Below, piece after piece: positions 1 through 64,000 of a stretch of DNA of 64,000 bases. The stretch's first letter is position 1; each line of letters begins with the position of its first letter. The position numbers were made by a program, and so were the translations under genes. Location: positions 28,545-92,544 of the forward strand of contig JBAXAI010000014.1 in the NCBI GenBank assembly GCA_037142615.1, given 5' to 3'. The notes under the pieces were generated by a model. The model did not search any database, was not told the origin of the DNA, and worked only from the letters and a program-made list of their open reading frames with translations. The DNA is from Spirochaetales bacterium. Lineage in GTDB: Bacteria > Spirochaetota > Spirochaetia > JABEVK01.

Positions 1-656
1 TGGGTGACGTTGGAGTCGCTGCACGTGAGGATGGTGAGCGCCTTTCGGTGCAGGTAGGCCGCGTTGCAGTAGAGTGCATAGCATTCCATGTCGGTGCCGG
101 CGCAGCCCATATCGGCCCACGCCTTCCAGCCGGCCTCGCCGCGAGCGCTGTACAGGCTGAACAGGTCGCTCGAAAAAACGTTGCCTGCCCAGTGGCGGGC
201 ACCCAGCTTGCGGGCTTCGCCGACGGCGGTTTCGAGCAGGGCGAAGTCGGCGCAGGGCGCAAAAACCCCTGGGAGCGCGTACTGGCTGGCGTAGTTCGAG
301 TCGCTCGAGGCGCTCATCGCGAACAGGATGTCGCCTACCTCGACGTCGGCGGTTAGGCCTCCGCAGGTTCCAATGCGCAAGATCCGCTCCACACCGTAGT
401 GCTCATACAGTTCGAACGAATACAACCCCATCGAAGGGCCACCCATGCCCGAGCCCATCACGCTGACGCGCACACCCTTGTAGGTGCCCGTAAAGCCGAG
501 CATGCCGCGGATGCCCGTGAATTGCACCACGTCGGTCAGCAGTGTGTCGGCCAGGTGCTTGGCGCGCAGCGGGTCGCCCGGCATCAAAACAGTTTTTGCA
601 ATGTCGCCGGGCTGGCCGGCGTTGTGGGGGGTGGTCGTTTTCCAAAAAGCCATCAT
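1..656 (-). CDS. deoD: Purine-nucleoside phosphorylase (DeoD type), 3' end outside window
   Basis: Manual translation MMAFWKTTTPHNAGQPGDIAKTVLMPGDPLRAK...GSGMGGPSMGLYSFEL; ATGA overlap with the upstream permease stop. Confidence 0.93.
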   Translation of the reverse strand, partial: MMAFWKTTTPHNAGQPGDIAKTVLMPGDPLRAKHLADTLLTDVVQFTGIRGMLGFTGTYKGVRVSVMGSGMGGPSMGLYSFELYEHYGVERILRIGTCGGLTADVEVGDILFAMSASSDSNYASQYALPGVFAPCADFALLETAVGEARKLGARHWAGNVFSSDLFSLYSARGEAGWKAWADMGCAGTDMECYALYCNAAYLHRKALTILTCSDSNVT

Positions 657-1558
657 CGGAGTCCTTTTTCGTAGGGTTGGCCAATGGCCTTGGGGGCGAA
701 GTCTTTGCCCGAGAACAACACGAGGGTCAGGATGGTGAGCACGTACGGCACCACGCTGAAGAACTGCGGAGGCAAGAAACGCAGACTTTGCACGTTGACC
801 ATCGAAATGGCCAGAGCCACTGAGGTGCCAAACAAGGCGGCGGCCCCGGCGACTCCTCCAGGCAGCCATCGCCCGAAGCTGACGGCCGCCAGCGCGATAA
901 AGCCTTGCCCGTTAATGGAATGCATTGTGTACTGAATGGTTTCGGTAAGCACAAGGCACGAGCCAGCGAGCCCGCCGAGCACGCCCGACGCCAGCACGGC
1001 GAGATAACGCAGGCGACGAACGTCGATACCGGCGGCGGCGGCGGCTTGCGGGTTCTCACCACAGGAGCGCAACCGCAGCCCGGCCGGGCGCTTGTACAAA
1101 AAGAACCAGACGCCTATCAGCACCAGCGCGGCAATCCATACCGTGGGGTAGAGACCCAAGCCGTCGGTGGTCATGCCGATCTGGAAGGCCGAGGTGCGGT
1201 CCTGGTGGAACAGGATCTGGCACAGGAACACCGTGGCGCCGACAGCGAGCAGGTTGATGCCGGTACCCGAAACCACCTGGTCGGCGTTGAGGCTGATCGA
1301 CGCGTAGGCGTGGATGAGGCTGAACAGCCCACCGGCAGCCATGCCCGAAGCCACGCCGATCCAGAGCGACCAGCCCGGAAGCACCGGCTCGAGCAGCACA
1401 TGCACGGTGGCGCCGGTAAAGGCACCGATGCCCATCAGGCCCTCGAGGGCAATGTTCACCACGCCCGAGCGCTCGCTGATCATGCCGCCCACAGCTGCAA
1501 TCAAAATGGGCGCCACCATCATCAAAATGGAAGGAAGCAAGCTGGCAAGGTCGATCAT
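653..1558 (-). CDS. Nucleoside ABC transporter permease 2
   Basis: MIDLASLL...SERSGVVNIALEG, GLRLRSCGENP, GQGFIALAA motifs; start corrected from ORF 653..2485. Confidence 0.9.
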   Translation of the reverse strand: MIDLASLLPSILMMVAPILIAAVGGMISERSGVVNIALEGLMGIGAFTGATVHVLLEPVLPGWSLWIGVASGMAAGGLFSLIHAYASISLNADQVVSGTGINLLAVGATVFLCQILFHQDRTSAFQIGMTTDGLGLYPTVWIAALVLIGVWFFLYKRPAGLRLRSCGENPQAAAAAGIDVRRLRYLAVLASGVLGGLAGSCLVLTETIQYTMHSINGQGFIALAAVSFGRWLPGGVAGAAALFGTSVALAISMVNVQSLRFLPPQFFSVVPYVLTILTLVLFSGKDFAPKAIGQPYEKGLR

Positions 1559-2688
1559 GACTTGGTCCTTTGGGCGACCGACTGTTGCCTGGCGCGCCAG
1601 TCGGCGAGGAGTTTGAAGCCGTTGCGGAACGAGATAAACACCACGACCAGCCCGAAGATGATCCAGGTGATTTCTTTGGGGATGTCGCGGCTTTGCATCA
1701 GCGGTTGGGCCGAGTTGAGCATACCGAACAGCAGGCCGGCCAACAGCGAGCCGATGGCCGACACGTTGCCCACCAGCGCCACGGCGATGCCGTTGAACCC
1801 GTAGTTTTCCATGCCCGGCAGCACACGCCCGTAGCTGAAACTTCCCAGGGCGACGATGACCCCCGCCAGCCCCGCGAACGCACCTGCGATGAGCATCGAA
1901 GTGGTGATGGCACTTTGTACCTTGATGCCCGAAGCTCTGGCAGCTTCTTTGTTCAAACCGGTGGCCCGCAGCGAAAAGCCCAGCCTTGTCTTGTCGATGA
2001 CGAACCAGAAGAACAACACCGACAGCAACATGAACCACAAGCCGTTGCTCAGGCGCGAACCGTTGGTGAGCACACTGATCCAGTCGTTCTGCAGCAGGGC
2101 GGTCTCGGGGAAGGCCTTGGTGCGGTAGGTGTTGGCCCCGGGCGCAAAGGCCTGGGTTACCCACTGGCTGAGGTAGAGCGCGATGTAATTGAGCATGATG
2201 GTGGTCACCACCTCGCTTACGGTGTACTTGGCCTTGAGCCAACCCGCGATGCCACCCCAAAGGGCCCCGGCCGCGGTACCGGCCGCCACGCACAGCAACC
2301 AGTGCAGGCCCGGGATGGGTGGGAACATCAAGGCGACAAACTGCGCCGCCGTCAGCCCGGCGATGTATTGCCCTTCGGCGCCGATGTTGAACAGCCCGGT
2401 ACGCGACGCGAACGCCATCGACAGCCCGCACAGAACCAACGGCATCGAGGCCACGAACCATTCCCCGATGTAGCGCGCATTCCAAACCCCACGGCTCGAG
2501 TCCCAGCCGGTGACCACCTGAAGCAGGGCACTGAACATGTTCAGCGGGTTCCGGCCGACGAGCACGATGAACAGACTTCCGAACACAAAGCCGAGCGCGA
2601 TGACCAGAAGCGACACGGCCCAGTTGGATCGGGTGAACAGATCGATCAGATCGAACTTCTCTTTGGTGGGTAGGGTTTTATCCGACAT
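1555..2688 (-). CDS. Nucleoside ABC transporter permease 1
   Basis: GLFNIGAEGQ, GFSLRATG, GFNGIAVAL motifs; hydrophobic. Confidence 0.9.
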   Translation of the reverse strand: MSDKTLPTKEKFDLIDLFTRSNWAVSLLVIALGFVFGSLFIVLVGRNPLNMFSALLQVVTGWDSSRGVWNARYIGEWFVASMPLVLCGLSMAFASRTGLFNIGAEGQYIAGLTAAQFVALMFPPIPGLHWLLCVAAGTAAGALWGGIAGWLKAKYTVSEVVTTIMLNYIALYLSQWVTQAFAPGANTYRTKAFPETALLQNDWISVLTNGSRLSNGLWFMLLSVLFFWFVIDKTRLGFSLRATGLNKEAARASGIKVQSAITTSMLIAGAFAGLAGVIVALGSFSYGRVLPGMENYGFNGIAVALVGNVSAIGSLLAGLLFGMLNSAQPLMQSRDIPKEITWIIFGLVVVFISFRNGFKLLADWRARQQSVAQRTKS

Positions 2689-4204
2689 TTCGTACTCCAG
2701 CCATCATGGCGCCGATCTCGTTGACGTCGGCTTTTTCGGCGGGCACGAGGCCCACGATCTCACCCTTGCTGAGGGCGGCGATCCAGTCGCAAAGGCCCAG
2801 GATCTCGTCGAGTTCAAAGCTGACGAGCAAGACAGCCCTCCCCTTGTCGCGTTCGGCCACCAACCGCTGGTGGATGTACTCGATGGCTCCCACGTCGAGG
2901 CCGCGGGTGGGCTGGGCCACCACGAGCAGCTCAGGGCTCAGGTCGATCTCGCGGGCAATGATGGCCTTTTGCTGATTGCCCCCCGACATCGAACGGGCCT
3001 TGGTGACGGGACCCTGGCCAGCACGGATATCAAACTGCTCGATCATGGTCTTGGCGTGCTCAAGCATGGGCTTTTGATGCAACAGCCCCACCGCGTTGGA
3101 GTAGGGTGCACGGTCGAAGGTTTTCAGAACCAGATTCTCATCGAGCCGGAAGTCGAGCACCAACCCGTGTTTGTGCCGGTCTTCGGGCACGTGGCCGATT
3201 CCGTGGCGGATGCGGTCGCGGATGGTCATTTTGGTGATGTCCTCGCCGTTCAGCTCGATAGTGCCACCAGAAGGCGCAACCAACCCGGTGATGGCCGAAA
3301 GGAGCTCGGTCTGACCGTTGCCGTCGACACCGGCGATGCCGACGATTTCTCCGGCGCGCACTTCGAGGCTTAGGCCCCGCACCGCATCGTTGCCTTTGTC
3401 ACCCTTGACGGTGAGGTTTTTCAGCGACAGCACCACTTTGCCGGGTTTGGCCGGAACCTTGTCGAGGCCGAACTTGATCGGCCTACCCACCATCATTTCG
3501 GCCAGAGCCTGCTCGGTGGTGTCGGCGACGTTGACCGTGCCCACCACCTTGCCGCGGCGCAGCACCGTGCAGCGGTCGGCCGACTCGGTGATCTCCTTGA
3601 GCTTGTGGGTGATCAGGATGATGGTTTTTCCCTCGGCCTTGAGGCGGCCGAGCGTCACCATCAGCTCGTCGATTTCCTGGGGCGTGAGAACCGCCGTCGG
3701 CTCGTCAAAAATCATCAGGTTGGCATTGCGGTACAGGATCTTGAGGATTTCGACCCGCTGTTGCATGCCGACCGTGATGCTTTCGATCTTGGCGCGCGGA
3801 TCGACGTTCAGACTGTACTTTTCCGAGAGCGCGGCCACTCTGGCCTCGGCTTCGCGCAGGTCGGTGTTCCCTGCAAAGCCTCTGGGAATCTGCCCCAGGA
3901 CGATGTTCTCGGTGACCGTGTAGTTGTGCACCAACTTGAAGTGCTGGTGCACCATGCCGATGCCGTGGGCGAAGGCGTCGTTGGGGTTGGTGATGGTCAC
4001 CGGCTGGCCGTCGATGCGGATCGAGCCACCATCGGGATCGTACAGGCCGAAGAGGATCGACATCAGCGTCGACTTCCCGGCGCCGTTTTCGCCCAGCAGA
4101 GCGTGAACCTCGTTAGGCTTCACCTGCAAGGTCACGTCGTCGTTGGCAATGATGCCGGGAAAAACCTTCGTGATGCCCAACATTTCGATGGCGTATTCGG
4201 CCAT
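2678..4204 (-). CDS. Sugar/nucleoside ABC transporter ATP-binding protein (two ABC domains)
   Basis: GENGAGKST, DEPT, SGGNQQK, QPTRGLDVGA. Confidence 0.93.
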   Translation of the reverse strand: MAEYAIEMLGITKVFPGIIANDDVTLQVKPNEVHALLGENGAGKSTLMSILFGLYDPDGGSIRIDGQPVTITNPNDAFAHGIGMVHQHFKLVHNYTVTENIVLGQIPRGFAGNTDLREAEARVAALSEKYSLNVDPRAKIESITVGMQQRVEILKILYRNANLMIFDEPTAVLTPQEIDELMVTLGRLKAEGKTIILITHKLKEITESADRCTVLRRGKVVGTVNVADTTEQALAEMMVGRPIKFGLDKVPAKPGKVVLSLKNLTVKGDKGNDAVRGLSLEVRAGEIVGIAGVDGNGQTELLSAITGLVAPSGGTIELNGEDITKMTIRDRIRHGIGHVPEDRHKHGLVLDFRLDENLVLKTFDRAPYSNAVGLLHQKPMLEHAKTMIEQFDIRAGQGPVTKARSMSGGNQQKAIIAREIDLSPELLVVAQPTRGLDVGAIEYIHQRLVAERDKGRAVLLVSFELDEILGLCDWIAALSKGEIVGLVPAEKADVNEIGAMMAGVRNVG

Positions 4205-4220
4205 GGAACCCCCTTGTCGC

Positions 4221-4266
4221 AAAAAAAGCCGACAGGCCAGTGTACAACACACTTGGGCCTGTCGGC
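4221..4266 (-). terminator. Intrinsic terminator-like hairpin between binding protein and ATPase genes
   Basis: gccgacaggcc (4228-4238) / ggcctgtcggc (4256-4266) followed by a T7 run on the minus strand. Confidence 0.7.
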
Positions 4267-4286
4267 GAAGAATTTACGCGGGAGAA

Positions 4287-5399
4287 CTAGTCGTCTTTGG
4301 CCTGCAGGTTCTGCGGGAAGCCGGGGAGGGCCTTCGCTTCCTTGTAGGTGGCGGCGACCTTGATGGTACCGGCGATGATCTCGGCCTTGGCCTTGTTCAC
4401 CGCGTCCACAATGTCCTTGCCCAACTCGGCGTTGGCGTCGCTGAAGCCTACACCGTCGGCCTTGGTGTCGAACACGGTGACTTCGGCCTTGAACGTGCCA
4501 GCCTTGACGGCGTTCAGCGCGTAGGCGGTCGATGCTTCGACGCGCTTGATCATCGAGGTCAACACGGCCGACTTACCGTCGGCGTAAACGCCGTCGGCGT
4601 ATTGGTCGCTGTCGACACCGATGGCCCAGACGTTCTTGTCCTTGAGGCGGTATTCCTTGGCCTGAGCGATGGTGCCGTTTCCGGTACCGCCGGCGGCCGA
4701 GAAAATGGTGGTGACGCCGGAGTCGTACCAGTTTTTGGCTTGGGTCTTGGCCAGTTCGGGCTTGCCCCAGTCGTTGGCGTAGTAGTCGACAATCTTGGCG
4801 GTCGGGAGAACCGACAGGATGCCCTGGATGTAACCGACTTCGAACTTGGTGATGACCGCGCCGGGCACGCCACCGATGAAGCCGAACTTGGGATCCTTGA
4901 TTCCGTCAGCCTTGGCCTTGAGCGCCGCGGCGACACCAACCAGGTACGAGCCTTCGTGTTCGCTGAAGACGGCCTGCAAGACGTTGGGCAAGCCGACCCA
5001 ATTCACGTCAACGATGAGGTACTTCTGGTCGGGGTAGCTCTTGGCCACTTCGGTCAGAGCGTCGGCCCAGGTGAAGCCCGTGACGATGATCAGGTCATAC
5101 TTTTCGTCCGAAGCCTGCTTCAGGTTCGGGACGTACATGTCCTGGGTCTGGGCGGTGACCACATCGTAGGTTTTGCCCTTGCCGGCCGGGGACGCTGCGG
5201 TGTCGCCATAGAAGCCGACGATTCCGCGCCAAGCGGCGGCGTTGAACGACTTGTCATCGATGCCTGTGGCGTCGGTGAGCAGCCGTACCGTGGTGGCCTT
5301 GACGGCGGGTGCCGCAGGAGCGGTAGGTGCGCAGCTGGCGAGCAGCAATCCGACCGCCACTCCAGCGATCGCCAAAACACTGAACTTATTCAGTTTCAT
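4287..5399 (-). CDS. BMP-family (PnrA/TmpC-like) nucleoside-binding lipoprotein
   Basis: Lipobox LLASC; DDKSFNAAAW, AIGVDSDQ, LTSMIKRV. Confidence 0.92.
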   Translation of the reverse strand: MKLNKFSVLAIAGVAVGLLLASCAPTAPAAPAVKATTVRLLTDATGIDDKSFNAAAWRGIVGFYGDTAASPAGKGKTYDVVTAQTQDMYVPNLKQASDEKYDLIIVTGFTWADALTEVAKSYPDQKYLIVDVNWVGLPNVLQAVFSEHEGSYLVGVAAALKAKADGIKDPKFGFIGGVPGAVITKFEVGYIQGILSVLPTAKIVDYYANDWGKPELAKTQAKNWYDSGVTTIFSAAGGTGNGTIAQAKEYRLKDKNVWAIGVDSDQYADGVYADGKSAVLTSMIKRVEASTAYALNAVKAGTFKAEVTVFDTKADGVGFSDANAELGKDIVDAVNKAKAEIIAGTIKVAATYKEAKALPGFPQNLQAKDD

Positions 5400-5491
5400 G
5401 GGGTTGTTCCTCCTTGAAGAACGGGTAAGAGATGAGTTTCAGATTAGACCGTTCCGAAGTGTTCGTCAAACGTTGGAAGATGACACTCTCG

Positions 5492-6955
5492 TCATCTTCC
5501 GAGGGCCTTGTTGTACATTTCGACGTAGACCTTGGCGCTGCGGTCCCACGAATAGTCCTGGGCCATGGCCGACTGCTGCATCTTGAGGTAGTGAGCCCGA
5601 CGGTCGTACCAGGTGCTCACGGCCCAGCCCACGCTGAAGTAGATGGCGGTCGGGTTGGCGTCGGCAAACTTGAAGCCGGTTCCTTCGCCGGTGGCCTCGT
5701 TGTACTGAACCACGCTGTCATCGAGGCCGCCGGTGGCCCGCACGATGGGTAAGGTGCCGTACTTGAGCGAGTACAGCTGGTTGAGGCCGCAGGGCTCAAA
5801 GATAGAGGGCATAATGAAATAGTCGCTGCCGGCCTCGATGAGGTGGCTGAGCGCCTCGTCATAGCCGATCCAAGTGCCGATTTTGCCCGGGAAGCGTCGG
5901 GGAAGGTCACCGTAGAAGCTTTCGAGCACCTTGTCGCCCGAACCGAGCACGACGAACTGCACCCGCATGTCGGTGACGATGCCCTCGAGCACTTCGGCCA
6001 GCTGGTCGAGGCCCTTCTGGGCGGCAAAGCGGCTCACCACGCCGATGATGGGAACTTCTGCGTCGATTTCGAGGCCGAAGCGCTCTTGCAGGGCCTTTTT
6101 GCACACGGCCTTGCCCCCCAAGTCTTTGGCGCTGTAGGTGGCGGGCAGGGTCTTGTCGGTTTCGGGGGTCCATTGGGCGTAGTCGACGCCGTTGAGGATG
6201 CCCCAATAGCTTTCGCCGCGGTTGTTGAGATACGGCGCAAGGCCGTAGCCCAGTTCGGGGGTCTTGGTCTCTTTGGCGTAGGTGGGGCTGACGGTGCTCA
6301 CCCAGTGGGCCGACGAAATGCCTCCCTTGAGCAGGTTGAGCTTGCCCCAGCTTTCGAACTTGTCGGGGTGGAAGTTGGCCCAGCCCAACCCCAGGTAGTC
6401 GACCGCCGCTTTGTCGTACACTCCCTGGTAGGCGATGTTGTGAATGGTCAGCACTGTGGCGGCTTTGCCTAGAACCGGATCACTGTGGTACCAGTCGCGC
6501 GTCGCCGTCACGGCCACCGCACCCTGCCAGTCGTGGCCGTGCACGATGTCGGGGGCAAAACCCAGGGCCTTGCACAACTGGAGTGCCGCCAAACCCAAAA
6601 ACCCGAAGCGCAGCGCGTTGTCGAGGTAGTCGTTCAGTTGGGCGTCGTGGTAGTACCCGATACGGTCGAAGTAGGTTTGGAACTCGATGAAATAGGTGGT
6701 GAAGCCCGCGACGTCGCTCTTGAATACGGCGCACCATTCCTCGCCGGTGCCCGTGTGCACGCAGAACGGCGCCAGAGCCAATTCCAGCTTGAACTTGGCG
6801 CGGTTGATGGCCGAGTACAGCGGCATCACGACGATAGCTTCGTGACCGAGTTGCTTGAGGGCGAGCGGAAGCGCCCCCACCACGTCGGCCAAGCCGCCGG
6901 TCTTCGCGAAGGGAACGCATTCCGAACTCACCATGAGAACTTTGAGGGGTTTCAT
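5492..6955 (-). CDS. glgA: Glycogen synthase
   Basis: PFAKTGGLADV, HGHDWQ, TIHNIAYQG, PSIFEPCGLNQL. Confidence 0.95.
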   Translation of the reverse strand: MKPLKVLMVSSECVPFAKTGGLADVVGALPLALKQLGHEAIVVMPLYSAINRAKFKLELALAPFCVHTGTGEEWCAVFKSDVAGFTTYFIEFQTYFDRIGYYHDAQLNDYLDNALRFGFLGLAALQLCKALGFAPDIVHGHDWQGAVAVTATRDWYHSDPVLGKAATVLTIHNIAYQGVYDKAAVDYLGLGWANFHPDKFESWGKLNLLKGGISSAHWVSTVSPTYAKETKTPELGYGLAPYLNNRGESYWGILNGVDYAQWTPETDKTLPATYSAKDLGGKAVCKKALQERFGLEIDAEVPIIGVVSRFAAQKGLDQLAEVLEGIVTDMRVQFVVLGSGDKVLESFYGDLPRRFPGKIGTWIGYDEALSHLIEAGSDYFIMPSIFEPCGLNQLYSLKYGTLPIVRATGGLDDSVVQYNEATGEGTGFKFADANPTAIYFSVGWAVSTWYDRRAHYLKMQQSAMAQDYSWDRSAKVYVEMYNKALGR

Positions 6956-6975
6956 CCGTCCAGCCTAGTTCAGAG

Positions 6976-9183
6976 TCAGCTGTCCTGCAATGCCGCGAGT
7001 GCGGTGTGGCTCTTGCGCAGCCGTTTTGAGATGACCGAACTGAGGGTTTCGAAGAACTTGGCGGCCGCGTGCGGATCCTTGAGGGCGGCCTCGTCGAAGG
7101 CTTCGCGGCGCAACACGTACAGGCTCACCTTTCCCTGCGCCACGGCATCGGCCGAACGGGTCTCGTTGTCCAAAAACGCCATGTCGCCAAAGAATCCGCC
7201 GCGGTTGAAGGTCGCGAGGTGGAAGCCCTGGTCACCCGCCAGAGGCAGCACGATCTTCACCTCGCCCGACCGGATCAGGTACAGTTCTCGGCCGGCATCA
7301 CCTTTGAGGAAGATCTTCTCGCCGCTTTTCCAGGTCTTGGCCTCGGCGGTATGGCGGAAGCGTTCGACCAGGCCCTCGGGAAAGTCCTCAAAGAGTTCGA
7401 ACTCGGCGAGGTCCATTTCCAGCTGTTCATTGGCGCCGCCCGGGGTCAGCTCGCGGATGGTTTCGTCTTCGGCCCATTCGAGCGCTGCGTCGAGGTCGGG
7501 GCAGAACTTCAGGTTGCTGGTTTCGTCGGTGAGGCCGAGTTCGGCCAGGTACTTCTTGGCGTCAAGGCCGGTGGGAAGGCTGCGCGGAACCGAGGCCAGC
7601 ACCAGCGTGCCGCCAAAGTCCTTGAGCTGGCCCAGAATCTGCTTGAGCATGTTGGCGGCCGTGTAGTCGACCGACTGCACGTTGCGCATGTTGACGATCA
7701 CGTACCGGCTGACTCGGAACGACGACTCCATTTCGGTGTACAGCTGGTCGGCCGTACCGAAAAACAGCTGGCCCTGCACGTCGAACACCATGGTGCGGTT
7801 GCCCGAGCCCTCGAGAATCTGCAGTTCGTCGGTGGGTCGGCTCTTGCGGCTGAAAATGCGATCGCCGGGGATCTTGCGGCGGACGACCGAGGAGCGAAGC
7901 TGGTCGCGCAGGAACAGCACAATGGCGAGCGCGATGCCTACTCCGCTGGCCACGATGAGGCTGAAGCTGAGCGCGGCGACGATGACGGCCAAAATGACCA
8001 CGAAGTCGAACACCGTGGTGCGGTGGCGCAGAAGGTGCACGCTGTGACGGTCGATCATGCGGATGCCCACGACGATGAGGATGCCCGCCAAGGCGGAAAC
8101 GGGAAGCCAGGCGATGACCGGGAGCAACAGCAGAGCGACGATGAGAGAAAAGCTTCCCGACAGCACGCCCGAGAACTTGGTCTTGGCGCCGCTGTTCAGG
8201 TTGACCATGGTGGCTCCCATGGTGCCGGCTCCGGGCATGCCACCCAGGAAGCCGGCGACCATGTTGCCCAAGCCCTGGCCCACGAGTTCTTTGTTCGAGT
8301 TGTGGCGTGAGTGCGTCACCACGTCGAGGATGACGCAGGTTTTGAGGGTGTCGATGGAAAGCAGCGCCGCAAGGGTGAGCACCGGCGTGGACAGCAACAT
8401 CAGATCGGCCGGCCCGAGCGACAATACCTGCCCCCACGAGTTGGCTAGGTCGGTGAAGTAGCCCAGACCCGCCACCGGAATGGCCCCGATGACCATCTTG
8501 TTGTGTTCCAGCACCAGGAGCGTGGGGTCAAACAACCCGAGACCGAAGTAGGTGAGCGTGCCCACCGTGAGTGCGATGATGGCCGCGGGGATGGCCTTTA
8601 TGATCTTGCCCGCCAGCAACATCACCGCCATGGCGACCAGCCCGACGACAATGGCCTGCCAATGCCAGCCCTGCGGTTGGGTAGCCAGCTGCCACAGGTT
8701 CCAGTCCTTGGGGGCGCCCAGCAGTTTGGGAAGTTGACCCGTGACGATGATTAGTCCGACACCGCTGAGGTAGCCGGCCACTACCGGGTAAGGAATGTAC
8801 TTGATGATCTTGCCGCCGCCGAGCCGGCCGACGATCAGCTGCGTGAGCCCGGCCAGCACCGCCGTGAGTGACACCAGCAGCAGGATGCGTGGCGGCGAGT
8901 AACCACCCTGAGCCACCAGTGTGGCCGTGAACACCGAAAGCACGGCCGCCGCGGGAGCGCAGGGGGCCGAGATGAGCCGGGGCGTGCCACCAAAGAGGGC
9001 TGCCACAAGCCCCAGCGCGAAGGCTCCCACAATCCCGCTGAAGGCGGCTTGTCCTGTCAGTTCTGGGCCCAGCGGAGCGAAAACGATGAGGGCGTACGCG
9101 ATGGCTGACGGCAAAGCCACCAGCATGGCAGTCAGGCCGCCGAAAATATCGCCGGACTGAAGGGAACGGTTGGGAGTGCTCAT
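6976..9183 (-). CDS. SulP/SLC26 anion transporter with STAS and C-terminal cNMP-binding domain
   Basis: GDIFGGLTAMLVALPSAIAY, NKELVGQGLGN, STAS GQLFFG, cNMP FFGDMAFL...RSADAVA; start MSTPNRS at 9183. Confidence 0.9.
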   Translation of the reverse strand: MSTPNRSLQSGDIFGGLTAMLVALPSAIAYALIVFAPLGPELTGQAAFSGIVGAFALGLVAALFGGTPRLISAPCAPAAAVLSVFTATLVAQGGYSPPRILLLVSLTAVLAGLTQLIVGRLGGGKIIKYIPYPVVAGYLSGVGLIIVTGQLPKLLGAPKDWNLWQLATQPQGWHWQAIVVGLVAMAVMLLAGKIIKAIPAAIIALTVGTLTYFGLGLFDPTLLVLEHNKMVIGAIPVAGLGYFTDLANSWGQVLSLGPADLMLLSTPVLTLAALLSIDTLKTCVILDVVTHSRHNSNKELVGQGLGNMVAGFLGGMPGAGTMGATMVNLNSGAKTKFSGVLSGSFSLIVALLLLPVIAWLPVSALAGILIVVGIRMIDRHSVHLLRHRTTVFDFVVILAVIVAALSFSLIVASGVGIALAIVLFLRDQLRSSVVRRKIPGDRIFSRKSRPTDELQILEGSGNRTMVFDVQGQLFFGTADQLYTEMESSFRVSRYVIVNMRNVQSVDYTAANMLKQILGQLKDFGGTLVLASVPRSLPTGLDAKKYLAELGLTDETSNLKFCPDLDAALEWAEDETIRELTPGGANEQLEMDLAEFELFEDFPEGLVERFRHTAEAKTWKSGEKIFLKGDAGRELYLIRSGEVKIVLPLAGDQGFHLATFNRGGFFGDMAFLDNETRSADAVAQGKVSLYVLRREAFDEAALKDPHAAAKFFETLSSVISKRLRKSHTALAALQDS

Positions 9184-10043
9184 CCTTCTATTGTCGGTCG
9201 GCCGGCCCAAACGAGCAAGGCGCAAGCGCTGAGAGTTAACAGGGCTCCCACAACCTCGAGCGGCTGGAACGCCTCGCCAAAGAGCACCACGCCGGCCACG
9301 ATGTTCACCACCGGAACCAGCGTGCCCAGAAGGCTGCCGGTGCTCACGTTGACGTGCTTGTAGCTCCAGGTCATCAGCAGTTGCCCCGTGGCCGCCAGCA
9401 GCCCGATGGCCAGCAAGAGCACGGCCGGCAACCAGCCCACGGGCGACGCCACGGCATGGGCCGGCAGCAACACGAGCCAGAAACCGCCGATGCACTGCGC
9501 CAAGAAGATGGAACTGCTCGACTCGGTCGCGCTGAGCTTTTTGACGTACATGATGGCCAATCCCGAGAGCACCCCGCTGGCAAAGGCGCTCAGAACCCAC
9601 CAGTTCCAGTGGCCGCTCCCCAACGACGGGAGTTCGACCAGCACCAGGCCCGCGATCGCGAGCACCAGCAAGACGACCATCTTCCATGTGATCTTTTCGC
9701 CCAGGAACAGGGCGCTGAACAAGATGGCGTAAAACGGGTAGGAATACTGAAACAGCGAGGTCTTGCCCAGGCCGATTTCGTTGATCGGGGCCAGGTACAA
9801 GGCCACGCTGAGGCCGCCCACGAGCCCGCGCCACACCAAGCCTTTCAGGTCGGTGAACTTGAGTTCGACCTTGCCAAACAGGGCCAGTGTGACAATGACG
9901 AGCGCTCCGATGGCAAAGCGGTAAAACGCGGCCACCAGCCCGCTCAGGCCCGGCTCGAACCGGATCAAGATGGCCATCAGGCAAAAGAACAGGTTGGAGA
10001 CCAGCATGGCCGAAACGCCGACGGTGTAGCGGGAACGGGGCAT
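9180..10043 (-). CDS. DMT/EamA family transporter
   Basis: Two EamA repeats, each ending LFLGE / LFGE; about 10 TM segments. Confidence 0.88.
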   Translation of the reverse strand: MPRSRYTVGVSAMLVSNLFFCLMAILIRFEPGLSGLVAAFYRFAIGALVIVTLALFGKVELKFTDLKGLVWRGLVGGLSVALYLAPINEIGLGKTSLFQYSYPFYAILFSALFLGEKITWKMVVLLVLAIAGLVLVELPSLGSGHWNWWVLSAFASGVLSGLAIMYVKKLSATESSSSIFLAQCIGGFWLVLLPAHAVASPVGWLPAVLLLAIGLLAATGQLLMTWSYKHVNVSTGSLLGTLVPVVNIVAGVVLFGEAFQPLEVVGALLTLSACALLVWAGRPTIEG

Positions 10044-10063
10044 GCTGGCCAGAGTAGCACAGG

Positions 10064-11029
10064 TCAGCTGTGGTTGTTCGCCGCCTGCGTATGGGCCTTC
10101 CACGTGTCGGCCACCGCCACCTCGACCGGCGTGGCCTTCCAGCCAAAGCGGGCCTCAAACGCCGAAGCGTCGAGCGTGAAGGGTCGGTCAAACTGGTAGA
10201 GCATCTCGCCCAACTCGCGGATCATGGCGTCGAACAGGCCGAGCCCCTGCAACAGGATTTTGGGCAGAGTTCCCACTTTGACAGCGATTTGCGCCACCTG
10301 ACAGAACTGGGCGGTCATTTCGCGGGCGGTGAGCGGCCCCACACTGGGGCAGATCCACACCTGGCCCCAGGCGTCGGGGGTGAGCGCCACGTCGGCCAGC
10401 GCGCGGGCGTAGTCGGGCAGGTAGGTGTAGCAGTGCTTCGCGTCGGCGCTTCCCAAAAAGGCCACCGACTTACCGGCCTCGAACCCAGGGAAGAAGCGGC
10501 TGCCGAAGTGCGAGTTGCCAGATCTTGTTGCCCCGGGGCCAAAGTAGTCGCTGGCACGCACGGAAACGGCTTTGACCTTGCCGGCCTGGTGCTGAGCCAG
10601 CCACTGCTGGCTCAGTTTCAGGCGCAGCGCCCCCTTTCGCGTCGGCGGCACCTCGGCGGTCTTTTCGGTGAGGGGCAGGGTGCTAGCGTCGTACGAATAC
10701 AGGTTTTCGACGAACACGACGACGGCACCGGTTTTTTCGGCCACTTGCAGCACGGCGTCTTGCAGCGGAGGCAGGCCGACGGCCCATTGCGGATACGGTA
10801 GCCCGACCGCGTGGACGAGGATGGTGGCCCCTTCGGCGGCCCGGGCGAGGGCTACGGCGTCGCTGGCGTCGGCCTGCCGGGTTTCGATGGGCTGTGTGGC
10901 GCCGGGCAGGGTGACGGGCTTGCCGCTGCGGGTGACGAAGCGAACGCTTACGCCGCGCTTTTGAAACTCGGCGGCGGTGGCGAGCCCGACGGGGCCGGCA
11001 CCAAGAATAACGGCGAGAGAAGTGGCCAT
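10064..11029 (-). CDS. NAD-dependent epimerase/dehydratase (atypical SDR)
   Basis: ILGAGPVG, ENLYSY, TRKGALR, RASDYFGP. Confidence 0.85.
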   Translation of the reverse strand: MATSLAVILGAGPVGLATAAEFQKRGVSVRFVTRSGKPVTLPGATQPIETRQADASDAVALARAAEGATILVHAVGLPYPQWAVGLPPLQDAVLQVAEKTGAVVVFVENLYSYDASTLPLTEKTAEVPPTRKGALRLKLSQQWLAQHQAGKVKAVSVRASDYFGPGATRSGNSHFGSRFFPGFEAGKSVAFLGSADAKHCYTYLPDYARALADVALTPDAWGQVWICPSVGPLTAREMTAQFCQVAQIAVKVGTLPKILLQGLGLFDAMIRELGEMLYQFDRPFTLDASAFEARFGWKATPVEVAVADTWKAHTQAANNHS

Positions 11030-11040
11030 GAAATGCTCCT

Positions 11041-11092
11041 ATGTGGTCAGTGTCCACATCAACCTAACACTGTTTGTGGGCACTGTCAACAT
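11041..11092. promoter_or_regulatory. Two palindromic operators (probable TetR sites) in divergent intergenic region
   Basis: atgtggtcagtgtccacat (11041-11059) and ttgtgggcactgtcaacat (11074-11092). Confidence 0.65.
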
Positions 11093-11129
11093 CCTTGAAC
11101 AACTTTCGGTTTGGGTCTACGCTCAACGC

Positions 11130-11705
11130 ATGAATGTCCGCGAGACCTACCATCACGGTGACCTGCGAACGGCCCTTGTTTCCGAAGGGCTCAGGCAGCT
11201 CGAAGCCCACGGCGAGGCCGAACTCAGCTTGCGAGCGCTGGCCAAGACCGCCGGGGTTTCGCCCAACGCCCCCTACCGGCATTTTGCCGACAAGCGGGCC
11301 CTGCTAGCCGCGTTGGCTGCCGAAGGCTTCCGCCGTTTTGCCGAGGTCATCGCCGGTGCCGGGGCGGGGCAATTCCCGGTTGAGGTGCTGTTTGCGCAAG
11401 GCCGCGCGTACCTCGCGTTTGCCTCCGCCCAGCCCGAGTTGTATCGGCTGATGTTCAGTCCCTACGGCTATTCGCTCAACAGTGTGAGCTGCAAAACCGA
11501 GGCCGAGCGGGCCTTCGGAGCCTTGGTCGCGGCCACCGCACGGGCGCAGGCCACTGGCTGGAAGTCCCAGCACGGCCTGATGGCGGTGGCGCTGGCCTAC
11601 TGGGGCGGGCTGCACGGCACCGTCGGGCTCCTGGGCGACCGCCTGCTGCCGCCCGAAGTCGAGGCCCCCGACGTCGAAACCTGGTTGGAGGTGTATTTGT
11701 CATGA
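11130..11705 (+). CDS. TetR family regulator (WHG-type C-terminus)
   Basis: YHHGDLR, LSLRALAKTAGVSPNAPYRHF, WGGLHG. Confidence 0.92.
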   Translation: MNVRETYHHGDLRTALVSEGLRQLEAHGEAELSLRALAKTAGVSPNAPYRHFADKRALLAALAAEGFRRFAEVIAGAGAGQFPVEVLFAQGRAYLAFASAQPELYRLMFSPYGYSLNSVSCKTEAERAFGALVAATARAQATGWKSQHGLMAVALAYWGGLHGTVGLLGDRLLPPEVEAPDVETWLEVYLS

Positions 11706-12295
11706 AACTCCCGCTGACTCCCGTCGAAGTGACCGTGCCACCGTTGCCGTACTTTGTGGTCGAGGGCCAGGGCGACCCGAACGGCCCTGACTTTCAGCAG
11801 GCCGTGGAAGCGCTCTACGCGCTGGCCTATGGGGTGCGCATGGCCCCGAAAAACAAGTTGGAACTCGCCGGGTGGGTGGAGTTCAAGGTGTTCCCTCTCG
11901 AGGGGGTTTGGGACCTCATCGTGCCGGAGTCGGGCCCGGTGAGGCTCGACAACCTGAAGTACCGCGCCATGATCCGCCAGCCGGACTTTTTGGACGAGGC
12001 CGCGGCCGCACAGGTTCTCGCTGCTGTCCGTGCGAAAAAGAAGTTGCCGCGTCTGGCTGGCGCCACGTTCGAACGCCTTGCCGACGGCCGCTGCGTCGAG
12101 ATGCTCCACTTGGGCCCCTTTGCCAACGAGCCATCGACCTTTCTCAAAATGCGCGACTTTTGCCGCAAAGAAAGCCTGGCCCGCGTGGGCAAAACCCACC
12201 GTGAAATCTACCTCAGCGATCCGCGCAAGACCGAGCCCGACAAGCTTAAGACCCTGCTGCGGTTCCCCGTCCGCGACGACTACTCGTGCATCTGA
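11702..12295 (+). CDS. GyrI-like small-molecule-binding domain protein
   Basis: GQGDPN, PLEGVW, MLHLGPF, HREIYLSDPRK. Confidence 0.88.
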   Translation: MKLPLTPVEVTVPPLPYFVVEGQGDPNGPDFQQAVEALYALAYGVRMAPKNKLELAGWVEFKVFPLEGVWDLIVPESGPVRLDNLKYRAMIRQPDFLDEAAAAQVLAAVRAKKKLPRLAGATFERLADGRCVEMLHLGPFANEPSTFLKMRDFCRKESLARVGKTHREIYLSDPRKTEPDKLKTLLRFPVRDDYSCI

Positions 12296-13671
12296 AGGCG
12301 CAGGAACGACGCTTCATCGATCTCGTTCAGGCGATGGGTCACGTAAATCAAGGTGTGGTCAGGATTCTGGGCCCACAAGGCGACCCGGTTGAGGAACCGT
12401 TGCTGAGCGGCGGGATCGAGGCCCTGACACGGTTCGTCGAGCAGCAGGAGTTTCTGACCCGCGACCAAGGCTCGGGCCAGCAAGAGCAGCCGCTGGGTTC
12501 CCCAGCTGAGGTCTTCCCACAGCGCCAGGGCCGCCGCTTCGAGGCCCCACTCGGCGGCCAGGAGGCGGCAGGCGTTGACCTCGCTCCACCGGGGTTCGGT
12601 CCAAAGGCCAATGGTGCCGGCAAAACCCGAGGCCATCACCTCGAGGCCGGTGGTTCGTGCCAGCCGTCGAAACCCGAGGTGGGCCGAGTAGCTCACCAGC
12701 GCCACTTCCTGGCGCAGTTCGTCGAGCGTCAACTCGGGCCCGCGCCGACGACCGGCGATGCGCACGTCGTTGCAAAACACCTGCGGGTGGTCCCCGGCGA
12801 TGAGCGCCATCAGCGTGCTCTTGCCACTGCCGTTAGGGCCGGTCACCAGCCAGCGTTCGCCCCGGCGCACCGTCCAGGTAAAGTCTTTGAGCACCGCGAG
12901 ATCGCCGTAGCCGGCGTTGACGTGGCGGAACTCGAGCACCGGTTCGGTGTCCAGCGGGGCGGCCTTGCCCACCGACAAGCGGCCGGCTCCGGGTTCTGTC
13001 GGGGTTGGTGTCGTCTTCGCCCCCCCGCCCACAGGCGAGTGCAGCGACCACCGGCGTTGTAGGCCCGTTGGCGCCAAGTCGGCCCGTTGGGTCAAAAACG
13101 CGAGGTCGGTGCCGCCCGCTGGTGAGTCCGGCGACTGCGCCTCTTCGAGCCGCGCCCGCAGCAACGCCACTCCGTCGGCATCCAGGCCTTCGAACGGTTC
13201 ATCGAGCAACAGGAACGGAAGTTTTTGCCTCCAGGCGCGGGCCAAACACGCGCGCCGGAGTTCGCCCGTCGAGAGGTTCTTGAGGCCCCTGTCGGCTTTT
13301 TCGGCCAGGCCGAACCGCGCGAGCAAAGCCTCGTCGCCGACAAACTCGCGCACCAGGGTTCCGGGGTCGGGACTGTCGCGGTAGTCGCTGTCGTCGAGCT
13401 CGCGTTCGCGATCAACGAGCAGGCGCTGGCGTTCAAAGCCGATCCAGGCCTCCTCGGCCCGCGAAAGCTCGCTGTGCCGCTCAAACAGGCCCGCGACCGC
13501 ATCCAGGTGCCCGGTGAACAGCGCCACCAGCGCCGACTTGCCGCTGCCGTTGGGCCCTTCGATGACCCAGCTTTCGCCACGACGCCAGGTCCAGGTGAGG
13601 TTCTCGACCAGCCGGTGGCGCCAGTCGCCGATGGTGCAACTTTCCAGTTTCACCCAGGTTTCGGCGTTCAA
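12280..13671 (-). CDS. ModF-like double ABC ATPase
   Basis: Two Walker A GPNGSGKS, LSTGE, LLLDEP twice; TTG start overlapping upstream stop (TTGA). Confidence 0.8.
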   Translation of the reverse strand: MNAETWVKLESCTIGDWRHRLVENLTWTWRRGESWVIEGPNGSGKSALVALFTGHLDAVAGLFERHSELSRAEEAWIGFERQRLLVDRERELDDSDYRDSPDPGTLVREFVGDEALLARFGLAEKADRGLKNLSTGELRRACLARAWRQKLPFLLLDEPFEGLDADGVALLRARLEEAQSPDSPAGGTDLAFLTQRADLAPTGLQRRWSLHSPVGGGAKTTPTPTEPGAGRLSVGKAAPLDTEPVLEFRHVNAGYGDLAVLKDFTWTVRRGERWLVTGPNGSGKSTLMALIAGDHPQVFCNDVRIAGRRRGPELTLDELRQEVALVSYSAHLGFRRLARTTGLEVMASGFAGTIGLWTEPRWSEVNACRLLAAEWGLEAAALALWEDLSWGTQRLLLLARALVAGQKLLLLDEPCQGLDPAAQQRFLNRVALWAQNPDHTLIYVTHRLNEIDEASFLRLQMHE

Positions 13672-15305
13672 AAGATCCTCGGGAACAGGCCGCCGGTACG
13701 CTCGCGGTAGGCCCCGTAGTCGGGGTAGCGCGCGGCCAGCCAGCGCTCCTCGAGGCGGCTCTTGAACAGGAACACCACGATCAGGGCCAACGTCAGTGCC
13801 AGCAGAACCGGGTCTTTCCACAGCAGGGTCCAGGCCGTGAGCAGGCCGATCAGCGCGGTGTAAATGGGATGCCGCAGCACGCGGTAGGGGCCCGACTGCA
13901 CCAGTTGTGAGGTTGCCAACGGTTGGGGAAGGGCCGTCAGGTTCTTGCCCAGCGTGAGCACGGACCACGCCGCCAAGGCGCCCGAAAGGGCGGCCAGTAC
14001 CAGCGCCGCAACGAGTTCCCAGCCCGACCAAGCTGGACCCCAAACGAGGTGGCCCGGGAACTCGCGAGCGGCCCAGGGCCAGACCACGGCGACACCGAGC
14101 ACGCCAAACTGCGCTGCGACAAAGTCGGCTCCCGAGCGAAGGGGACGCTCTTTCCCTGGCTCCGTTCGGTGGTGCCAGCGCCTCGCGAGCGCAAACGGCA
14201 GCCAGAACAGGGTAAAGACTGCCGCAGCAAGGAGTTCGAACCCAACGATGTAGCCGGGCGAAGGGCCAAAGACCCGGGCCAGCAGGTCGACAGGGCTGCC
14301 TTCGGGCGGCGGAAAACTCAGCACGAAGTAATTGCCCGGGTCGTGCGGGGGCAGCCACACCAGCGCCGCGTTGAGCAGCGCGATCGGAACCAGCAGCACG
14401 TTCGTGACCAGCAGCACCCGGCCCAGCGCTCCCAGCGTGATGGCCTGTTTGCGCTCAGCGGCCAGCGCTGCGACGCTCACCAAAATCAGCCCGTGCGACA
14501 GGAAGAACGACACATAGCGCAGCGTGGGAAAGCCGGCCGCCCCCAGGTCGGGCGTCAGGAGCGCGATCAGGGCACCGCCGGTACCCCAAAACCAGACCAC
14601 TTCGACCAACCGACGCCGCCAGCGGCCTTCGGGCATCAGGAGGGCGAACGGCAGCACGAGGATGCTCAGGCCGCACAACTGCACCATGAGCGAGCCGTAC
14701 ACGCTCCAGCCACCCTGCAAGAACCATACCGACTGGTACACGATTTCGTTGCCCCACAACAAGATCGCCAAGGTCCAGGCCATGCGGCGTGGCAACGCGC
14801 TCCGTTTGGTGACGCTGACAAAACTCGCGACCACCAGCACGAGGACGGCCAGCAGGGGGAACAGGTGCTGCGGCGAAAAGCTGCGGAAGGCTCCGGCTTC
14901 GGCGCCGGCGTTGACCGTGACCTGCCGGGGAGCCGTGCGAAGGGTTTGGCCGCCGGTGCTGGTCGCCTCGGCGACGAGCGTCCACTCGCCTGCGGCAAAA
15001 ACCTCGAGGTGACCCTTCCAGCGGGCCAAGGGCAGCGCGGACCCTCCCCCGTGAACGACGATCCGCTGCATCTCGGCCGACACTTCGGTTCCGGGCGCGC
15101 TCGCCGTCACGGTCACCTTGGCCAGAGCTTGGGGCCCCGGCGCGAACCAGGCGTCGCCGGCGAGGTCGATCCCGAAGCCCACCGTCTCACCAGCTGCCGG
15201 GTTGGCCAGCCTCACGCCCTCGGGCGTGCCCAGGGCGACGCTGAAGCCCAACGCGAGCGCCAACAGGCCCGCGAGACCGACGCCCAGGAACCAGCGATGG
15301 CCCAT
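13668..15305 (-). CDS. Membrane fusion protein: Ig-like N-domain + YwaF/TIGR02206-like + isoprenylcysteine carboxylmethyltransferase (ICMT/PEMT) domain
   Basis: FSPQHL, VQLCGLS, ALLTPDL, FFLSHG, GNYF (YwaF-like); LVQSGPYRVLRHPIY...EERWL...YGAYR (ICMT). Confidence 0.75.
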   Translation of the reverse strand: MGHRWFLGVGLAGLLALALGFSVALGTPEGVRLANPAAGETVGFGIDLAGDAWFAPGPQALAKVTVTASAPGTEVSAEMQRIVVHGGGSALPLARWKGHLEVFAAGEWTLVAEATSTGGQTLRTAPRQVTVNAGAEAGAFRSFSPQHLFPLLAVLVLVVASFVSVTKRSALPRRMAWTLAILLWGNEIVYQSVWFLQGGWSVYGSLMVQLCGLSILVLPFALLMPEGRWRRRLVEVVWFWGTGGALIALLTPDLGAAGFPTLRYVSFFLSHGLILVSVAALAAERKQAITLGALGRVLLVTNVLLVPIALLNAALVWLPPHDPGNYFVLSFPPPEGSPVDLLARVFGPSPGYIVGFELLAAAVFTLFWLPFALARRWHHRTEPGKERPLRSGADFVAAQFGVLGVAVVWPWAAREFPGHLVWGPAWSGWELVAALVLAALSGALAAWSVLTLGKNLTALPQPLATSQLVQSGPYRVLRHPIYTALIGLLTAWTLLWKDPVLLALTLALIVVFLFKSRLEERWLAARYPDYGAYRERTGGLFPRIF

Positions 15306-15306
15306 G

Positions 15307-15747
15307 TCAGTCGGCCTTCATGGCTGAATAGACGACAACGGGGCCGTCGCCGAGCCGCCACTCCAGCACTGCAATCTTGCGCACGGTCGATCGGTGCAAC
15401 TGGTAGTTGACCTCCGGCTTTTCTCCCGGTGGAAGCTGCGTCAGGACGATCGGGAACACGTCGGTCTTGCCGTCCAGAAAGTCGCTGAGCGCCACGGTCG
15501 AGTAGCCGGCACCGTACGGGCGCTGGTCAAAGGCGCCTTCGATGAGCACCAGGGCCTTCACGGTCCCGCGCTTGGCCGATGGCACCACATGAGCAATCTC
15601 GGCCGAGGTGGGCGGTCCCCGGCTGATCGTGAGTTTGTAGCCGTCACCTTCGACGCTCAGGCAGACGAAGTGCACCACAGAAGAGGTCTGTGCCGTGGCG
15701 GGCAAGGTGACCAAAAGCAGAAGAATAAAGGACAGGCAGCGGATCAT
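15307..15747 (-). CDS. Hypothetical secreted protein
   Basis: Signal peptide MIRCLSF...ATA; 1 bp gap to next gene. Confidence 0.6.
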   Translation of the reverse strand: MIRCLSFILLLLVTLPATAQTSSVVHFVCLSVEGDGYKLTISRGPPTSAEIAHVVPSAKRGTVKALVLIEGAFDQRPYGAGYSTVALSDFLDGKTDVFPIVLTQLPPGEKPEVNYQLHRSTVRKIAVLEWRLGDGPVVVYSAMKAD

Positions 15748-15863
15748 TCCCTCACCGTGCCTGAGTCGGCTGTCGGACGTCAAGTGTCGTGCGGGAGCAG
15801 CCAAGGAGAATGGAGATTTGACGAAAAACTGTTGACTGACCTAAACTTCCTGAGGAGGAAACT

Positions 15864-17012
15864 ATGGACCATCGTGTTTTTCAACGTCCGCTCCGGATCT
15901 TGATCGGTGCCACGTTCGTGGCCATCTTCGCCGCTTCGTGCAGCCTTTTTGGCGGGGGCACCGTTAATCTCAAGGTGTCGGTCACGCCACCCACGGCGTC
16001 GCGCGCCTTGATGGCCAGATCGGCCGAGGGAGCCCGAGCGCTGACTGTCCCGCCCGCCTCGCAGACGCTCGCCACCTTCACTCCCGACAGCCTCAAGGTG
16101 CGCCTCGTCGCAGTCACCATCGCCAAGCAGATGACTTTTGACACTTCTGCCGGTGGCTTGGTGGCCGGTGATGCCCCTCAGGCGCTCCTGTTCAACAAGC
16201 CCGACTGGATTACCCTTACCCCGGCGGCGACGACCACCGACGCCTTCGACGTGTCGCCTTCGCTCCCCTTGGGCTCACCCACTCAGTTTGGCGGCGTTCT
16301 GATTTGCTACGGTGACGGCGCCACTCCCAACGATCCGCCACCCTACAGCAGCCACGTGAAGGTGACGGGGACCTACAGCGTCGCGGGCGAGACACACACC
16401 GTCACTGATCTCTTGCTTTCCTGGGGCACCACCGGGATCGGGCTCAATATGCCCTCGCTGATCGACACGAGCACGGGCGACGTTCCCGTTGTGCGGCTGG
16501 TCTTCGATCTTGATGACTCGGTCTTGGTCAAGAAGGACAGCGTGGGCGGAGGCGACTGGGTGGAAGATCCGAACAATCCCGGTTTCTTCCTCAGCCTGAA
16601 CAGTCTGCTCTTTGTGCCCTACGTTGGTTCCAAGGTGCCAACCGTTGAAAAGTTCGCGGTCGACCTCGACCCGACCCTGACCAGCTACGACCCCGACCAA
16701 TGGTTCCTGCGGGTCGTCCTCTTTTTCGACGGGACGAACTTGGCCGGAGGCGGCTTCCGGACAGCTGCGCGCTTGGGCAACACGCTCACTTCCATCACGT
16801 TTAGTCCCGGAACGCTGTACTTCCCGAAGTTGACTGGCAATACCGACGGCACCTGGAAGATCGACTCGGAAGACTATGGCAGAGGACCCTCTTCCAACGT
16901 GGTGTTCCCGGCGTTCGGCACGGGCACGACAGGCAGCGGAACCTTGCAGTACTCCCCCTTCGGTGCCGCGACGCCGCAGACTTTGGCCTACACCGCAACG
17001 AAGCTCAACTGA
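15864..17012 (+). CDS. Hypothetical lipoprotein
   Basis: RBS GAGGAGG; lipobox FAASC; beta-rich. Confidence 0.75.
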   Translation: MDHRVFQRPLRILIGATFVAIFAASCSLFGGGTVNLKVSVTPPTASRALMARSAEGARALTVPPASQTLATFTPDSLKVRLVAVTIAKQMTFDTSAGGLVAGDAPQALLFNKPDWITLTPAATTTDAFDVSPSLPLGSPTQFGGVLICYGDGATPNDPPPYSSHVKVTGTYSVAGETHTVTDLLLSWGTTGIGLNMPSLIDTSTGDVPVVRLVFDLDDSVLVKKDSVGGGDWVEDPNNPGFFLSLNSLLFVPYVGSKVPTVEKFAVDLDPTLTSYDPDQWFLRVVLFFDGTNLAGGGFRTAARLGNTLTSITFSPGTLYFPKLTGNTDGTWKIDSEDYGRGPSSNVVFPAFGTGTTGSGTLQYSPFGAATPQTLAYTATKLN

Positions 17013-17052
17013 CGGCTTGACAACCCGGGGGTCAGGCAGGATTCTAGACGGC

Positions 17053-17916
17053 ATGAATGTCTTCAGCCGTAGTTGGAACCTGACCAAACTGACCTTCGGG
17101 GTCATCAACAAAGACAAGGAGTTGCTGGTTTTCGCGCTCCTGTCCTTTGTCTTTTCGGCCGCCTACTCGGTGGCCATGATTTACCCGGCAATTCTGCCCT
17201 ACCTCGCCGACACCAACTGGAGCGAAGAGACCCACATGTGGGTGCAGATCGGGGTTGTGTTTGCCACCTACTTTGGGCTTGCCATCATCGCGACGTTTTT
17301 CAACGTCTGCGTGGTCTTTACGGCCAAAACCCGTTTTGAGGGTGGCAACGCCACCTTCGCGCAGAGCTTGGGGTTCGCCTTTTCGCGCTTTGGCCGCATC
17401 CTTCAGTGGAGCCTCGTGTCGGCGACGGTCGGACTGCTGTTGTGGCTGATCCAGGAAGCTGCGTCCAAACTCGGCAAAGTGGGCAAGTTCATCGGCGGCC
17501 TGCTTACCGGCCTGCTCGGCGCCGCTTGGAGTGTGATCACGCTTTTTGTGGTTCCCGTGATGGTGTACGAAAACAAGGGGCCTTTCGCCTCGATCAAGAA
17601 GTCGGTCGATGTGATCGCCAAGACCTGGGGCGAAAGCCTGGTGAAGGGAATCGGCTTGGGTTTGGTTCAGTTTCTCGTTTACGTGCTGCTGCTGGCGGCC
17701 ACGGGGGCTGGCGTGTATTACCTGTACGACGCCAATAACCTGACCGCCGTATGGGTCACGCTGGGTACCGGGGTCGCGGTTCTGCTTTTGGCGATTCTGG
17801 TGTTCTCGGTGGCCAGCACCGTGTTCAACACGGCGCTGTACGTGTTCGCCGAGACGGGCAAGGTATCCAACGGCTTCAATGCCGAAACCCTTGGCGGCGC
17901 TGTCCGAAAAGCCTAA
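17053..17916 (+). CDS. Conserved membrane protein (DUF6159-like)
   Basis: FSRSW...DKELLVF, SIKKS...KTWGE, FNTALY. Confidence 0.7.
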   Translation: MNVFSRSWNLTKLTFGVINKDKELLVFALLSFVFSAAYSVAMIYPAILPYLADTNWSEETHMWVQIGVVFATYFGLAIIATFFNVCVVFTAKTRFEGGNATFAQSLGFAFSRFGRILQWSLVSATVGLLLWLIQEAASKLGKVGKFIGGLLTGLLGAAWSVITLFVVPVMVYENKGPFASIKKSVDVIAKTWGESLVKGIGLGLVQFLVYVLLLAATGAGVYYLYDANNLTAVWVTLGTGVAVLLLAILVFSVASTVFNTALYVFAETGKVSNGFNAETLGGAVRKA

Positions 17917-17928
17917 CCGGTTGCCGGC

Positions 17929-19131
17929 TTATTTCATCTGGGCCGCAAGCGAACGGAAGAACTCGATCGACTGGAGTTCCATGTCGTCGCCGTCCTTGTT
18001 GTAGTCCTGATAGGCTGCTGTTCGGGCGATCACGATTCCTGTGGCCGGTGAAACGTAAATGGCTTGCCCGTAGATCCCGATGGCCAGAAAGTCGCTTTGA
18101 TCGCCTTCGGGCACCCACCACTGGTAACCGTAGCCCAGCACCCAACTCGAGCTGTCGCGTTTGCCGGGCATGAGGTGGGGAGCGTCGGGCGTCACCGAGG
18201 CTTTCACCCAGTCCGCCGGGACCACTTGCACCCCGTTCCAGTTGCCTTGGTGAAGGTACAGCCGCCCAAACCGCGCGTAGTCGCGAAGCACCGCGTTGAA
18301 GCCTCCAAAGGCCGCCTCCATGCCGGCACCGTCGATGAGCCAGGCAGCGTCGGCCTCCATGCCCAGAGGCTTCCACAACTGTTCCTCGGTCAGCGCTGTC
18401 AAAGTCCTGCCCGTGGCTTTTGTCAGAACCATTCCGAGGACCTGGGTATCCATGCTCACGTAGTGGTTGAAGGTGCCCGGCTTGCGGCCGTTCTTGAGGC
18501 CCGCGACGAAGTTCGCCAACGGCAGGTCGAGCGCAAAGTAGCGGCCCATGGCGTTGATGTCGCTGTTGAAATCGCCGTAGTCCTCGTTGAAGGTGATGCC
18601 CGACGACATTTGCAGCACGTCCTTAAGGCGCACCAGGCCGTACCCGGAGTCGCGAAGCTCGGGCACGTACTGGGCCACCGGGTCGTCCAAACTGGTGATT
18701 TTGCCCTGGCCGACGGCAATGCCGAACAGGGCCGACAGCAGCGACTTGCTTACAGACCACGCGATGGCGCGAGAGGTTTCGGTGTTGCCGCGGAAGTAGT
18801 TCTCATACAGGATGGTATCGTCGCGGACGACGATCAGCCCGGTGGTGTTGGTCTTGTCGATAAAGGCCTGAACCGGCAAATCTTTGCCTTGCCACGAGTA
18901 ATTGATGGGTAGGGGCCGGGCCGTGCGCTGGAAGGTCCACGGGGCGGGGCTCTTGGGCACCGTGCGCGAGGCAAGCTGGGTGTCCATCGTGCGGAAGTTG
19001 ACGTCGATCTCGGGCGTCTCAAACAGGTTCAACACGTGGACAAGCCGGCGCACAGGGTCGTACACCAGCATCGAGCCGACCACCACCGCAACGGCCACGA
19101 TGGCCCACAGGATTCTCGTTCGAGTTTTCAT
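17929..19131 (-). CDS. Serine hydrolase, class C beta-lactamase / 6-aminohexanoate-dimer hydrolase family
   Basis: SVSK (SxxK), LQMSSG, YVSMDT, YGYQWW, GIYGQ. Confidence 0.88.
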   Translation of the reverse strand: MKTRTRILWAIVAVAVVVGSMLVYDPVRRLVHVLNLFETPEIDVNFRTMDTQLASRTVPKSPAPWTFQRTARPLPINYSWQGKDLPVQAFIDKTNTTGLIVVRDDTILYENYFRGNTETSRAIAWSVSKSLLSALFGIAVGQGKITSLDDPVAQYVPELRDSGYGLVRLKDVLQMSSGITFNEDYGDFNSDINAMGRYFALDLPLANFVAGLKNGRKPGTFNHYVSMDTQVLGMVLTKATGRTLTALTEEQLWKPLGMEADAAWLIDGAGMEAAFGGFNAVLRDYARFGRLYLHQGNWNGVQVVPADWVKASVTPDAPHLMPGKRDSSSWVLGYGYQWWVPEGDQSDFLAIGIYGQAIYVSPATGIVIARTAAYQDYNKDGDDMELQSIEFFRSLAAQMK

Positions 19132-19195
19132 GAACGCCAGTATACGCCGGGTGTCGGCAGCTGTCACCGGGAATCCGCACCGAGGGGAATCGAGT

Positions 19196-21775
19196 CTAGT
19201 GGATGACCCGGATGGTTTCGGTGAAGCCGTCACCCACGTACAACGCCGTTCCGTCGGTGATGAGCGAGAACGGCTGGCCCCAGCGGGACGCGTTGCCGGC
19301 CCCCTCGATGTTGCCGGCCTTGAACAGCGTGGTACCGTCGGGATCGGGTCCCGCCAGGGTGGTGGTGGCACCGGTCGTCTTGTCGACCTTTCGGATGGTC
19401 CCGCTATTGGAATCGCACACGTACAGCCAGGTGCCATCGGTGGTGATCTCCCGCAGCAGCGAGAACCCCGCCTGCGACGCGCTGCCGTTGGCGTAGGGCG
19501 CCGTTTGACCAGCGCTGCGGGCCGTGTCGTAGTTGGCCACGCTTCCGGCCAGCGTGCCCACCTTGCCCGTAGCGATTTCCAGGGTCCGGATGGTACCGTT
19601 TAACACGTCGCTGATGTACAGGAACTCTCCGTCCGTGGTCAGTGCGATGGGATAATAGAAGGACGCCACCCGGGAGACCCCGTCGATGGGGTTGGGGTCA
19701 TCGGTCAAGTTGGTGTTGTTGCCATTGCCGAAGGTGCTCGTGAAGGTGCCTTGGCTTCCATTCACGGGGGTCCCGCCTGCTAGTGTCTTGACGTCGCCCG
19801 TGGCCGGGTCGATACGTCGGATGGCCCAGTTTTTGTAGTCGGTGAGGTACAGGTAGTGGCCGTCGTTGGTCAGACCGTGGGGATCGTTGAGGCGGGCGTT
19901 GGCCCCCGTGCCGTCGGCGAACCCGGTCTGGTTGGGGGCACCGGCCAAGGTGCTGCTCACTCCCGTTCGGAGATCGATCTTGCGGATGGTGTTGGCGTAC
20001 GAGTCGCTGACGTAGAGCGCCTGGTTGAGGTAGGTCATGCCCGACGGATTGATGTAGCGCGCGGCCTCGCCGGTCCCATCGGTGATGCCACCGACGCCAG
20101 AGCTGCCGCTGAGGTTGGTCACCGTCCCTGTTGCTGGGTCCAGATGACGGATCGTGTAGCCGGCGTAGTCGGACAGCCAGAGGTCCTTGCCGTTGGTCGC
20201 CAAGCCCCAGGGGGTGTTGATCCGCGCTGCTGACCCCGTGCCATCCACGTCCTTGGCACTGGTGCCCGCCACCAAGGCACTGAAGGGGTTGGTGTTGGTC
20301 CCGCGGTAGTTGGTCACGGCGTGGACGGTGGACGAGTTCTGGTCCACGACGTACAGCGTGTACGTGCCCCCCGCGTCGACGTACTCCGACAAGTTGGTCG
20401 GACCGCTGTAGCGGATGTTGGCCGACCCGTTGCCATCCTTCACGTAGAAGTCACCGGGGCTGCCGAGGGCGGTCAGAGCGACCCCCTGGTCATCGACCTG
20501 CTGGAGTCCCGGGTTGGCCGGGTCGTTGTTCTTCAGGTTGGTGATTCGCCGGATGCTGTTGTTGCCCGGGTCGGCCACGTAGAGCGAGTTGAAGGTGAAG
20601 ACCATGCCGGCGACTGTGCTCTCGAAGTTGAAGGCCGCCGTGGTACCCGGACCGTTGTTGAAGGCGGCGACGGCGGCGTAGCTGTTCCCGACGAGGCGCT
20701 TCCAGGTGCCGGTGCCCGGCATGCTCGAGATCTTGAGCTGGTACGCCGCGTTGCGGTTGTTGTCGTTGACCCACAACCAGACGGAGCCGGAACTCGAGGC
20801 GACGGTGATTCCCCCAAAAGTTCCCATGGCGAAGCCCGTCGGCCCGGGCACATTGGCCGACGTCCCGTCCACGGTCGACACCGCCCGGATGAACGTCCCG
20901 TCGGTGAGATACAGGTACGTGCCGTACAGGCAGATGGCCGTCGGGCGTTGGAAGGTCGCCGCCAAGGGACCGCCGCTCAGCGTGGTGACGGCTTTCGTCG
21001 CCAGATCGACCTTGCGAATCGCCAAATTGCCCCGGTCGGCCACGTACAGCACGTGGGTGGCGACGTCGATCACCATGCCCTTGGGTTCATTGAACCGGGC
21101 AGCGCTGCCCGTGTCGTCGACGTAGCCCGGTTCGCCCTGCTTGCCGACAAACTCCACCGTCTCCTGCGAGTTCACGTCGATAGCCCAAATGAGGTTGTAG
21201 CTGCTGTCTGAAACGTAGAGCGTGTTGCCGTCGCGAACCGCGGCCTCGGGTGTGCCGAACACCGAAGCTTTGCCCACCAACGTCGTCGTCTCGCCCTTGA
21301 GGTTGAGATCCTTGCCCTGAATCACCCCGCCCATCAACCCTGTTTCGCCAAGGGTCATCACCACTTTGTAGTCGACCGCAGCGCCGGTTGTCGGGGTCAC
21401 CGTGAACACCTTGGTGTGCTCGGCGGCCGACCAGTCCAGGGCCATGCCGGCGGTGTAGGGCGCCCCGTCGATGGCGATACTGGCCCCCTGAAAGTCCAAG
21501 TCGGCCACCAGCGCGGTCAGCGGCGTCCATTTGGGAATCGTCAGCCGGTAGGTAATCCCGTCAGCGTCGGCAACTGCCGGAAGGTCGCTCACCAGGCTGA
21601 CGTTCTTGTCAGCGGTAAACACGAACTTCGACAGAACCTTTGCCTCGTCGCCGAGCACCTTGGCCTTGATTCCCTGCGCCAACGGGCTCGCACAGCCTGC
21701 GAGGAGTGCCAGCAAAGCCCCGGCCCCCGTGATCCACAGCGCTCGCTGGTTCCAGGTCCGGCGGACTAGTTCCAT
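19196..21775 (-). CDS. NHL-repeat surface lipoprotein
   Basis: Lipobox LLAGC; many DGTG.AAR.N.P.G...DG..LY.SD..N.TIRKID repeats. Confidence 0.85.
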   Translation of the reverse strand: MELVRRTWNQRALWITGAGALLALLAGCASPLAQGIKAKVLGDEAKVLSKFVFTADKNVSLVSDLPAVADADGITYRLTIPKWTPLTALVADLDFQGASIAIDGAPYTAGMALDWSAAEHTKVFTVTPTTGAAVDYKVVMTLGETGLMGGVIQGKDLNLKGETTTLVGKASVFGTPEAAVRDGNTLYVSDSSYNLIWAIDVNSQETVEFVGKQGEPGYVDDTGSAARFNEPKGMVIDVATHVLYVADRGNLAIRKVDLATKAVTTLSGGPLAATFQRPTAICLYGTYLYLTDGTFIRAVSTVDGTSANVPGPTGFAMGTFGGITVASSSGSVWLWVNDNNRNAAYQLKISSMPGTGTWKRLVGNSYAAVAAFNNGPGTTAAFNFESTVAGMVFTFNSLYVADPGNNSIRRITNLKNNDPANPGLQQVDDQGVALTALGSPGDFYVKDGNGSANIRYSGPTNLSEYVDAGGTYTLYVVDQNSSTVHAVTNYRGTNTNPFSALVAGTSAKDVDGTGSAARINTPWGLATNGKDLWLSDYAGYTIRHLDPATGTVTNLSGSSGVGGITDGTGEAARYINPSGMTYLNQALYVSDSYANTIRKIDLRTGVSSTLAGAPNQTGFADGTGANARLNDPHGLTNDGHYLYLTDYKNWAIRRIDPATGDVKTLAGGTPVNGSQGTFTSTFGNGNNTNLTDDPNPIDGVSRVASFYYPIALTTDGEFLYISDVLNGTIRTLEIATGKVGTLAGSVANYDTARSAGQTAPYANGSASQAGFSLLREITTDGTWLYVCDSNSGTIRKVDKTTGATTTLAGPDPDGTTLFKAGNIEGAGNASRWGQPFSLITDGTALYVGDGFTETIRVIH

Positions 21776-23820
21776 AGCAGGTCCCCCACTGTCAGGCCCT
21801 GTTCGGCGGCCCGTCCCCCCGAATCCTCGTGAACGGCGAGGTACGAATATTGGTCGGCGAGCTTCGGGTCGGCTTTGCGTACGGCCGCCAGCGTGGTGCT
21901 GGCCTTGTCGAGCTGGTTGGTCTGGGCCTGCACCTTGGCGAGGTTCACCAGGTACTTCGGGTTGTCGGGGCTGGTCTTGAGGGCCCTCTGGTAGTAAACC
22001 TCGGCCGCCGGGTAGTCCTGGCCGAGCAGCGACAGGTTGCCCAGGTTGACGAGCGACGGACCATAGTCGCCCTTCGTCAGCGCGGCTTGAAACTCTCCTT
22101 CTGCGGCTGCCATCCGTCCAAAGCGGGCGTCAACAACCCCCCGGTCGTTGTGATCCTTGGGCGTCAGCGTCGAAGTGCCTCGTGCCTTGTCGAGCGCCGC
22201 GATTCGAAAGCCCAGTTCCCCCTCGACCAGGGTCGCCAGTTCGCGGCGAAAGGTCGTGGTCACTTGAACCGGGTCGGGCAAGGAGGTCTTTTCGGTGGTG
22301 GCCGGCAAGCCGACCGGCTGGTAGACCTTCCACGCTTCCCGGATGGGGTAAAAGGCCGCCGTTCCGTCGGTGGTACCCAGCTTCCACTGCTTGGCCCCTT
22401 CCTTCCAGGAATCGAGGAACCCATTGGCCCGAAGCGTGGTCTCGATGGGCAACCACACTGCGCCGTCACGGACAATCAGTTGCGAGCCGAGGCTGAGCGA
22501 GCCCGGAATCTGCTCGGGGGTCAGCTTGAGCTTGATCGCCATCAGGATGTGCCCGGGAACCGTGATGAAGGCCGCTTCGATGCCCACCGACTCAAAAAAC
22601 GAGGCGTAGAGAATCGAAAGGTCGGAACAATCGCCGGCCTTGTAACTGAGCGTCTGCCGGGGAAACTTCAGGAAGTCCACCGTCAACGGATCGACCTTTG
22701 TCTTGCCGAACGGGCTGGTGGGGCTGACAGCGTACCCGAGGCCGAGAAGCCGGAGGCCCTCGTGAAAGGCAATCGCGGTTTGCAGGTTCTTGTCGATGCC
22801 GGGGTTGCGCGAGTCTTGAACCGCTGCGGTGATCTGGTTCGACAGCTCGAGCACCCAGGGGTCCTTGCCCGACACGAAGGCGGCGGCTTTTCGGTCGTCG
22901 TCCCACGTCATGGCGTTGCGGTCGTATACCTTGAGCGTCGCCGTTTTTTCCAAAGTCTGCACATCGACACTGTCGCGGTACTCGACAGAAATCTGGCTGG
23001 TGGCCTTGGTCGCCTCGGTGACGTCAAGAATGTTGTCCTGAAAGAGCGCAAACAGGTCGACCACGCGGGACTCGCCCGGGCGCAACTGATCGAGGACGGC
23101 GCACTCCTTGGGAGCGTCCATATACTGCTTGTTGAAGAACGTGACTCGGATGTCCTTGGCCACTTCCTGGCTGATGTTGCGAATCTGAATGCTGCCGAGG
23201 CTGTGGTCGTCGTAGTAGTTTTTGAACACGGGGAACACGTTGTCGAGTGAGACGGTGCCAAAGTCAACCAGCCGGACCCGTGCAGCCTTTCCGGCCAGCG
23301 ACGCGCTGTACGCCGTCGACAACGACAGCGTTGCACCGCCGACAAGCCCGGGGTACCAGCGGTAGCCGGCGTCCAGGCCGAGCTGGAAACTCGGGTCGGG
23401 GGACCATTGGAGCTTGAGGCCCGCCGTTGCCAGCCCGTTGCCGGCATTTTGACTGCCATCGCTCACCTGACCCCAGGCGTAACCACCCTGCAACCAAGGG
23501 GTCACCTCGAGCCCGGCGCCCAGCCCGATGGGAAAAGCCAAGCCGCCCTCGGCACGGTACAGCACCAGCGAGTCTTTGCTCCGTAAGGGAAGCCAGTCGG
23601 AACCCACTTCGAGGCGGGGGGTGACCAGCGGCACCAGGTGGCTGAGGCCCAGCAGGACCGACCCCCCCGCACCGGCGGCGAAGTATTCGGCATTTTCGCC
23701 GGCAGGAAGCAGGCCGACCGGTTCCAACGCAAGGTCGAGTCCCGGTCTCACTTGGGCGGCCAGGGGCGCAAGCGCCCCGACCAGCAGCAGAAGCAACAGT
23801 TTTCCCATGGTGTCCCTCAT
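21766..23820 (-). CDS. Secreted protein with beta-barrel-like N-terminus, transglutaminase-like domain and TPR repeats
   Basis: GDCSD, PGHI, PIETT putative Cys-His-Glu triad; C-terminal TPRs; start may be 23808. Confidence 0.75.
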   Translation of the reverse strand: MRDTMGKLLLLLLVGALAPLAAQVRPGLDLALEPVGLLPAGENAEYFAAGAGGSVLLGLSHLVPLVTPRLEVGSDWLPLRSKDSLVLYRAEGGLAFPIGLGAGLEVTPWLQGGYAWGQVSDGSQNAGNGLATAGLKLQWSPDPSFQLGLDAGYRWYPGLVGGATLSLSTAYSASLAGKAARVRLVDFGTVSLDNVFPVFKNYYDDHSLGSIQIRNISQEVAKDIRVTFFNKQYMDAPKECAVLDQLRPGESRVVDLFALFQDNILDVTEATKATSQISVEYRDSVDVQTLEKTATLKVYDRNAMTWDDDRKAAAFVSGKDPWVLELSNQITAAVQDSRNPGIDKNLQTAIAFHEGLRLLGLGYAVSPTSPFGKTKVDPLTVDFLKFPRQTLSYKAGDCSDLSILYASFFESVGIEAAFITVPGHILMAIKLKLTPEQIPGSLSLGSQLIVRDGAVWLPIETTLRANGFLDSWKEGAKQWKLGTTDGTAAFYPIREAWKVYQPVGLPATTEKTSLPDPVQVTTTFRRELATLVEGELGFRIAALDKARGTSTLTPKDHNDRGVVDARFGRMAAAEGEFQAALTKGDYGPSLVNLGNLSLLGQDYPAAEVYYQRALKTSPDNPKYLVNLAKVQAQTNQLDKASTTLAAVRKADPKLADQYSYLAVHEDSGGRAAEQGLTVGDLLWN

Positions 23821-23849
23821 ACCTGACTAAGTATATCAGAAATAAGGGG

Positions 23850-24590
23850 TCAGCGGTACTTGCGGAGCAACGTGTCGAAAAAGCCTTCGTCTTTCAGAGC
23901 GTCGAGCTTGGCGAACAGCTTCGCGTTGAACACCGGGCCTTTGGTGTTGAGGGCCCACTGGATGTTTTGGGTCGACAGCACGTAGGCCGCCATCGAAAGG
24001 CCCTTGTAGGCGGGATTCGTTTTGAGATCGTAGAGAGCCAGCAGGTCGGCGTGGATGAAGCCGTCGATGCGGCCGGCCAGAAGCTTCTGGTAGTTTTGCG
24101 TCGGCGAGGTGACGTCACTGCGGAACACTTTTCCGTGATCGACCAGGTCTTGGAAGGCGGGGGGGTAGATGTAGCCCAAAAGTCCGCCGATGGTCTTTCC
24201 CTCGAGGTCGATCAAATGATCGTAGAGCAGTGACTTGTCGCTGCGGACGACCAACCTGTTCCGTTCGACAAACAGGGGGCCGCTGAAGGCCAGTACTTCG
24301 GGTTCTTCGGTCCACGCCGGGTTGAGAATCGGGCACACTTCATGCCTCGGATCGGCCAGCAGTTCGTCGACCATTCGTTTGCGGCTCATCTCGGTGAACA
24401 CCACCGGCATGCCGAGGTCTTTTCCCACGCGCAGGGCGGTCTCGACCACAATGCCACCGGTCGGTTTGTCGTGAGGCCCGAGCACGTAGGGTGCGGTGTT
24501 CCCGGCCTGAAGAACAATGACCAGCGGTTCCTGACCCGAAACCGACATCGCCGTGAACAGGAGCATTGTCGCCCAAACGACCTTGTGCAT
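23850..24590 (-). CDS. Family 3 extracytoplasmic substrate-binding protein
   Basis: Signal peptide; APY, DLEGKTIG..GYIY, KLLAGRIDG. Confidence 0.8.
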   Translation of the reverse strand: MHKVVWATMLLFTAMSVSGQEPLVIVLQAGNTAPYVLGPHDKPTGGIVVETALRVGKDLGMPVVFTEMSRKRMVDELLADPRHEVCPILNPAWTEEPEVLAFSGPLFVERNRLVVRSDKSLLYDHLIDLEGKTIGGLLGYIYPPAFQDLVDHGKVFRSDVTSPTQNYQKLLAGRIDGFIHADLLALYDLKTNPAYKGLSMAAYVLSTQNIQWALNTKGPVFNAKLFAKLDALKDEGFFDTLLRKYR

Positions 24591-24604
24591 GATCCTAGTG
24601 TAAT

Positions 24605-25507
24605 TCAGCCCTGCTGAGGATTCCAGAGCAGCCGAACAGCGCGAGCGAGTTCAGCGATATGGGCCGGGGTGGTGCCGCAGCAGCCCCCGAGGATGTTCGC
24701 ACCAGCACGGATGAGCGGTTCGGTCTGGCTGGCCATCAGGGCCGGTGTTTCCGGATAAACGTCCTTGCCGTCTTTGTGTACGGGCAGACCCGCGTTGGCG
24801 TGCACCAGAATCGGCGTTTCGGGGCAGGCCTTGCGCATCTGCGCCACAATTTCGACCATCCCGGCCAGGCCGTTGCCGCAGTTGCTCCCGATCACGTCGG
24901 CCCCGGCCTCGACAGCTCCCCGCGCGGCTTCGGCCGGCGACAGTCCCATCATGGTTCGGTAACTGCCGTCCGCCTGGCGGTCAAACGTGAACGTGCAGAT
25001 CACTTCCAGTCGGGTTTGCGCTTTGGCGGCCCGGACGGCCAGGCAGGCCTCTTGCAGGTCGCTCATGGTTTCGACGCATAGCGCGTCGGCGCCGCCAAGC
25101 TCCAAGGCCCGCGCCTGCTCGCCAAAGGCTTCGAGCAGTTCGGCCTCGGTGACCTCTTCGGTGATCAGAAACTTACCCGTCGGCCCCATCGAAGCGATGA
25201 CCCAGCGGTTGGGGCCGGCCTCTTGTCGCGACAACCGGGCGGCCGCCTCGTTGATTTCCGACGCACGCTCGGCCAAGCCGTAATGGGCAAGTTTGAGCCG
25301 GTTGGCACCGAAGCTGTTGGTTTGCACCATATCGGCCCCCGCCTCGACATAGCTGCGCGCAACCGCCGCCACGTCGTCGGGCCGGTCCAAGTTCCACAGC
25401 TCCGGGCACTCCCCAGGCTTGAGGCCTTTGAGCTGCAAGAAGGTTCCCCAAGCGCCGTCGGACACCAGCAACGACCCGGCTTTCACGGCATCGACCAGGC
25501 TTTTCAT
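24605..25507 (-). CDS. Homocysteine S-methyltransferase (Zn) domain protein
   Basis: DGAWGT, TNSFGAN, ETMSD, GSNC, NAGLP, GGCCGTTP. Confidence 0.92.
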   Translation of the reverse strand: MKSLVDAVKAGSLLVSDGAWGTFLQLKGLKPGECPELWNLDRPDDVAAVARSYVEAGADMVQTNSFGANRLKLAHYGLAERASEINEAAARLSRQEAGPNRWVIASMGPTGKFLITEEVTEAELLEAFGEQARALELGGADALCVETMSDLQEACLAVRAAKAQTRLEVICTFTFDRQADGSYRTMMGLSPAEAARGAVEAGADVIGSNCGNGLAGMVEIVAQMRKACPETPILVHANAGLPVHKDGKDVYPETPALMASQTEPLIRAGANILGGCCGTTPAHIAELARAVRLLWNPQQG

Positions 25508-26589
25508 GGCAACAGCCGAACCCGTTCAGGTTCGAAGCCGATCGACACGGCCGAGCCCTCGGCAAAGGCGGCCTTCGAGGCCGGGTCGTCTACCTGAACC
25601 ATCACTTCGCCGAACGGGGTGTCAACAAAGGTCTCAACGCTGTGGCCCAGGTACACGTTCATCCGAACAGTGCCCTCGACGCTTCCTTGGCCGGGGCTGA
25701 GCAAACGCAGCGACTCCGGTCGCGACATCAGCACGGCGCTTCCCGCCGCAGGTACGCCTGCTGCTCCCTGTGTTACCCGCAGGTTCTTCCCTCCCAACTG
25801 GCAGTCCCAGCCCCCCGCAACCGCCGTCACGGTGACCGGGAAAAAGGCCACCTTGCCCACGAAGCCGGCGACGAACGTGGTGGCGGGATTTTCATAAATG
25901 TCCGAGGGAGTGCCGATTTGCTGGATGACGCCGTCTTTCATCACGATGATGCGGTCCGAAAGGCTCATCGCCTCGACGCGGTCGTGTGTAACGTAGATGG
26001 CGGTGATCCCCAGGGTCTTCTGGATGCGTCGGATCTCGACGCGCATCTGCTCGCGCAACAGGGCATCGAGGTTCGACAGGGGCTCGTCGAGCAAGAGCAC
26101 CGCAGGCTCCACGATCAGGCTACGGGCCAGCGCCACCCGTTGTTGTTGGCCTCCTGAAAGCCGTCCTGGCGAGCGGTCGGCGAGGTCTTGCAACCCGACG
26201 AGCTTGAGCGTGGCCTCGACCTTGGTCTGGATCTCGGCGGCAGGAACTTTTCGCAGGCGCAGGCCGTAGGCCACGTTGTCGAACACGTTCATGTGCGGAA
26301 AAAGGCCGTAGCTTTGAAACACCGTGGCCTTGTCGCGGGCGTTGGGGGGCAATTGCGACACGTCCTCGGTGCCGATGAGGATCTTGCCCGTCGTAGGGAG
26401 CTCAAACCCGGCGATCATGCGCAAGGTAGTCGTCTTGCCGCAGCCCGAAGGCCCGAGAAGCGTGACAAGTTCGCCAGGGGCGACGGTGAAGTCTGACCCG
26501 CTCACGGCGATCACGTCGTCGCGTCCCTTGGTGTTCTTGAACCGCTTGGTGACCCCCACGAGGGTCACCGAAACGCTGGTCTTGGGCAT
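25504..26589 (-). CDS. Fe3+/polyamine-type ABC transporter ATPase
   Basis: GPSGCGKTT, LSGGQQQR, DEPLSNLDA, TOBE-like C-terminus. Confidence 0.92.
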   Translation of the reverse strand: MPKTSVSVTLVGVTKRFKNTKGRDDVIAVSGSDFTVAPGELVTLLGPSGCGKTTTLRMIAGFELPTTGKILIGTEDVSQLPPNARDKATVFQSYGLFPHMNVFDNVAYGLRLRKVPAAEIQTKVEATLKLVGLQDLADRSPGRLSGGQQQRVALARSLIVEPAVLLLDEPLSNLDALLREQMRVEIRRIQKTLGITAIYVTHDRVEAMSLSDRIIVMKDGVIQQIGTPSDIYENPATTFVAGFVGKVAFFPVTVTAVAGGWDCQLGGKNLRVTQGAAGVPAAGSAVLMSRPESLRLLSPGQGSVEGTVRMNVYLGHSVETFVDTPFGEVMVQVDDPASKAAFAEGSAVSIGFEPERVRLLP

Positions 26590-26598
26590 CGTCAGCTC

Positions 26599-28809
26599 CT
26601 ATCTTGCAAAACTCTTGTCGGTGTGCCCTTCGTCGGGCACCAGCAGGCGCATCAGTCCAAAGGCGACAAACACGATCACGATCAGCGCGGTGGCGAGCAC
26701 GCTGGCCCAGCCGAAGCGCAGCAGCTCCGAGAAATTGTAGATCTGCACGGTCAGGTGGTACCAGTTGGCCGAGATCAAGAAGATGATGGCACTCACCGCC
26801 GTCATCGAGCGCACGAAGGTGTACGACATTGTCGAAATGAACGCCGGCCGGATGAGCGGGAGCACGATGGTTCGGAACACCGTGGGCGTGTCGGCTCCCA
26901 GGTCCTGCGCCGCCTCTTCGATGGCAGGGTCGATCTGTCGCAGCGACGCCGAACCGTTCTCGAGGCCCACGGGCAACTCGCGGACAATGTAGTTGATCAC
27001 GATGATGGCCGCCGTACCCACCAGGATGAGCGGCGGTTTGTTGAAGGCCAAAATGTAGCTGATGCCCAGCAGTGTGCCCGGAATAGCGAACGGCGTCATG
27101 ATGAGAGCCTCGAGCAAACGCTTTCCCACAAACACTTTGCGCACAACGACCAGCGAGGCGATCATCGCCAGCACGCCGGCGATGGGGGTGGCCAGTGCCG
27201 CCAGGGTCACCGTGTCGGTGATGGCACGCCAGCCCCGGGTGAGGGCCTCGCCAAAGTTGTCGAGCGTAAAGGTGTAGTCGATGCCCCAGTTGCGCACAAA
27301 ACAACCGGCCACGATGGTGGCGTACAGCGCGATGATCAGCACGATGCACAGGCCCACAAAAATCGTCAGGGCCACGCGCACTGCCGGCGAAGCCAACTCG
27401 GTGAGCCGCATCGAGGGTTTGCCCGTCACCGTGACAAAACTGCGGCGGCTGACCCAGTACCGCTGGGCCATAAACGCCGTGAGCGTGGGCAGCAACAACA
27501 GGATCGACAGCGCCGCACCGCCGCCCAGGTCGTTCTGCCCGGTGACCGCCATGTAGGCCTCGGTCGACAGTACCCGGTACGAACCCGACAAAAGCAGGGG
27601 GTTGGCGAAGTCGGCCAGCGAGTTGGTGAACACCAGCAGCCACGCCGACAAAATGCCGGGCATGGCCAGCGGCAAGGTAATGGTGCGGAAGGTGTACCAC
27701 CGCGTGGCCCGCAGGTCGAGCGCCGCGTCTTCCACCGTGGAATCGATGGCCTTGAGCACGCTCGAAAGGGTCATGAAGGCGATGGGGAACATGCTGATGG
27801 TCTGGACGATCACCAGCCCGTTGAGGCCGTAGATCGAAAAGCCGTGCAGACCCAGCAGTCCTTTGGTGATCAGTCCGTTGTTGCCAAACAGCAGGATGAT
27901 GCTCAGGGTCAACGAAAACGGCGGCGAGATCACCGGGAGCGTGGCCAGGTTCGAGATGAACTTCTTGCCACCCACCGAAGTGCGCTCCACCAAAAAGGCG
28001 AACGCGAAACCCAGAAGGGTCGAGATGGTAGCCGTCCACAAACCGAGTTGCACCGAGCCCCACAGGGCCACCAAATAGCGTGGCGAGAGCACCGTGGCCC
28101 AGGTTTCCAGTGTCCACTGGCCGCCCTTCCAAAAGGTCAGGCGCACCGACTCGAACATGGGGTAGGCCACAAACACGCCTACCACGGCAAACAGCCCCAC
28201 GATGGCAAACCCCATCACCCGGTCGCGGGCGAAACTCACCACTGAGTAGATGACCAAGAACAGCAACAGCGCGATGAGCGCCAAGCCCCACAGCAGGCCC
28301 TGAAAGTCAGCGGCCACAGTAGACGCCGACAAGATGACCAGCGCGCCTCGCACTCCAGCACCCGTGTCGTCGGCAATCGGGGCAAACGACACACGACCAG
28401 AGAGAGGCGCGGCACCGGAAACCTCGACCGAGTAGGGCCCGGTCGTAGTGTAGGGTTCCAGGTAGTACACGCTATCGAGAGCCTTGACAAACTCTGGCAG
28501 GGAAAGGTTTTGTTGGTAAAGGGCCTTGAGTCCGCCGCTGCCGGGGCCCACGACGAACTTGCCGGCGTCATCCACCGACAGGTACAGCGCCTCGCAGCCC
28601 GGCAGTACGGTTTGAACCGAGGCCATCCAGTCGCCCAGCAGTTCGGCCTTCACCGGGGCTGTCTGGGCAAAAAGACGGATCTCCTTGGTCTGGGAAGCCT
28701 CCATGAGTTTGGAGAACTCCCCCGACAGAGAGCTGAAGATACCTGCATCGACGGCCAGAAAAAGGGCCGCGACGAGGGCAAACCGAAGCAGCTTCTTTTT
28801 CGTGAACAT
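26599..28809 (-). CDS. Fe3+-type ABC transporter permease with long N-terminal extension
   Basis: Two permease modules (EDAALDL, EEAAQDLGA), SLADFANP. Confidence 0.88.
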   Translation of the reverse strand: MFTKKKLLRFALVAALFLAVDAGIFSSLSGEFSKLMEASQTKEIRLFAQTAPVKAELLGDWMASVQTVLPGCEALYLSVDDAGKFVVGPGSGGLKALYQQNLSLPEFVKALDSVYYLEPYTTTGPYSVEVSGAAPLSGRVSFAPIADDTGAGVRGALVILSASTVAADFQGLLWGLALIALLLFLVIYSVVSFARDRVMGFAIVGLFAVVGVFVAYPMFESVRLTFWKGGQWTLETWATVLSPRYLVALWGSVQLGLWTATISTLLGFAFAFLVERTSVGGKKFISNLATLPVISPPFSLTLSIILLFGNNGLITKGLLGLHGFSIYGLNGLVIVQTISMFPIAFMTLSSVLKAIDSTVEDAALDLRATRWYTFRTITLPLAMPGILSAWLLVFTNSLADFANPLLLSGSYRVLSTEAYMAVTGQNDLGGGAALSILLLLPTLTAFMAQRYWVSRRSFVTVTGKPSMRLTELASPAVRVALTIFVGLCIVLIIALYATIVAGCFVRNWGIDYTFTLDNFGEALTRGWRAITDTVTLAALATPIAGVLAMIASLVVVRKVFVGKRLLEALIMTPFAIPGTLLGISYILAFNKPPLILVGTAAIIVINYIVRELPVGLENGSASLRQIDPAIEEAAQDLGADTPTVFRTIVLPLIRPAFISTMSYTFVRSMTAVSAIIFLISANWYHLTVQIYNFSELLRFGWASVLATALIVIVFVAFGLMRLLVPDEGHTDKSFAR

Positions 28810-28812
28810 CGA

Positions 28813-29808
28813 CTAGCGGCGCGAACCGATTTCGTCGTTCCAGCGCTTGACCAGCCGGTCCTTGTTGGCACCGTCCCACAGCAAGTCCTGGTCCAGAGCG
28901 TTGATCTTGCTCAGCGGGTAGGCCTTGGGGTGTGTCGGGGCGCCGGGGGCGACCATCAGCAAGAAGTAGCCCGACATGACCTTCTGCGCCGAGGGGCCAA
29001 GCATCCAGTCGTAAAGCTTCTTGGCGTTCACCTGGTCTGTGCCACCCTTGACCATCGACATCGAGGCCAGTTCGAAGCCCGAACCTTCCGAAGGAGCGGT
29101 GATCGTCGCGTCGACGCCTTGGTTCAACTGCTTTACCTGGTCGTGGGCGTAGCCGATGCCGATGGGGATTTCGCCGATGGCAACGCTCGCGGCGTACGCA
29201 GCGCCCGAACGGGTGTACTGGTCGACGTTGACGTCCAGCTTCTTCAGGTAGTCAAAGGTCTTGTTCTCGTCGCCCTTGAACACATAGCGGAGCGTCGTGA
29301 TGATGTTATAGGCCGTGCCCGAGGTTCCGGGGTTGGCAACGCGGATCAGACCCTTGTACTCGGGCTTAAGCAGGTCGGCCCAGCTGGTAGGGGGCTTGAT
29401 ACCGAGCTCAGCAGCACGCTTGTTGTTCGTGAAGAACGTCAGCGGTCCGATGTAGATGCCGGTCCAGAAGCTCTCCTTGTCGCGGTAAATGGCTGGGATG
29501 GTGTCGGCCACGCGCGATTTGTAGGCCACTGTCAGGCCCTTGTCTTTGCCTGAAATGTGGTCGAGCCCCACGCCGCCTACCCAGATCGACACCTGGGGAT
29601 TGGCTTTTTCGGCTTCCATGCGGGTGATGGCTTCGCCGCCCGACAGGCGTACGAACTTCACCGCGATTCCGGTCTCTTTTTCGAACTGGGCGAACAGTTC
29701 CTTGGCCATCGCTTCGTCACACGAGGCGTAGGCGCTCACGCTCTGCTGGGCCAGGGCAACTCCGGTCAGGAGAAGCAGGGCTATCAAAGTGGTCACAACA
29801 ACTTTCAT
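28813..29808 (-). CDS. Fe3+-type ABC transporter substrate-binding protein
   Basis: FEKETGI, AEKANP, PTSWADLL, ANPGTSGTAY. Confidence 0.9.
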   Translation of the reverse strand: MKVVVTTLIALLLLTGVALAQQSVSAYASCDEAMAKELFAQFEKETGIAVKFVRLSGGEAITRMEAEKANPQVSIWVGGVGLDHISGKDKGLTVAYKSRVADTIPAIYRDKESFWTGIYIGPLTFFTNNKRAAELGIKPPTSWADLLKPEYKGLIRVANPGTSGTAYNIITTLRYVFKGDENKTFDYLKKLDVNVDQYTRSGAAYAASVAIGEIPIGIGYAHDQVKQLNQGVDATITAPSEGSGFELASMSMVKGGTDQVNAKKLYDWMLGPSAQKVMSGYFLLMVAPGAPTHPKAYPLSKINALDQDLLWDGANKDRLVKRWNDEIGSRR

Positions 29809-29863
29809 TCAGATCCTCCAAGCCTTCATCTCAACCCGGGTTTCGCTGGTCCGCCAGTGTTTC

Positions 29864-30400
29864 TCAGTGGGTGTAGAGCCCTACTTCGCGCACTTCGAGC
29901 CGGGCCTCAAACGCCGCGCCGATGGCGACCACCGCCAGCCCCGAAAGCGCCGATACCTTCACGTCGCCCCAAGCTCCGTAGTCGCCCGAAAAGCCCGTGA
30001 ACGGCAGCCGTACCTCGGTCCAGTCGGCCGTTACGGGCAAGGTGCAGCGGTAGAACTGCCAAGGGAACCAGTTTTGCGGAGTGCGCAAGTGCACGGCATA
30101 CGGTCCCGGCGCGCCGCGGACCACCAGTCGCACCCCCTGCCAAGGACGCGCGTCGAGAGTTTTCCCCTCGCGGGTGAGCACCAGACGCATCTGCAAGAAG
30201 CCCCCGTTGTTCTCGGTACGCACTTTCCCCTGCAGGCGCAGGAACGGACGGTCCTCGGTGGTGACGATGCTCGACTGCATGTTGGTCAGGCCGCCCATCA
30301 CCCGGTCGGTGAAGCCTTCCCAGCGCGTGCCCCACGTTGGCCCCGAGGAGGCGCGAAAGTCATCGAGCAGCAGTTCGGTGGTGGCCGGGGTGGGTTTCAT
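29864..30400 (-). CDS. CIA30 family protein
   Basis: WEGFTDRVMGG, ENNGGFLQMR; start MKPTPA. Confidence 0.85.
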   Translation of the reverse strand: MKPTPATTELLLDDFRASSGPTWGTRWEGFTDRVMGGLTNMQSSIVTTEDRPFLRLQGKVRTENNGGFLQMRLVLTREGKTLDARPWQGVRLVVRGAPGPYAVHLRTPQNWFPWQFYRCTLPVTADWTEVRLPFTGFSGDYGAWGDVKVSALSGLAVVAIGAAFEARLEVREVGLYTH

Positions 30401-30466
30401 GCCTTGAAGGTCGTTCTGCTGGCCGACAAAGGCAAACGTCGCTATCTTGGCAGCCAGAGGTACACC

Positions 30467-31249
30467 ATGCGACTGCTTCGCCTTGCCACCGCCACCGTGC
30501 TCCTGACCCTGCTCGGAGCCTGTTCCACCACCGGCATGCCCGCCGGTACGCCCGTCAAAGACCTGATCAACGTGACCTACCCCTCGCTCGACGGCAAACT
30601 CACCCTCGGCGGCTATTTGGCCAAGCCGAGCGCGCCCGGAAGCTACCCAGCGGTGCTCATGGTGCACGAATGGTGGGGACTCACCGAGGAAATGGACCGC
30701 AAGGCCGACCTCTTGGCCCAGGATGGGTTCGTCGTTCTCGCCATCGACGCCATGCGCGGCCGCAGTGCCAACTCGGTGCCAGCCGCCATCCTTCAGGTGT
30801 CGACCACCCCCAAGGACCAGATCGACGCCGACGTCGATGCCGCGCTGGCCTACCTCAAGGCCTTGCCCGAGGTCGACGCCACCCGCGTGGGGGCCACCGG
30901 CTTCTGCTTTGGTGGCACCACCACCATGCGCCTGGGCATCCGCGACGGTTCGCTCAAGGCCGCCGTGATCTTCTACGGTTCGGGTCCCGTGACAGACGTG
31001 GCCAAGCTCGGCCACTTGGGCGAAAGTGGTCCCGTCTTGGGGATCTTTGGCACCAAAGACAGCAACATCCCCACCGCGCAGGCCGTGGCCTTCAGCGACG
31101 CGCTCAAGGCCAAGGGCGTGGGCGAGGTGCACCTGTACGAGGGCGAAGGCCACGCCTTCGTCAAGTACGACACCCTCAGCGTTCCCGGCGCCTCGCAAGA
31201 TGGCTGGAATGAGATGAAGGCCTTTCTCGAGCGCAATCTGAAGGGGTAA
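30467..31249 (+). CDS. Dienelactone hydrolase family lipoprotein
   Basis: Lipobox LLGAC; HEWWGL, GFCFGG, EGHAF. Confidence 0.9.
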   Translation: MRLLRLATATVLLTLLGACSTTGMPAGTPVKDLINVTYPSLDGKLTLGGYLAKPSAPGSYPAVLMVHEWWGLTEEMDRKADLLAQDGFVVLAIDAMRGRSANSVPAAILQVSTTPKDQIDADVDAALAYLKALPEVDATRVGATGFCFGGTTTMRLGIRDGSLKAAVIFYGSGPVTDVAKLGHLGESGPVLGIFGTKDSNIPTAQAVAFSDALKAKGVGEVHLYEGEGHAFVKYDTLSVPGASQDGWNEMKAFLERNLKG

Positions 31250-31252
31250 GCC

Positions 31253-31546
31253 CTACATTACCCGGATGAGTTGGTCGTCTTCCATCCGGAACACCTCGGC
31301 GAAGGCCATCATCGCCTTCCCGAAACTGGGGTCCTTCATCAGGCCAATCGAGAATTGCTCCTCGTCGGCCAGCGAGTCAAACTTGGCCACGAAGCGGTAT
31401 TCTGCGATGGGCCCCGCGATGTTGCCCCACGCCTCAACACCCTTGGTCTGCGGTTGCCTGGCCCAGCAATCCAACAGCCCCTTGGCCGCTTCTTCCATCT
31501 TTCCCCAGTCCCCTGTGATCACTGCCCTGCGAATCAAGTACACCAT
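31253..31546 (-). CDS. Small hypothetical protein (NIPSNAP/Dabb-like pattern)
   Basis: RBS AGGAGG; KFDSLADEE motif. Confidence 0.6.
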   Translation of the reverse strand: MVYLIRRAVITGDWGKMEEAAKGLLDCWARQPQTKGVEAWGNIAGPIAEYRFVAKFDSLADEEQFSIGLMKDPSFGKAMMAFAEVFRMEDDQLIRVM

Positions 31547-31712
31547 GGTGTGCCTCCTGTTGCCAGCATAAGCCAGAAAGCTGAGTTAGCAAGTCAGAAA
31601 TAGAGGAGCAGTCAGCGGGAGCAGAGAAAATCCTTAACGTCTCCGCTGAAAAAGCATAAAAATCAGCAGAGTCGCTGTTGATTTCTGGAGTCCTGACCGC
31701 TAAGATGTCGGT

Positions 31713-32873
31713 ATGGACTACCCGAGGACCCTCGACCTCGCCACATTGGCGCAGTCCAAGTCGCTCTTTCTCTTCGGACCTCGAAGTACCGGCAAGTCGA
31801 CCTTGATCCGGGCGCAGTTTGGCGAGGCCGTCACGGTCAATCTCCTGCGAAGCAGCGTCTTCCTCGAGCTTTCGCAGCGCCCCTCGAACCTCGCCGACCT
31901 TTGCCGCGAAATCGCTCGCAACAGCCCGTTGTTCGTCATCGACGAGATCCAGAAACTCCCCCAACTTCTCGACGAAGTGCACCACCTGATCGAAACCACA
32001 AAGCTTCACTTTGTGCTCACTGGCTCGAGCGCGCGTAAGCTCAGGCGGTCGGGCGTCAACTTGCTGGCTGGCCGAGCGTGGCAGGCCAACCTGTTCCCAC
32101 TCACTTCCGCTGAGCTTGGCGAGGTCGACCTCGACCGCTACCTGTTGTACGGGGGCCTTCCGCAGGTGGTCACCAGCGCGCTTCCTCTGGAAGAACTCGA
32201 CGCCTACGTGAACACCTACCTGAAAGAGGAGATCAAGGAAGAGGCGCTCGTGCAGAACTTCGCGCATTTCTCGCGGTTCTTGAAGGTGGCCGCGCTGGGC
32301 AATACCGAACAGCTGAACTTTGCCAAAGTGTCGCAAGACACGGGAATCGCAGCGAGTTCCGTCAGGTCGTACTTCGAAGTGCTGACCGACACCTTCATTG
32401 GCTTCCAGCTGGAACCGTGGCAGGGAGCGACGAGCCGCAAGGCCGTGGCAACCTCGAAGTTCTATTTCTTCGATGTCGGCGTGGCCAATTTTCTTCGCGG
32501 CAACCTGACTCTGCCGCGTCACACGCAGGAGTTCGGCAAGAGCCTCGAGCACTTCATCGCCATGGAGCTTCGGGCCTGGCTTTCGTACCGACGCCTCAAG
32601 AAGCCCCTGAGCTACTGGCGCACCCAGACTGGTATCGAGGTGGACTTTATTGTCGGCGACGGACTGGCCATCGAGGTCAAGTCGACCTCCAAAGTCACCG
32701 ACAGCGACCTCAAAGGCTTGCGAGTTCTTCGCAAAGAGCGTCCCGACCTGCAGGCAATTGTCGTCTCGCAAGATGAAGTGGCCCGGCAGACCGCCGATGG
32801 CATCCGTGTTTTGCCGTGGCGACAGTTCCTGACCGAGCTGTGGGCGGGGGGCGTCATGCCCAAGCCGGCGTGA
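31713..32873 (+). CDS. AAA+ ATPase with DUF4143 (PD-(D/E)xK-like) C-terminus
   Basis: GPRSTGKST, IDEIQK, LTGSSAR, KFYFFDVG, EVDF..AIEVK. Confidence 0.9.
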   Translation: MDYPRTLDLATLAQSKSLFLFGPRSTGKSTLIRAQFGEAVTVNLLRSSVFLELSQRPSNLADLCREIARNSPLFVIDEIQKLPQLLDEVHHLIETTKLHFVLTGSSARKLRRSGVNLLAGRAWQANLFPLTSAELGEVDLDRYLLYGGLPQVVTSALPLEELDAYVNTYLKEEIKEEALVQNFAHFSRFLKVAALGNTEQLNFAKVSQDTGIAASSVRSYFEVLTDTFIGFQLEPWQGATSRKAVATSKFYFFDVGVANFLRGNLTLPRHTQEFGKSLEHFIAMELRAWLSYRRLKKPLSYWRTQTGIEVDFIVGDGLAIEVKSTSKVTDSDLKGLRVLRKERPDLQAIVVSQDEVARQTADGIRVLPWRQFLTELWAGGVMPKPA

Positions 32874-32900
32874 GTTGGGGCTGACACGCCCCCCACGGCG
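32845..32900. repeat. Palindromic element A (GGGGGGCGT...ACGCCCCCCACGGCG)
   Basis: cggggggcgtca ... ctgacacgccccccacggcg; both arms shared with element B. Confidence 0.65.
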
Positions 32901-32981
32901 AGCTATGCCCACGCAAGCGTGGCCATGATCTCGCCGTCCCCCAGTAGGTATCCAAGCACCATTAGTGCACCGGTCGATGGT

Positions 32982-33197
32982 ATGCTACAGTCATTACCGT
33001 GTACCTGGACAACTGTTGCTATAACCGACCCTACGATGATCAGACGCAGATTCGCGTGCTTTTGGAGGCCGACTCACTTCACCTCGCTTGTGCAATCTTC
33101 GGAAAACACCGAGTGGCGCAAAGAGAGTCTATTTCCGGGCCTGACTGTCGAACAGATCCACGATCTGGCCGCCCAGGAATCTCGGACCGGGAGCTAG
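32982..33197 (+). pseudogene. Collapsed PIN toxin / antitoxin remnant
   Basis: YLDNCCYNRPYDDQTQIRVLLEA joined directly to DSLHLACA (PIN ends), then TEWRKESLFPGLTVEQI in another frame (antitoxin C-terminus). Confidence 0.7.
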
Positions 33198-33264
33198 CCT
33201 ATTGTCTCAGGCGGCGTCATTGTCGGGGTTGACCGTATGCTATAATTCTTCCGAGGTTGCCACC

Positions 33265-33492
33265 ATGCCCAACTACCATCAGCGGATCTCGTCGTCTCCC
33301 GATGTCCTTTCTGGCAAGCCCGTTATTAGAGGAACACGGATTTCGGTCGAACTTATCCTGACCCGGCTCGCCGAAGGCGCCACCGTCGAATGGCTACTGG
33401 ACGCCTGGCCCCACCTGACCCGTGACGACGTTCTGGCGGCCTTGGCGTATTCAGCCAGCGTTGTGGCTAGCGAGGAAATGCTGGTTGTCTGA
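33265..33492 (+). CDS. DUF433 family antitoxin
   Basis: PDVLSGKPVIRGTRISVE...LTRDDVLAALAY. Confidence 0.92.
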   Translation: MPNYHQRISSSPDVLSGKPVIRGTRISVELILTRLAEGATVEWLLDAWPHLTRDDVLAALAYSASVVASEEMLVV

Positions 33493-33841
33493 ACCGCTTC
33501 TTCTCGCTGATGAAAACCTCCATCGACGCATCATTGAGGCCCTCCGCGGCGCCGGCTGCATCGTGCGCTCGATCCGCGAAGAGTCTCCCGGGCTTCCCGA
33601 TCGAGGGGTACTGCAGATCGCACTGGAAGCAGGGGCTGTTCTCGTCACCGAAGACTCGGACTTTGGTGAACTTGTCTTTGCCCACGCGCATCCCAGTCTG
33701 GGAATTGTGTACCTCAGGTACGCGCCTGGAGAAGTCGATGCAATCTCAGCCTCGCTGTTGGGTCTCATCAAAAGTCGTCCTTTGCTTGGCAAGTTTTGCA
33801 CGTTGACGGCAACCAAAATACGAACAAGGGAGCTTCCATGA
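33485..33841 (+). CDS. DUF5615 PIN-like toxin
   Basis: LLADENL, GLPD, LVTEDSDFGEL; TTG start overlapping DUF433. Confidence 0.88.
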   Translation: MSEPLLLADENLHRRIIEALRGAGCIVRSIREESPGLPDRGVLQIALEAGAVLVTEDSDFGELVFAHAHPSLGIVYLRYAPGEVDAISASLLGLIKSRPLLGKFCTLTATKIRTRELP

Positions 33842-34090
33842 CCTTCCAAATGGGCGAGTTATTCTGCGGTCCAGGCGGCATCGCCAAAGGCGTCGACCTG
33901 GCCAACCAGGCCATGGCTGGCCAAGGCATCCACGTGCAACATGCCTAGGCCACCGACTACCACCCCGAAACATGGGAAACCTACCGGCTAAATATTTTCC
34001 CAACCAACCCGAAAAAGTGGTGTGCGCCGACATCCGCACCCTCGACTACAGCGTGCTCCGTGGGCTGGGCGAAATCGACGGGCTGCTCGT
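33838..34090 (+). pseudogene. DNA (cytosine-5) methyltransferase pseudogene (N-terminal fragment)
   Basis: MTFQMGELFCGPGG (motif I), HA*ATDY (in-frame TAG 33946-33948), frameshift near 34012-34017, CADIRTLD...IDGL; ends before the catalytic PC motif. Confidence 0.85.
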
Positions 34091-34099
34091 CCTCGAAGT

Positions 34100-34172
34100 C
34101 GGGGGGCGTTAGGTCTACGCGACCACTGAGTTCGCCCATTTGGGCGACACGCTGATACGCCCCCCCACGGCG
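34100..34172. repeat. Palindromic element B
   Basis: cggggggcgtta ... ctgatacgcccccccacggcg with internal tcgccca-tt-tgggcga hairpin. Confidence 0.65.
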
Positions 34173-34222
34173 CACAGGATTGCGCCGTCCCCCAGTGGTG
34201 GCCCATGTGATATAGTTCCCAA

Positions 34223-35680
34223 ATGGACAAACTCGACTACGCGACGTATCAGCGCTTGCTGGCTCCGGGAACTTCCTTGGGCTCTTTCAGCGTTCAAAAA
34301 GTGACGCCCGATGTAACCGTACTCTTGGGTGATCCACAGATTCGCCGAGGGGCTACCTCTGGCACGGTTGCTGCGCCACGCTACCTGCCCACACCCTTGC
34401 TACTGGAGATCTGCAACGCCATCCTCACCGGATCACTTCCCTTCGAGGTACTGAAGGACAACCGCAAGGAGAAGGGACTTTCCCAGGCACTGCTCGATCT
34501 CGGAATTGCGCATGACACCTACATACTTGGCTACGACTCCAACATTCTTCGAATCCACGAGTTTGTCGTGTCAAAGTTGGGTAGCTACAGGCCGTCACTC
34601 CGACCTTCGGCCCCCCTCCCCAAACCTTTCCTCCTCCTCGCCGGCATTTCCGGTACCGGCAAAACGCGATGGGTGCGCCAAAGGGCCGTCCCCGGCAAGA
34701 ACAACGTCAAGGTCATCCCCGTGCGCCCCGACTGGCACGAACCGACGGACCTGTTGGGCTATGTCAGCCGAATCTCGACCCCCGAAAAGTACGTGTCGCC
34801 CACTGGGTTGCCGGCTTTTCTGATCGAAGCCTGGCGCGACTGCTGGGCCGCCTCACCGACACTGACGCCAGCGGCCGCTGCGGTGGACGCCATGACCCCC
34901 TTCTGGCTTTGCCTCGACGAGATGAACCTCGCTCCCGTGGAGCAGTACTTTGCCGACTACTTGAGCGTGCTCGAGGAACGTCACTGGACGGGAGGAGTTT
35001 ACTCGTGTCCCCCTTTGCTGAAGTTTGAATCGCCCGAGGTGGCAACCCTGATCCGCGAAGCGTTGATGATTCCCCTGGATGACTCCCTCTGGAGTCAGTT
35101 CTTGAACGCCGACGAACCCGGCATTCCGCTTCCCCCCAACCTGGTTGTGGTCGGTACCGTCAACATGGACGAGACCACCCACGGCTTCAGCCGCAAGGTG
35201 CTCGACCGCGCGCTGACCATTGAGTTCGACGACGTCGACTTCGGGCTCTACGGAGGCACCCAGCTGGCCGACGAGCTCACAACCGTCCTGCCGTGGACGA
35301 GCCTTGGGCACCTGACCGACGTCAACGACTTTCCTGCACCGCCGTCCGCCAAAGCCGAGGTTCTCGACTTCCTCGAACATTGGAACCTCAAGAACGCCCA
35401 GACTCCGTTTCGCATTGCTTACCGCACCATCAACGAGTCGCTTCTGATCGCCGGTTCGCTCGAGGGCAAGCCGGCGGGGGAGGTTCTTGACTGGGTGGCC
35501 ATGACCAAGCTGCTGCCGCGGCTCGAGGGCGACGCCGACAAGTGTGCGGTGCTCGATACCTTGCTGGCGGACTGGCCCGCCAAGTTTGGCGAGTCGTGGA
35601 AAGACAGCCGATCGCAGCGCAAGCTCTTGGCCATGCAAGAACGGCTGAAGCGGACCAGCTACACCTCGTTCTGGCCCTGA
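34223..35680 (+). CDS. mcrB: McrB-family AAA+ GTPase
   Basis: LAGISGTGKT, VRPDW, LDEMNLA, GTVNMDETT, FSRKVLDRA. Confidence 0.9.
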   Translation: MDKLDYATYQRLLAPGTSLGSFSVQKVTPDVTVLLGDPQIRRGATSGTVAAPRYLPTPLLLEICNAILTGSLPFEVLKDNRKEKGLSQALLDLGIAHDTYILGYDSNILRIHEFVVSKLGSYRPSLRPSAPLPKPFLLLAGISGTGKTRWVRQRAVPGKNNVKVIPVRPDWHEPTDLLGYVSRISTPEKYVSPTGLPAFLIEAWRDCWAASPTLTPAAAAVDAMTPFWLCLDEMNLAPVEQYFADYLSVLEERHWTGGVYSCPPLLKFESPEVATLIREALMIPLDDSLWSQFLNADEPGIPLPPNLVVVGTVNMDETTHGFSRKVLDRALTIEFDDVDFGLYGGTQLADELTTVLPWTSLGHLTDVNDFPAPPSAKAEVLDFLEHWNLKNAQTPFRIAYRTINESLLIAGSLEGKPAGEVLDWVAMTKLLPRLEGDADKCAVLDTLLADWPAKFGESWKDSRSQRKLLAMQERLKRTSYTSFWP

Positions 35681-35682
35681 CC

Positions 35683-37791
35683 ATGAACCGCTATGTCGCC
35701 CTCGTCTTGGAGGACCCCAACCGTTCGGCTTGGAAGGTGCAGCTCACCACGGCGAAGAATCCCGACGAACAACTCGCAACCTTGACCCGGTTGGTCGGCG
35801 CGCTGCCCGTTGACCCCCCGAGGGTGTTCGAGAACACCAGTTACACCGTCACGATCACCTCGGGGGAGGGCTGGGAGATTACTTCGGTCGGGCACCGAGT
35901 ACGCCAGGACGTGGCCGAAGCCTTTGAACCTTTGGAGCCCGCTGGCGCGGCCCACCGACGCTGGCACGGTACGCTGAACTTCGGCAACGACCTCGGCTGG
36001 TTCTTCCTCGAGCTCGAGGCTCGGCGCGATGGAACCTCGGCAAGTCTTCGAGACCGCGCTGGCTGGCAAGTCTGGCCCCTCAAGCTCAACTACGCCAGTG
36101 ACTTCCGAAAAATGATCCGCCAGGTCGAGGACGTCTACCCGCTCTGGCTGTTCCGCTTCGATACCGCCACGGTACACGACGCGGGGCGCTCCTCGCTGCG
36201 AGACCAGGGCCTGCTACTGTTGTGGTTTGCCCAGTTTGATCGCCTGTGGGAGACCTTCGAGCGCGGTCTGGGGGCCGTGGTTCAGAACCCGCACGTGCAG
36301 CTCGACGGGCAACCAGCGCGCCTTCGTGCCGACAGGCTCCGCGGCAAGCTGAACCATCGCCTTGCCCAAGACGTCGTTTTGCATCGCAAGGAGTCCGAGC
36401 GAACCTACGCCGTGCAACGTTGGCGCTCCAGCCTCGACACCCCTGAGAACCGATTCGTGCGCCACACCATCGAAACCGCACTTCGGGCCCTCGAACGGTT
36501 CGCCACCCTCGTCGAGAACCCGAGCTTGTCCGAGCTGTTCCGAACCAGGTTACTGGGGAGGTTGTCGCGGCTCCGAGCTTTGCGGTCCGACCCGATGTTC
36601 CGGGGCCTGAGTACCTTCTCGGGGCTCGTTCAGGAATCTCTCGTGTTGCATCATCGCTCGGGCTACTCCGACGTGTACCGCGTGTGGCTCGAACTTCGCT
36701 TTGGCCTCGAGTTCTTTGCCAACGTGAACAACACTCAAATCGGCATGCGCTCGGTCAACGAGCTCTATGAGATTTGGTGCTTCCTGGAGCTTCGAAAGGT
36801 TCTCGCCGAACTTGAGTTTGCCGAAACTCAACAGACGAAACCTCGCTGGCGAGATACCGGCCTCGAGCGACAGCTCGACGAAGGCAAGGGTGCCAGCTTC
36901 GAGTTCGAGCGTCGCGGCCTTCGCGTCCGGCTGTCGCACGAGCCTACCTACGGTAAGACCAACAAGGGCGGCCTGCGAAGCTACACCATCAGTCAGCGGC
37001 CCGACATCGTTCTCGAGGCCGGTGGCCTGGTGTGGATCTTCGACGCGAAGTACCGGCTCAAGTCGCCCAGCGACGACCTGACGAAGGTCGACAGTGGTCG
37101 TTCTGGCGAGTGGCTGGCCCCGCCGGACACCCTGAACCAAATGCATCGCTATCGGGACTCCATTCTCCTCCACGAAGAGTCCAAGTCCCGCCCAGTCATC
37201 TCGGCGTTTGCCCTGTTCCCAAGCCCAGTGGATCAGACCGCACCACTCGAGAGCAATCCCTACTGGAACGACATTGTCGAGGTCGGCATCGGGGCCTTTC
37301 CGCTCGTGCCGAAGGAAGACGGTTCCGGGCGCCTCTGGCTCAAACAGTACCTCTCGGCCCAGCTGGCGCAGCTGGATAGTGAGGATGGCGATGTGCTGGA
37401 GCACGACAACGTCCAGATCCCAGTGACGGGACTGGCCTACCGCGAGCGCGACCTGCTCATCATCCCGGTGGAGCGTTTGGCCGGCAGTATCGACCTCGAG
37501 CAGCTCCGCGAAGGCCGTGCTGAGTCGGTAGAGTTGCCAGCCGACTTCCATCCGGATAGAAGACGCCTCGGCTCCGTAACGTTCGTCGGCTTTCTCTTCG
37601 AGGCCTCGCCCGGGCAGTCCCGTTCGATCCACGGGGTCTACCGGGTCAGCGAGGGTTGGCCGATGGCTGCGGGAACGCTCCATCTCAGCACCTACTTAGC
37701 CCCACCGACACCGAAAGGGGTAGCCTGGAAGGGCGGTTCGTGGTTCCGGTATTCGGACGTTGCCGGGGTTCTCGGGGTAAGTCCGCATTGA
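35683..37791 (+). CDS. McrC-like nuclease (DUF2357 + PD-(D/E)xK)
   Basis: DTPENRFV, LYEIWCF, QRPDIVL...FDAKYR, QMHRYRD. Confidence 0.88.
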   Translation: MNRYVALVLEDPNRSAWKVQLTTAKNPDEQLATLTRLVGALPVDPPRVFENTSYTVTITSGEGWEITSVGHRVRQDVAEAFEPLEPAGAAHRRWHGTLNFGNDLGWFFLELEARRDGTSASLRDRAGWQVWPLKLNYASDFRKMIRQVEDVYPLWLFRFDTATVHDAGRSSLRDQGLLLLWFAQFDRLWETFERGLGAVVQNPHVQLDGQPARLRADRLRGKLNHRLAQDVVLHRKESERTYAVQRWRSSLDTPENRFVRHTIETALRALERFATLVENPSLSELFRTRLLGRLSRLRALRSDPMFRGLSTFSGLVQESLVLHHRSGYSDVYRVWLELRFGLEFFANVNNTQIGMRSVNELYEIWCFLELRKVLAELEFAETQQTKPRWRDTGLERQLDEGKGASFEFERRGLRVRLSHEPTYGKTNKGGLRSYTISQRPDIVLEAGGLVWIFDAKYRLKSPSDDLTKVDSGRSGEWLAPPDTLNQMHRYRDSILLHEESKSRPVISAFALFPSPVDQTAPLESNPYWNDIVEVGIGAFPLVPKEDGSGRLWLKQYLSAQLAQLDSEDGDVLEHDNVQIPVTGLAYRERDLLIIPVERLAGSIDLEQLREGRAESVELPADFHPDRRRLGSVTFVGFLFEASPGQSRSIHGVYRVSEGWPMAAGTLHLSTYLAPPTPKGVAWKGGSWFRYSDVAGVLGVSPH

Positions 37792-37837
37792 CACCTTTCG
37801 GCGCAGCGGTTAGCTTGATTTGATCTGAGGAGTTGTC

Positions 37838-38029
37838 ATGACCCTGACAAGACAGGCAAGGCGAGCGGCTAGAAAAGTTGGCACGATTGCCCGTGAAAAA
37901 GCCACAAACGCTGGCGTCCCCATTGTTTATGCCAAGGACGGCTTCATCATCCGTGAGTATCCCGATGGGCATACCGAAGTCGTCAGGCCCACACTTGCGG
38001 GTCTTGGTTTGCCTCCGAAGAAGAACTAG
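37838..38029 (+). CDS. Small putative antitoxin partner of zeta-like ATPase
   Basis: 63 aa, GVPIVYAKDG...PDG motif, immediately upstream of P-loop kinase. Confidence 0.65.
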   Translation: MTLTRQARRAARKVGTIAREKATNAGVPIVYAKDGFIIREYPDGHTEVVRPTLAGLGLPPKKN

Positions 38030-38033
38030 TGGA

Positions 38034-38753
38034 ATGGATGGTTCTCGGCGACTGCGGATCTTCGCGGGACCCAACGGCTCAGGCAAGTCCACGCTCTATC
38101 GTGCGCTCCTTGAGGACAGACAGTTCTCCCCGCTTCCCTACATAAACGCCGACGAATTTGGCAAACAGCTAAACGACGGCCGTGAAGTTGTCTTCCCGCA
38201 GATTGATTGGCAAGACGTCAAGTCCCGATTGCAACTGAGCCCATTTTTCGCGAAAGGCTTGAGCATCAGCCAAATCGAAGCCCTCGTCATCGTGGACCAT
38301 GGAGTTCGGCTGCCCCAAGGGACCAAGTGTTCGCCCTACTTGGCGGCCAGTCTCGCCGAGCATTTGCGCTCTGCCTTCGTGTCGACTGGGAAGTCCTTTG
38401 CTTTTGAAACGGTTATGTCGCATCCCTCGAAGATTGAGTTCCTGAAGTCAGCAAGAAGGTCCGGATACCGGATCTACCTGTACTTTTCTACGCCGGGAGA
38501 CCCTTTCCTCTGTGAAGCCCGAGTCCAGCTTCGTGTTGCCCAAGGCGAGCACGACGTCCCCTCAGAGACAATCCACAGTCGGTACCCGAAGGTCATGGGA
38601 CTCCTGCCCCAGGCCGTCGAGCATTCTGATCGGGCCTTCCTCTTTGACAGCAGCGGAGCCGAAACTGTGTTGGTTGCCGAAGGTGAGTTTGGTCAGCTTA
38701 CAAAGAAGTTTCGGTCGACTACCTGGCTTACCGAACACTTCCCCGGGCTCTAG
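38034..38753 (+). CDS. Zeta-toxin-like P-loop kinase
   Basis: FAGPNGSGKST, INADE, SFAFETVMS, RV..RVAQGEHDVP. Confidence 0.85.
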   Translation: MDGSRRLRIFAGPNGSGKSTLYRALLEDRQFSPLPYINADEFGKQLNDGREVVFPQIDWQDVKSRLQLSPFFAKGLSISQIEALVIVDHGVRLPQGTKCSPYLAASLAEHLRSAFVSTGKSFAFETVMSHPSKIEFLKSARRSGYRIYLYFSTPGDPFLCEARVQLRVAQGEHDVPSETIHSRYPKVMGLLPQAVEHSDRAFLFDSSGAETVLVAEGEFGQLTKKFRSTTWLTEHFPGL

Positions 38754-38780
38754 TCCTCAGACCTTGTTGCTCCTTCGCCC

Positions 38781-39356
38781 CTACAGTTCCTCAGTCTTGA
38801 ACTGGCTGTACCCTTCGTAGTAGTAGCTCACGTCGATTCCCTTCATGACGATGGCCCGGTCATCAACCAGGTCAGTCAGGGCTTTGCTCAGCAGGGCTTT
38901 GATTTCGAGGTCCTTGACCACGCTGCGTTGCATGGCCGATAGATATTCCTCTTTGTCGACCAAGTTCCAATCCACCACCTTGTGAATGCCCTTCTTGAAG
39001 ATCAAGTCCAGCCAGAGGCGAGTCGCCCGGCCATTGCCTTCGCGGAAGGGGTGGGCGATGTTCATCTCGATGTTCATCTCGACGATTTCGTCATAGGTGT
39101 TCTGCGGCATGGCGTCGATCATCCCGAGCGACGCTTCGAGGTACATCAGCGGGGCGAAGCGAAAGTTCCCCTTCGCGATGGTTACGTCCCGAAGCTTACC
39201 CGCAAAGCCATAGAGTTCCCCGAAGAGGCAGGCATGGATGAAGGCCAAGCCACGAAAGGTTCCGACCTCAGCCTTGGCAATGTCACCCGTGTCAAACAGT
39301 TGTCGGGCTTTCTGTTTGCTGATCTTTTCCTCGCTCAGCTTGCTGTCGAGAACCAT
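38781..39356 (-). CDS. fic: Fic family adenylyltransferase (class III, C-terminal inhibitory motif)
   Basis: HPFREGNGRATR; SYYYEG; KGNFRFAP. Confidence 0.88.
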   Translation of the reverse strand: MVLDSKLSEEKISKQKARQLFDTGDIAKAEVGTFRGLAFIHACLFGELYGFAGKLRDVTIAKGNFRFAPLMYLEASLGMIDAMPQNTYDEIVEMNIEMNIAHPFREGNGRATRLWLDLIFKKGIHKVVDWNLVDKEEYLSAMQRSVVKDLEIKALLSKALTDLVDDRAIVMKGIDVSYYYEGYSQFKTEEL

Positions 39357-39404
39357 ACACTAGCTTACTACAGAACCGGGGGTTACCAAAGTCCGACTCC
39401 CCCC

Positions 39405-39436
39405 AAAACAAACGGCCCACCAAGCGGTGGGCCGTT
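39405..39436 (-). terminator. Intrinsic terminator downstream of PFOR
   Basis: aacggcccacc-aagc-ggtgggccgtt hairpin followed by TGTTTT on the minus strand. Confidence 0.75.
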
Positions 39437-39452
39437 CTCATTCCATAAAACT

Positions 39453-39575
39453 GCAGGCGACGGAGATCGGTCTTGCGCTAGTGAGCAGCCAACCGGAAGC
39501 CCGGAGCGTACGAGTGTACGTGAGGACTTCCGGCGCCAGCTGCGATCGACGCGCGGGACCGAGATCCTAGCCTGC
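39453..39575. repeat. ~123 bp long-hairpin MITE/REP-like element
   Basis: Nested inverted arms gcaggc/gcctgc, tcggtcttgcgc/gcgcgggaccga, gcagc/gctgc, ccggaag/cttccgg, cgtac-gagt-gtacg. Confidence 0.7.
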
Positions 39576-42500
39576 TACTTCGCCGCGTCGGCCCAGCTGG
39601 CCAGCCGCTTGTACCCATTATACCGCCACTTCGCGTTGGTCTCGGCTGCCGCGAACAGGCTGTCGGCCGCGTCGGGGTTTTCCTTTTTGAGCGAGGTGTA
39701 GCGCACTTCGTTCATCAGGAAGGGCTGGAACAGCGACCAGTCGGGTTCCTTGCTGTCGAGCTGGAAGGGGTTCTTGCCTTCGGCCTCGAGGCGGGGGTCG
39801 AAGCGCCACAGGTGCCAGTACCCACACTTCACGGCGGCTTCGGCTTCAGCCTGCGTCTTGCCCATGCCGTTCTTGAGGCCGTGGTTGATACAGGGGCTGT
39901 AGGCAATCACGATCGACGGTCCCGGGTAGCTCTCGGCCTCGCGCAGCGCCTTGAAGAACTGCGCGTTGCTGCTGCCCATAGCCACCTGGGCCACGTACAC
40001 GTAACCGTAGGTAGTAGCCATCAAGCCGAGGTCCTTCTTGCGGATGGTCTTGCCTTGGGCAGCGAACTTGGCGATGGCGCCGACGGGGGTCGACTTGCTG
40101 GCCTGACCGCCGGTGTTACTGTACACTTCGGTGTCCATCACCAGGATGTTGATGTCCTCACCCGACGCGATCACGTGGTCGAGGCCACCGTAACCGATGT
40201 CGTACGCCCAACCGTCGCCACCGAAAATCCACTGGCTGGTTTTGACGAAGTACTGCTTGAGCGCCATCAGGTCGGTGGCCCACTTGTCTTTGAGTCCGGT
40301 GAGGGCCTTTTCGAGGTCGGTGCTCACCTGGCGGGTGGTTTCGCCGTTGGCCTTGTTGGCCACCCAGACGTCCATCGCGGCAAGGGCGGCACCGCTGGCT
40401 CCGGAGGCCTTGGCCTCGGCGATCAGTTTGCTGACGCGGTCGCGCATCTGGTTGTAGCCCAGCAGCATTCCCATGCCGTATTCGGCGTTGTCCTCAAACA
40501 GGCTGTTGGCCCAGGCGGGGCCTTGGCCAGCGGGGTTGGTGGTGTAGGGGGTACTCGGGCAGCTGCCGCCGTAGATCGATGAACAACCCGTGGCGTTCGA
40601 GATCATCATGCGGTCGCCGTACAGCTGGGTGATCAGCTTGATGTAAGGAGTCTCACCGCAACCGGCGCAAGCTCCGGAGTACTCAAACAACGGCTTGGCG
40701 AACTGGCTGTTCTTGACGTTGTTCTTGCCGGTCAGGTTGTCTTTGTAGCTGACGCTCTTCAGCGCGTAGTTCCAGTTTTCCATCTGGGGCATCTGGCTGG
40801 CCAGGGGCTTCATGATGAGGGCCTGAGCGCCCTTTTTGCCGGGGCAAACGTCGGCGCAGTTGCCGCAACCGGTACAGTCGTACGGGCTGATCTGGATGCG
40901 GAACCCGTGGTCTTCCAAGCCCTTGCCGATGGCCTTGAGCGTGCTGAAGTCCTTGGGAGCCTTGGCGGCTTCGTCGGCGTTCACCAGGAAGGGGCGGATG
41001 ACGGCGTGGGGGCAAACGTAGGCGCACTGGTTACACTGAATACACGCGTCGGCCTGCCATTCGGGCACGTTGACCGCGATGCCGCGCTTTTCGTAACTGG
41101 CAGTGCTCTGGGGGAAGGTGCCGTCGGCGCGGTCGGCGAAGGCGCTCACCGGCAGGTCGTCACCCTTTTGGCCGTTGATCACGTCGACCACCTCGGTGAT
41201 GAACTTCGGCGCGTTCTTGCTACCGGCGATCACGGCGGTGGCGCTGAGCTTGGCCCATTCGGCGGGAATCTCGACCTTGACCAAGGCTCCGACGCCCTTG
41301 TCGATGGCGGCGAAGTTGGCGTTGACGACGTCTTCACCCTTCTTGCCGTAGCTCTTGACCACCGCGTCCTTCATGAACTTCACGGCCTGGTCGTAAGGAA
41401 TGACGTTGCTCAACTTGAAGAACGCCGACTGCAGAATGGTGTTGGTGCGGCCCGACATGCCCAGTTCCTCGGCGATGTCGGTGGCGTTGAGGATGTAGAA
41501 CTGCACGTTGTTCTGGGCCAGTTGAGCCTTCACGTAATCGGGCAGGTGTTTCTTGGTCTCGTCGGCGCTCCACAGGCTGTTGAGCAGGAAGGTCCCGCCC
41601 TTCTTGATTCCCTTGAGCATGTCGTACTTGTCGAGGTAGCTGGGCTGCGAGCAGCTGATGAAGTCGGCCGCGCTGACCAGATAGGGGCTGCGGATGGGGT
41701 TCTTGCCAAAGCGGAGGTGGCTCACCGAGAAGCCGCCCGACTTTTTCGAGTCGTAGGCAAAGTACGCCTGGGCGTACAGGTCGGTGTTGTCGCCGATGAT
41801 CTTGATGCTGTTCTTGTTGGCACCGACGGTACCGTCAGCACCCAGACCGAAGAACTTGCACTCGATGGTACCGGCTGGGACGACCGACACTTCGGTCTTG
41901 GGCAAGGGCAGCGAGTGGAACGTCACGTCGTCGACGATGCCGATGGTGAACTGGTCCTTGGGTTCCTTGGTGGCGAGGTTGTCGTACACGCTGATGATCT
42001 GGTCGGGCGTGGTGTCCTTGGAGCCCAGTCCATAGCGGCCACCGATGACCAGCGGGGCATCCTTGCGACCGTACAGCACGGCCTTGATGTCGAGGTACAG
42101 CGGTTCACCGTAGGCGCCGGGTTCTTTGGTGCGGTCGAGCACGCAGATGCGCTTGACGCTGGCGGGCAGCACCTTGAGGAAGTGCTTGGCGCTGAAAGGG
42201 CGGTACAGGTGCACGATGATGGCGCCGACTTTGCCGCCCTTGGCATTGAGGTAGTCGATGGTTTCGCGGATGGTTTCGGTGGCCGAGCCCATGGCGATGA
42301 TGATGTTTTCGGCGTTGGGGGCCCCGTAGTACACGAAGGGCTTGTAGGTGCGGCCGACGAGCTTGCTCATCTGGTCCATGTAGCCTTCGACCACGTCGGG
42401 AATCGCGTCGTAGTAGGGGTTACTGGCTTCGCGGGCCTGGAAGAACACATCGGGGTTCTGGGCGGTGCCTCGGGTCACAGGCTTGTTGGGGTTGAGCGCG

Positions 42501-43117
42501 TCGTCGCGGAAGCGCTTCAGGGCCTTTTGGTCGACCAGCGGGGCCAATTCGTCGTACTCGACCACTTCGACTTTCTGGATCTCGTGGCTGGTGCGGAACC
42601 CGTCGAAAAAGTGCACAAACGGCACGCGGGTCTTGATGGTCGCCAGGTGGGCGACGGCGGCGAGGTCCATCACTTCCTGAACCGAACCGGTGGCGAGCAT
42701 GGCGAACCCCGTCTGGCGGGTGGCGTAAATGTCGCTGTGGTCGCCGAAGATGCTCAGCGCGTGGCTGGCAACGGCGCGGGCCGACACGTGGATGACGCAC
42801 GGCAACAGCTCGCCGGCGATCTTGTACATGTTGGGGATCATGAGCAGCAGGCCTTGGCTGGCGGTGTAGGTGGTGGTCAGCGCTCCAGCCTGCAACGAGC
42901 CGTGCACGGCCCCGGCGGCACCCGCTTCCGACTGCATTTCGACCAGACGGACGGTTTCGCCAAACAGGTTCTTGTGGCCCTTGGCGGCCATTTGGTCGGT
43001 GTTTTCGGCCATGTCGGACGACGGGGTGATCGGGTAGATGGCGGCCACTTCGGTAAAGGCGTACGAAATGTGCGCGGCGGCCATGTTGCCGTCCATCGTT
43101 TTCTTCTTGCGTGCCAT
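39575..43117 (-). CDS. nifJ: Pyruvate:ferredoxin (flavodoxin) oxidoreductase
   Basis: YPITPS, EMQSEAGA, two CxxCxxCxxxCP, ACAGCGET, GGDGWAYDIG. Confidence 0.97.
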   Translation of the reverse strand: MARKKKTMDGNMAAAHISYAFTEVAAIYPITPSSDMAENTDQMAAKGHKNLFGETVRLVEMQSEAGAAGAVHGSLQAGALTTTYTASQGLLLMIPNMYKIAGELLPCVIHVSARAVASHALSIFGDHSDIYATRQTGFAMLATGSVQEVMDLAAVAHLATIKTRVPFVHFFDGFRTSHEIQKVEVVEYDELAPLVDQKALKRFRDDALNPNKPVTRGTAQNPDVFFQAREASNPYYDAIPDVVEGYMDQMSKLVGRTYKPFVYYGAPNAENIIIAMGSATETIRETIDYLNAKGGKVGAIIVHLYRPFSAKHFLKVLPASVKRICVLDRTKEPGAYGEPLYLDIKAVLYGRKDAPLVIGGRYGLGSKDTTPDQIISVYDNLATKEPKDQFTIGIVDDVTFHSLPLPKTEVSVVPAGTIECKFFGLGADGTVGANKNSIKIIGDNTDLYAQAYFAYDSKKSGGFSVSHLRFGKNPIRSPYLVSAADFISCSQPSYLDKYDMLKGIKKGGTFLLNSLWSADETKKHLPDYVKAQLAQNNVQFYILNATDIAEELGMSGRTNTILQSAFFKLSNVIPYDQAVKFMKDAVVKSYGKKGEDVVNANFAAIDKGVGALVKVEIPAEWAKLSATAVIAGSKNAPKFITEVVDVINGQKGDDLPVSAFADRADGTFPQSTASYEKRGIAVNVPEWQADACIQCNQCAYVCPHAVIRPFLVNADEAAKAPKDFSTLKAIGKGLEDHGFRIQISPYDCTGCGNCADVCPGKKGAQALIMKPLASQMPQMENWNYALKSVSYKDNLTGKNNVKNSQFAKPLFEYSGACAGCGETPYIKLITQLYGDRMMISNATGCSSIYGGSCPSTPYTTNPAGQGPAWANSLFEDNAEYGMGMLLGYNQMRDRVSKLIAEAKASGASGAALAAMDVWVANKANGETTRQVSTDLEKALTGLKDKWATDLMALKQYFVKTSQWIFGGDGWAYDIGYGGLDHVIASGEDINILVMDTEVYSNTGGQASKSTPVGAIAKFAAQGKTIRKKDLGLMATTYGYVYVAQVAMGSSNAQFFKALREAESYPGPSIVIAYSPCINHGLKNGMGKTQAEAEAAVKCGYWHLWRFDPRLEAEGKNPFQLDSKEPDWSLFQPFLMNEVRYTSLKKENPDAADSLFAAAETNAKWRYNGYKRLASWADAAK

Positions 43118-43216
43118 GTAAAACTCCTTCGATGTGTTACTTCATATTAACACCGAGGAAGACTGCAATGCAAGAGTTTTGAAGAAATAATGTGAACGTT
43201 GGCGCAATAAAATCGG

Positions 43217-44587
43217 TCAGACCCACTTGAACTCGGCGGTGAAGTGCCTCAGGTACTTGGCCTGCTTGGTGAACTTCACGCCGCGCACCAGCTTGGCATT
43301 GGCCTTCACCTCGGCGATGGCCTCGGCCGCATAGTCGAAGTGACTTTGCGTGTACATGCGCCTTGGGAAGGCCAGCCGGACGAGCTCCATGCTGTGGAAG
43401 GTCTCGCTGCCGTCTTCGAAGTGCTTGCCGAACATCACCGAGCCGACTTCCACGCCGCGGATGCCGCCTTCGAGGTAGAGCGCGTTGCACAGCGCCCACG
43501 CGGGGTAGTGTTCCAGCGGCATGCCCGGAAGCACCGTTTTGGCGTCGATGTAGACGGCGTGGCCGCCGGTGGGTTTCACGAAGCCGATGCCCACCGCCTC
43601 GAGCTTTTCGCCCAGGTACTCGGCGGTGCGAAGCCGGTAGCGCAGGTAGTCCTCGTCCATGCCTTCGATCAGGCCAACGGCGAGGGCCTCGAGGTCGCGG
43701 CCGGCCAAGCCACCGTAGGTAGGGAATCCCTCGGTGAGGATGAGCATTTCGCGCACCTCGTCGAGCCAGCGGTCGTCGCGCAGCACGATGAACCCGCCGA
43801 TGTTGACCATGCCGTCTTTTTTGGCGCTCATGGTGGCCCCGTCGGCGTAGCCAAACATCTCTACGCAGATTTCGCGGATGGTTTTGGCCTCGTAGCCCGG
43901 CTCGCGCATTTTGATGAACATGGCGTTCTCGGCAAACCTGCACACGTCGAGAATCAGCGGCTTGCCGTGCTTTTTCAGCAGGCGGGAGTACTCGCGGATG
44001 TTGGCCATCGACACAGGTTGGCCACCGCCGGTGTTGTTGGTGACGGTGATCATGCCGAACGGCACGCGCGAGGCGTCGGTTTTGAGCAGTGCCTCGACAC
44101 GCGCCAAGTCGATGTTGCCCTTGAACGGGTGGATGAGCGACGGTTGCAACCCCTCGGCAATCACCAGGTCAACGGCCTCGACGCCCAGAAACTCGAGGTT
44201 GGCGCGCGTGGTGTCGAAGTGGCAGTTGTTGGGTACCAGCTCGCCCTTTTTGCACACGGCGGTGAACAGCACTTTTTCGGCGGCGCGTCCCTGGTGGGTG
44301 GGAACAAAATGCGGCATGCCGGTAAGGTCCTGGAGCACCTTTTGCAGGCGGAAGAAGCTCGGGCTGCCGGCGTAGCTTTCGTCGCCGGTCATGATGGCGG
44401 CCCACTGCGCGCTGCTCATGGCTCCGGTGCCCGAGTCGGTGAGCCAGTCGAGCAGCACGTCTTCGGCACGCAACTTGAACACGTTGAGGTGCGCTTCGTC
44501 CAGGAACGTTTCGCGTTGCGGACGGGTGGTCATTCGGATCGGTTCCACACTTTTGATGCGGAAGGGTTCAATCATTGTCTTGTACAT
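43217..44587 (-). CDS. tnaA: Tryptophanase (PLP beta-eliminating lyase)
   Basis: EPFRIKSVE, LTDSGT, MSAKKD; LRHFTA and VEVG favour TnaA over tyrosine phenol-lyase (LRFFTA, MERG). Confidence 0.85.
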   Translation of the reverse strand: MYKTMIEPFRIKSVEPIRMTTRPQRETFLDEAHLNVFKLRAEDVLLDWLTDSGTGAMSSAQWAAIMTGDESYAGSPSFFRLQKVLQDLTGMPHFVPTHQGRAAEKVLFTAVCKKGELVPNNCHFDTTRANLEFLGVEAVDLVIAEGLQPSLIHPFKGNIDLARVEALLKTDASRVPFGMITVTNNTGGGQPVSMANIREYSRLLKKHGKPLILDVCRFAENAMFIKMREPGYEAKTIREICVEMFGYADGATMSAKKDGMVNIGGFIVLRDDRWLDEVREMLILTEGFPTYGGLAGRDLEALAVGLIEGMDEDYLRYRLRTAEYLGEKLEAVGIGFVKPTGGHAVYIDAKTVLPGMPLEHYPAWALCNALYLEGGIRGVEVGSVMFGKHFEDGSETFHSMELVRLAFPRRMYTQSHFDYAAEAIAEVKANAKLVRGVKFTKQAKYLRHFTAEFKWV

Positions 44588-44628
44588 GGAGGGCCTCAAT
44601 TCGAGCCTCGACTGGTAAACCCGAAAAG

Positions 44629-44985
44629 TCAAGTTGCCGGGGCGACCCTTTGTTCGAGCTCTTGGTACAGGCCGGCGATCACCCCGCAGAGGCTGGCCGA
44701 AAGCCGCTGGCCCGAAGCGCTGAGGCCGTACTCGACGCGGGGTGGCTTCTCGGCAAAGTCACGCCGGACGACCAGTCCCTGTTCCTCGAGAACCTGCAGG
44801 GTCTGCGACAGCATCTTTTCGCTGATGCCGCCGATGGAACGCCGCAACACGCCAAACCGAACGGGTTCGGTGGTGAGCCTCGACAGCGTGAGGATGCCCC
44901 AGCGGCTGAAGATGGCGTCAAAGGCGGCGCGCGAAGGGCAGTACGGGCTAAAGACATCAAAGGGGCGGGCGACTTCCATGAACAC
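44629..44985 (-). CDS. HxlR family winged-helix regulator
   Basis: CPSR, RFGVLRR..GISEKMLSQTL, PPRVEYGLS. Confidence 0.9.
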   Translation of the reverse strand: MFMEVARPFDVFSPYCPSRAAFDAIFSRWGILTLSRLTTEPVRFGVLRRSIGGISEKMLSQTLQVLEEQGLVVRRDFAEKPPRVEYGLSASGQRLSASLCGVIAGLYQELEQRVAPAT

Positions 44986-45072
44986 AAAATAGCACGGGTT
45001 GCTGCAAAAGTCACTTACGAATCTATTGCCCTAACGAAAAGTTAGTATTATGTTGCTTTCAGGAGATTCAAA

Positions 45073-45930
45073 ATGATTTACGCCGTTACTGGCTCCACCG
45101 GAGCTTTTGGCACCCTTGCGGTCCAACACCTTCTCAAACTCAAGGTCGCCCCTGCCTCCATCGTCGCGCTGGCCCGAACCGAGGCCAAGGCTGCCGCCCT
45201 GAAAGCGTTGGGCGTTCAGGTCCGCCTGGCCGATTACGAGGATCCGGCTTCGCTCAAGGCCGCCCTGAAGGGTGTCGACCGCTTGCTGCTGGTGTCGAGC
45301 AACGAAATGGGCAAGCGCTATCCGCAACACCAGGCCGTGATCGATGCCGCCAAGGCCACGGGCGTCAAGTTGCTGGCCTACACCAGCCTGGCCCAGGCCG
45401 ACACCTCGACCAACGCGCTCGCCCCCGACCACAAGGCGACCGAGGCGGCCCTCAAGGCCTCGGGCCTCGCTCACGTGGTACTTCGCAACAACTGGTACAC
45501 CGAGAACCACGGCGACGACCTCAAGGGTGCCGCTGCGGGTGGTGTGGTAGCCGGAGCCTACGGCCAGGGCATAATCGCCTCGGCGTCGCGGACCGACTTT
45601 GCCGAAGCGGCGGCCCGCGTGTTGATCGGTGAAGGCCACGCCGGAAAGGTGTACGAACTCACCGGCCCCAGCGCGTGGGACTTCGAAGAGTTTGCCCGCA
45701 CCGCCAGCGAAGTGCTGGGTCGTCCAGTGAAGTTTGTCAACCAGACGGTGGCGGAGCGCAAGGCGGCCCTGCTGTCGTACGGGCTTCCCGAAGGCGTGGC
45801 GGGTTTCGTGGTGGCGCTCGATCAGGGCATCGCGGCAGGAACCCTCGCCAAGACCTCGGGCGATCTGGCCAAGTTGCTCGGCAGGGCTCCTTTGAACCTG
45901 AAAGACGGCCTGAAGCTGCTCAAGTCCTGA
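45073..45930 (+). CDS. NAD(P)H:quinone oxidoreductase (QorB/NmrA-like SDR)
   Basis: VTGSTGAFG, LLLVSS, HKATE, LRNNWYTEN; divergent from HxlR. Confidence 0.88.
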   Translation: MIYAVTGSTGAFGTLAVQHLLKLKVAPASIVALARTEAKAAALKALGVQVRLADYEDPASLKAALKGVDRLLLVSSNEMGKRYPQHQAVIDAAKATGVKLLAYTSLAQADTSTNALAPDHKATEAALKASGLAHVVLRNNWYTENHGDDLKGAAAGGVVAGAYGQGIIASASRTDFAEAAARVLIGEGHAGKVYELTGPSAWDFEEFARTASEVLGRPVKFVNQTVAERKAALLSYGLPEGVAGFVVALDQGIAAGTLAKTSGDLAKLLGRAPLNLKDGLKLLKS

Positions 45931-45948
45931 GACGAAGGTCGGGGAGGG

Positions 45949-47109
45949 TTACAACTCCCCGCTTTCCAGACCCTGAAGGATCACGTCGGGCCACCAGTCC
46001 TTCAGGGCCCAGCGGTCAGCAAGGCGCACCACCACGGCGTTGTGCCGGGGGCTGATCACCATCACCTGGCCGTGATAGCCCAGCGCAAACACCGTGTCGG
46101 GCCCCGACGCTTCCCGACTTCCCCACCAATGGTAGGCGTAGAAGCCGCGACCTTGCGACAACCAGGGGCCCCACGCGAGTGTGTCGTAGCGGCGAAAGGC
46201 CTCTGCACCCTGCCAGGCGTCGGTGCGGCCGGTACTGAGGGCCAGCCAGGCGGCCGACACCAGTTGCTGGCCGTTCCAAACTCCGCCTTGCAACACCAAT
46301 TGGCCTACCCGGGCGACGTCGAGCGCGCTCAGGCACAGGCCCGATTCGGGCTTGGGAAAGCGGTGGCGGGCCGAATCGAGCACAAAATGTCCGGCGTCGG
46401 CTTGGCCCAAGGGCAACAGCAGCCTCTCGTGCACCCAGGCGGCCACCAGCGGCAGGTTGGGGTCGGCCGGCTTCCATCCGCCGGCTTTCAGGCCGCGCTC
46501 CAGCAGCAACCCCAACAAAAGGGTGTTGTAATCGTTGTAGTGAAAGTCTTGGCTCACCTTGTCGACCACGCGCGAGGCCAAAGCGGTGCGCCGGCCATCG
46601 GGGTGAAGGTAGGTTCGGCTCTGGTGGTTGAGGCCGGCCATGCCTTCATGAAACTCGAGGCCCGAATCCATGCGCAGCAATTGGCGCGGCGTGAGCTGGG
46701 CCCCGTGACGATCGACTGCGACTGGGGTTTCCAGCGGCGGGAACAGGCCTTCGTCGAGAGCGATGCCGATGGCCACGCTGAGCAGGGACTTGGTCAGCGA
46801 ATACAGGCGGCCAGGCTGGGAGGGCAGGATTCCCGGGGCCGTCCACTGCCGCGTGACCTCGCCACCGCGCACCACCACGAAGCTCTTGGTGGAGGTTTGC
46901 TCCAGCCGTGCTTGCCAGGTGGAACTCAGCGGGAGGCTTGTCTGGTCACCGCCGAAAGTTCGCTGGCCCAAAGCGCCGCTCGGCGCAAGATCCACCGCCG
47001 CGAACAGCTGGTACTCGCCAAACGCGCCAACCTTGCGCTGCGCCCGCGTGTACCCGAGCGCCCTCAAGAGGTAGGGCCCGCGCGCAAACAAGGGGACGCC
47101 CAGGCTCAA
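45949..47109 (-). CDS. Serine hydrolase (beta-lactamase family)
   Basis: SLTK, LLRMDSG, FHYND, YAYHWW, ALGYHGQ; TTG start overlapping upstream stop (inferred). Confidence 0.8.
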   Translation of the reverse strand: MSLGVPLFARGPYLLRALGYTRAQRKVGAFGEYQLFAAVDLAPSGALGQRTFGGDQTSLPLSSTWQARLEQTSTKSFVVVRGGEVTRQWTAPGILPSQPGRLYSLTKSLLSVAIGIALDEGLFPPLETPVAVDRHGAQLTPRQLLRMDSGLEFHEGMAGLNHQSRTYLHPDGRRTALASRVVDKVSQDFHYNDYNTLLLGLLLERGLKAGGWKPADPNLPLVAAWVHERLLLPLGQADAGHFVLDSARHRFPKPESGLCLSALDVARVGQLVLQGGVWNGQQLVSAAWLALSTGRTDAWQGAEAFRRYDTLAWGPWLSQGRGFYAYHWWGSREASGPDTVFALGYHGQVMVISPRHNAVVVRLADRWALKDWWPDVILQGLESGEL

Positions 47110-49100
47110 AACAGCAGGCTGCCCCGAATCTTCTTGACCTGGCTCAAACGGCTGATCCAGGCTTGGAAGGGCAGGTTGGTATCGACGCGTTCGGCGTGCA
47201 GAATCGTTTCCGGGCCGCTTTTTTCGAGGCGAACCGGCCGCAGCAAGGCACTGGCCGACGTACCGTCTTCGGCGCGATAGCTGACTTCGAGCAGGTCGGT
47301 GGGCGTACCGAGGGCCTGCTCGGCCAGGCGGATCTTGCCGGCAAAATCGAGGCCTTTCGCTTCGGAACGTTCGCCACGGCTCAGCGGGTGCTTCAACTGC
47401 TCTTCTTCGAGCACGATGCGGCGCAGAATGCGAGCCTTCCATTCTTCTTTTTCGTCGACACCGAACGGCAAGGTTTCGAGCTTTTTGAGCAGCTGGCGCA
47501 CCAAGTCGGGCAGGTCGGTGGGCCGGGGTTCAAACGGCGGCGCTTCGGCCAAGGGCGGCAGGGGTCCGGGATCGGCGCTGGCTTCGATATGCCAACCGCT
47601 GAAAGTCCAAGGGCGGCCCCAGTCGGTCTCGGTACCGCCGGTCAGGGCGTCGGGCAGCGAAGGGAGGCCTTTCTGCTCCAGCTCCTTGCTCCATTCGGGC
47701 AACAGGTCTTCGCGCACCAGCCACACGCCGGGGGCAAACTCGTGCAAAATGGCCTTGGCGAAGCCTTCGGTATGCTCAATCAGGTGACGGCGGTCTTCAC
47801 CGACGGTGAGCACGAGGCCCTTCCACAGGCGCAGACTCTGGAACTCTTTTTCCCACTCCTGCAGGCTGATGCGAAGGTTCTGGGTGAGCGGCACGCCGGT
47901 CAGGCCTTCGAGCGTGGTTTCGAGCTCCTTGGCCGTGACCCCGCGCGACAGGGCACGCTTGACGGGTACCTTGCCCAGTTCCCACAAGATGGTGCGGTCC
48001 CATCGGACCAGACGGCTGGCCAACACGGCCGGCCAGGCCTTGGCCAGGTCGAGGTCGCAAGGCAGGCGCAGTTCGAAGTTGGCCTGCACCCACGAGCCGC
48101 CGGCGGGAGCCTCGAACTGCCTGAGCACGGGCGAGGGCATCCAAGTGTCGGCGACCGGACCGGGGAGCAACAGGCCCCAACGGATCCACGAGCGGAACAA
48201 CGCGTCTCGTTCTTTGGCGCCGCCCAAGGCGGGGAGACGCGAGCTGAGGCGGATGAGCGTCGTCAAACCAAAAGCGCGGCCCGGCGGCAGGAGAAGCACC
48301 AACGGCGAGAGCCAGCGGGCGGCTTCAAACAGCGGGCCCTGGGCCGGATAGGCCGCTGCCAACCAGAGCAACGCCAAACGGCCGGGGCGGGGCAGACTGC
48401 GGAAGTCGTCCCAGTAACTCCAGACGGGAACAGTTTTTCCTTCCTGCCAGAGGATGAGGCCCATGTGCTCGGCGGTATGCAGCAGCAGGTCGGCGCGGGG
48501 AATGCCCTCGGCATCGCCCAACGCGGCGAAACGCTCCAGGAACTCCTGGCGGGGCTTCTTTTTCCAAGCTCCCGCGGCGGTCTTTTCGAGCGGGACCTCG
48601 AGCACAAAGCTCAGCAATGCCAGCAACGTGCCTTCGGACAGCCAGGGGGTGGTGAGGGCCGGCTCGGGAGCCGCGACCGACGGGTACAAGCGCCCCGGGT
48701 GCAACCAGGCCATCAACTGTTCGTCTTCGGTGACCAGCGGGCTCAGGCACAGCTCAGGGGTCTTGCCGCTCAGGCGCGGGTAGATCAAAAAGCGTTCTTG
48801 CAGGTTGAGCGAGCGCGCGTTCAGGCGAGGCAGGCTCCACCCCAAAAACGACGCCGTTTGTTCCGGCGAGGGGGTGCCCAGAATCTGTATGGCCGTCAGC
48901 AGGTCGATGTCCTCGTCGGTGAGCAGGTCACGGCGGGCTTGCTTCCACTCGGGTTTGGCCAGTACAGACTGCAGGTCGACAATGATGCGGTGCTTGGTGA
49001 ACGGGGTCTGCAGTTCCCCCAGGTAGTGGCGGGCCAACGAGAAAAAGGCCGCATCGGGTAGGGTCAGGAGGAATTTCTTCCAGTCTTCGCGGGAATCCAT
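47106..49100 (-). CDS. Helicase-associated domain protein (XPB/Ssl2 N-terminal-like domain, WYL-like tail)
   Basis: VQANFEL, VKRAL..G....L...L....G.PLTQNL...LQEW; C-terminal LRPVRLE. Confidence 0.72.
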   Translation of the reverse strand: MDSREDWKKFLLTLPDAAFFSLARHYLGELQTPFTKHRIIVDLQSVLAKPEWKQARRDLLTDEDIDLLTAIQILGTPSPEQTASFLGWSLPRLNARSLNLQERFLIYPRLSGKTPELCLSPLVTEDEQLMAWLHPGRLYPSVAAPEPALTTPWLSEGTLLALLSFVLEVPLEKTAAGAWKKKPRQEFLERFAALGDAEGIPRADLLLHTAEHMGLILWQEGKTVPVWSYWDDFRSLPRPGRLALLWLAAAYPAQGPLFEAARWLSPLVLLLPPGRAFGLTTLIRLSSRLPALGGAKERDALFRSWIRWGLLLPGPVADTWMPSPVLRQFEAPAGGSWVQANFELRLPCDLDLAKAWPAVLASRLVRWDRTILWELGKVPVKRALSRGVTAKELETTLEGLTGVPLTQNLRISLQEWEKEFQSLRLWKGLVLTVGEDRRHLIEHTEGFAKAILHEFAPGVWLVREDLLPEWSKELEQKGLPSLPDALTGGTETDWGRPWTFSGWHIEASADPGPLPPLAEAPPFEPRPTDLPDLVRQLLKKLETLPFGVDEKEEWKARILRRIVLEEEQLKHPLSRGERSEAKGLDFAGKIRLAEQALGTPTDLLEVSYRAEDGTSASALLRPVRLEKSGPETILHAERVDTNLPFQAWISRLSQVKKIRGSLLF

Positions 49101-49149
49101 CCTTGCATCATACCTGAAAACGGCATAAAGATCTTTGGGTCACCGCGCC

Positions 49150-49188
49150 CTATCGCAATTGATAGGTTGAGGCTATCTTGGGGGATAG
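49150..49188. promoter_or_regulatory. Tandem enhancer-like palindromes CTATC-N6-GATAG
   Basis: 49150-49165 and 49173-49188. Confidence 0.65.
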
Positions 49189-49285
49189 TTCTGGGCGCGA
49201 GTTTGAGGCGGGTGCGACCCGTGTTCTTCACGATATCCGATGTAAGTCTTTTCTGGAAAAGGACTTGATGTTTTTCGTGCCAGAT

Positions 49286-49301
49286 TGGCATTGCCCTTGC
49301 A
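49286..49301 (+). promoter_or_regulatory. Sigma54 -24/-12 promoter
   Basis: TGGCAT-TGCCC-TTGCA, 20 bp upstream of the ATG at 49322. Confidence 0.8.
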
Positions 49302-49321
49302 TAGCAGGGAGTGGAGGAATC

Positions 49322-49999
49322 ATGAAATACTTTTTGGTCTTGGCGGTGCTCACCGCTGGTTCGGCCCTGCTCCCTGCCCAGTCGGGCGACTCGCCGCAAA
49401 TCGCTTACCGCATCCTGATGAATTACATCCAGGAGCAGGAACGCCACGCGGGTGACTCCAACGCGGCGGCTGGTGTGCTCTACGGCTTGGGTGCCGTGGT
49501 CGAGGCTGGCGCTCTGGGGCTGTGGTACCTGGGCGACGACTTGTCGAAGGCTTCAGCCGGGACTGCGCTCGACCCTGACGTGAAGCTGTGGACCACGGTT
49601 GGCCTGGGTGCCGGCGGTGCTGTTCTGCTCGGGACGGGCTTTCTGGTGCAGAACGCCAAGCCCACCGACTACCGCTTGCGCTTCAGCGACGTGCTGCAGG
49701 CTACCGACGCCGAAACGCAGAACCGTCTGGCGGCCGCCTCGCTGTGGGCTTTGGCCGACGAGGCCAAGGGCAAGAGGCTCACCTCGGCCTGGACGGGGAT
49801 TTTGACCCCCCTCGTAACAACCGCGGCGATGATCGCCCTCAATCTGGGCAACAACAAACCGTGGACCGACAATCTGGTCGCGGTCAACTCCAGCCAAGTG
49901 TTCGGCATCATCGGCGGGGTGGCCCAGTTGTACAAACCTTCGGACGAAGAGTACCTGTACCTGAAGTACCAGGCCGCCCTCGGCAACACGGTGCCCTGA
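49322..49999 (+). CDS. Hypothetical membrane/secreted protein
   Basis: RBS GGAGG; signal peptide; Gly-rich TM helices. Confidence 0.75.
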   Translation: MKYFLVLAVLTAGSALLPAQSGDSPQIAYRILMNYIQEQERHAGDSNAAAGVLYGLGAVVEAGALGLWYLGDDLSKASAGTALDPDVKLWTTVGLGAGGAVLLGTGFLVQNAKPTDYRLRFSDVLQATDAETQNRLAAASLWALADEAKGKRLTSAWTGILTPLVTTAAMIALNLGNNKPWTDNLVAVNSSQVFGIIGGVAQLYKPSDEEYLYLKYQAALGNTVP

Positions 50000-50000
50000 C

Positions 50001-50504
50001 ATGGAAGAGTGGCTTCGCAGTATGGCGGTGGGCCTGGCGGTGCTGACCGGCCTGGTCATCCCCGCCCAGGGGCTTAGGCTGGAATCGTCGGCGCTCAAAA
50101 CACCCCAGGCGGTCTTGGTCACCGCCGAACTTTCGGGGGGACTGTCTCCGGCGGCCCGCGACTACCTGCTGGCGGGGAATACCTTGACCCTCCGGTGGGT
50201 GGCCACTTGGGGAGACCGAAGCGTGAGTGCCAGCCGGAGCATCACCTACCACGCCTGGGACAGGGTTTTCGCCGTGACCGACAGTCAGGGTACCGTGCTC
50301 GAGACTGCCGACCAGTCCCGCGCGCTGACCGAGTGGCAAACCTGGCCGCCGACCAAACTGGGCACGCGAGAAGCCCTTTCGTCGGCCTTGGCGACAACGC
50401 TGACGGTGGCTGTCAGCCTGCCCAGCGAGCAGGAGTCGCTGTGGGGGTACCAAAAAGTTTCGCTGTCGCTCCGCTACCCCACCTGGGCCGAGATTCCCCA
50501 GTGA
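50001..50504 (+). CDS. DUF4390-like periplasmic protein
   Basis: Signal peptide, ITYHAWDRVFAV motif, directly upstream of HK/RR pair. Confidence 0.5.
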   Translation: MEEWLRSMAVGLAVLTGLVIPAQGLRLESSALKTPQAVLVTAELSGGLSPAARDYLLAGNTLTLRWVATWGDRSVSASRSITYHAWDRVFAVTDSQGTVLETADQSRALTEWQTWPPTKLGTREALSSALATTLTVAVSLPSEQESLWGYQKVSLSLRYPTWAEIPQ

Positions 50505-51683
50505 GGCGTCCGTGGTCGTTCCAAACCCAGTTGCTGGTGGCGCTGCTGGGCTTTCAGGGCCTGCTCTGGCTCGCGGTGCTCCCGGCCAGCTTCTTCAGCT
50601 TGGTGAGCGCCCTCCGGTCGCCCAAAGCCGCGGCGGTCGAGGCGCCCCTGGACCAGGCTTGGGCGGCGGCGCGGAAACTCGAAAGCCTTCACCCAGAATG
50701 GGCCACCGGCGACGCGTGGAAGTCGCTGACCGCCGGGCTCGAGGGCATTCGCCGCGAAGATCAGGCCGCCCGGAGTCTGGCGACCGAGGCGCTCGTGCTC
50801 GGCCTTCGCAACTTGCTTCTGCTGGCGGTGCTTCAGTTGTTTGGCTTGGTGCTGACGGCCGTTCTGGCCTCGCGGGTGCTTTCGAAGCAGGTACGCCAGC
50901 TCAACCAGGCGGTGGTGCGCCTGCAAAACGGTGACCGCACCACGCGGTTGCCTCCGCTGGCGGCCCGCGAATTGAGGGATCTGGGGCACGAGCTCAACCA
51001 ATTGCTCGACGCATTGGCCGCAGGGGAACGACGGCTTTCAGAACTGGGCAAGCTGCAGGGTTGGCAAGAGACCGCACGGTTTCTGTCGCACCAGATCAAG
51101 AATCCTCTCACGGCACTGGGTCTGGCGGCCAGCAACCTCGGTGACTTGGGGGCTCTCAACACGCCGCTGGCCCGTCAGAATGCCGAGGTGCTGAGCGAAG
51201 AAACCGCCAAACTGCTGGTGCTGGTCAACCGCCTCAAGGAACTGACGGCCTTTGGCGAGCTGAACCCCGAACACCTCGACCTGGCGACTCTCGTGCAGGG
51301 AGTCGCTGCCAGAACCTATCCGGTGACACTGGGCCTGGACTGGAAGGCGCCGGCGTCGTGGCCCCTGGTGGCAGACCGGCTTTTGGTGGAACAGGTGGTG
51401 TTCAACCTGCTGGTCAACAGCGCGCAGGCCTCGGAACCCGCTGCGGTGACGGTGAAGGTCTGGGCCGACGGGAGAGCCCTGGTGTGGGAAGACTCGCTGA
51501 CCGGGCTCGACCCGCAACTGCCGAACCGGCTTTTTCACCCGCCTTTCACCACCAAGGAAGGTGGCACCGGCCTCGGCCTTTCGTTTTGCCGGCGGATTCT
51601 GCAGCTTCACGGCGGCGACCTGACGGCAGACCTCAACCCCGCCGGTGGTCTTCGCTTCCGCATGACCTTTGAGGAGGAAGCCC

Positions 51684-51706
<23 letters not shown>
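50501..51706 (+). CDS. HAMP-domain sensor histidine kinase (NtrY-like)
   Basis: WQETARFLSHQIKNPLT, NLLVNS, FTTKEGGTGLGL; GTG start. Confidence 0.9.
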
Positions 51707-53036
<1,330 letters not shown>

Positions 53037-53050
53037 TCAGCCGGGGGGCG

Positions 53051-54739
53051 TCACCACACTTCGATCGAATACTTGTACCCTTGCTCGGTGAGGAACTTCT
53101 GGCGGTGGGCCGAAAACTCCTCTTCGTTGGTGGCGCGGCTGACCAGCGTGTAAAAGTAGGCGTTGCGTTCCTTGGGGCGAAGAATCCGGCCCAGGCGCTG
53201 GGCTTCTTCCTGACGGCTGCCAAAACTGCCCGACACCTGGATGGCCATCGACGCGTCGGGCAGGTTGATCGCAAAATTGGCCACCTTGCTCACGACCAGC
53301 ACACGGATCTTGCCCTCGCGGAACTGCTGGTACATCACCTCGCGCTGGGCGTTGGGGGTGGCTCCGGTGATCAGCGGCGCTTTCAGCGCGTACGCCAACC
53401 TTTCCAGTTGGTCGATATACTGGCCAATCACCAGAATAGCATCTTCGCGGTGGTTTTCGACCAACTGCTTCACCACGTCTTCTTTGAGCGGGTTTTCGCT
53501 CGCGATGCGAAACTTTTCGCGCTTGGCCGCCACCGCGTACGGAATACGCTGGTGTTCGGGGAGGTCGAGGCGGATTTCGGTGCACACGGCGGTGGCGATC
53601 CAGCCTTTGGCTTCGAGTTCCTTCCACGGCACGTCGAAACGTTTGGGCCCGACCAGGCTGAACACATCGCCTTCGGCACCGTCCTCGCGAACCAGCGTGG
53701 CCGTGAGCCCGACGCGGCGCAGCGCCTGCAATTCGGCCGTGACGCGGAACACCGGGGCCGGCAACAGGTGCACTTCGTCGTACACGATGAGACCCCAGTT
53801 TCGCTCGCGGAAAATCTTGAAGTGCGGGTAGTCGGCCTCTTTGCCCGAGTCACCGCGTGACTCCCGCCACACCAGCACCTGGTAAGTGGCCACGGTGACC
53901 GGCCGGATGAGTTTTTTGTCGCCGGTGTACTCGCCGATGTCGTCGGCCGTCAGGCTGGTCTTGTCGATGAGCTCGTCGATCCACTGGTGCACGGCCGCGA
54001 CGTTGGTGGTGAGCACCAGCGTGTTGGTCTTGAGTCTGGCGAGGATTTCGAGGCCCACAATGGTTTTACCCGAACCGCAGGGCATCACGATGGTGCCAAA
54101 ACCGGTGCCGGGCTGGCCGTGACCCAGCAGCCCCGCGACGGCCTCGAGCTGGTACCCGCGCACCAGCATGGTGTCGCCGCCCAGCGTCTGGGTGCGGAGC
54201 GTCACCTCGAGAGGATCACCCTGCTTCAGCGGAGCCAGATCCTGTACGGGGTATCCGAGCGTGAGCATTTCTTTTTTGAGGGTACCCCGGTGCAACAGGG
54301 GCACCAAAAAGTGGTCGCCATCTTCGATCAAAAAGGCAGAGAGCTTTCGCTGGGCCTTGAGTTCGCGGTGCAGCAGCGAGTCGCGCACGCCGAGCACCAA
54401 GAAGTCGGGGTGGTCCGAAGCGTCAAGCGTGAACATGCCCCAGCGGCCGAGTGTGTCGGTGATGAAGAATCGCACATTCTCGGGCACGGGGTAGCGGCTT
54501 CGCAGGTTGAGCACCCCCAGAATGGCGGTGGCATCCAGGCCCGCCGAGGCCGCGTTCCACAACGAAAGCGGCGTCATGCGGTAGGTATGGATGTGCTCGG
54601 GGCTTTTTTCGAGCTCGGTGAACGGAGCGATGTCGCCTCGGCCGGCTTCGAACGCTGGATGGTGCACTTCCAGCAGCAGCGAGTGGTCGCTCTGAACAAT
54701 GAGGGGCTTTTCGTCAGCGGTGTTGGTGATGGCGGTCAT
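53051..54739 (-). CDS. DNA repair helicase XPB
   Basis: LEKSPEHIHTY, MPCGSGKT, DEVH, GLTATL, SRQEEAQRLGRILRPK. Confidence 0.93.
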   Translation of the reverse strand: MTAITNTADEKPLIVQSDHSLLLEVHHPAFEAGRGDIAPFTELEKSPEHIHTYRMTPLSLWNAASAGLDATAILGVLNLRSRYPVPENVRFFITDTLGRWGMFTLDASDHPDFLVLGVRDSLLHRELKAQRKLSAFLIEDGDHFLVPLLHRGTLKKEMLTLGYPVQDLAPLKQGDPLEVTLRTQTLGGDTMLVRGYQLEAVAGLLGHGQPGTGFGTIVMPCGSGKTIVGLEILARLKTNTLVLTTNVAAVHQWIDELIDKTSLTADDIGEYTGDKKLIRPVTVATYQVLVWRESRGDSGKEADYPHFKIFRERNWGLIVYDEVHLLPAPVFRVTAELQALRRVGLTATLVREDGAEGDVFSLVGPKRFDVPWKELEAKGWIATAVCTEIRLDLPEHQRIPYAVAAKREKFRIASENPLKEDVVKQLVENHREDAILVIGQYIDQLERLAYALKAPLITGATPNAQREVMYQQFREGKIRVLVVSKVANFAINLPDASMAIQVSGSFGSRQEEAQRLGRILRPKERNAYFYTLVSRATNEEEFSAHRQKFLTEQGYKYSIEVW

Positions 54740-55959
54740 TCCTTGCGGAACACGGTGGTTCCCGTCCGTTTCATGCCCTCTGGGAGGGTTTCCCGGGCAA
54801 AGGACCCGAGAAGGATCAGCGCGCCGCCGGGCAATAGGTGGTCGCAAACCAACCGGTGGAATCCGGCGGCCTTTTCCTTGGACGCGTGCTCGACCCCCCG
54901 GTTGATCACCGTCAGGTGAGTGGATTGGGGAAACGTCAGCTGGCCAGCGTGCAAGTCGGCCACTTCAAACTGAATGTGCAGACGCGGCTCATTGACTACC
55001 CGCATCAGGTTGGGGTCGTCTTTGCCGCGCGTGAGCCAGGTGTCTTGCAGGGTCTCGGGGATGAACTCGAGCAAATTGTCGCGGTAAATGCCCTTCACGG
55101 CAGCCTCGACGCGGGTCGAAAAGTGGTCTACTCCGCGCACCCGGAACTGAAAGCCCTTGGTCGTCTTGCCGCTTTCGAGCGCCAACATCGACAGGTAATA
55201 GGCCAGTTCGCCGTTCCCCGAGCCGATCACGAGGAGCCGTTTTTTGCCGGCCATTTTGTCGCTCGGTAACTTGGCGACAACTTCTTCAAGGGTTTCACCC
55301 CATTCGGTGGCGTCGATACCTGACGGACGGGTGGCGGCCCGGCGCTCGACCAACACCGGGGCCGGTTCGGCAGCGACAGGACGTTCAGGCAGATCCTCCG
55401 GTTCCCGCATGAGAGAAGGGACCCAGGGACCGACGATGCGGTAGACGACGATGCTGACCGAAGCCAGAAAGAAAGCCCCCGCGGTCGACGCGAAAATCGT
55501 CAAGGGGAACTCGTTGAGAAAGGGAATCTTCCAAGTGAGTGCGCCCGGTATCAGGGTCAGCGTGCCAAAGCCCAGAACATCGCGCACCAAGCCCATGGCG
55601 GTGATCAGGCACAACAACAGCACCACCGGTCGCAAGGGCAGCCGGCGCTCCACCGGAACAACCAGCACCAGCGGACTCAGGGCCAGCAGGTTCAAGTAGA
55701 TTCCCCACGCTGCGCGCAACTCGGGCGCAAAAAGCGTGGCCAGCAGATCGACCACGGTGATCAGCACCACGCTCTGCCCGATCAGCGCCCACAAAAAGCC
55801 TTGGCCGCGAAGTTTGTCACGCAGAAGCTTGGCTAGAAACTGCGTCGCCAGCATCACCACCAGCAGGACGAGCGCGAACAGAAACGCCGGCCCCGCGTGC
55901 GAGGTGACGCCCAAAAGGGGAGGCAGCGCCAAAATGAAGAACCGCGTGAACGAAGCCAT
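54736..55959 (-). CDS. Fusion of RnfE/NqrD-like membrane domain and CheR-like methyltransferase domain
   Basis: PLLGVT, WGIYLNL, MGLVRDVLGFGTL, AGAFF (RnfE-like); IGSGNGELAY, GVD, KGIY, LLPGGAL (CheR-like). Confidence 0.7.
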   Translation of the reverse strand: MASFTRFFILALPPLLGVTSHAGPAFLFALVLLVVMLATQFLAKLLRDKLRGQGFLWALIGQSVVLITVVDLLATLFAPELRAAWGIYLNLLALSPLVLVVPVERRLPLRPVVLLLCLITAMGLVRDVLGFGTLTLIPGALTWKIPFLNEFPLTIFASTAGAFFLASVSIVVYRIVGPWVPSLMREPEDLPERPVAAEPAPVLVERRAATRPSGIDATEWGETLEEVVAKLPSDKMAGKKRLLVIGSGNGELAYYLSMLALESGKTTKGFQFRVRGVDHFSTRVEAAVKGIYRDNLLEFIPETLQDTWLTRGKDDPNLMRVVNEPRLHIQFEVADLHAGQLTFPQSTHLTVINRGVEHASKEKAAGFHRLVCDHLLPGGALILLGSFARETLPEGMKRTGTTVFRKE

Positions 55960-56003
55960 TGGTCGGGTAGTCTACCAGAAGTCGAGCCTTTCGGGAACCC
56001 GAG

Positions 56004-57374
56004 TTACAAGAGCTCGGCCGCCAATTCGGCCAGCTTGCTGCGCTCCGACTTGTCGAGGAACATGTGGCCAAACAGCTCCTGCCCCTTGAAGGCCTCGACC
56101 AGGTAGGTCAGCCCGTTCGAGCTCGCGTCGAGGTAGGGGTTGTCGATTTGGTACGGGTCGCCGGTGAGCACGATTTTGGTGCTGCTGCCCGCGCGGCTGA
56201 CGATGGTCTTCACCTCGTGGGGACTCAGGTTCTGCGCCTCGTCGATGATGATGTACTGGTTGGGCAGACTGCGGCCTCGGATGTAGCTCAGCGCCTCGAT
56301 CTCGATCACCTTCGACTTGATCAGCTGGTCGGTGCTTTTGAGGCTCTGGCTGTGCACCTGCGCGATCAGGTAGTCGAGGTTGTCGAACAGCGGCTGCATC
56401 CAGTTGCTCATCTTGTCGTCCTTGGTACCGGGAAGGTAGCCGATGTCCTTGCCCATCGGGATCACCGGACGGCTGACGAGAATACGGCTGTAGAGCTTGC
56501 TTTCGAGCGTCTGGCTGAGCGCGGCGGCCAGCGCCAGCAGCGTTTTGCCCGTGCCCGCCTTGCCCACCAGCGTCACAAGTTGAATGGACGGGTCGAGCAA
56601 CAGATTGAATGCCAATTGCTGGCGCAGGTTGAGCGGTCGGATGCCCGTGATGGGCTGCACCAGCGCCGGCACACTCCACAGCGCCTTGTCGTGCTTGTTG
56701 AACCGCGTCAGCTGAAACCCCTTGCCTTTGCGCTCGTTCAGCTGCACAAACTGGTTGGCCGCAAGGTCGCGGTCGGTGGGAATCTGTCCGTCGGCTTCGA
56801 GGGCCTTGAACTGGTCGTCGGTGCCCTCCTGCTCGGTGATGCCGGTGTACAGGCTGTCAACGTTGACCTTTTGCTTTTCGTAGTCGACCGCGTTGAGGCC
56901 CAGCGCCTGCGCCTTGACGCGGGCGTTGATGTCTTTGCTGACGAAGAACACGTTCTTGCCGAAGTTCTTCAGGTGTAGCGCGCTGAGGATGATTTTGTTG
57001 TCCATGCGGCCCAGGTCCATGTCGAGCGAAGCGTCGCTGTCGTAAATCATGGCGATGGTGAGGGTTGAGTTGATCTCGGGGATGTAGACGCCCTCGTTCA
57101 GGCGGCCGCGCTTGCCCACACTGTCGATGAGGCGGATGGCCTGGCGCGCGTTGCGGGCGCGTTCCTCGGTGCCACTCTTGAGCTTGTCGAGCTCCTCGAG
57201 CACCCACAGGGGAATCACGATCTCGTTGTCGCGGAACGACATCAGGGCGTCGGGCCGATGGATGAAGACATTTGTATCCAAAACGAAAGTTTTGACGCGC
57301 TTGCCGTCGGCGGGGCGTAAGCCGTGAAGCGGCGTCGCCGAGTTTTTGGGTTTTCCGGGGTGGGTGGTTGGCAT
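56004..57374 (-). CDS. phoH: PhoH family protein with N-terminal PIN domain (PhoH2/YlaK)
   Basis: FVLDTNV, VLEELD, SKDINAR, GKAGTGKT, IRGRS, DEAQN, GDPYQID. Confidence 0.93.
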   Translation of the reverse strand: MPTTHPGKPKNSATPLHGLRPADGKRVKTFVLDTNVFIHRPDALMSFRDNEIVIPLWVLEELDKLKSGTEERARNARQAIRLIDSVGKRGRLNEGVYIPEINSTLTIAMIYDSDASLDMDLGRMDNKIILSALHLKNFGKNVFFVSKDINARVKAQALGLNAVDYEKQKVNVDSLYTGITEQEGTDDQFKALEADGQIPTDRDLAANQFVQLNERKGKGFQLTRFNKHDKALWSVPALVQPITGIRPLNLRQQLAFNLLLDPSIQLVTLVGKAGTGKTLLALAAALSQTLESKLYSRILVSRPVIPMGKDIGYLPGTKDDKMSNWMQPLFDNLDYLIAQVHSQSLKSTDQLIKSKVIEIEALSYIRGRSLPNQYIIIDEAQNLSPHEVKTIVSRAGSSTKIVLTGDPYQIDNPYLDASSNGLTYLVEAFKGQELFGHMFLDKSERSKLAELAAELL

Positions 57375-57387
57375 GGGTGGTCCTTTC

Positions 57388-57690
57388 TCAGCGGCCGAGC
57401 GGGATGACCTTGCGCACCTCGTTGATGTCAACGAGCGCTCCGGTTACGTACTTGTGAACGAGCGAGCCGATGAGGGTCTGATAGGGCATTCCCTCCTGCT
57501 CCGCCAGGCGCTTGATGGCTTCCAGGTCAGCGCCTTCCATGCGGAGAGTGACGGGTTTGCGAACCGAAGCTTCTCGAAGGGACGCCATGAACGTCGATTT
57601 CTCGGAAACCGGGATAGCTTTGCTGAAGTCGATGTTGTCTTCGATTTCCTGCTCCTCTGAGTCGAGGATGGCAGCTTCGTTGGGCTTCAT
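57388..57690 (-). CDS. BrnA/CopG-like antitoxin
   Basis: KPVTLRM...AIKRLAEQEGMPYQTLIGSLVHKYVTG. Confidence 0.88.
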   Translation of the reverse strand: MKPNEAAILDSEEQEIEDNIDFSKAIPVSEKSTFMASLREASVRKPVTLRMEGADLEAIKRLAEQEGMPYQTLIGSLVHKYVTGALVDINEVRKVIPLGR

Positions 57691-57766
57691 TTGGTACCTC
57701 CGTGAAACTTATGCCACGCTCAGCCTTGATCTTTTCATTCTTCGAGTCGTCCCACCCGATTTCCAT
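57691..57766 (-). pseudogene. BrnT-like toxin 5' remnant
   Basis: MEIGWDDSKNEKIKAERGISFTEV then runs directly into the antitoxin RBS. Confidence 0.8.
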
Positions 57767-57847
57767 AAGATAACCTAGTCCTAGTTGTTTGCAAAGTCAA
57801 TACATTGTCAATTAGCTGTGAGTGGTTAGTCAATCAATGATACAGAC

Positions 57848-57926
57848 ACGTTTGTATCCAAACGAAAGTTTTGACGCGCTTGCCGTCGGCGCCGAGTTTG
57901 GGTTTTCCAGGGGTTGTGGTTGGCAT
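57848..57926 (-). repeat. Degenerate copy 2 of phoH 5' end
   Basis: Matches 57268-57374 with internal deletions (79 vs 107 bp). Confidence 0.9.
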
Positions 57927-57982
57927 GGGCCTAAGCCACGAAGTGGCGTGGCCGGGCTCCCGTTCAAGAGTATACGTGAGAT

Positions 57983-58252
57983 TCAGCTTTCATAGACATT
58001 CTTGCGATGACCGATCGCAACGGCCAGGATAACCAGTTGGGAGTCCCGAACGTCGCAGATGACCCGGAAGTCTGCCACCCGGAAGCGCCAGAGCCCCTTC
58101 TTGTCTCCCACGAGGGCTTTCCCTTTGGACCGCGGATCGGGAAGCGGAGCGATCTCGTCCTCGAGATAGTCCAAGATCGCCGCTTGCCACTGCCGGTCTA
58201 GCTTTCGCAATCGTTTTTCAGCCGTGGCCGACAGCTCAACGTTCCAGGCCAA
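57983..58252 (-). CDS. RelE/ParE family toxin
   Basis: AEKRLRKLD, DPRSKGKAL, LWRFRVADFRVI, IGHRKNVY. Confidence 0.92.
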   Translation of the reverse strand: MAWNVELSATAEKRLRKLDRQWQAAILDYLEDEIAPLPDPRSKGKALVGDKKGLWRFRVADFRVICDVRDSQLVILAVAIGHRKNVYES

Positions 58253-58448
58253 GGTCCCTTCTCACGTCTGCCAGCGGACGCCGTGGTTCGCCTCGTTCCA
58301 GGACTGCCAAGGCCAGCAGGTAATCTTCCCGCTCGTCGAGAAAATCGGAGATGGCTTGTTTGACGTAGTAGCTCTTGCTTCGGCCCGTCTCTTGGGCCAG
58401 GCGGGAGAGCTTTTCGTCCATGTTCGGATCCAAGCGGACAGCCAGCAT
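58236..58448 (-). CDS. RHH antitoxin (RelB/TraY-like)
   Basis: MLAVRLD...LAQETGRSKSYYVKQAI...EDYLLA; gtatgac direct repeats upstream (58460-58475). Confidence 0.9.
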   Translation of the reverse strand: MLAVRLDPNMDEKLSRLAQETGRSKSYYVKQAISDFLDEREDYLLALAVLERGEPRRPLADVRRDLGLER

Positions 58449-58548
58449 AATGTACCTCTGTATGACAAGTATGACGCATCCAGTCATCGAAAGCAACAGG
58501 GAGTCACAGGGTCCCGGTTGAATCAAAATGCCAATCAATTACACTGAC

Positions 58549-58655
58549 ACGTTTGTATCAAGCACGAAAGTTTTGACGCGCTTGCCGTCGGCGGGGCGTA
58601 AGCCGAGAAGCGGCGTCGCCGAGTTTTTGGGTCGGCCGGGTGATGTGGTTGGCAT
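58549..58655 (-). repeat. Copy 3 of phoH 5' end (intact frame with RBS)
   Basis: MPTTSPGRPKNSATPLLGLRPADGKRVKTFVLDTNV; 107 bp, about 12 mismatches vs functional copy. Confidence 0.93.
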
Positions 58656-58679
58656 GTGGGGCTCCTTGTCGATCAGGGT

Positions 58680-59110
58680 GCAGAGACCAGGACGTTGGCA
58701 ACCGGCCTTCTCGGCAACCCTAGCATGCCGGGGATCGGCAAGGTCACAAGCAGCGTCCTGATCGGATCCCTCTCGGAGTTAGGGCGCCTCAGCCGTCGTG
58801 CCATCGGCGCACTTGTCGGTGTGGCGCCAATCGCCCGTGACTCTGGAACAAGTCAGGGAAGACGGAGGATCCAGGGAGGAAGGGCGCATATCCGGCGGGC
58901 CCTCTACATGGCAACCCTGACCTCGATCAAATACTCGCCGGAACTGAAGTCTTTCTTCGAACGGATGAGACTGGCGGGCAAGCCCTTCAAGGTTGCCATG
59001 GTCGCCTGCATGAGAAAACTCCTCACGATTCTTAACGCGATGGTCAAGAGCAAAACGATCTGGAACGGGGGGACTGCTCAAGTTCAGACTTGACAAAACA
59101 CACGGTTACT
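58680..59110 (+). mobile_element. IS110-family transposase remnant (C-terminal half) with right end
   Basis: PGIG, LVGVAP..RDSG, RRALYMA, KVAMVACMRKLL; followed by CTTGACAAAACACACGGTTACT. Confidence 0.85.
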
Positions 59111-59202
59111 TACGCCTGTCCCCACGTGAGATCGAGTTGACTAATAGCTCTATTATCTCCATAATTAGAACAATTCACGGTCTCGTGATGCGAGGGACTC
59201 GA

Positions 59203-60534
59203 ATGGCGACTTGGCTCTCGAGGAAAGGCACAGACTCCCGAACCAACCGGGACTATTACCTCAGAACACTTCCAGAACGCTGGAACACTGTAGCTGCCAC
59301 CTTTGCGGTGTTGCTGATTGCCGAACTGTTTTACCTGGCCTATGACTGGCGACTCTTCCCGGAATCTACGAGGGGGCAAGGGCTCGGTCTGGCTACGGTC
59401 GTCAATCACCTCGCACAGTTGGGAGGGGCGGCGTTGCTTCTCCTTCTGTTCTTCCTGCGCAAGCGCCTGCAATTGACTCCTTCCAGCCAGGAGTGGATTC
59501 TGAGGGTCGCGCTGGTCTTCTTCCTACTTTCGTGTACGGCCCATTCCATGTTGAATCAACTCGTGGAGGGCCGCTCGATCGCGCTCTTTCACGTGGGAAT
59601 TATCACCGCGGCCCTCGTTTTCTACGAGCCTCCCCGTGTGATACTTCCGCTTTTTGGTGTCTGTGGGGCATTGCTCCTGGCGGCGATCGTCCTCTGGCAG
59701 AAGAATGCAGACCTTGCTCGCGTTGACGAGACCAACATCGTGGCGGTTCTCCTTGCGGGGACTTTGCTCTACCTTACCTACCATAGGGGCCGGGTTCGAC
59801 TTTACCGTCACGTCCTCGAACTTGCCTCGTGCAGCAAGTTCAAGGACGCTGTGATCCGCGCCTCGAGTCACGACCTCCGGGCCCCCATTTCGCAGATCCG
59901 CGTGCTCTTGGAACAGCTCGAAGAACCGGAAGAGACCTTCTTGAGACAGCGCAGTGAGATCCGGCAACAGCTCGATCAACTCTTCCGCCGGGCGTCGCTC
60001 GTACTCGATAACCTGCTGGCAATTGGAGCCTCGGGCCGCGAAGAACTCCCCTTTCAGCGTCAGATCCTGTCACTGGACGACTTGGTCGAACCTCTCCAGA
60101 AGTCGCTGGCCGCCGAGGCAGCGGGCAAGGCGGTGACCCTCGAGTTTCGCCTGCCGACCGAGGTACTCTTGGTGGGCGATCCGGCTATGCTGCAGAGTGT
60201 TCTGGCAAACCTCCTCGCCAATGCGATCAAGTACTCTCAGCCAGGGAAGAGAGTCACCCTTGACGCCGAAGTACAGCCCACCGACGTGAGGGTTTCGGTG
60301 ACAGACCAGGGAGCCGGTATGGAACCCGAGGTTTTGCGTTGGGTCAACAACGGTCAAGCGCAGCCTCCGCGCAGGGGAACTGCTGGAGAGTTTGGCCTTG
60401 GCATTGGGCTTTCGGTGTGCCAAACTCTCTTGGCCTTTCACGAAAGCACGTTGAACTTCGAATCGCAGCCCGGTGAAGGTACCCGGGTATGGTTCCTGCT
60501 TCCGCGGTTTCTGCATGGTTTTGCTCATGATTAA
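59203..60534 (+). CDS. Membrane sensor histidine kinase
   Basis: Multi-TM N-terminus; SHDLRAP, NLLANAIKYS, DQGAG, GIGL; start uncertain. Confidence 0.88.
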   Translation: MATWLSRKGTDSRTNRDYYLRTLPERWNTVAATFAVLLIAELFYLAYDWRLFPESTRGQGLGLATVVNHLAQLGGAALLLLLFFLRKRLQLTPSSQEWILRVALVFFLLSCTAHSMLNQLVEGRSIALFHVGIITAALVFYEPPRVILPLFGVCGALLLAAIVLWQKNADLARVDETNIVAVLLAGTLLYLTYHRGRVRLYRHVLELASCSKFKDAVIRASSHDLRAPISQIRVLLEQLEEPEETFLRQRSEIRQQLDQLFRRASLVLDNLLAIGASGREELPFQRQILSLDDLVEPLQKSLAAEAAGKAVTLEFRLPTEVLLVGDPAMLQSVLANLLANAIKYSQPGKRVTLDAEVQPTDVRVSVTDQGAGMEPEVLRWVNNGQAQPPRRGTAGEFGLGIGLSVCQTLLAFHESTLNFESQPGEGTRVWFLLPRFLHGFAHD

Positions 60535-60566
60535 CGAAATTCGGCTCTGCAAGCCGGTGGGCTACC

Positions 60567-61241
60567 TCATCCGATATTGTTTCGGAGTCCGAAACGTACC
60601 AATTCGACCGTGGATGAAATGTCGAGTTTTGCCATCAACCGGTGCTTGTAGGTGCTCACGGTCTTTTCGCCGATGGCCAGATCATAGCCTATTTCTTTCA
60701 TAGTCCTGCCCTGGCAGAGCATGGTCAGTACCCGCTGTTCCTGAGGCGACAGGTCATCCAGCATGCCTGTCTTTTGCTCTGCCTGTGGTACAGGCCCGGT
60801 GGCCTGCTGGGCTTGGCCTTGCATGGATACGATAGAGTGGAGGAAGTCCAAACCCTTCCTGGTCATGTAGTATCCACCATTGGCCACGACCCTTATGGCA
60901 TCGCGCATTGTTGCCGGGTCGGAATCCTTGGTTATGTACCCACGGGCTCCTGCCTGCATGGCCCGCAAGGCTAACTCGTGTTCAGGATGCATGGTCAGGA
61001 ACAGTGTGGGCGGAGCGCAGCCCATGGCCTGCAGGCTACCCAGCACCTCAAGGCCATTGGACCTGGCCAGCCCAATATCCAGCAGCAGAACATCGATGTC
61101 TGCTAGCTGAGCGGGAGCTTCCAGCAGCGCTTCACCATCGCTCAGGTCCAGAACGATTCGCAGGTCGTCGGTTTCGGCGCATAGGGTCTTTATCCCTTCC
61201 CGGATCAGAATATGATCGTCGGCTATGGCTATGTGGATCAT
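60567..61241 (-). CDS. NarL/LuxR family response regulator
   Basis: ADDH, LLDI, GARGYITK, LSPQE...KTVSTYK. Confidence 0.92.
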   Translation of the reverse strand: MIHIAIADDHILIREGIKTLCAETDDLRIVLDLSDGEALLEAPAQLADIDVLLLDIGLARSNGLEVLGSLQAMGCAPPTLFLTMHPEHELALRAMQAGARGYITKDSDPATMRDAIRVVANGGYYMTRKGLDFLHSIVSMQGQAQQATGPVPQAEQKTGMLDDLSPQEQRVLTMLCQGRTMKEIGYDLAIGEKTVSTYKHRLMAKLDISSTVELVRFGLRNNIG

Positions 61242-61521
61242 GGCGCCTGGGCCTTTCGGTAGCGAGACTGGCTAAGTGGCATCCTGGTTCCCGTCATGCT
61301 CCATGCCGTCGGAATCGCAACCAGGGGAGCTGGTGCTATCGGTACCACGTGGAATGGTCTTCATCGAGGCATTGTACGGCAAAACGTCAAAAATATCCAT
61401 GTCTTGTTGTCGAAGCGTCAGGAAAATCCTACGTTCTTGTACGTGACTTCAGATCGACTTACGTATAGCCGTACAACCCGCCCCCCACAAACCGATGGTA
61501 ACATTCCGGTAGAGGTAAGTC

Positions 61522-62973
61522 ATGAAAACACATACGTCTCGACTGGCATCGGTTCTGGTGGTCATTCTGGCCCTGTTCATAGTCCTGGTACTGGGGGCTT
61601 GCGTTGGGCCCATCGATGAAACCCCTGTCACCCCTGTCATCCCTGTCATCCCTGTCATCCCTGTCATCCCTGTCATCCCTGACATCCCTGACACTGTTTT
61701 CGGGACCGATGGCGTGGCCCGTCCACTGGGAACCTGGACCCTGCCGGCAACCTTGGACACCAATAAGACAGCCATCGAAGACATAAACTTCTATGGCTCA
61801 GCAGTGGATTCGGCGGGCAACATCTACGTTGTCGGCCTCTATAAATACAAGAACTACTCCGACATCGAGGAAAAAAACGTCATGGTCGTCAAGTACACGG
61901 CCTTGGGTGACATCGACACAAGCTTCGGTACCGCCGGCGCCTTTTTCTTTGTGGGAGACGACTATACGGTCAGCTCAGTTGGCGGAGCCTGGGATGAGTC
62001 TTGGTTCAACGATAACTATGCCCCTGTCATCGCGGTGGACGCGGCAGGCAAGATATACCTGGCTTTTACGTCCTGGTACACCCAGACCAGCTTTGTGGGT
62101 TATTACAACAAGGATGCCTGCCTCATCCGCCTGACTTCCACCGGTACCCTTGATACCACCTTCTCCGAAAACGGCGTGGATTTTTACGGCAGCACAAGCG
62201 CGGGCACCCGCTACGTGGTCAACGGCCTCCTGCTGGACGCCGACAAGCCCTATGTGTACGGGTACAAGGCCGTCGCAGATGACCCAACCGCTGCAACTCC
62301 GATCTATACCTATTCCCGGGTTGTCATAGCTTACGCGGGTACCGGCGCCTCGCCTTCAGCCGTTCTGGCAAGCGGTACTTTCGATTCAACTTTAGACCCG
62401 GACAACACCCAGTTCAACTACGCCGTGGCCGACGCCACGTACTTCTTCCTGGCCAACGTGGACAACGGCTATGTCGAGAAGTGGACCAAGGCGGGTGTGT
62501 ATGTTTCCGGCGACATCAGCCTGCCCCTTACCAATGAGGAAGCCCTGGTCATGGCCATCGATGGCACCAAGTTGGCCACCTACAGTGCCGTCTGGGACTC
62601 AGTTGCTTCGGTATACAAGACAAAGAAAATCCGGCTTTGGGACACGACAACCATGGCTGCGGCTTCCGGTTTTACCGCCGTCAGCCTGGCCGACACCGAC
62701 CGGGTAAGCGGCCTGCTCTTTGTCAGCGATGGCATCTTGGTGTTCGGGAATGTGGCGGTGAGCGGCTCGGCGGTCACTCGGCCCACGGTCTGGAAGTTCA
62801 CGCTGGACGGAAGCGCTGACACGACCTTCGGCACCAATGGCGTGCTGACATCCAGTGCCGTGGACATGACTCCCTATGGTTGGGCCCAGCCCGATGCCAG
62901 CACCCTGATCCTGTCCGGACAGGAAGGCACAGGACCATATTATGCCGGTGTAACCTCTCTCAAACTGAACTAG
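61522..62973 (+). CDS. Surface lipoprotein with delta-60-like beta-propeller repeats
   Basis: Lipobox LGAC; GDIDTSFG, GTLDTTFS, GSADTTFG repeats. Confidence 0.8.
   Translation: MKTHTSRLASVLVVILALFIVLVLGACVGPIDETPVTPVIPVIPVIPVIPVIPDIPDTVFGTDGVARPLGTWTLPATLDTNKTAIEDINFYGSAVDSAGNIYVVGLYKYKNYSDIEEKNVMVVKYTALGDIDTSFGTAGAFFFVGDDYTVSSVGGAWDESWFNDNYAPVIAVDAAGKIYLAFTSWYTQTSFVGYYNKDACLIRLTSTGTLDTTFSENGVDFYGSTSAGTRYVVNGLLLDADKPYVYGYKAVADDPTAATPIYTYSRVVIAYAGTGASPSAVLASGTFDSTLDPDNTQFNYAVADATYFFLANVDNGYVEKWTKAGVYVSGDISLPLTNEEALVMAIDGTKLATYSAVWDSVASVYKTKKIRLWDTTTMAAASGFTAVSLADTDRVSGLLFVSDGILVFGNVAVSGSAVTRPTVWKFTLDGSADTTFGTNGVLTSSAVDMTPYGWAQPDASTLILSGQEGTGPYYAGVTSLKLN
61624..61695 (+). repeat. 9-bp tandem repeat (CCTGTCATC) x8 encoding PVI linker
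   Basis: PVT-(PVI)5-PDI-PDT. Confidence 0.95.
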
Positions 62974-63099
62974 GGTAACAACCTCGGCAACGCCGAGCTG
63001 AACCAGTTTTGGGCGCGTACAACTGCGGAGGCACGGGATCGTCGCTCAAAGCGCACCGGGTGTGGTGGTTGGCACGGGGTGCCACTCCTCTGAAACTGG

Positions 63100-63255
63100 G
63101 CGAAGTCGTGAGCCGATGAACCCAACCGCTGAGCTTGCCAACGCCACACAATTTCGAATAGCCGCATCGTCAAGCTTGTGCCGAAGTGGGTACCTGGTTT
63201 TCACCGCGAAGTCGGCCACCAAGGACCGAATAGTCCCGTACACGGCCTGGGGCTT
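63100..63255 (-). pseudogene. Possible HEPN-domain C-terminal remnant
   Basis: DFAVKTRYP...A...A...VGFIGSRL resembles the HEPN YAVxxRYP tail; no N-terminus. Confidence 0.45.
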
Positions 63256-63257
63256 CC

Positions 63258-63554
63258 TCAGTGGCTCATCAGCTTGATGGACTGGATGATGCTCTTCTCA
63301 TCGACCAACTGCCTCGTGACGAACTTGTGCAGGATACTGGAGATGAGAGTCTGGTAGGGCAGTCCTTCTCTAGAAGAGATGCTCTTCAGTCGATCCAGGT
63401 CAAACTCAGAAATCCTGATGTTGATGTTCCGGGTCTTCTTGATCCCATCCAGCATGCTTTCAATTTTAGCGAGCTTCTCACCCTTAACCGAAACGAAGTT
63501 CTCGGCAACGTTCTCAAGGGACTGTTCGTAGGCATCAAGCTTGATTTCGGTCAT
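63258..63554 (-). CDS. BrnA/CopG-like antitoxin
   Basis: KTRNINIRIS...REGLPYQTLISSILHKFV. Confidence 0.9.
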   Translation of the reverse strand: MTEIKLDAYEQSLENVAENFVSVKGEKLAKIESMLDGIKKTRNINIRISEFDLDRLKSISSREGLPYQTLISSILHKFVTRQLVDEKSIIQSIKLMSH

Positions 63555-63817
63555 ATCGTTACTCCATAGATTTGATGGTATTTCCTGCTGGGATAGATGG
63601 TCTTCAGATCGAGCTCACCGTCATCGCTAAGTAAAAAGGGGATGCAGTAGGTGTAGTCTTTGAATTGACAGACGAAGATCATCTGGTCGGGTCGAGCTTT
63701 GTTCTCGACGATGTCTAGGAAGTCCTTGTTTAGGATTGTCTCCACAAAGTCTTCGAAGGAAATCCCTCTGGTCTTCACCAGGTGGGCATCTTTCTCCTCG
63801 TCCCATATGATTCTCAT
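63551..63817 (-). CDS. BrnT-like toxin
   Basis: WDEEK...RGISFED...LKTIYPSRKY; TTGACA-N17-TAGATT promoter upstream. Confidence 0.88.
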   Translation of the reverse strand: MRIIWDEEKDAHLVKTRGISFEDFVETILNKDFLDIVENKARPDQMIFVCQFKDYTYCIPFLLSDDGELDLKTIYPSRKYHQIYGVTI

Positions 63818-64000
63818 GTGCATGAAATCTACTACAGGAAGTATACATTGTCAATGTTGTCACGCGAGCGGCACCAGTACCTCACGCCAACCGACAAATA
63901 CTATTCATCTGTATAGTATTCGTTGCACTTCACGCTTGAAACTACGCTGCCCGGACTCAGCTCTGGACCCTTCATCTTCGATTCGAGGGGCATCCTGTGT

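Follow-up and report, generated by a model that had tools for sequence, protein, structure and literature searches.

Toxin-antitoxin cassettes stacked at the start of a spirochaetal PIN-PhoH gene: an integron-like array apparently run by a serine-type recombinase

Why does the beginning of one gene occur three times in a row, with toxin-antitoxin (TA) genes between the copies? The question is raised by the window, a 64,000-nt stretch of DNA from contig C14 of the freshwater spirochaete genome G000. An earlier note on this DNA had proposed that tiny cassettes without an integrase are stacked at an attachment site inside phoH, each carrying a replacement phoH 5′ end. Our analysis indicates that the stack is best explained by site-specific accretion, in which cassettes without an integrase are mobilised in trans; we assign this explanation a probability of a little under 0.6. 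The stack resembles an integron, but it is apparently run by a serine-type recombinase.

The comparisons included two further contigs of G000 (C35 and C57), a MAG of the same genus (G002), and two other genus-mates of G000 (G003 and G004). A scan of metagenomes with the junction pattern gave 11 stretches. Eight of these, all lake-metagenome contigs (JGI/ENA), were kept as real arrays, and L060, L064, and L065 were discarded as chance matches or simple repeats; L059, L061, L062, and L066-L069 are the loci named in the comparisons below. The same scan of genome contigs gave seven stretches, with a real array only in G002 (stretch L040); the other six, each with one match, came from unrelated taxa, lacked a phoH context, and were rejected as arrays.

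The phoH start and its displaced copies

The features of the window are shown in Table 1. In the PIN-PhoH protein, Pfam recognizes PIN_4 (residues 30-166, 2e-30) and PhoH (residues 245-444, 9e-49), and homologues were present in 31 of 41 related genomes. The three phoH 5′ copies described in the earlier note were confirmed in the sequence, and all of them break at one GT dinucleotide (57268-69, 57848-49, and 58549-50). Copy 1, the functional 5′ end, acts both as attR and as attB for the next unit. It is 89% identical to copy 3 across 108 nt, and its MPTT-long N-terminus was native at none of the other 28 phoH loci of the class that were read. This long subtype contains a 27-nt REP-like hairpin insertion. 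Copy 2 had been called decayed, which is correct for a single 1-nt deletion; its shorter length is instead that of a short subtype (MPTTxPxKPKLGADGKRV...) found in many other phoH 5′ copies. Its interpretation as a 27-nt deletion product was rejected, because the short subtype recurs and the 27 nt are an insertion in the long one.

Table 1. Position of the array components and neighbouring features in the window
Feature	Position	Strand	Evidence or remark
PIN-PhoH (PhoH2-type) gene, array target and recipient	56004..57374	-	Pfam
Functional phoH 5′ end (copy 1), MPTT-long type	57268..57374	-	GT junction 57268-57269
Unit 1 antitoxin, CopG/BrnA-like	57388..57690	-	PF12441, E 2.4e-5, 25.5 bits
BrnT toxin remnant, 21 codons	57704..57766	-	184-nt internal deletion relative to L062 BrnT
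Type-A arm of unit 1, GTCTGTATCATTGATTGACTAACC	57824..57847	-	Holds -35-like TTGACT
Displaced phoH 5′ copy 2, MPTT-short type, 1-nt deletion	57848..57926	-	nhmmer E 1.1e-20
REP-like hairpin upstream of copy 2	57928..57952	-	Element has 12 genome copies
Unit 2 toxin, ParE/RelE family	57983..58252	-	PF05016, 1.1e-14, 55.2 bits
Unit 2 antitoxin, ribbon-helix-helix (RHH_1)	58236..58451	-	PF01402, 4.7e-8, 33.2 bits
Type-A arm of unit 2, GTCAGTGTAATTGATTGGCATTTT	58525..58548	-	Repeat and pattern match
Displaced phoH 5′ copy 3, MPTT-long type, intact frame	58549..58655	-	nhmmer E 1.6e-21
28-nt 3′ end of PIN (VapC-like) gene	58672..58699	-	Remnant of AbrB-PIN cassette, compare C35
IS110-family transposase 3′ fragment, truncates array	58700..59093	+	PF02371, 5.8e-17
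Detached array fragment: BrnT/BrnA-like pair and non-coding stretch "X"	62856..63856	-	L062 match
ORFs of the second BrnT/BrnA-like pair	63551..63823, 63258..63554	-	Within detached fragment

Repeats of this kind can arise from faulty assembly or binning of a MAG. G000 is in 76 contigs, C35 ends within the array, the contigs of G002 break at the repeat (149-nt overlap), and one Logan contig of run X1 links 57929 to 63083, unlike the window. However, the same junctions were found in G002, in the eight JGI/ENA contigs, and in Logan contigs from four runs of three studies, and bridging contigs cover 58163-58593 and 58576-59136 (X1) and 58564-61594 (X2). Collapsed duplicates are also excluded by the many positions at which the copies differ. 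We take the repeats as genuine and an artefact as very improbable. Loose ends of Logan contigs at 57268 (X2, X4) and 57829 (X3) were considered as new variants and rejected, as they correspond to the C35 junctions of G000.

The spacing from junction to junction in the window is 580 and 701 nt. Copies 2 and 3 run on into a common arm outside phoH, which was recovered as a 28-nt repeat (D4) of 89% identity (14 of 17 positions as first counted). A degenerate pattern matched only the two junctions in the window, with 0.00 matches expected from 100 shuffles; it was derived from those same junctions and so measures rarity, not being an independent test. In G000, the arm occurred at four array junctions only, each time behind a phoH piece. 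Immediately beyond the junction, L069 and L067 agree at 26 of 27 nt before they continue into unrelated cargo, which makes the arm a discrete module. Since it holds a -35-like motif, promoter function could explain part of its conservation. The inverted repeat that had been noticed at copy 2 is real: GATACAAAC-GT-GTCTGTATC forms an imperfect inverted repeat of 9 nt, with eight matching positions, about the non-palindromic GT. The symmetry of attB was weak in a hand comparison.

Each of the two units had been thought to hold a TA pair and a new phoH start. The spacing and the pair of unit 2, in which two small genes that match toxin and antitoxin families lie side by side as in type II TA systems, bear this out, but the toxin of unit 1 is a remnant. 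The antitoxin of unit 1 scored under the Pfam cut-off of 28 bits, as BrnT and CopG_antitoxin matches did throughout, and is ~92% identical to a cassette of L062, L059, and L068. Its stop lies 13 nt ahead of the phoH ATG, and no terminator-like site was found between the two. The BrnT of L062 is intact (87 aa; PF04365 match E 3e-4, below cut-off). The L062 pairs that exceeded the Pfam cut-offs were PemK/MazE, PIN/MazE-type, and HEPN/nucleotidyltransferase.

TA pairs are typical of sedentary integrons and common in large chromosomal arrays. A chromosomal integron, with a tyrosine recombinase of the IntI type and folded attC sites, would account for a superficial likeness, that of a polar array of short, promoter-proximal, TA-rich cassettes. 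However, no tyrosine recombinase was found on C14, on C35, or in 12.7 kb of L062, and the 10 Phage_integrase (PF00589) matches of G000 all lie on other contigs than C14 and C35. Five junction strands folded as single-stranded DNA were no stabler than shuffles (z -0.53 to +1.39). Moreover, the repeats are gene 5′ ends and not attC, and each cassette has its own promoter. The absence of attC and IntI, which the earlier note had stated, thus held, and an integron has a close to negligible chance of being the explanation.

The larger array and the movement of single units

The three copies of the window are the proximal end of a larger, rearranged array. C35 has at least seven further phoH 5′ copies across ~10 kb. 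With nhmmer, three junctions were located on C14 and seven on C35 (E <= 1e-4), all on the phoH strand, and six to seven each in G002, L062, and L068. G002 and the eight lake-metagenome contigs have the same architecture, in which a conserved arm of 24-27 nt is followed by cargo, mostly one TA pair, and a phoH 5′ end. When near-identical arrays (L062/L068 and L061/C35) were each counted, 22 of 30 inter-junction intervals measured 580-1303 nt and five measured 3.2-4.7 kb. An array of tiny TA units describes most intervals, but not the five long ones, of which at least one was an island that bore a recombinase. Tandem integrase-less elements bounded by att sites, as in CIME-like elements, are represented by units 1 and 2 and by most of the 30 intervals. 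The pattern K-T-F-V-L-D-T matched in 13 of 401 genomes of the class, and only G000 (7) and G002 (2) had multiple copies; this is an undercount, because other N-terminal spellings escape the pattern.

The copies in the window are a fragment of the larger array that was cut by an IS110-linked rearrangement. The 28 nt of the PIN gene next to the IS110 fragment are identical to those that terminate the PIN gene at L009 10596-10991. The detached fragment further out is 98.7% identical to the L062 array over 1001 nt, and the ends of C35 and C14 do not overlap. A tblastn search found no second copy of IS110 in G000. The G000 array is probably static now. Mobilisation by IS110 and a bridge RNA was considered and dropped, as G000 has a single 3′ fragment and none was noticed by eye in the translations of L040 and L062.

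Relatives of G000 show both empty and occupied sites. L062 has a 767-nt unit that G002 lacks, between flanks of 99.0% identity over 2814 nt on one side and 99.1% over 1560 nt on the other; the displaced phoH copy in L062 begins with the MSNNLE-type start, which in G002 is the functional one. G003 and G004 have empty sites and no array. L066 and L067 are identical at 100 of 100 positions to the right of GT and at 39 of 100 to the left, so that one cassette is joined to unrelated phoH 5′ alleles, and their similarity ends inside the 5 nt AATGT. The presence or absence of the 767-nt unit and the reuse of this cassette indicate that mobility extends to units this small. The earlier proposal of separate cassettes that enter phoH at a single dinucleotide, each bringing a replacement 5′ end, is supported. 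An 821-nt AbrB-PIN unit is found in C35 and L061 and is missing, at unit boundaries, from L062 and L068. Cassette order also varies, with RelE before MazEF in L069 and MazEF before RHH in L062. Array segments of G000 and L062 are 98.6-98.7% identical, in contrast to 83.5% for their phoH genes, and by this comparison the segments appear to have moved horizontally between the two lineages.

Within any one genome, the 15-20 nt to the left of GT are of a single variant on either side of a cassette, and the variants differ between genomes: TTCGT(T)TTGGATACAAA on both sides in G000 and TTTGTGCTCGATACAAA on both sides in L062, from which the empty G002 site (TTTGTACTAGATACAAA) has two differences. 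This sameness hints at conversion or homologous exchange. Looping out and re-insertion of the RecA type at the phoH repeats (45-107 nt), together with transformation, could have shaped the array, the junctions being ancient and no dedicated recombinase acting now. Every unit is indeed flanked by long direct repeats that share such a variant; C35-6039 and G002-4334 are alike in the arm and in 20 nt to its left and divergent further left; internal units are lost exactly at the repeats; and G000 yielded no recombinase. However, crossing over by homology would bring some cassette sequence to the left of GT, so the break between L066 and L067 within 5 nt of GT, with six differences in the 15 nt further left, speaks against it. 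Nor would such exchange explain an arm of 24-27 nt that is kept in front of unrelated cargo and has a sharp end, or a serine recombinase gene exactly at such a junction in G002. We regard this explanation as quite improbable.

A candidate recombinase and the proposed growth of the array

A large serine recombinase gene had been predicted beside an arm. Such a gene was found in G002, beginning 45 nt past a junction (Resolvase domain, 8e-14), but it is a pseudogene with one in-frame TAG, ends after ~215 aa, and adjoins a type-B arm. Among the arrays examined, a type-A arm was never seen beside a recombinase. P0001, an intact protein of 520 aa with Resolvase, Recombinase, and Zn_ribbon_recom domains, is 85-88% identical to the G002 remnant (88% for residues 1-191). 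The order in G002 is junction, recombinase remnant, four further genes, and a truncated AAA ATPase; the four genes are a 94-aa ORF without a Pfam match and, judged by eye from ORF translations, Crp-, amidase-, and cyclase-like genes.

C14 and C35 had no recombinase genes. The G002 fragment found no match in G000, where the sole gene with a Resolvase domain encodes a 194-aa invertase-like protein on C57. Nine of 401 class genomes matched the fragment, the best outside G002 at 39-44% identity, and the flanks of eight loci with recombinase matches in these genomes lacked a VLDTN-like motif. With P0001 as the query, the G002 remnant was the only match in 12 genomes of the order, and 401 genomes of the phylum gave none at E <= 1e-50. 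Viral contigs queried with the recombinase fragment and the arm pattern gave nothing. In phage and plasmid collections, the only matches were annotated integrases or recombinases at ~24-30% identity, the best phage matches of P0001 being annotated integrases.

The G002 island also bears on whether the small units are what deletion left of large recombinase islands, a TA pair and the ends, with no movement at 0.6-0.8 kb. A larger island did integrate in G002. The same AAA ATPase unit occurs in L062 and C35 without a recombinase, and in L059 and L068 genes that look metabolic by eye extend for at least 5.8 kb behind a type-B arm, again without one. The long intervals and the visible decay of toxin genes agree with this. 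In contrast, deletion does not easily account for a 767-nt unit that differs between nearly identical backgrounds, or for one cassette in two phoH contexts. All small units keep an intact arm with the TA promoter immediately behind it, which would need deletions that start repeatedly at the same nucleotide, and type-A arms are unlike the arm beside the recombinase. We consider deletion relics an unlikely origin of the array.

Accretion of mobilised cassettes, which we prefer, builds on what the comparisons demonstrate, namely the structure of the array, its exact junction, single units that are present in one array and missing from another, and a unit reused in different contexts. The target is the PIN-PhoH gene start, at the codons of the conserved VLDTNV motif. 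A mobile unit has an arm of 24-27 nt that is of one of two types (A, GTCTGTATnATTGATTGACTTTT; B, CTTTRTTCTGAGTTTRAACCCC), then its own promoter and cargo, usually one TA pair, and finally a ribosome-binding site with the first 80-107 nt of phoH. In a circular unit the phoH piece would abut the arm, giving an attP of ~50 bp. Recombination with chromosomal phoH at or beside the GT of AAYGT would push the old start outward, and the start carried by the cassette would become joined to the gene body. As a result, phoH would stay intact, be read from the TA operon of the cassette, and be ready for the next unit; because the recipient site is renewed at phoH, the array would grow at the phoH end. The enzyme would be a large serine recombinase supplied in trans, and units would travel as circles and be retained by TA addiction. 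In the assembled contigs that the analysis covered, neither a circle nor an attP junction was seen. Toxins would decay first, with antitoxins persisting.

Large serine recombinases cross over at a 2-bp non-palindromic core with imperfect inverted repeats. Canonical large serine integrases require attP and attB half-sites of different type; in their elements, attP and attB have little in common outside the core, and attL and attR differ from both. The phoH sites do not show this dissimilarity, as the cassette carries 80-107 nt of the left side of the target. With the left half shared, attL resembles attP and attR resembles attB, a misfit with the usual directionality control.

A broader reading is more doubtful, and we offer it tentatively. 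The array may be a functional analogue of integrons, in which promoter-bearing circles of 0.6-0.8 kb among freshwater Spirochaetales use a large serine recombinase and a ~50-bp attP (half phoH start, half arm of 24-27 nt) and are stockpiled at PIN-PhoH, each insertion swapping the N-terminus and placing the gene under a new TA-regulated promoter.

Relation to known systems

The earlier claim of no known parallel was too strong, since SCC arrays and the ssrA islands of Dehalococcoides are serine-recombinase arrays with integrase-less members; these are the closest known systems. In staphylococci, the large serine recombinases of SCC (Ccr) insert it at a conserved gene end (rlmH/orfX), and the gene is regenerated. 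SCC elements without ccr form tandem stacks and can be moved by Ccr in trans. SCC differs from the phoH array in its 3′-end target, short repeat, element size (3-60 kb), and hosts (Firmicutes), and the likeness is one of architecture.

Composite arrays of SCC and pseudo-SCC are mentioned in two articles (PMC3146451; PMC10581047). The first of these describes the Dehalococcoides islands as tandem at one single-copy gene and bounded by a direct repeat of the gene end, with a serine recombinase of ~540 aa (DsiB, a CcrB homologue) adjoining attL; some islands have no integration module and are discussed as cis-mobilizable and accreted (PMC3146451). These tandem islands, gene-end repeats, and integrase-less members recall the phoH array. 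They lie at the 3′ end of the tmRNA gene, have a 20-bp repeat, and are several kb long, whereas the phoH array lies at the 5′ end of a protein gene, replaces 80-107 nt of coding start, consists mostly of TA units of 0.6-1.3 kb, and lacks a recombinase in most cases. Islands with dusA-specific integrases restore a gene 5′ end (PMC4482086), and tycheposons restore a conserved gene or tRNA target, with repeated integrations pushing older elements out and leaving partial target copies (bioRxiv 10.1101/2020.12.28.424599). Such elements share with the phoH array insertion with target restoration, outward push, and degenerate remnants, but they mostly have their own tyrosine recombinase, are of kb scale, and are not integrase-less sub-kb arrays.

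Like the phoH array, integron arrays are polar and made of sub-kb units added beside a fixed site. The phoH array differs in having no IntI and no folded attC, in cassettes that bring part of the target gene as well as promoters of their own, and in a site inside a gene. In the main texts covered by a full-text literature search, cassette arrays at phoH were not described. To our knowledge, gene capture in arrays of sub-kb cassettes has so far meant, in essence, integrons. Should the att sites of serine recombinases support the same lifestyle, cassette platforms would be convergent and may be common in uncultured lineages, and TA pairs could be minimal self-stabilising passengers of them. The locus would also provide a compact natural attP/attB pair with P0001 as the candidate integrase. 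In PhoH2, a conserved housekeeping-type gene, incoming DNA here exchanges the promoter and the N-terminus time after time.

Structure and cargo of the phoH array

The earlier note had described displaced copies of the phoH 5′ end sharing a GT breakpoint and an arm, and our analysis confirmed this in the window. Copy 3 repeats the first 107 nt of phoH (89% identity over 108 nt), copy 2 is a shorter form, and in 3/3 copies the phoH match ends at one GT (57268-69, 57848-49, and 58549-50). The displaced copies 2 and 3 then continue into a common arm (GTCTGTATCATTGATTGAC... and GTCAGTGTAATTGATTGGC...). A degenerate pattern of the junction, where a phoH piece meets the arm at GT, matched the window only at its two source junctions, with 0.00 matches expected in shuffles; built from both junctions that it matches, it measures rarity and is not an independent test.

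A profile of ten junctions located three on the window contig (C14) and seven (E ≤ 1e-4) on C35, another contig of this genome (G000), all phoH-oriented; a whole-genome search also found the same phoH pieces on C35, which terminates within the array. The type-A arm occurs in the genome at four array junctions only, each preceded by a phoH piece. The cargo between junctions consists of VapBC, AbrB-PIN, MazEF, BrnTA, RHH-RelE, and HEPN/nucleotidyltransferase-type pairs, with a few larger blocks (an AAA ATPase with DUF4143; AraC- and SDR-like ORFs, read by eye). Among 30 inter-junction intervals, not de-duplicated, 22 measured 580-1303 nt, three about 1.72 kb, and five 3.2-4.7 kb.

Past copy 3 come the 3′-terminal 28 nt of a PIN gene, followed by a fragment of an IS110-family transposase; the array therefore formerly extended past copy 3 and was then cut. 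The cut point is where the fragment adjoins the PIN-gene remnant. Between the IS110-family fragment and a detached array piece are a histidine kinase (Pfam), a LuxR-type regulator ORF (read by eye), and a 483-aa putative secreted protein. One assembled contig of sequencing run X1 joins 57929 to 63083 (shorter side 31 nt), an arrangement unlike that of the window; the remaining loose ends in the run contigs are C35 junctions.

Decaying toxins were found in this genome (BrnT), in the lake-metagenome contig L062 (RelE), and in the genus-mate G002 (BrnT). Decay hits toxins first, which fits addiction modules.

The long phoH N-terminal type carries a 25-nt REP-like hairpin (GCGACGCCGCTTCnCGGCTTACGCC) within its coding start (+9 codons). 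The hairpin occurs 12 times in the genome and is present in genus-mates; outside phoH, a second hairpin usually follows.

Features of the phoH array in the window and in related sequences
Feature	Position	Strand	Remarks
PIN + PhoH protein gene	56004..57374	-	Pfam PIN_4 2e-30, PhoH 9e-49
phoH 5′ copy 2	57848-57926		
phoH 5′ copy 3	58549-58655		
REP-like hairpin, 25 nt	57306-57330; 58595-58619; 57928-57952		in copy 1; in copy 3; upstream of copy 2
Unit 1	580 nt		CopG/BrnA-like antitoxin (25.5 bits, below Pfam cut-off) + BrnT remnant of 21 codons
Unit 2	701 nt		RHH antitoxin + ParE/RelE toxin, each above Pfam cut-off
Toxin decay	57704-57766		BrnT cut to 21 codons
Toxin decay	L062 8393-8600		RHH kept, RelE missing beside it
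Toxin decay	L040 (G002) 12255-12620		in-frame fusion of phoH start and BrnA; arm, promoter, BrnT lost
Sequence left of GT compared	57850-57869 vs 57270-57289		also L062 and G002 junctions
IS110-family transposase fragment, 5′-truncated	58700-59093	+	sole copy in G000
Detached array fragment, near-identical to L062	62856-63856		BrnTA-like pair + non-coding stretch 'X'
Segment near-identical to L062	C35:31302-33580 (L009)		membrane protein + AAA/DUF4143 ATPase

Presence, absence and mobility of single units among relatives

Between flanks that are 99.0% and 99.1% identical in the two sequences, L062 has and G002 lacks a unit of 767 nt composed of arm A, BrnT, BrnA, and an MPTT phoH start. The MSNNLE start, displaced in L062, is the functional phoH start of G002. 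In two other lake contigs, L066 and L067, one cassette, identical at 100/100 positions right of GT, lies behind different phoH starts (39/100), and the switch in similarity falls inside AATGT. Between L067 and L069 the arm is identical at 26 of the first 27 nt and the cargo thereafter is unrelated. The order of cassettes also differs between L069 and L062, and the presence or absence of an 821-nt AbrB-PIN unit coincides exactly with unit boundaries. The BrnTA(a) cassette stands next to phoH in both G000 and L062, with different upstream neighbours. Their array segments are 98.6-98.7% identical, against 83.5% for their phoH genes, which indicates recent horizontal transfer between lineages. The earlier interpretation is supported in part: the array structure by junctions, arms, and uniform orientation in G000 and relatives, and unit mobility by the 767-nt presence/absence and the cassette found behind two phoH starts.

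The array architecture is common to G002. The junction pattern recovered real arrays in 8 of 11 metagenome stretches and, among genome contigs, in one of seven (G002). In the genus-mates G003 and G004, phoH has an N-terminus of the MSN type and is not preceded by a displaced copy; their loci are empty sites. Among the 29 phoH loci of the class that were read, the MPTT-type N-terminus, functional in G000, was found there alone, and it looks element-borne. G000 is a freshwater Spirochaetales MAG, and the sequencing runs in which the locus occurs come from freshwater or lake metagenomes.

In G002, the end of contig C14 overlaps the start of C15, which begins with phoH, by an exact 149 nt corresponding to the phoH start repeat. 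An assembly would break in this way where strains carrying a further cassette coexist with strains lacking it.

Recombinase candidates and the proposed exchange

No recombinase was found at the G000 array. The genome has one Resolvase-domain gene, encoding a 194-aa protein on contig C57, and ten tyrosine-recombinase matches, all off the array contigs. In G002, a Resolvase-domain gene (8e-14) begins 45 nt after one junction, where the arm is of a second type, B (CTTTATTCTGAGTTTAAACCCC). The gene contains an in-frame TAG and is truncated at about 215 aa. Over residues 1-191 its product shares 88% identity with P0001, an intact protein of 520 aa in which Resolvase, Recombinase, and zinc-ribbon domains are all present. 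The best phage matches of P0001 are annotated integrases (~26% identity); no close homologue of the recombinase was found in 401 class, 12 order, or 401 phylum genomes or in viral contigs. The unit behind the G002 gene ends in an AAA ATPase that L062 and C35 also carry, there without a recombinase; therefore at least one multi-kb recombinase island integrated here and then decayed. The serine recombinase suggested earlier as the enzyme is plausible given this remnant at a junction, but it is not tied to type-A arms, which were never observed beside a recombinase among the arrays read.

Type B also precedes a MazEF unit in L069 and, in L059 and L068, an island of at least 5.8 kb of metabolic-looking genes (read by eye) without a recombinase. 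This island is a multi-kb cargo at the same site. ORFs read by eye there (L059 1532-5758, also L068) include an AraC-type regulator, a 1104-aa TPR-containing protein, and a dehydratase-like gene.

In the proposed mechanism, a circle of arm, promoter, TA pair, and phoH start would form an attP of ~50 bp where the phoH start abuts the arm; no circle was seen in the read evidence, which consisted of assembled contigs. The type-A junction, GATACAAAC-GT-GTCTGTATC, is an inverted repeat (8/9 positions) around a non-palindromic GT. Exchange at GT between phoH and the circle would push the old start outward and install that of the cassette, and the resulting junction would be open to a further unit. 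phoH begins 13 nt after the cassette antitoxin gene, and no terminator-like site separates the two. Folded-ssDNA sites of the attC type were not supported (z from -0.53 to +1.39).

Several observations speak against this mechanism. attP and attB have the same left half, so that attL resembles attP; this is at odds with the way in which canonical large serine integrases control direction. The type-A arm contains a -35-like TTGACT. In any one genome, a single variant of the 15-20 nt left of GT flanks the cassette on either side, but the variant changes from genome to genome; at two of these positions the empty site of G002 departs from the 99%-identical L062. A simple exchange at GT would leave this pattern unexplained, and the variants suggest that conversion or a degree of homologous exchange took place in addition to the site-specific event.

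Comparison with described systems

Staphylococcal SCC and pseudo-SCC arrays are close to the phoH array. The nearest described system is that of the tandem ssrA islands of Dehalococcoides, in which the gene end is directly repeated, a ~540-aa CcrB-like serine recombinase adjoins attL, and members without an integrase are discussed as cis-mobilizable (PMC3146451). The push-outward logic is shared with dusA islands, which restore the 5′ end of their target (PMC4482086), and with tycheposons (bioRxiv 10.1101/2020.12.28.424599); these use mostly tyrosine recombinases. Full-text literature searches turned up no account of an array of this kind at phoH. The phoH array is new in three respects: its units are miniaturised to single TA operons that carry a short conserved arm, a protein gene has its start and promoter replaced, and the scale is integron-like, all in a spirochaete lineage that is uncultured.
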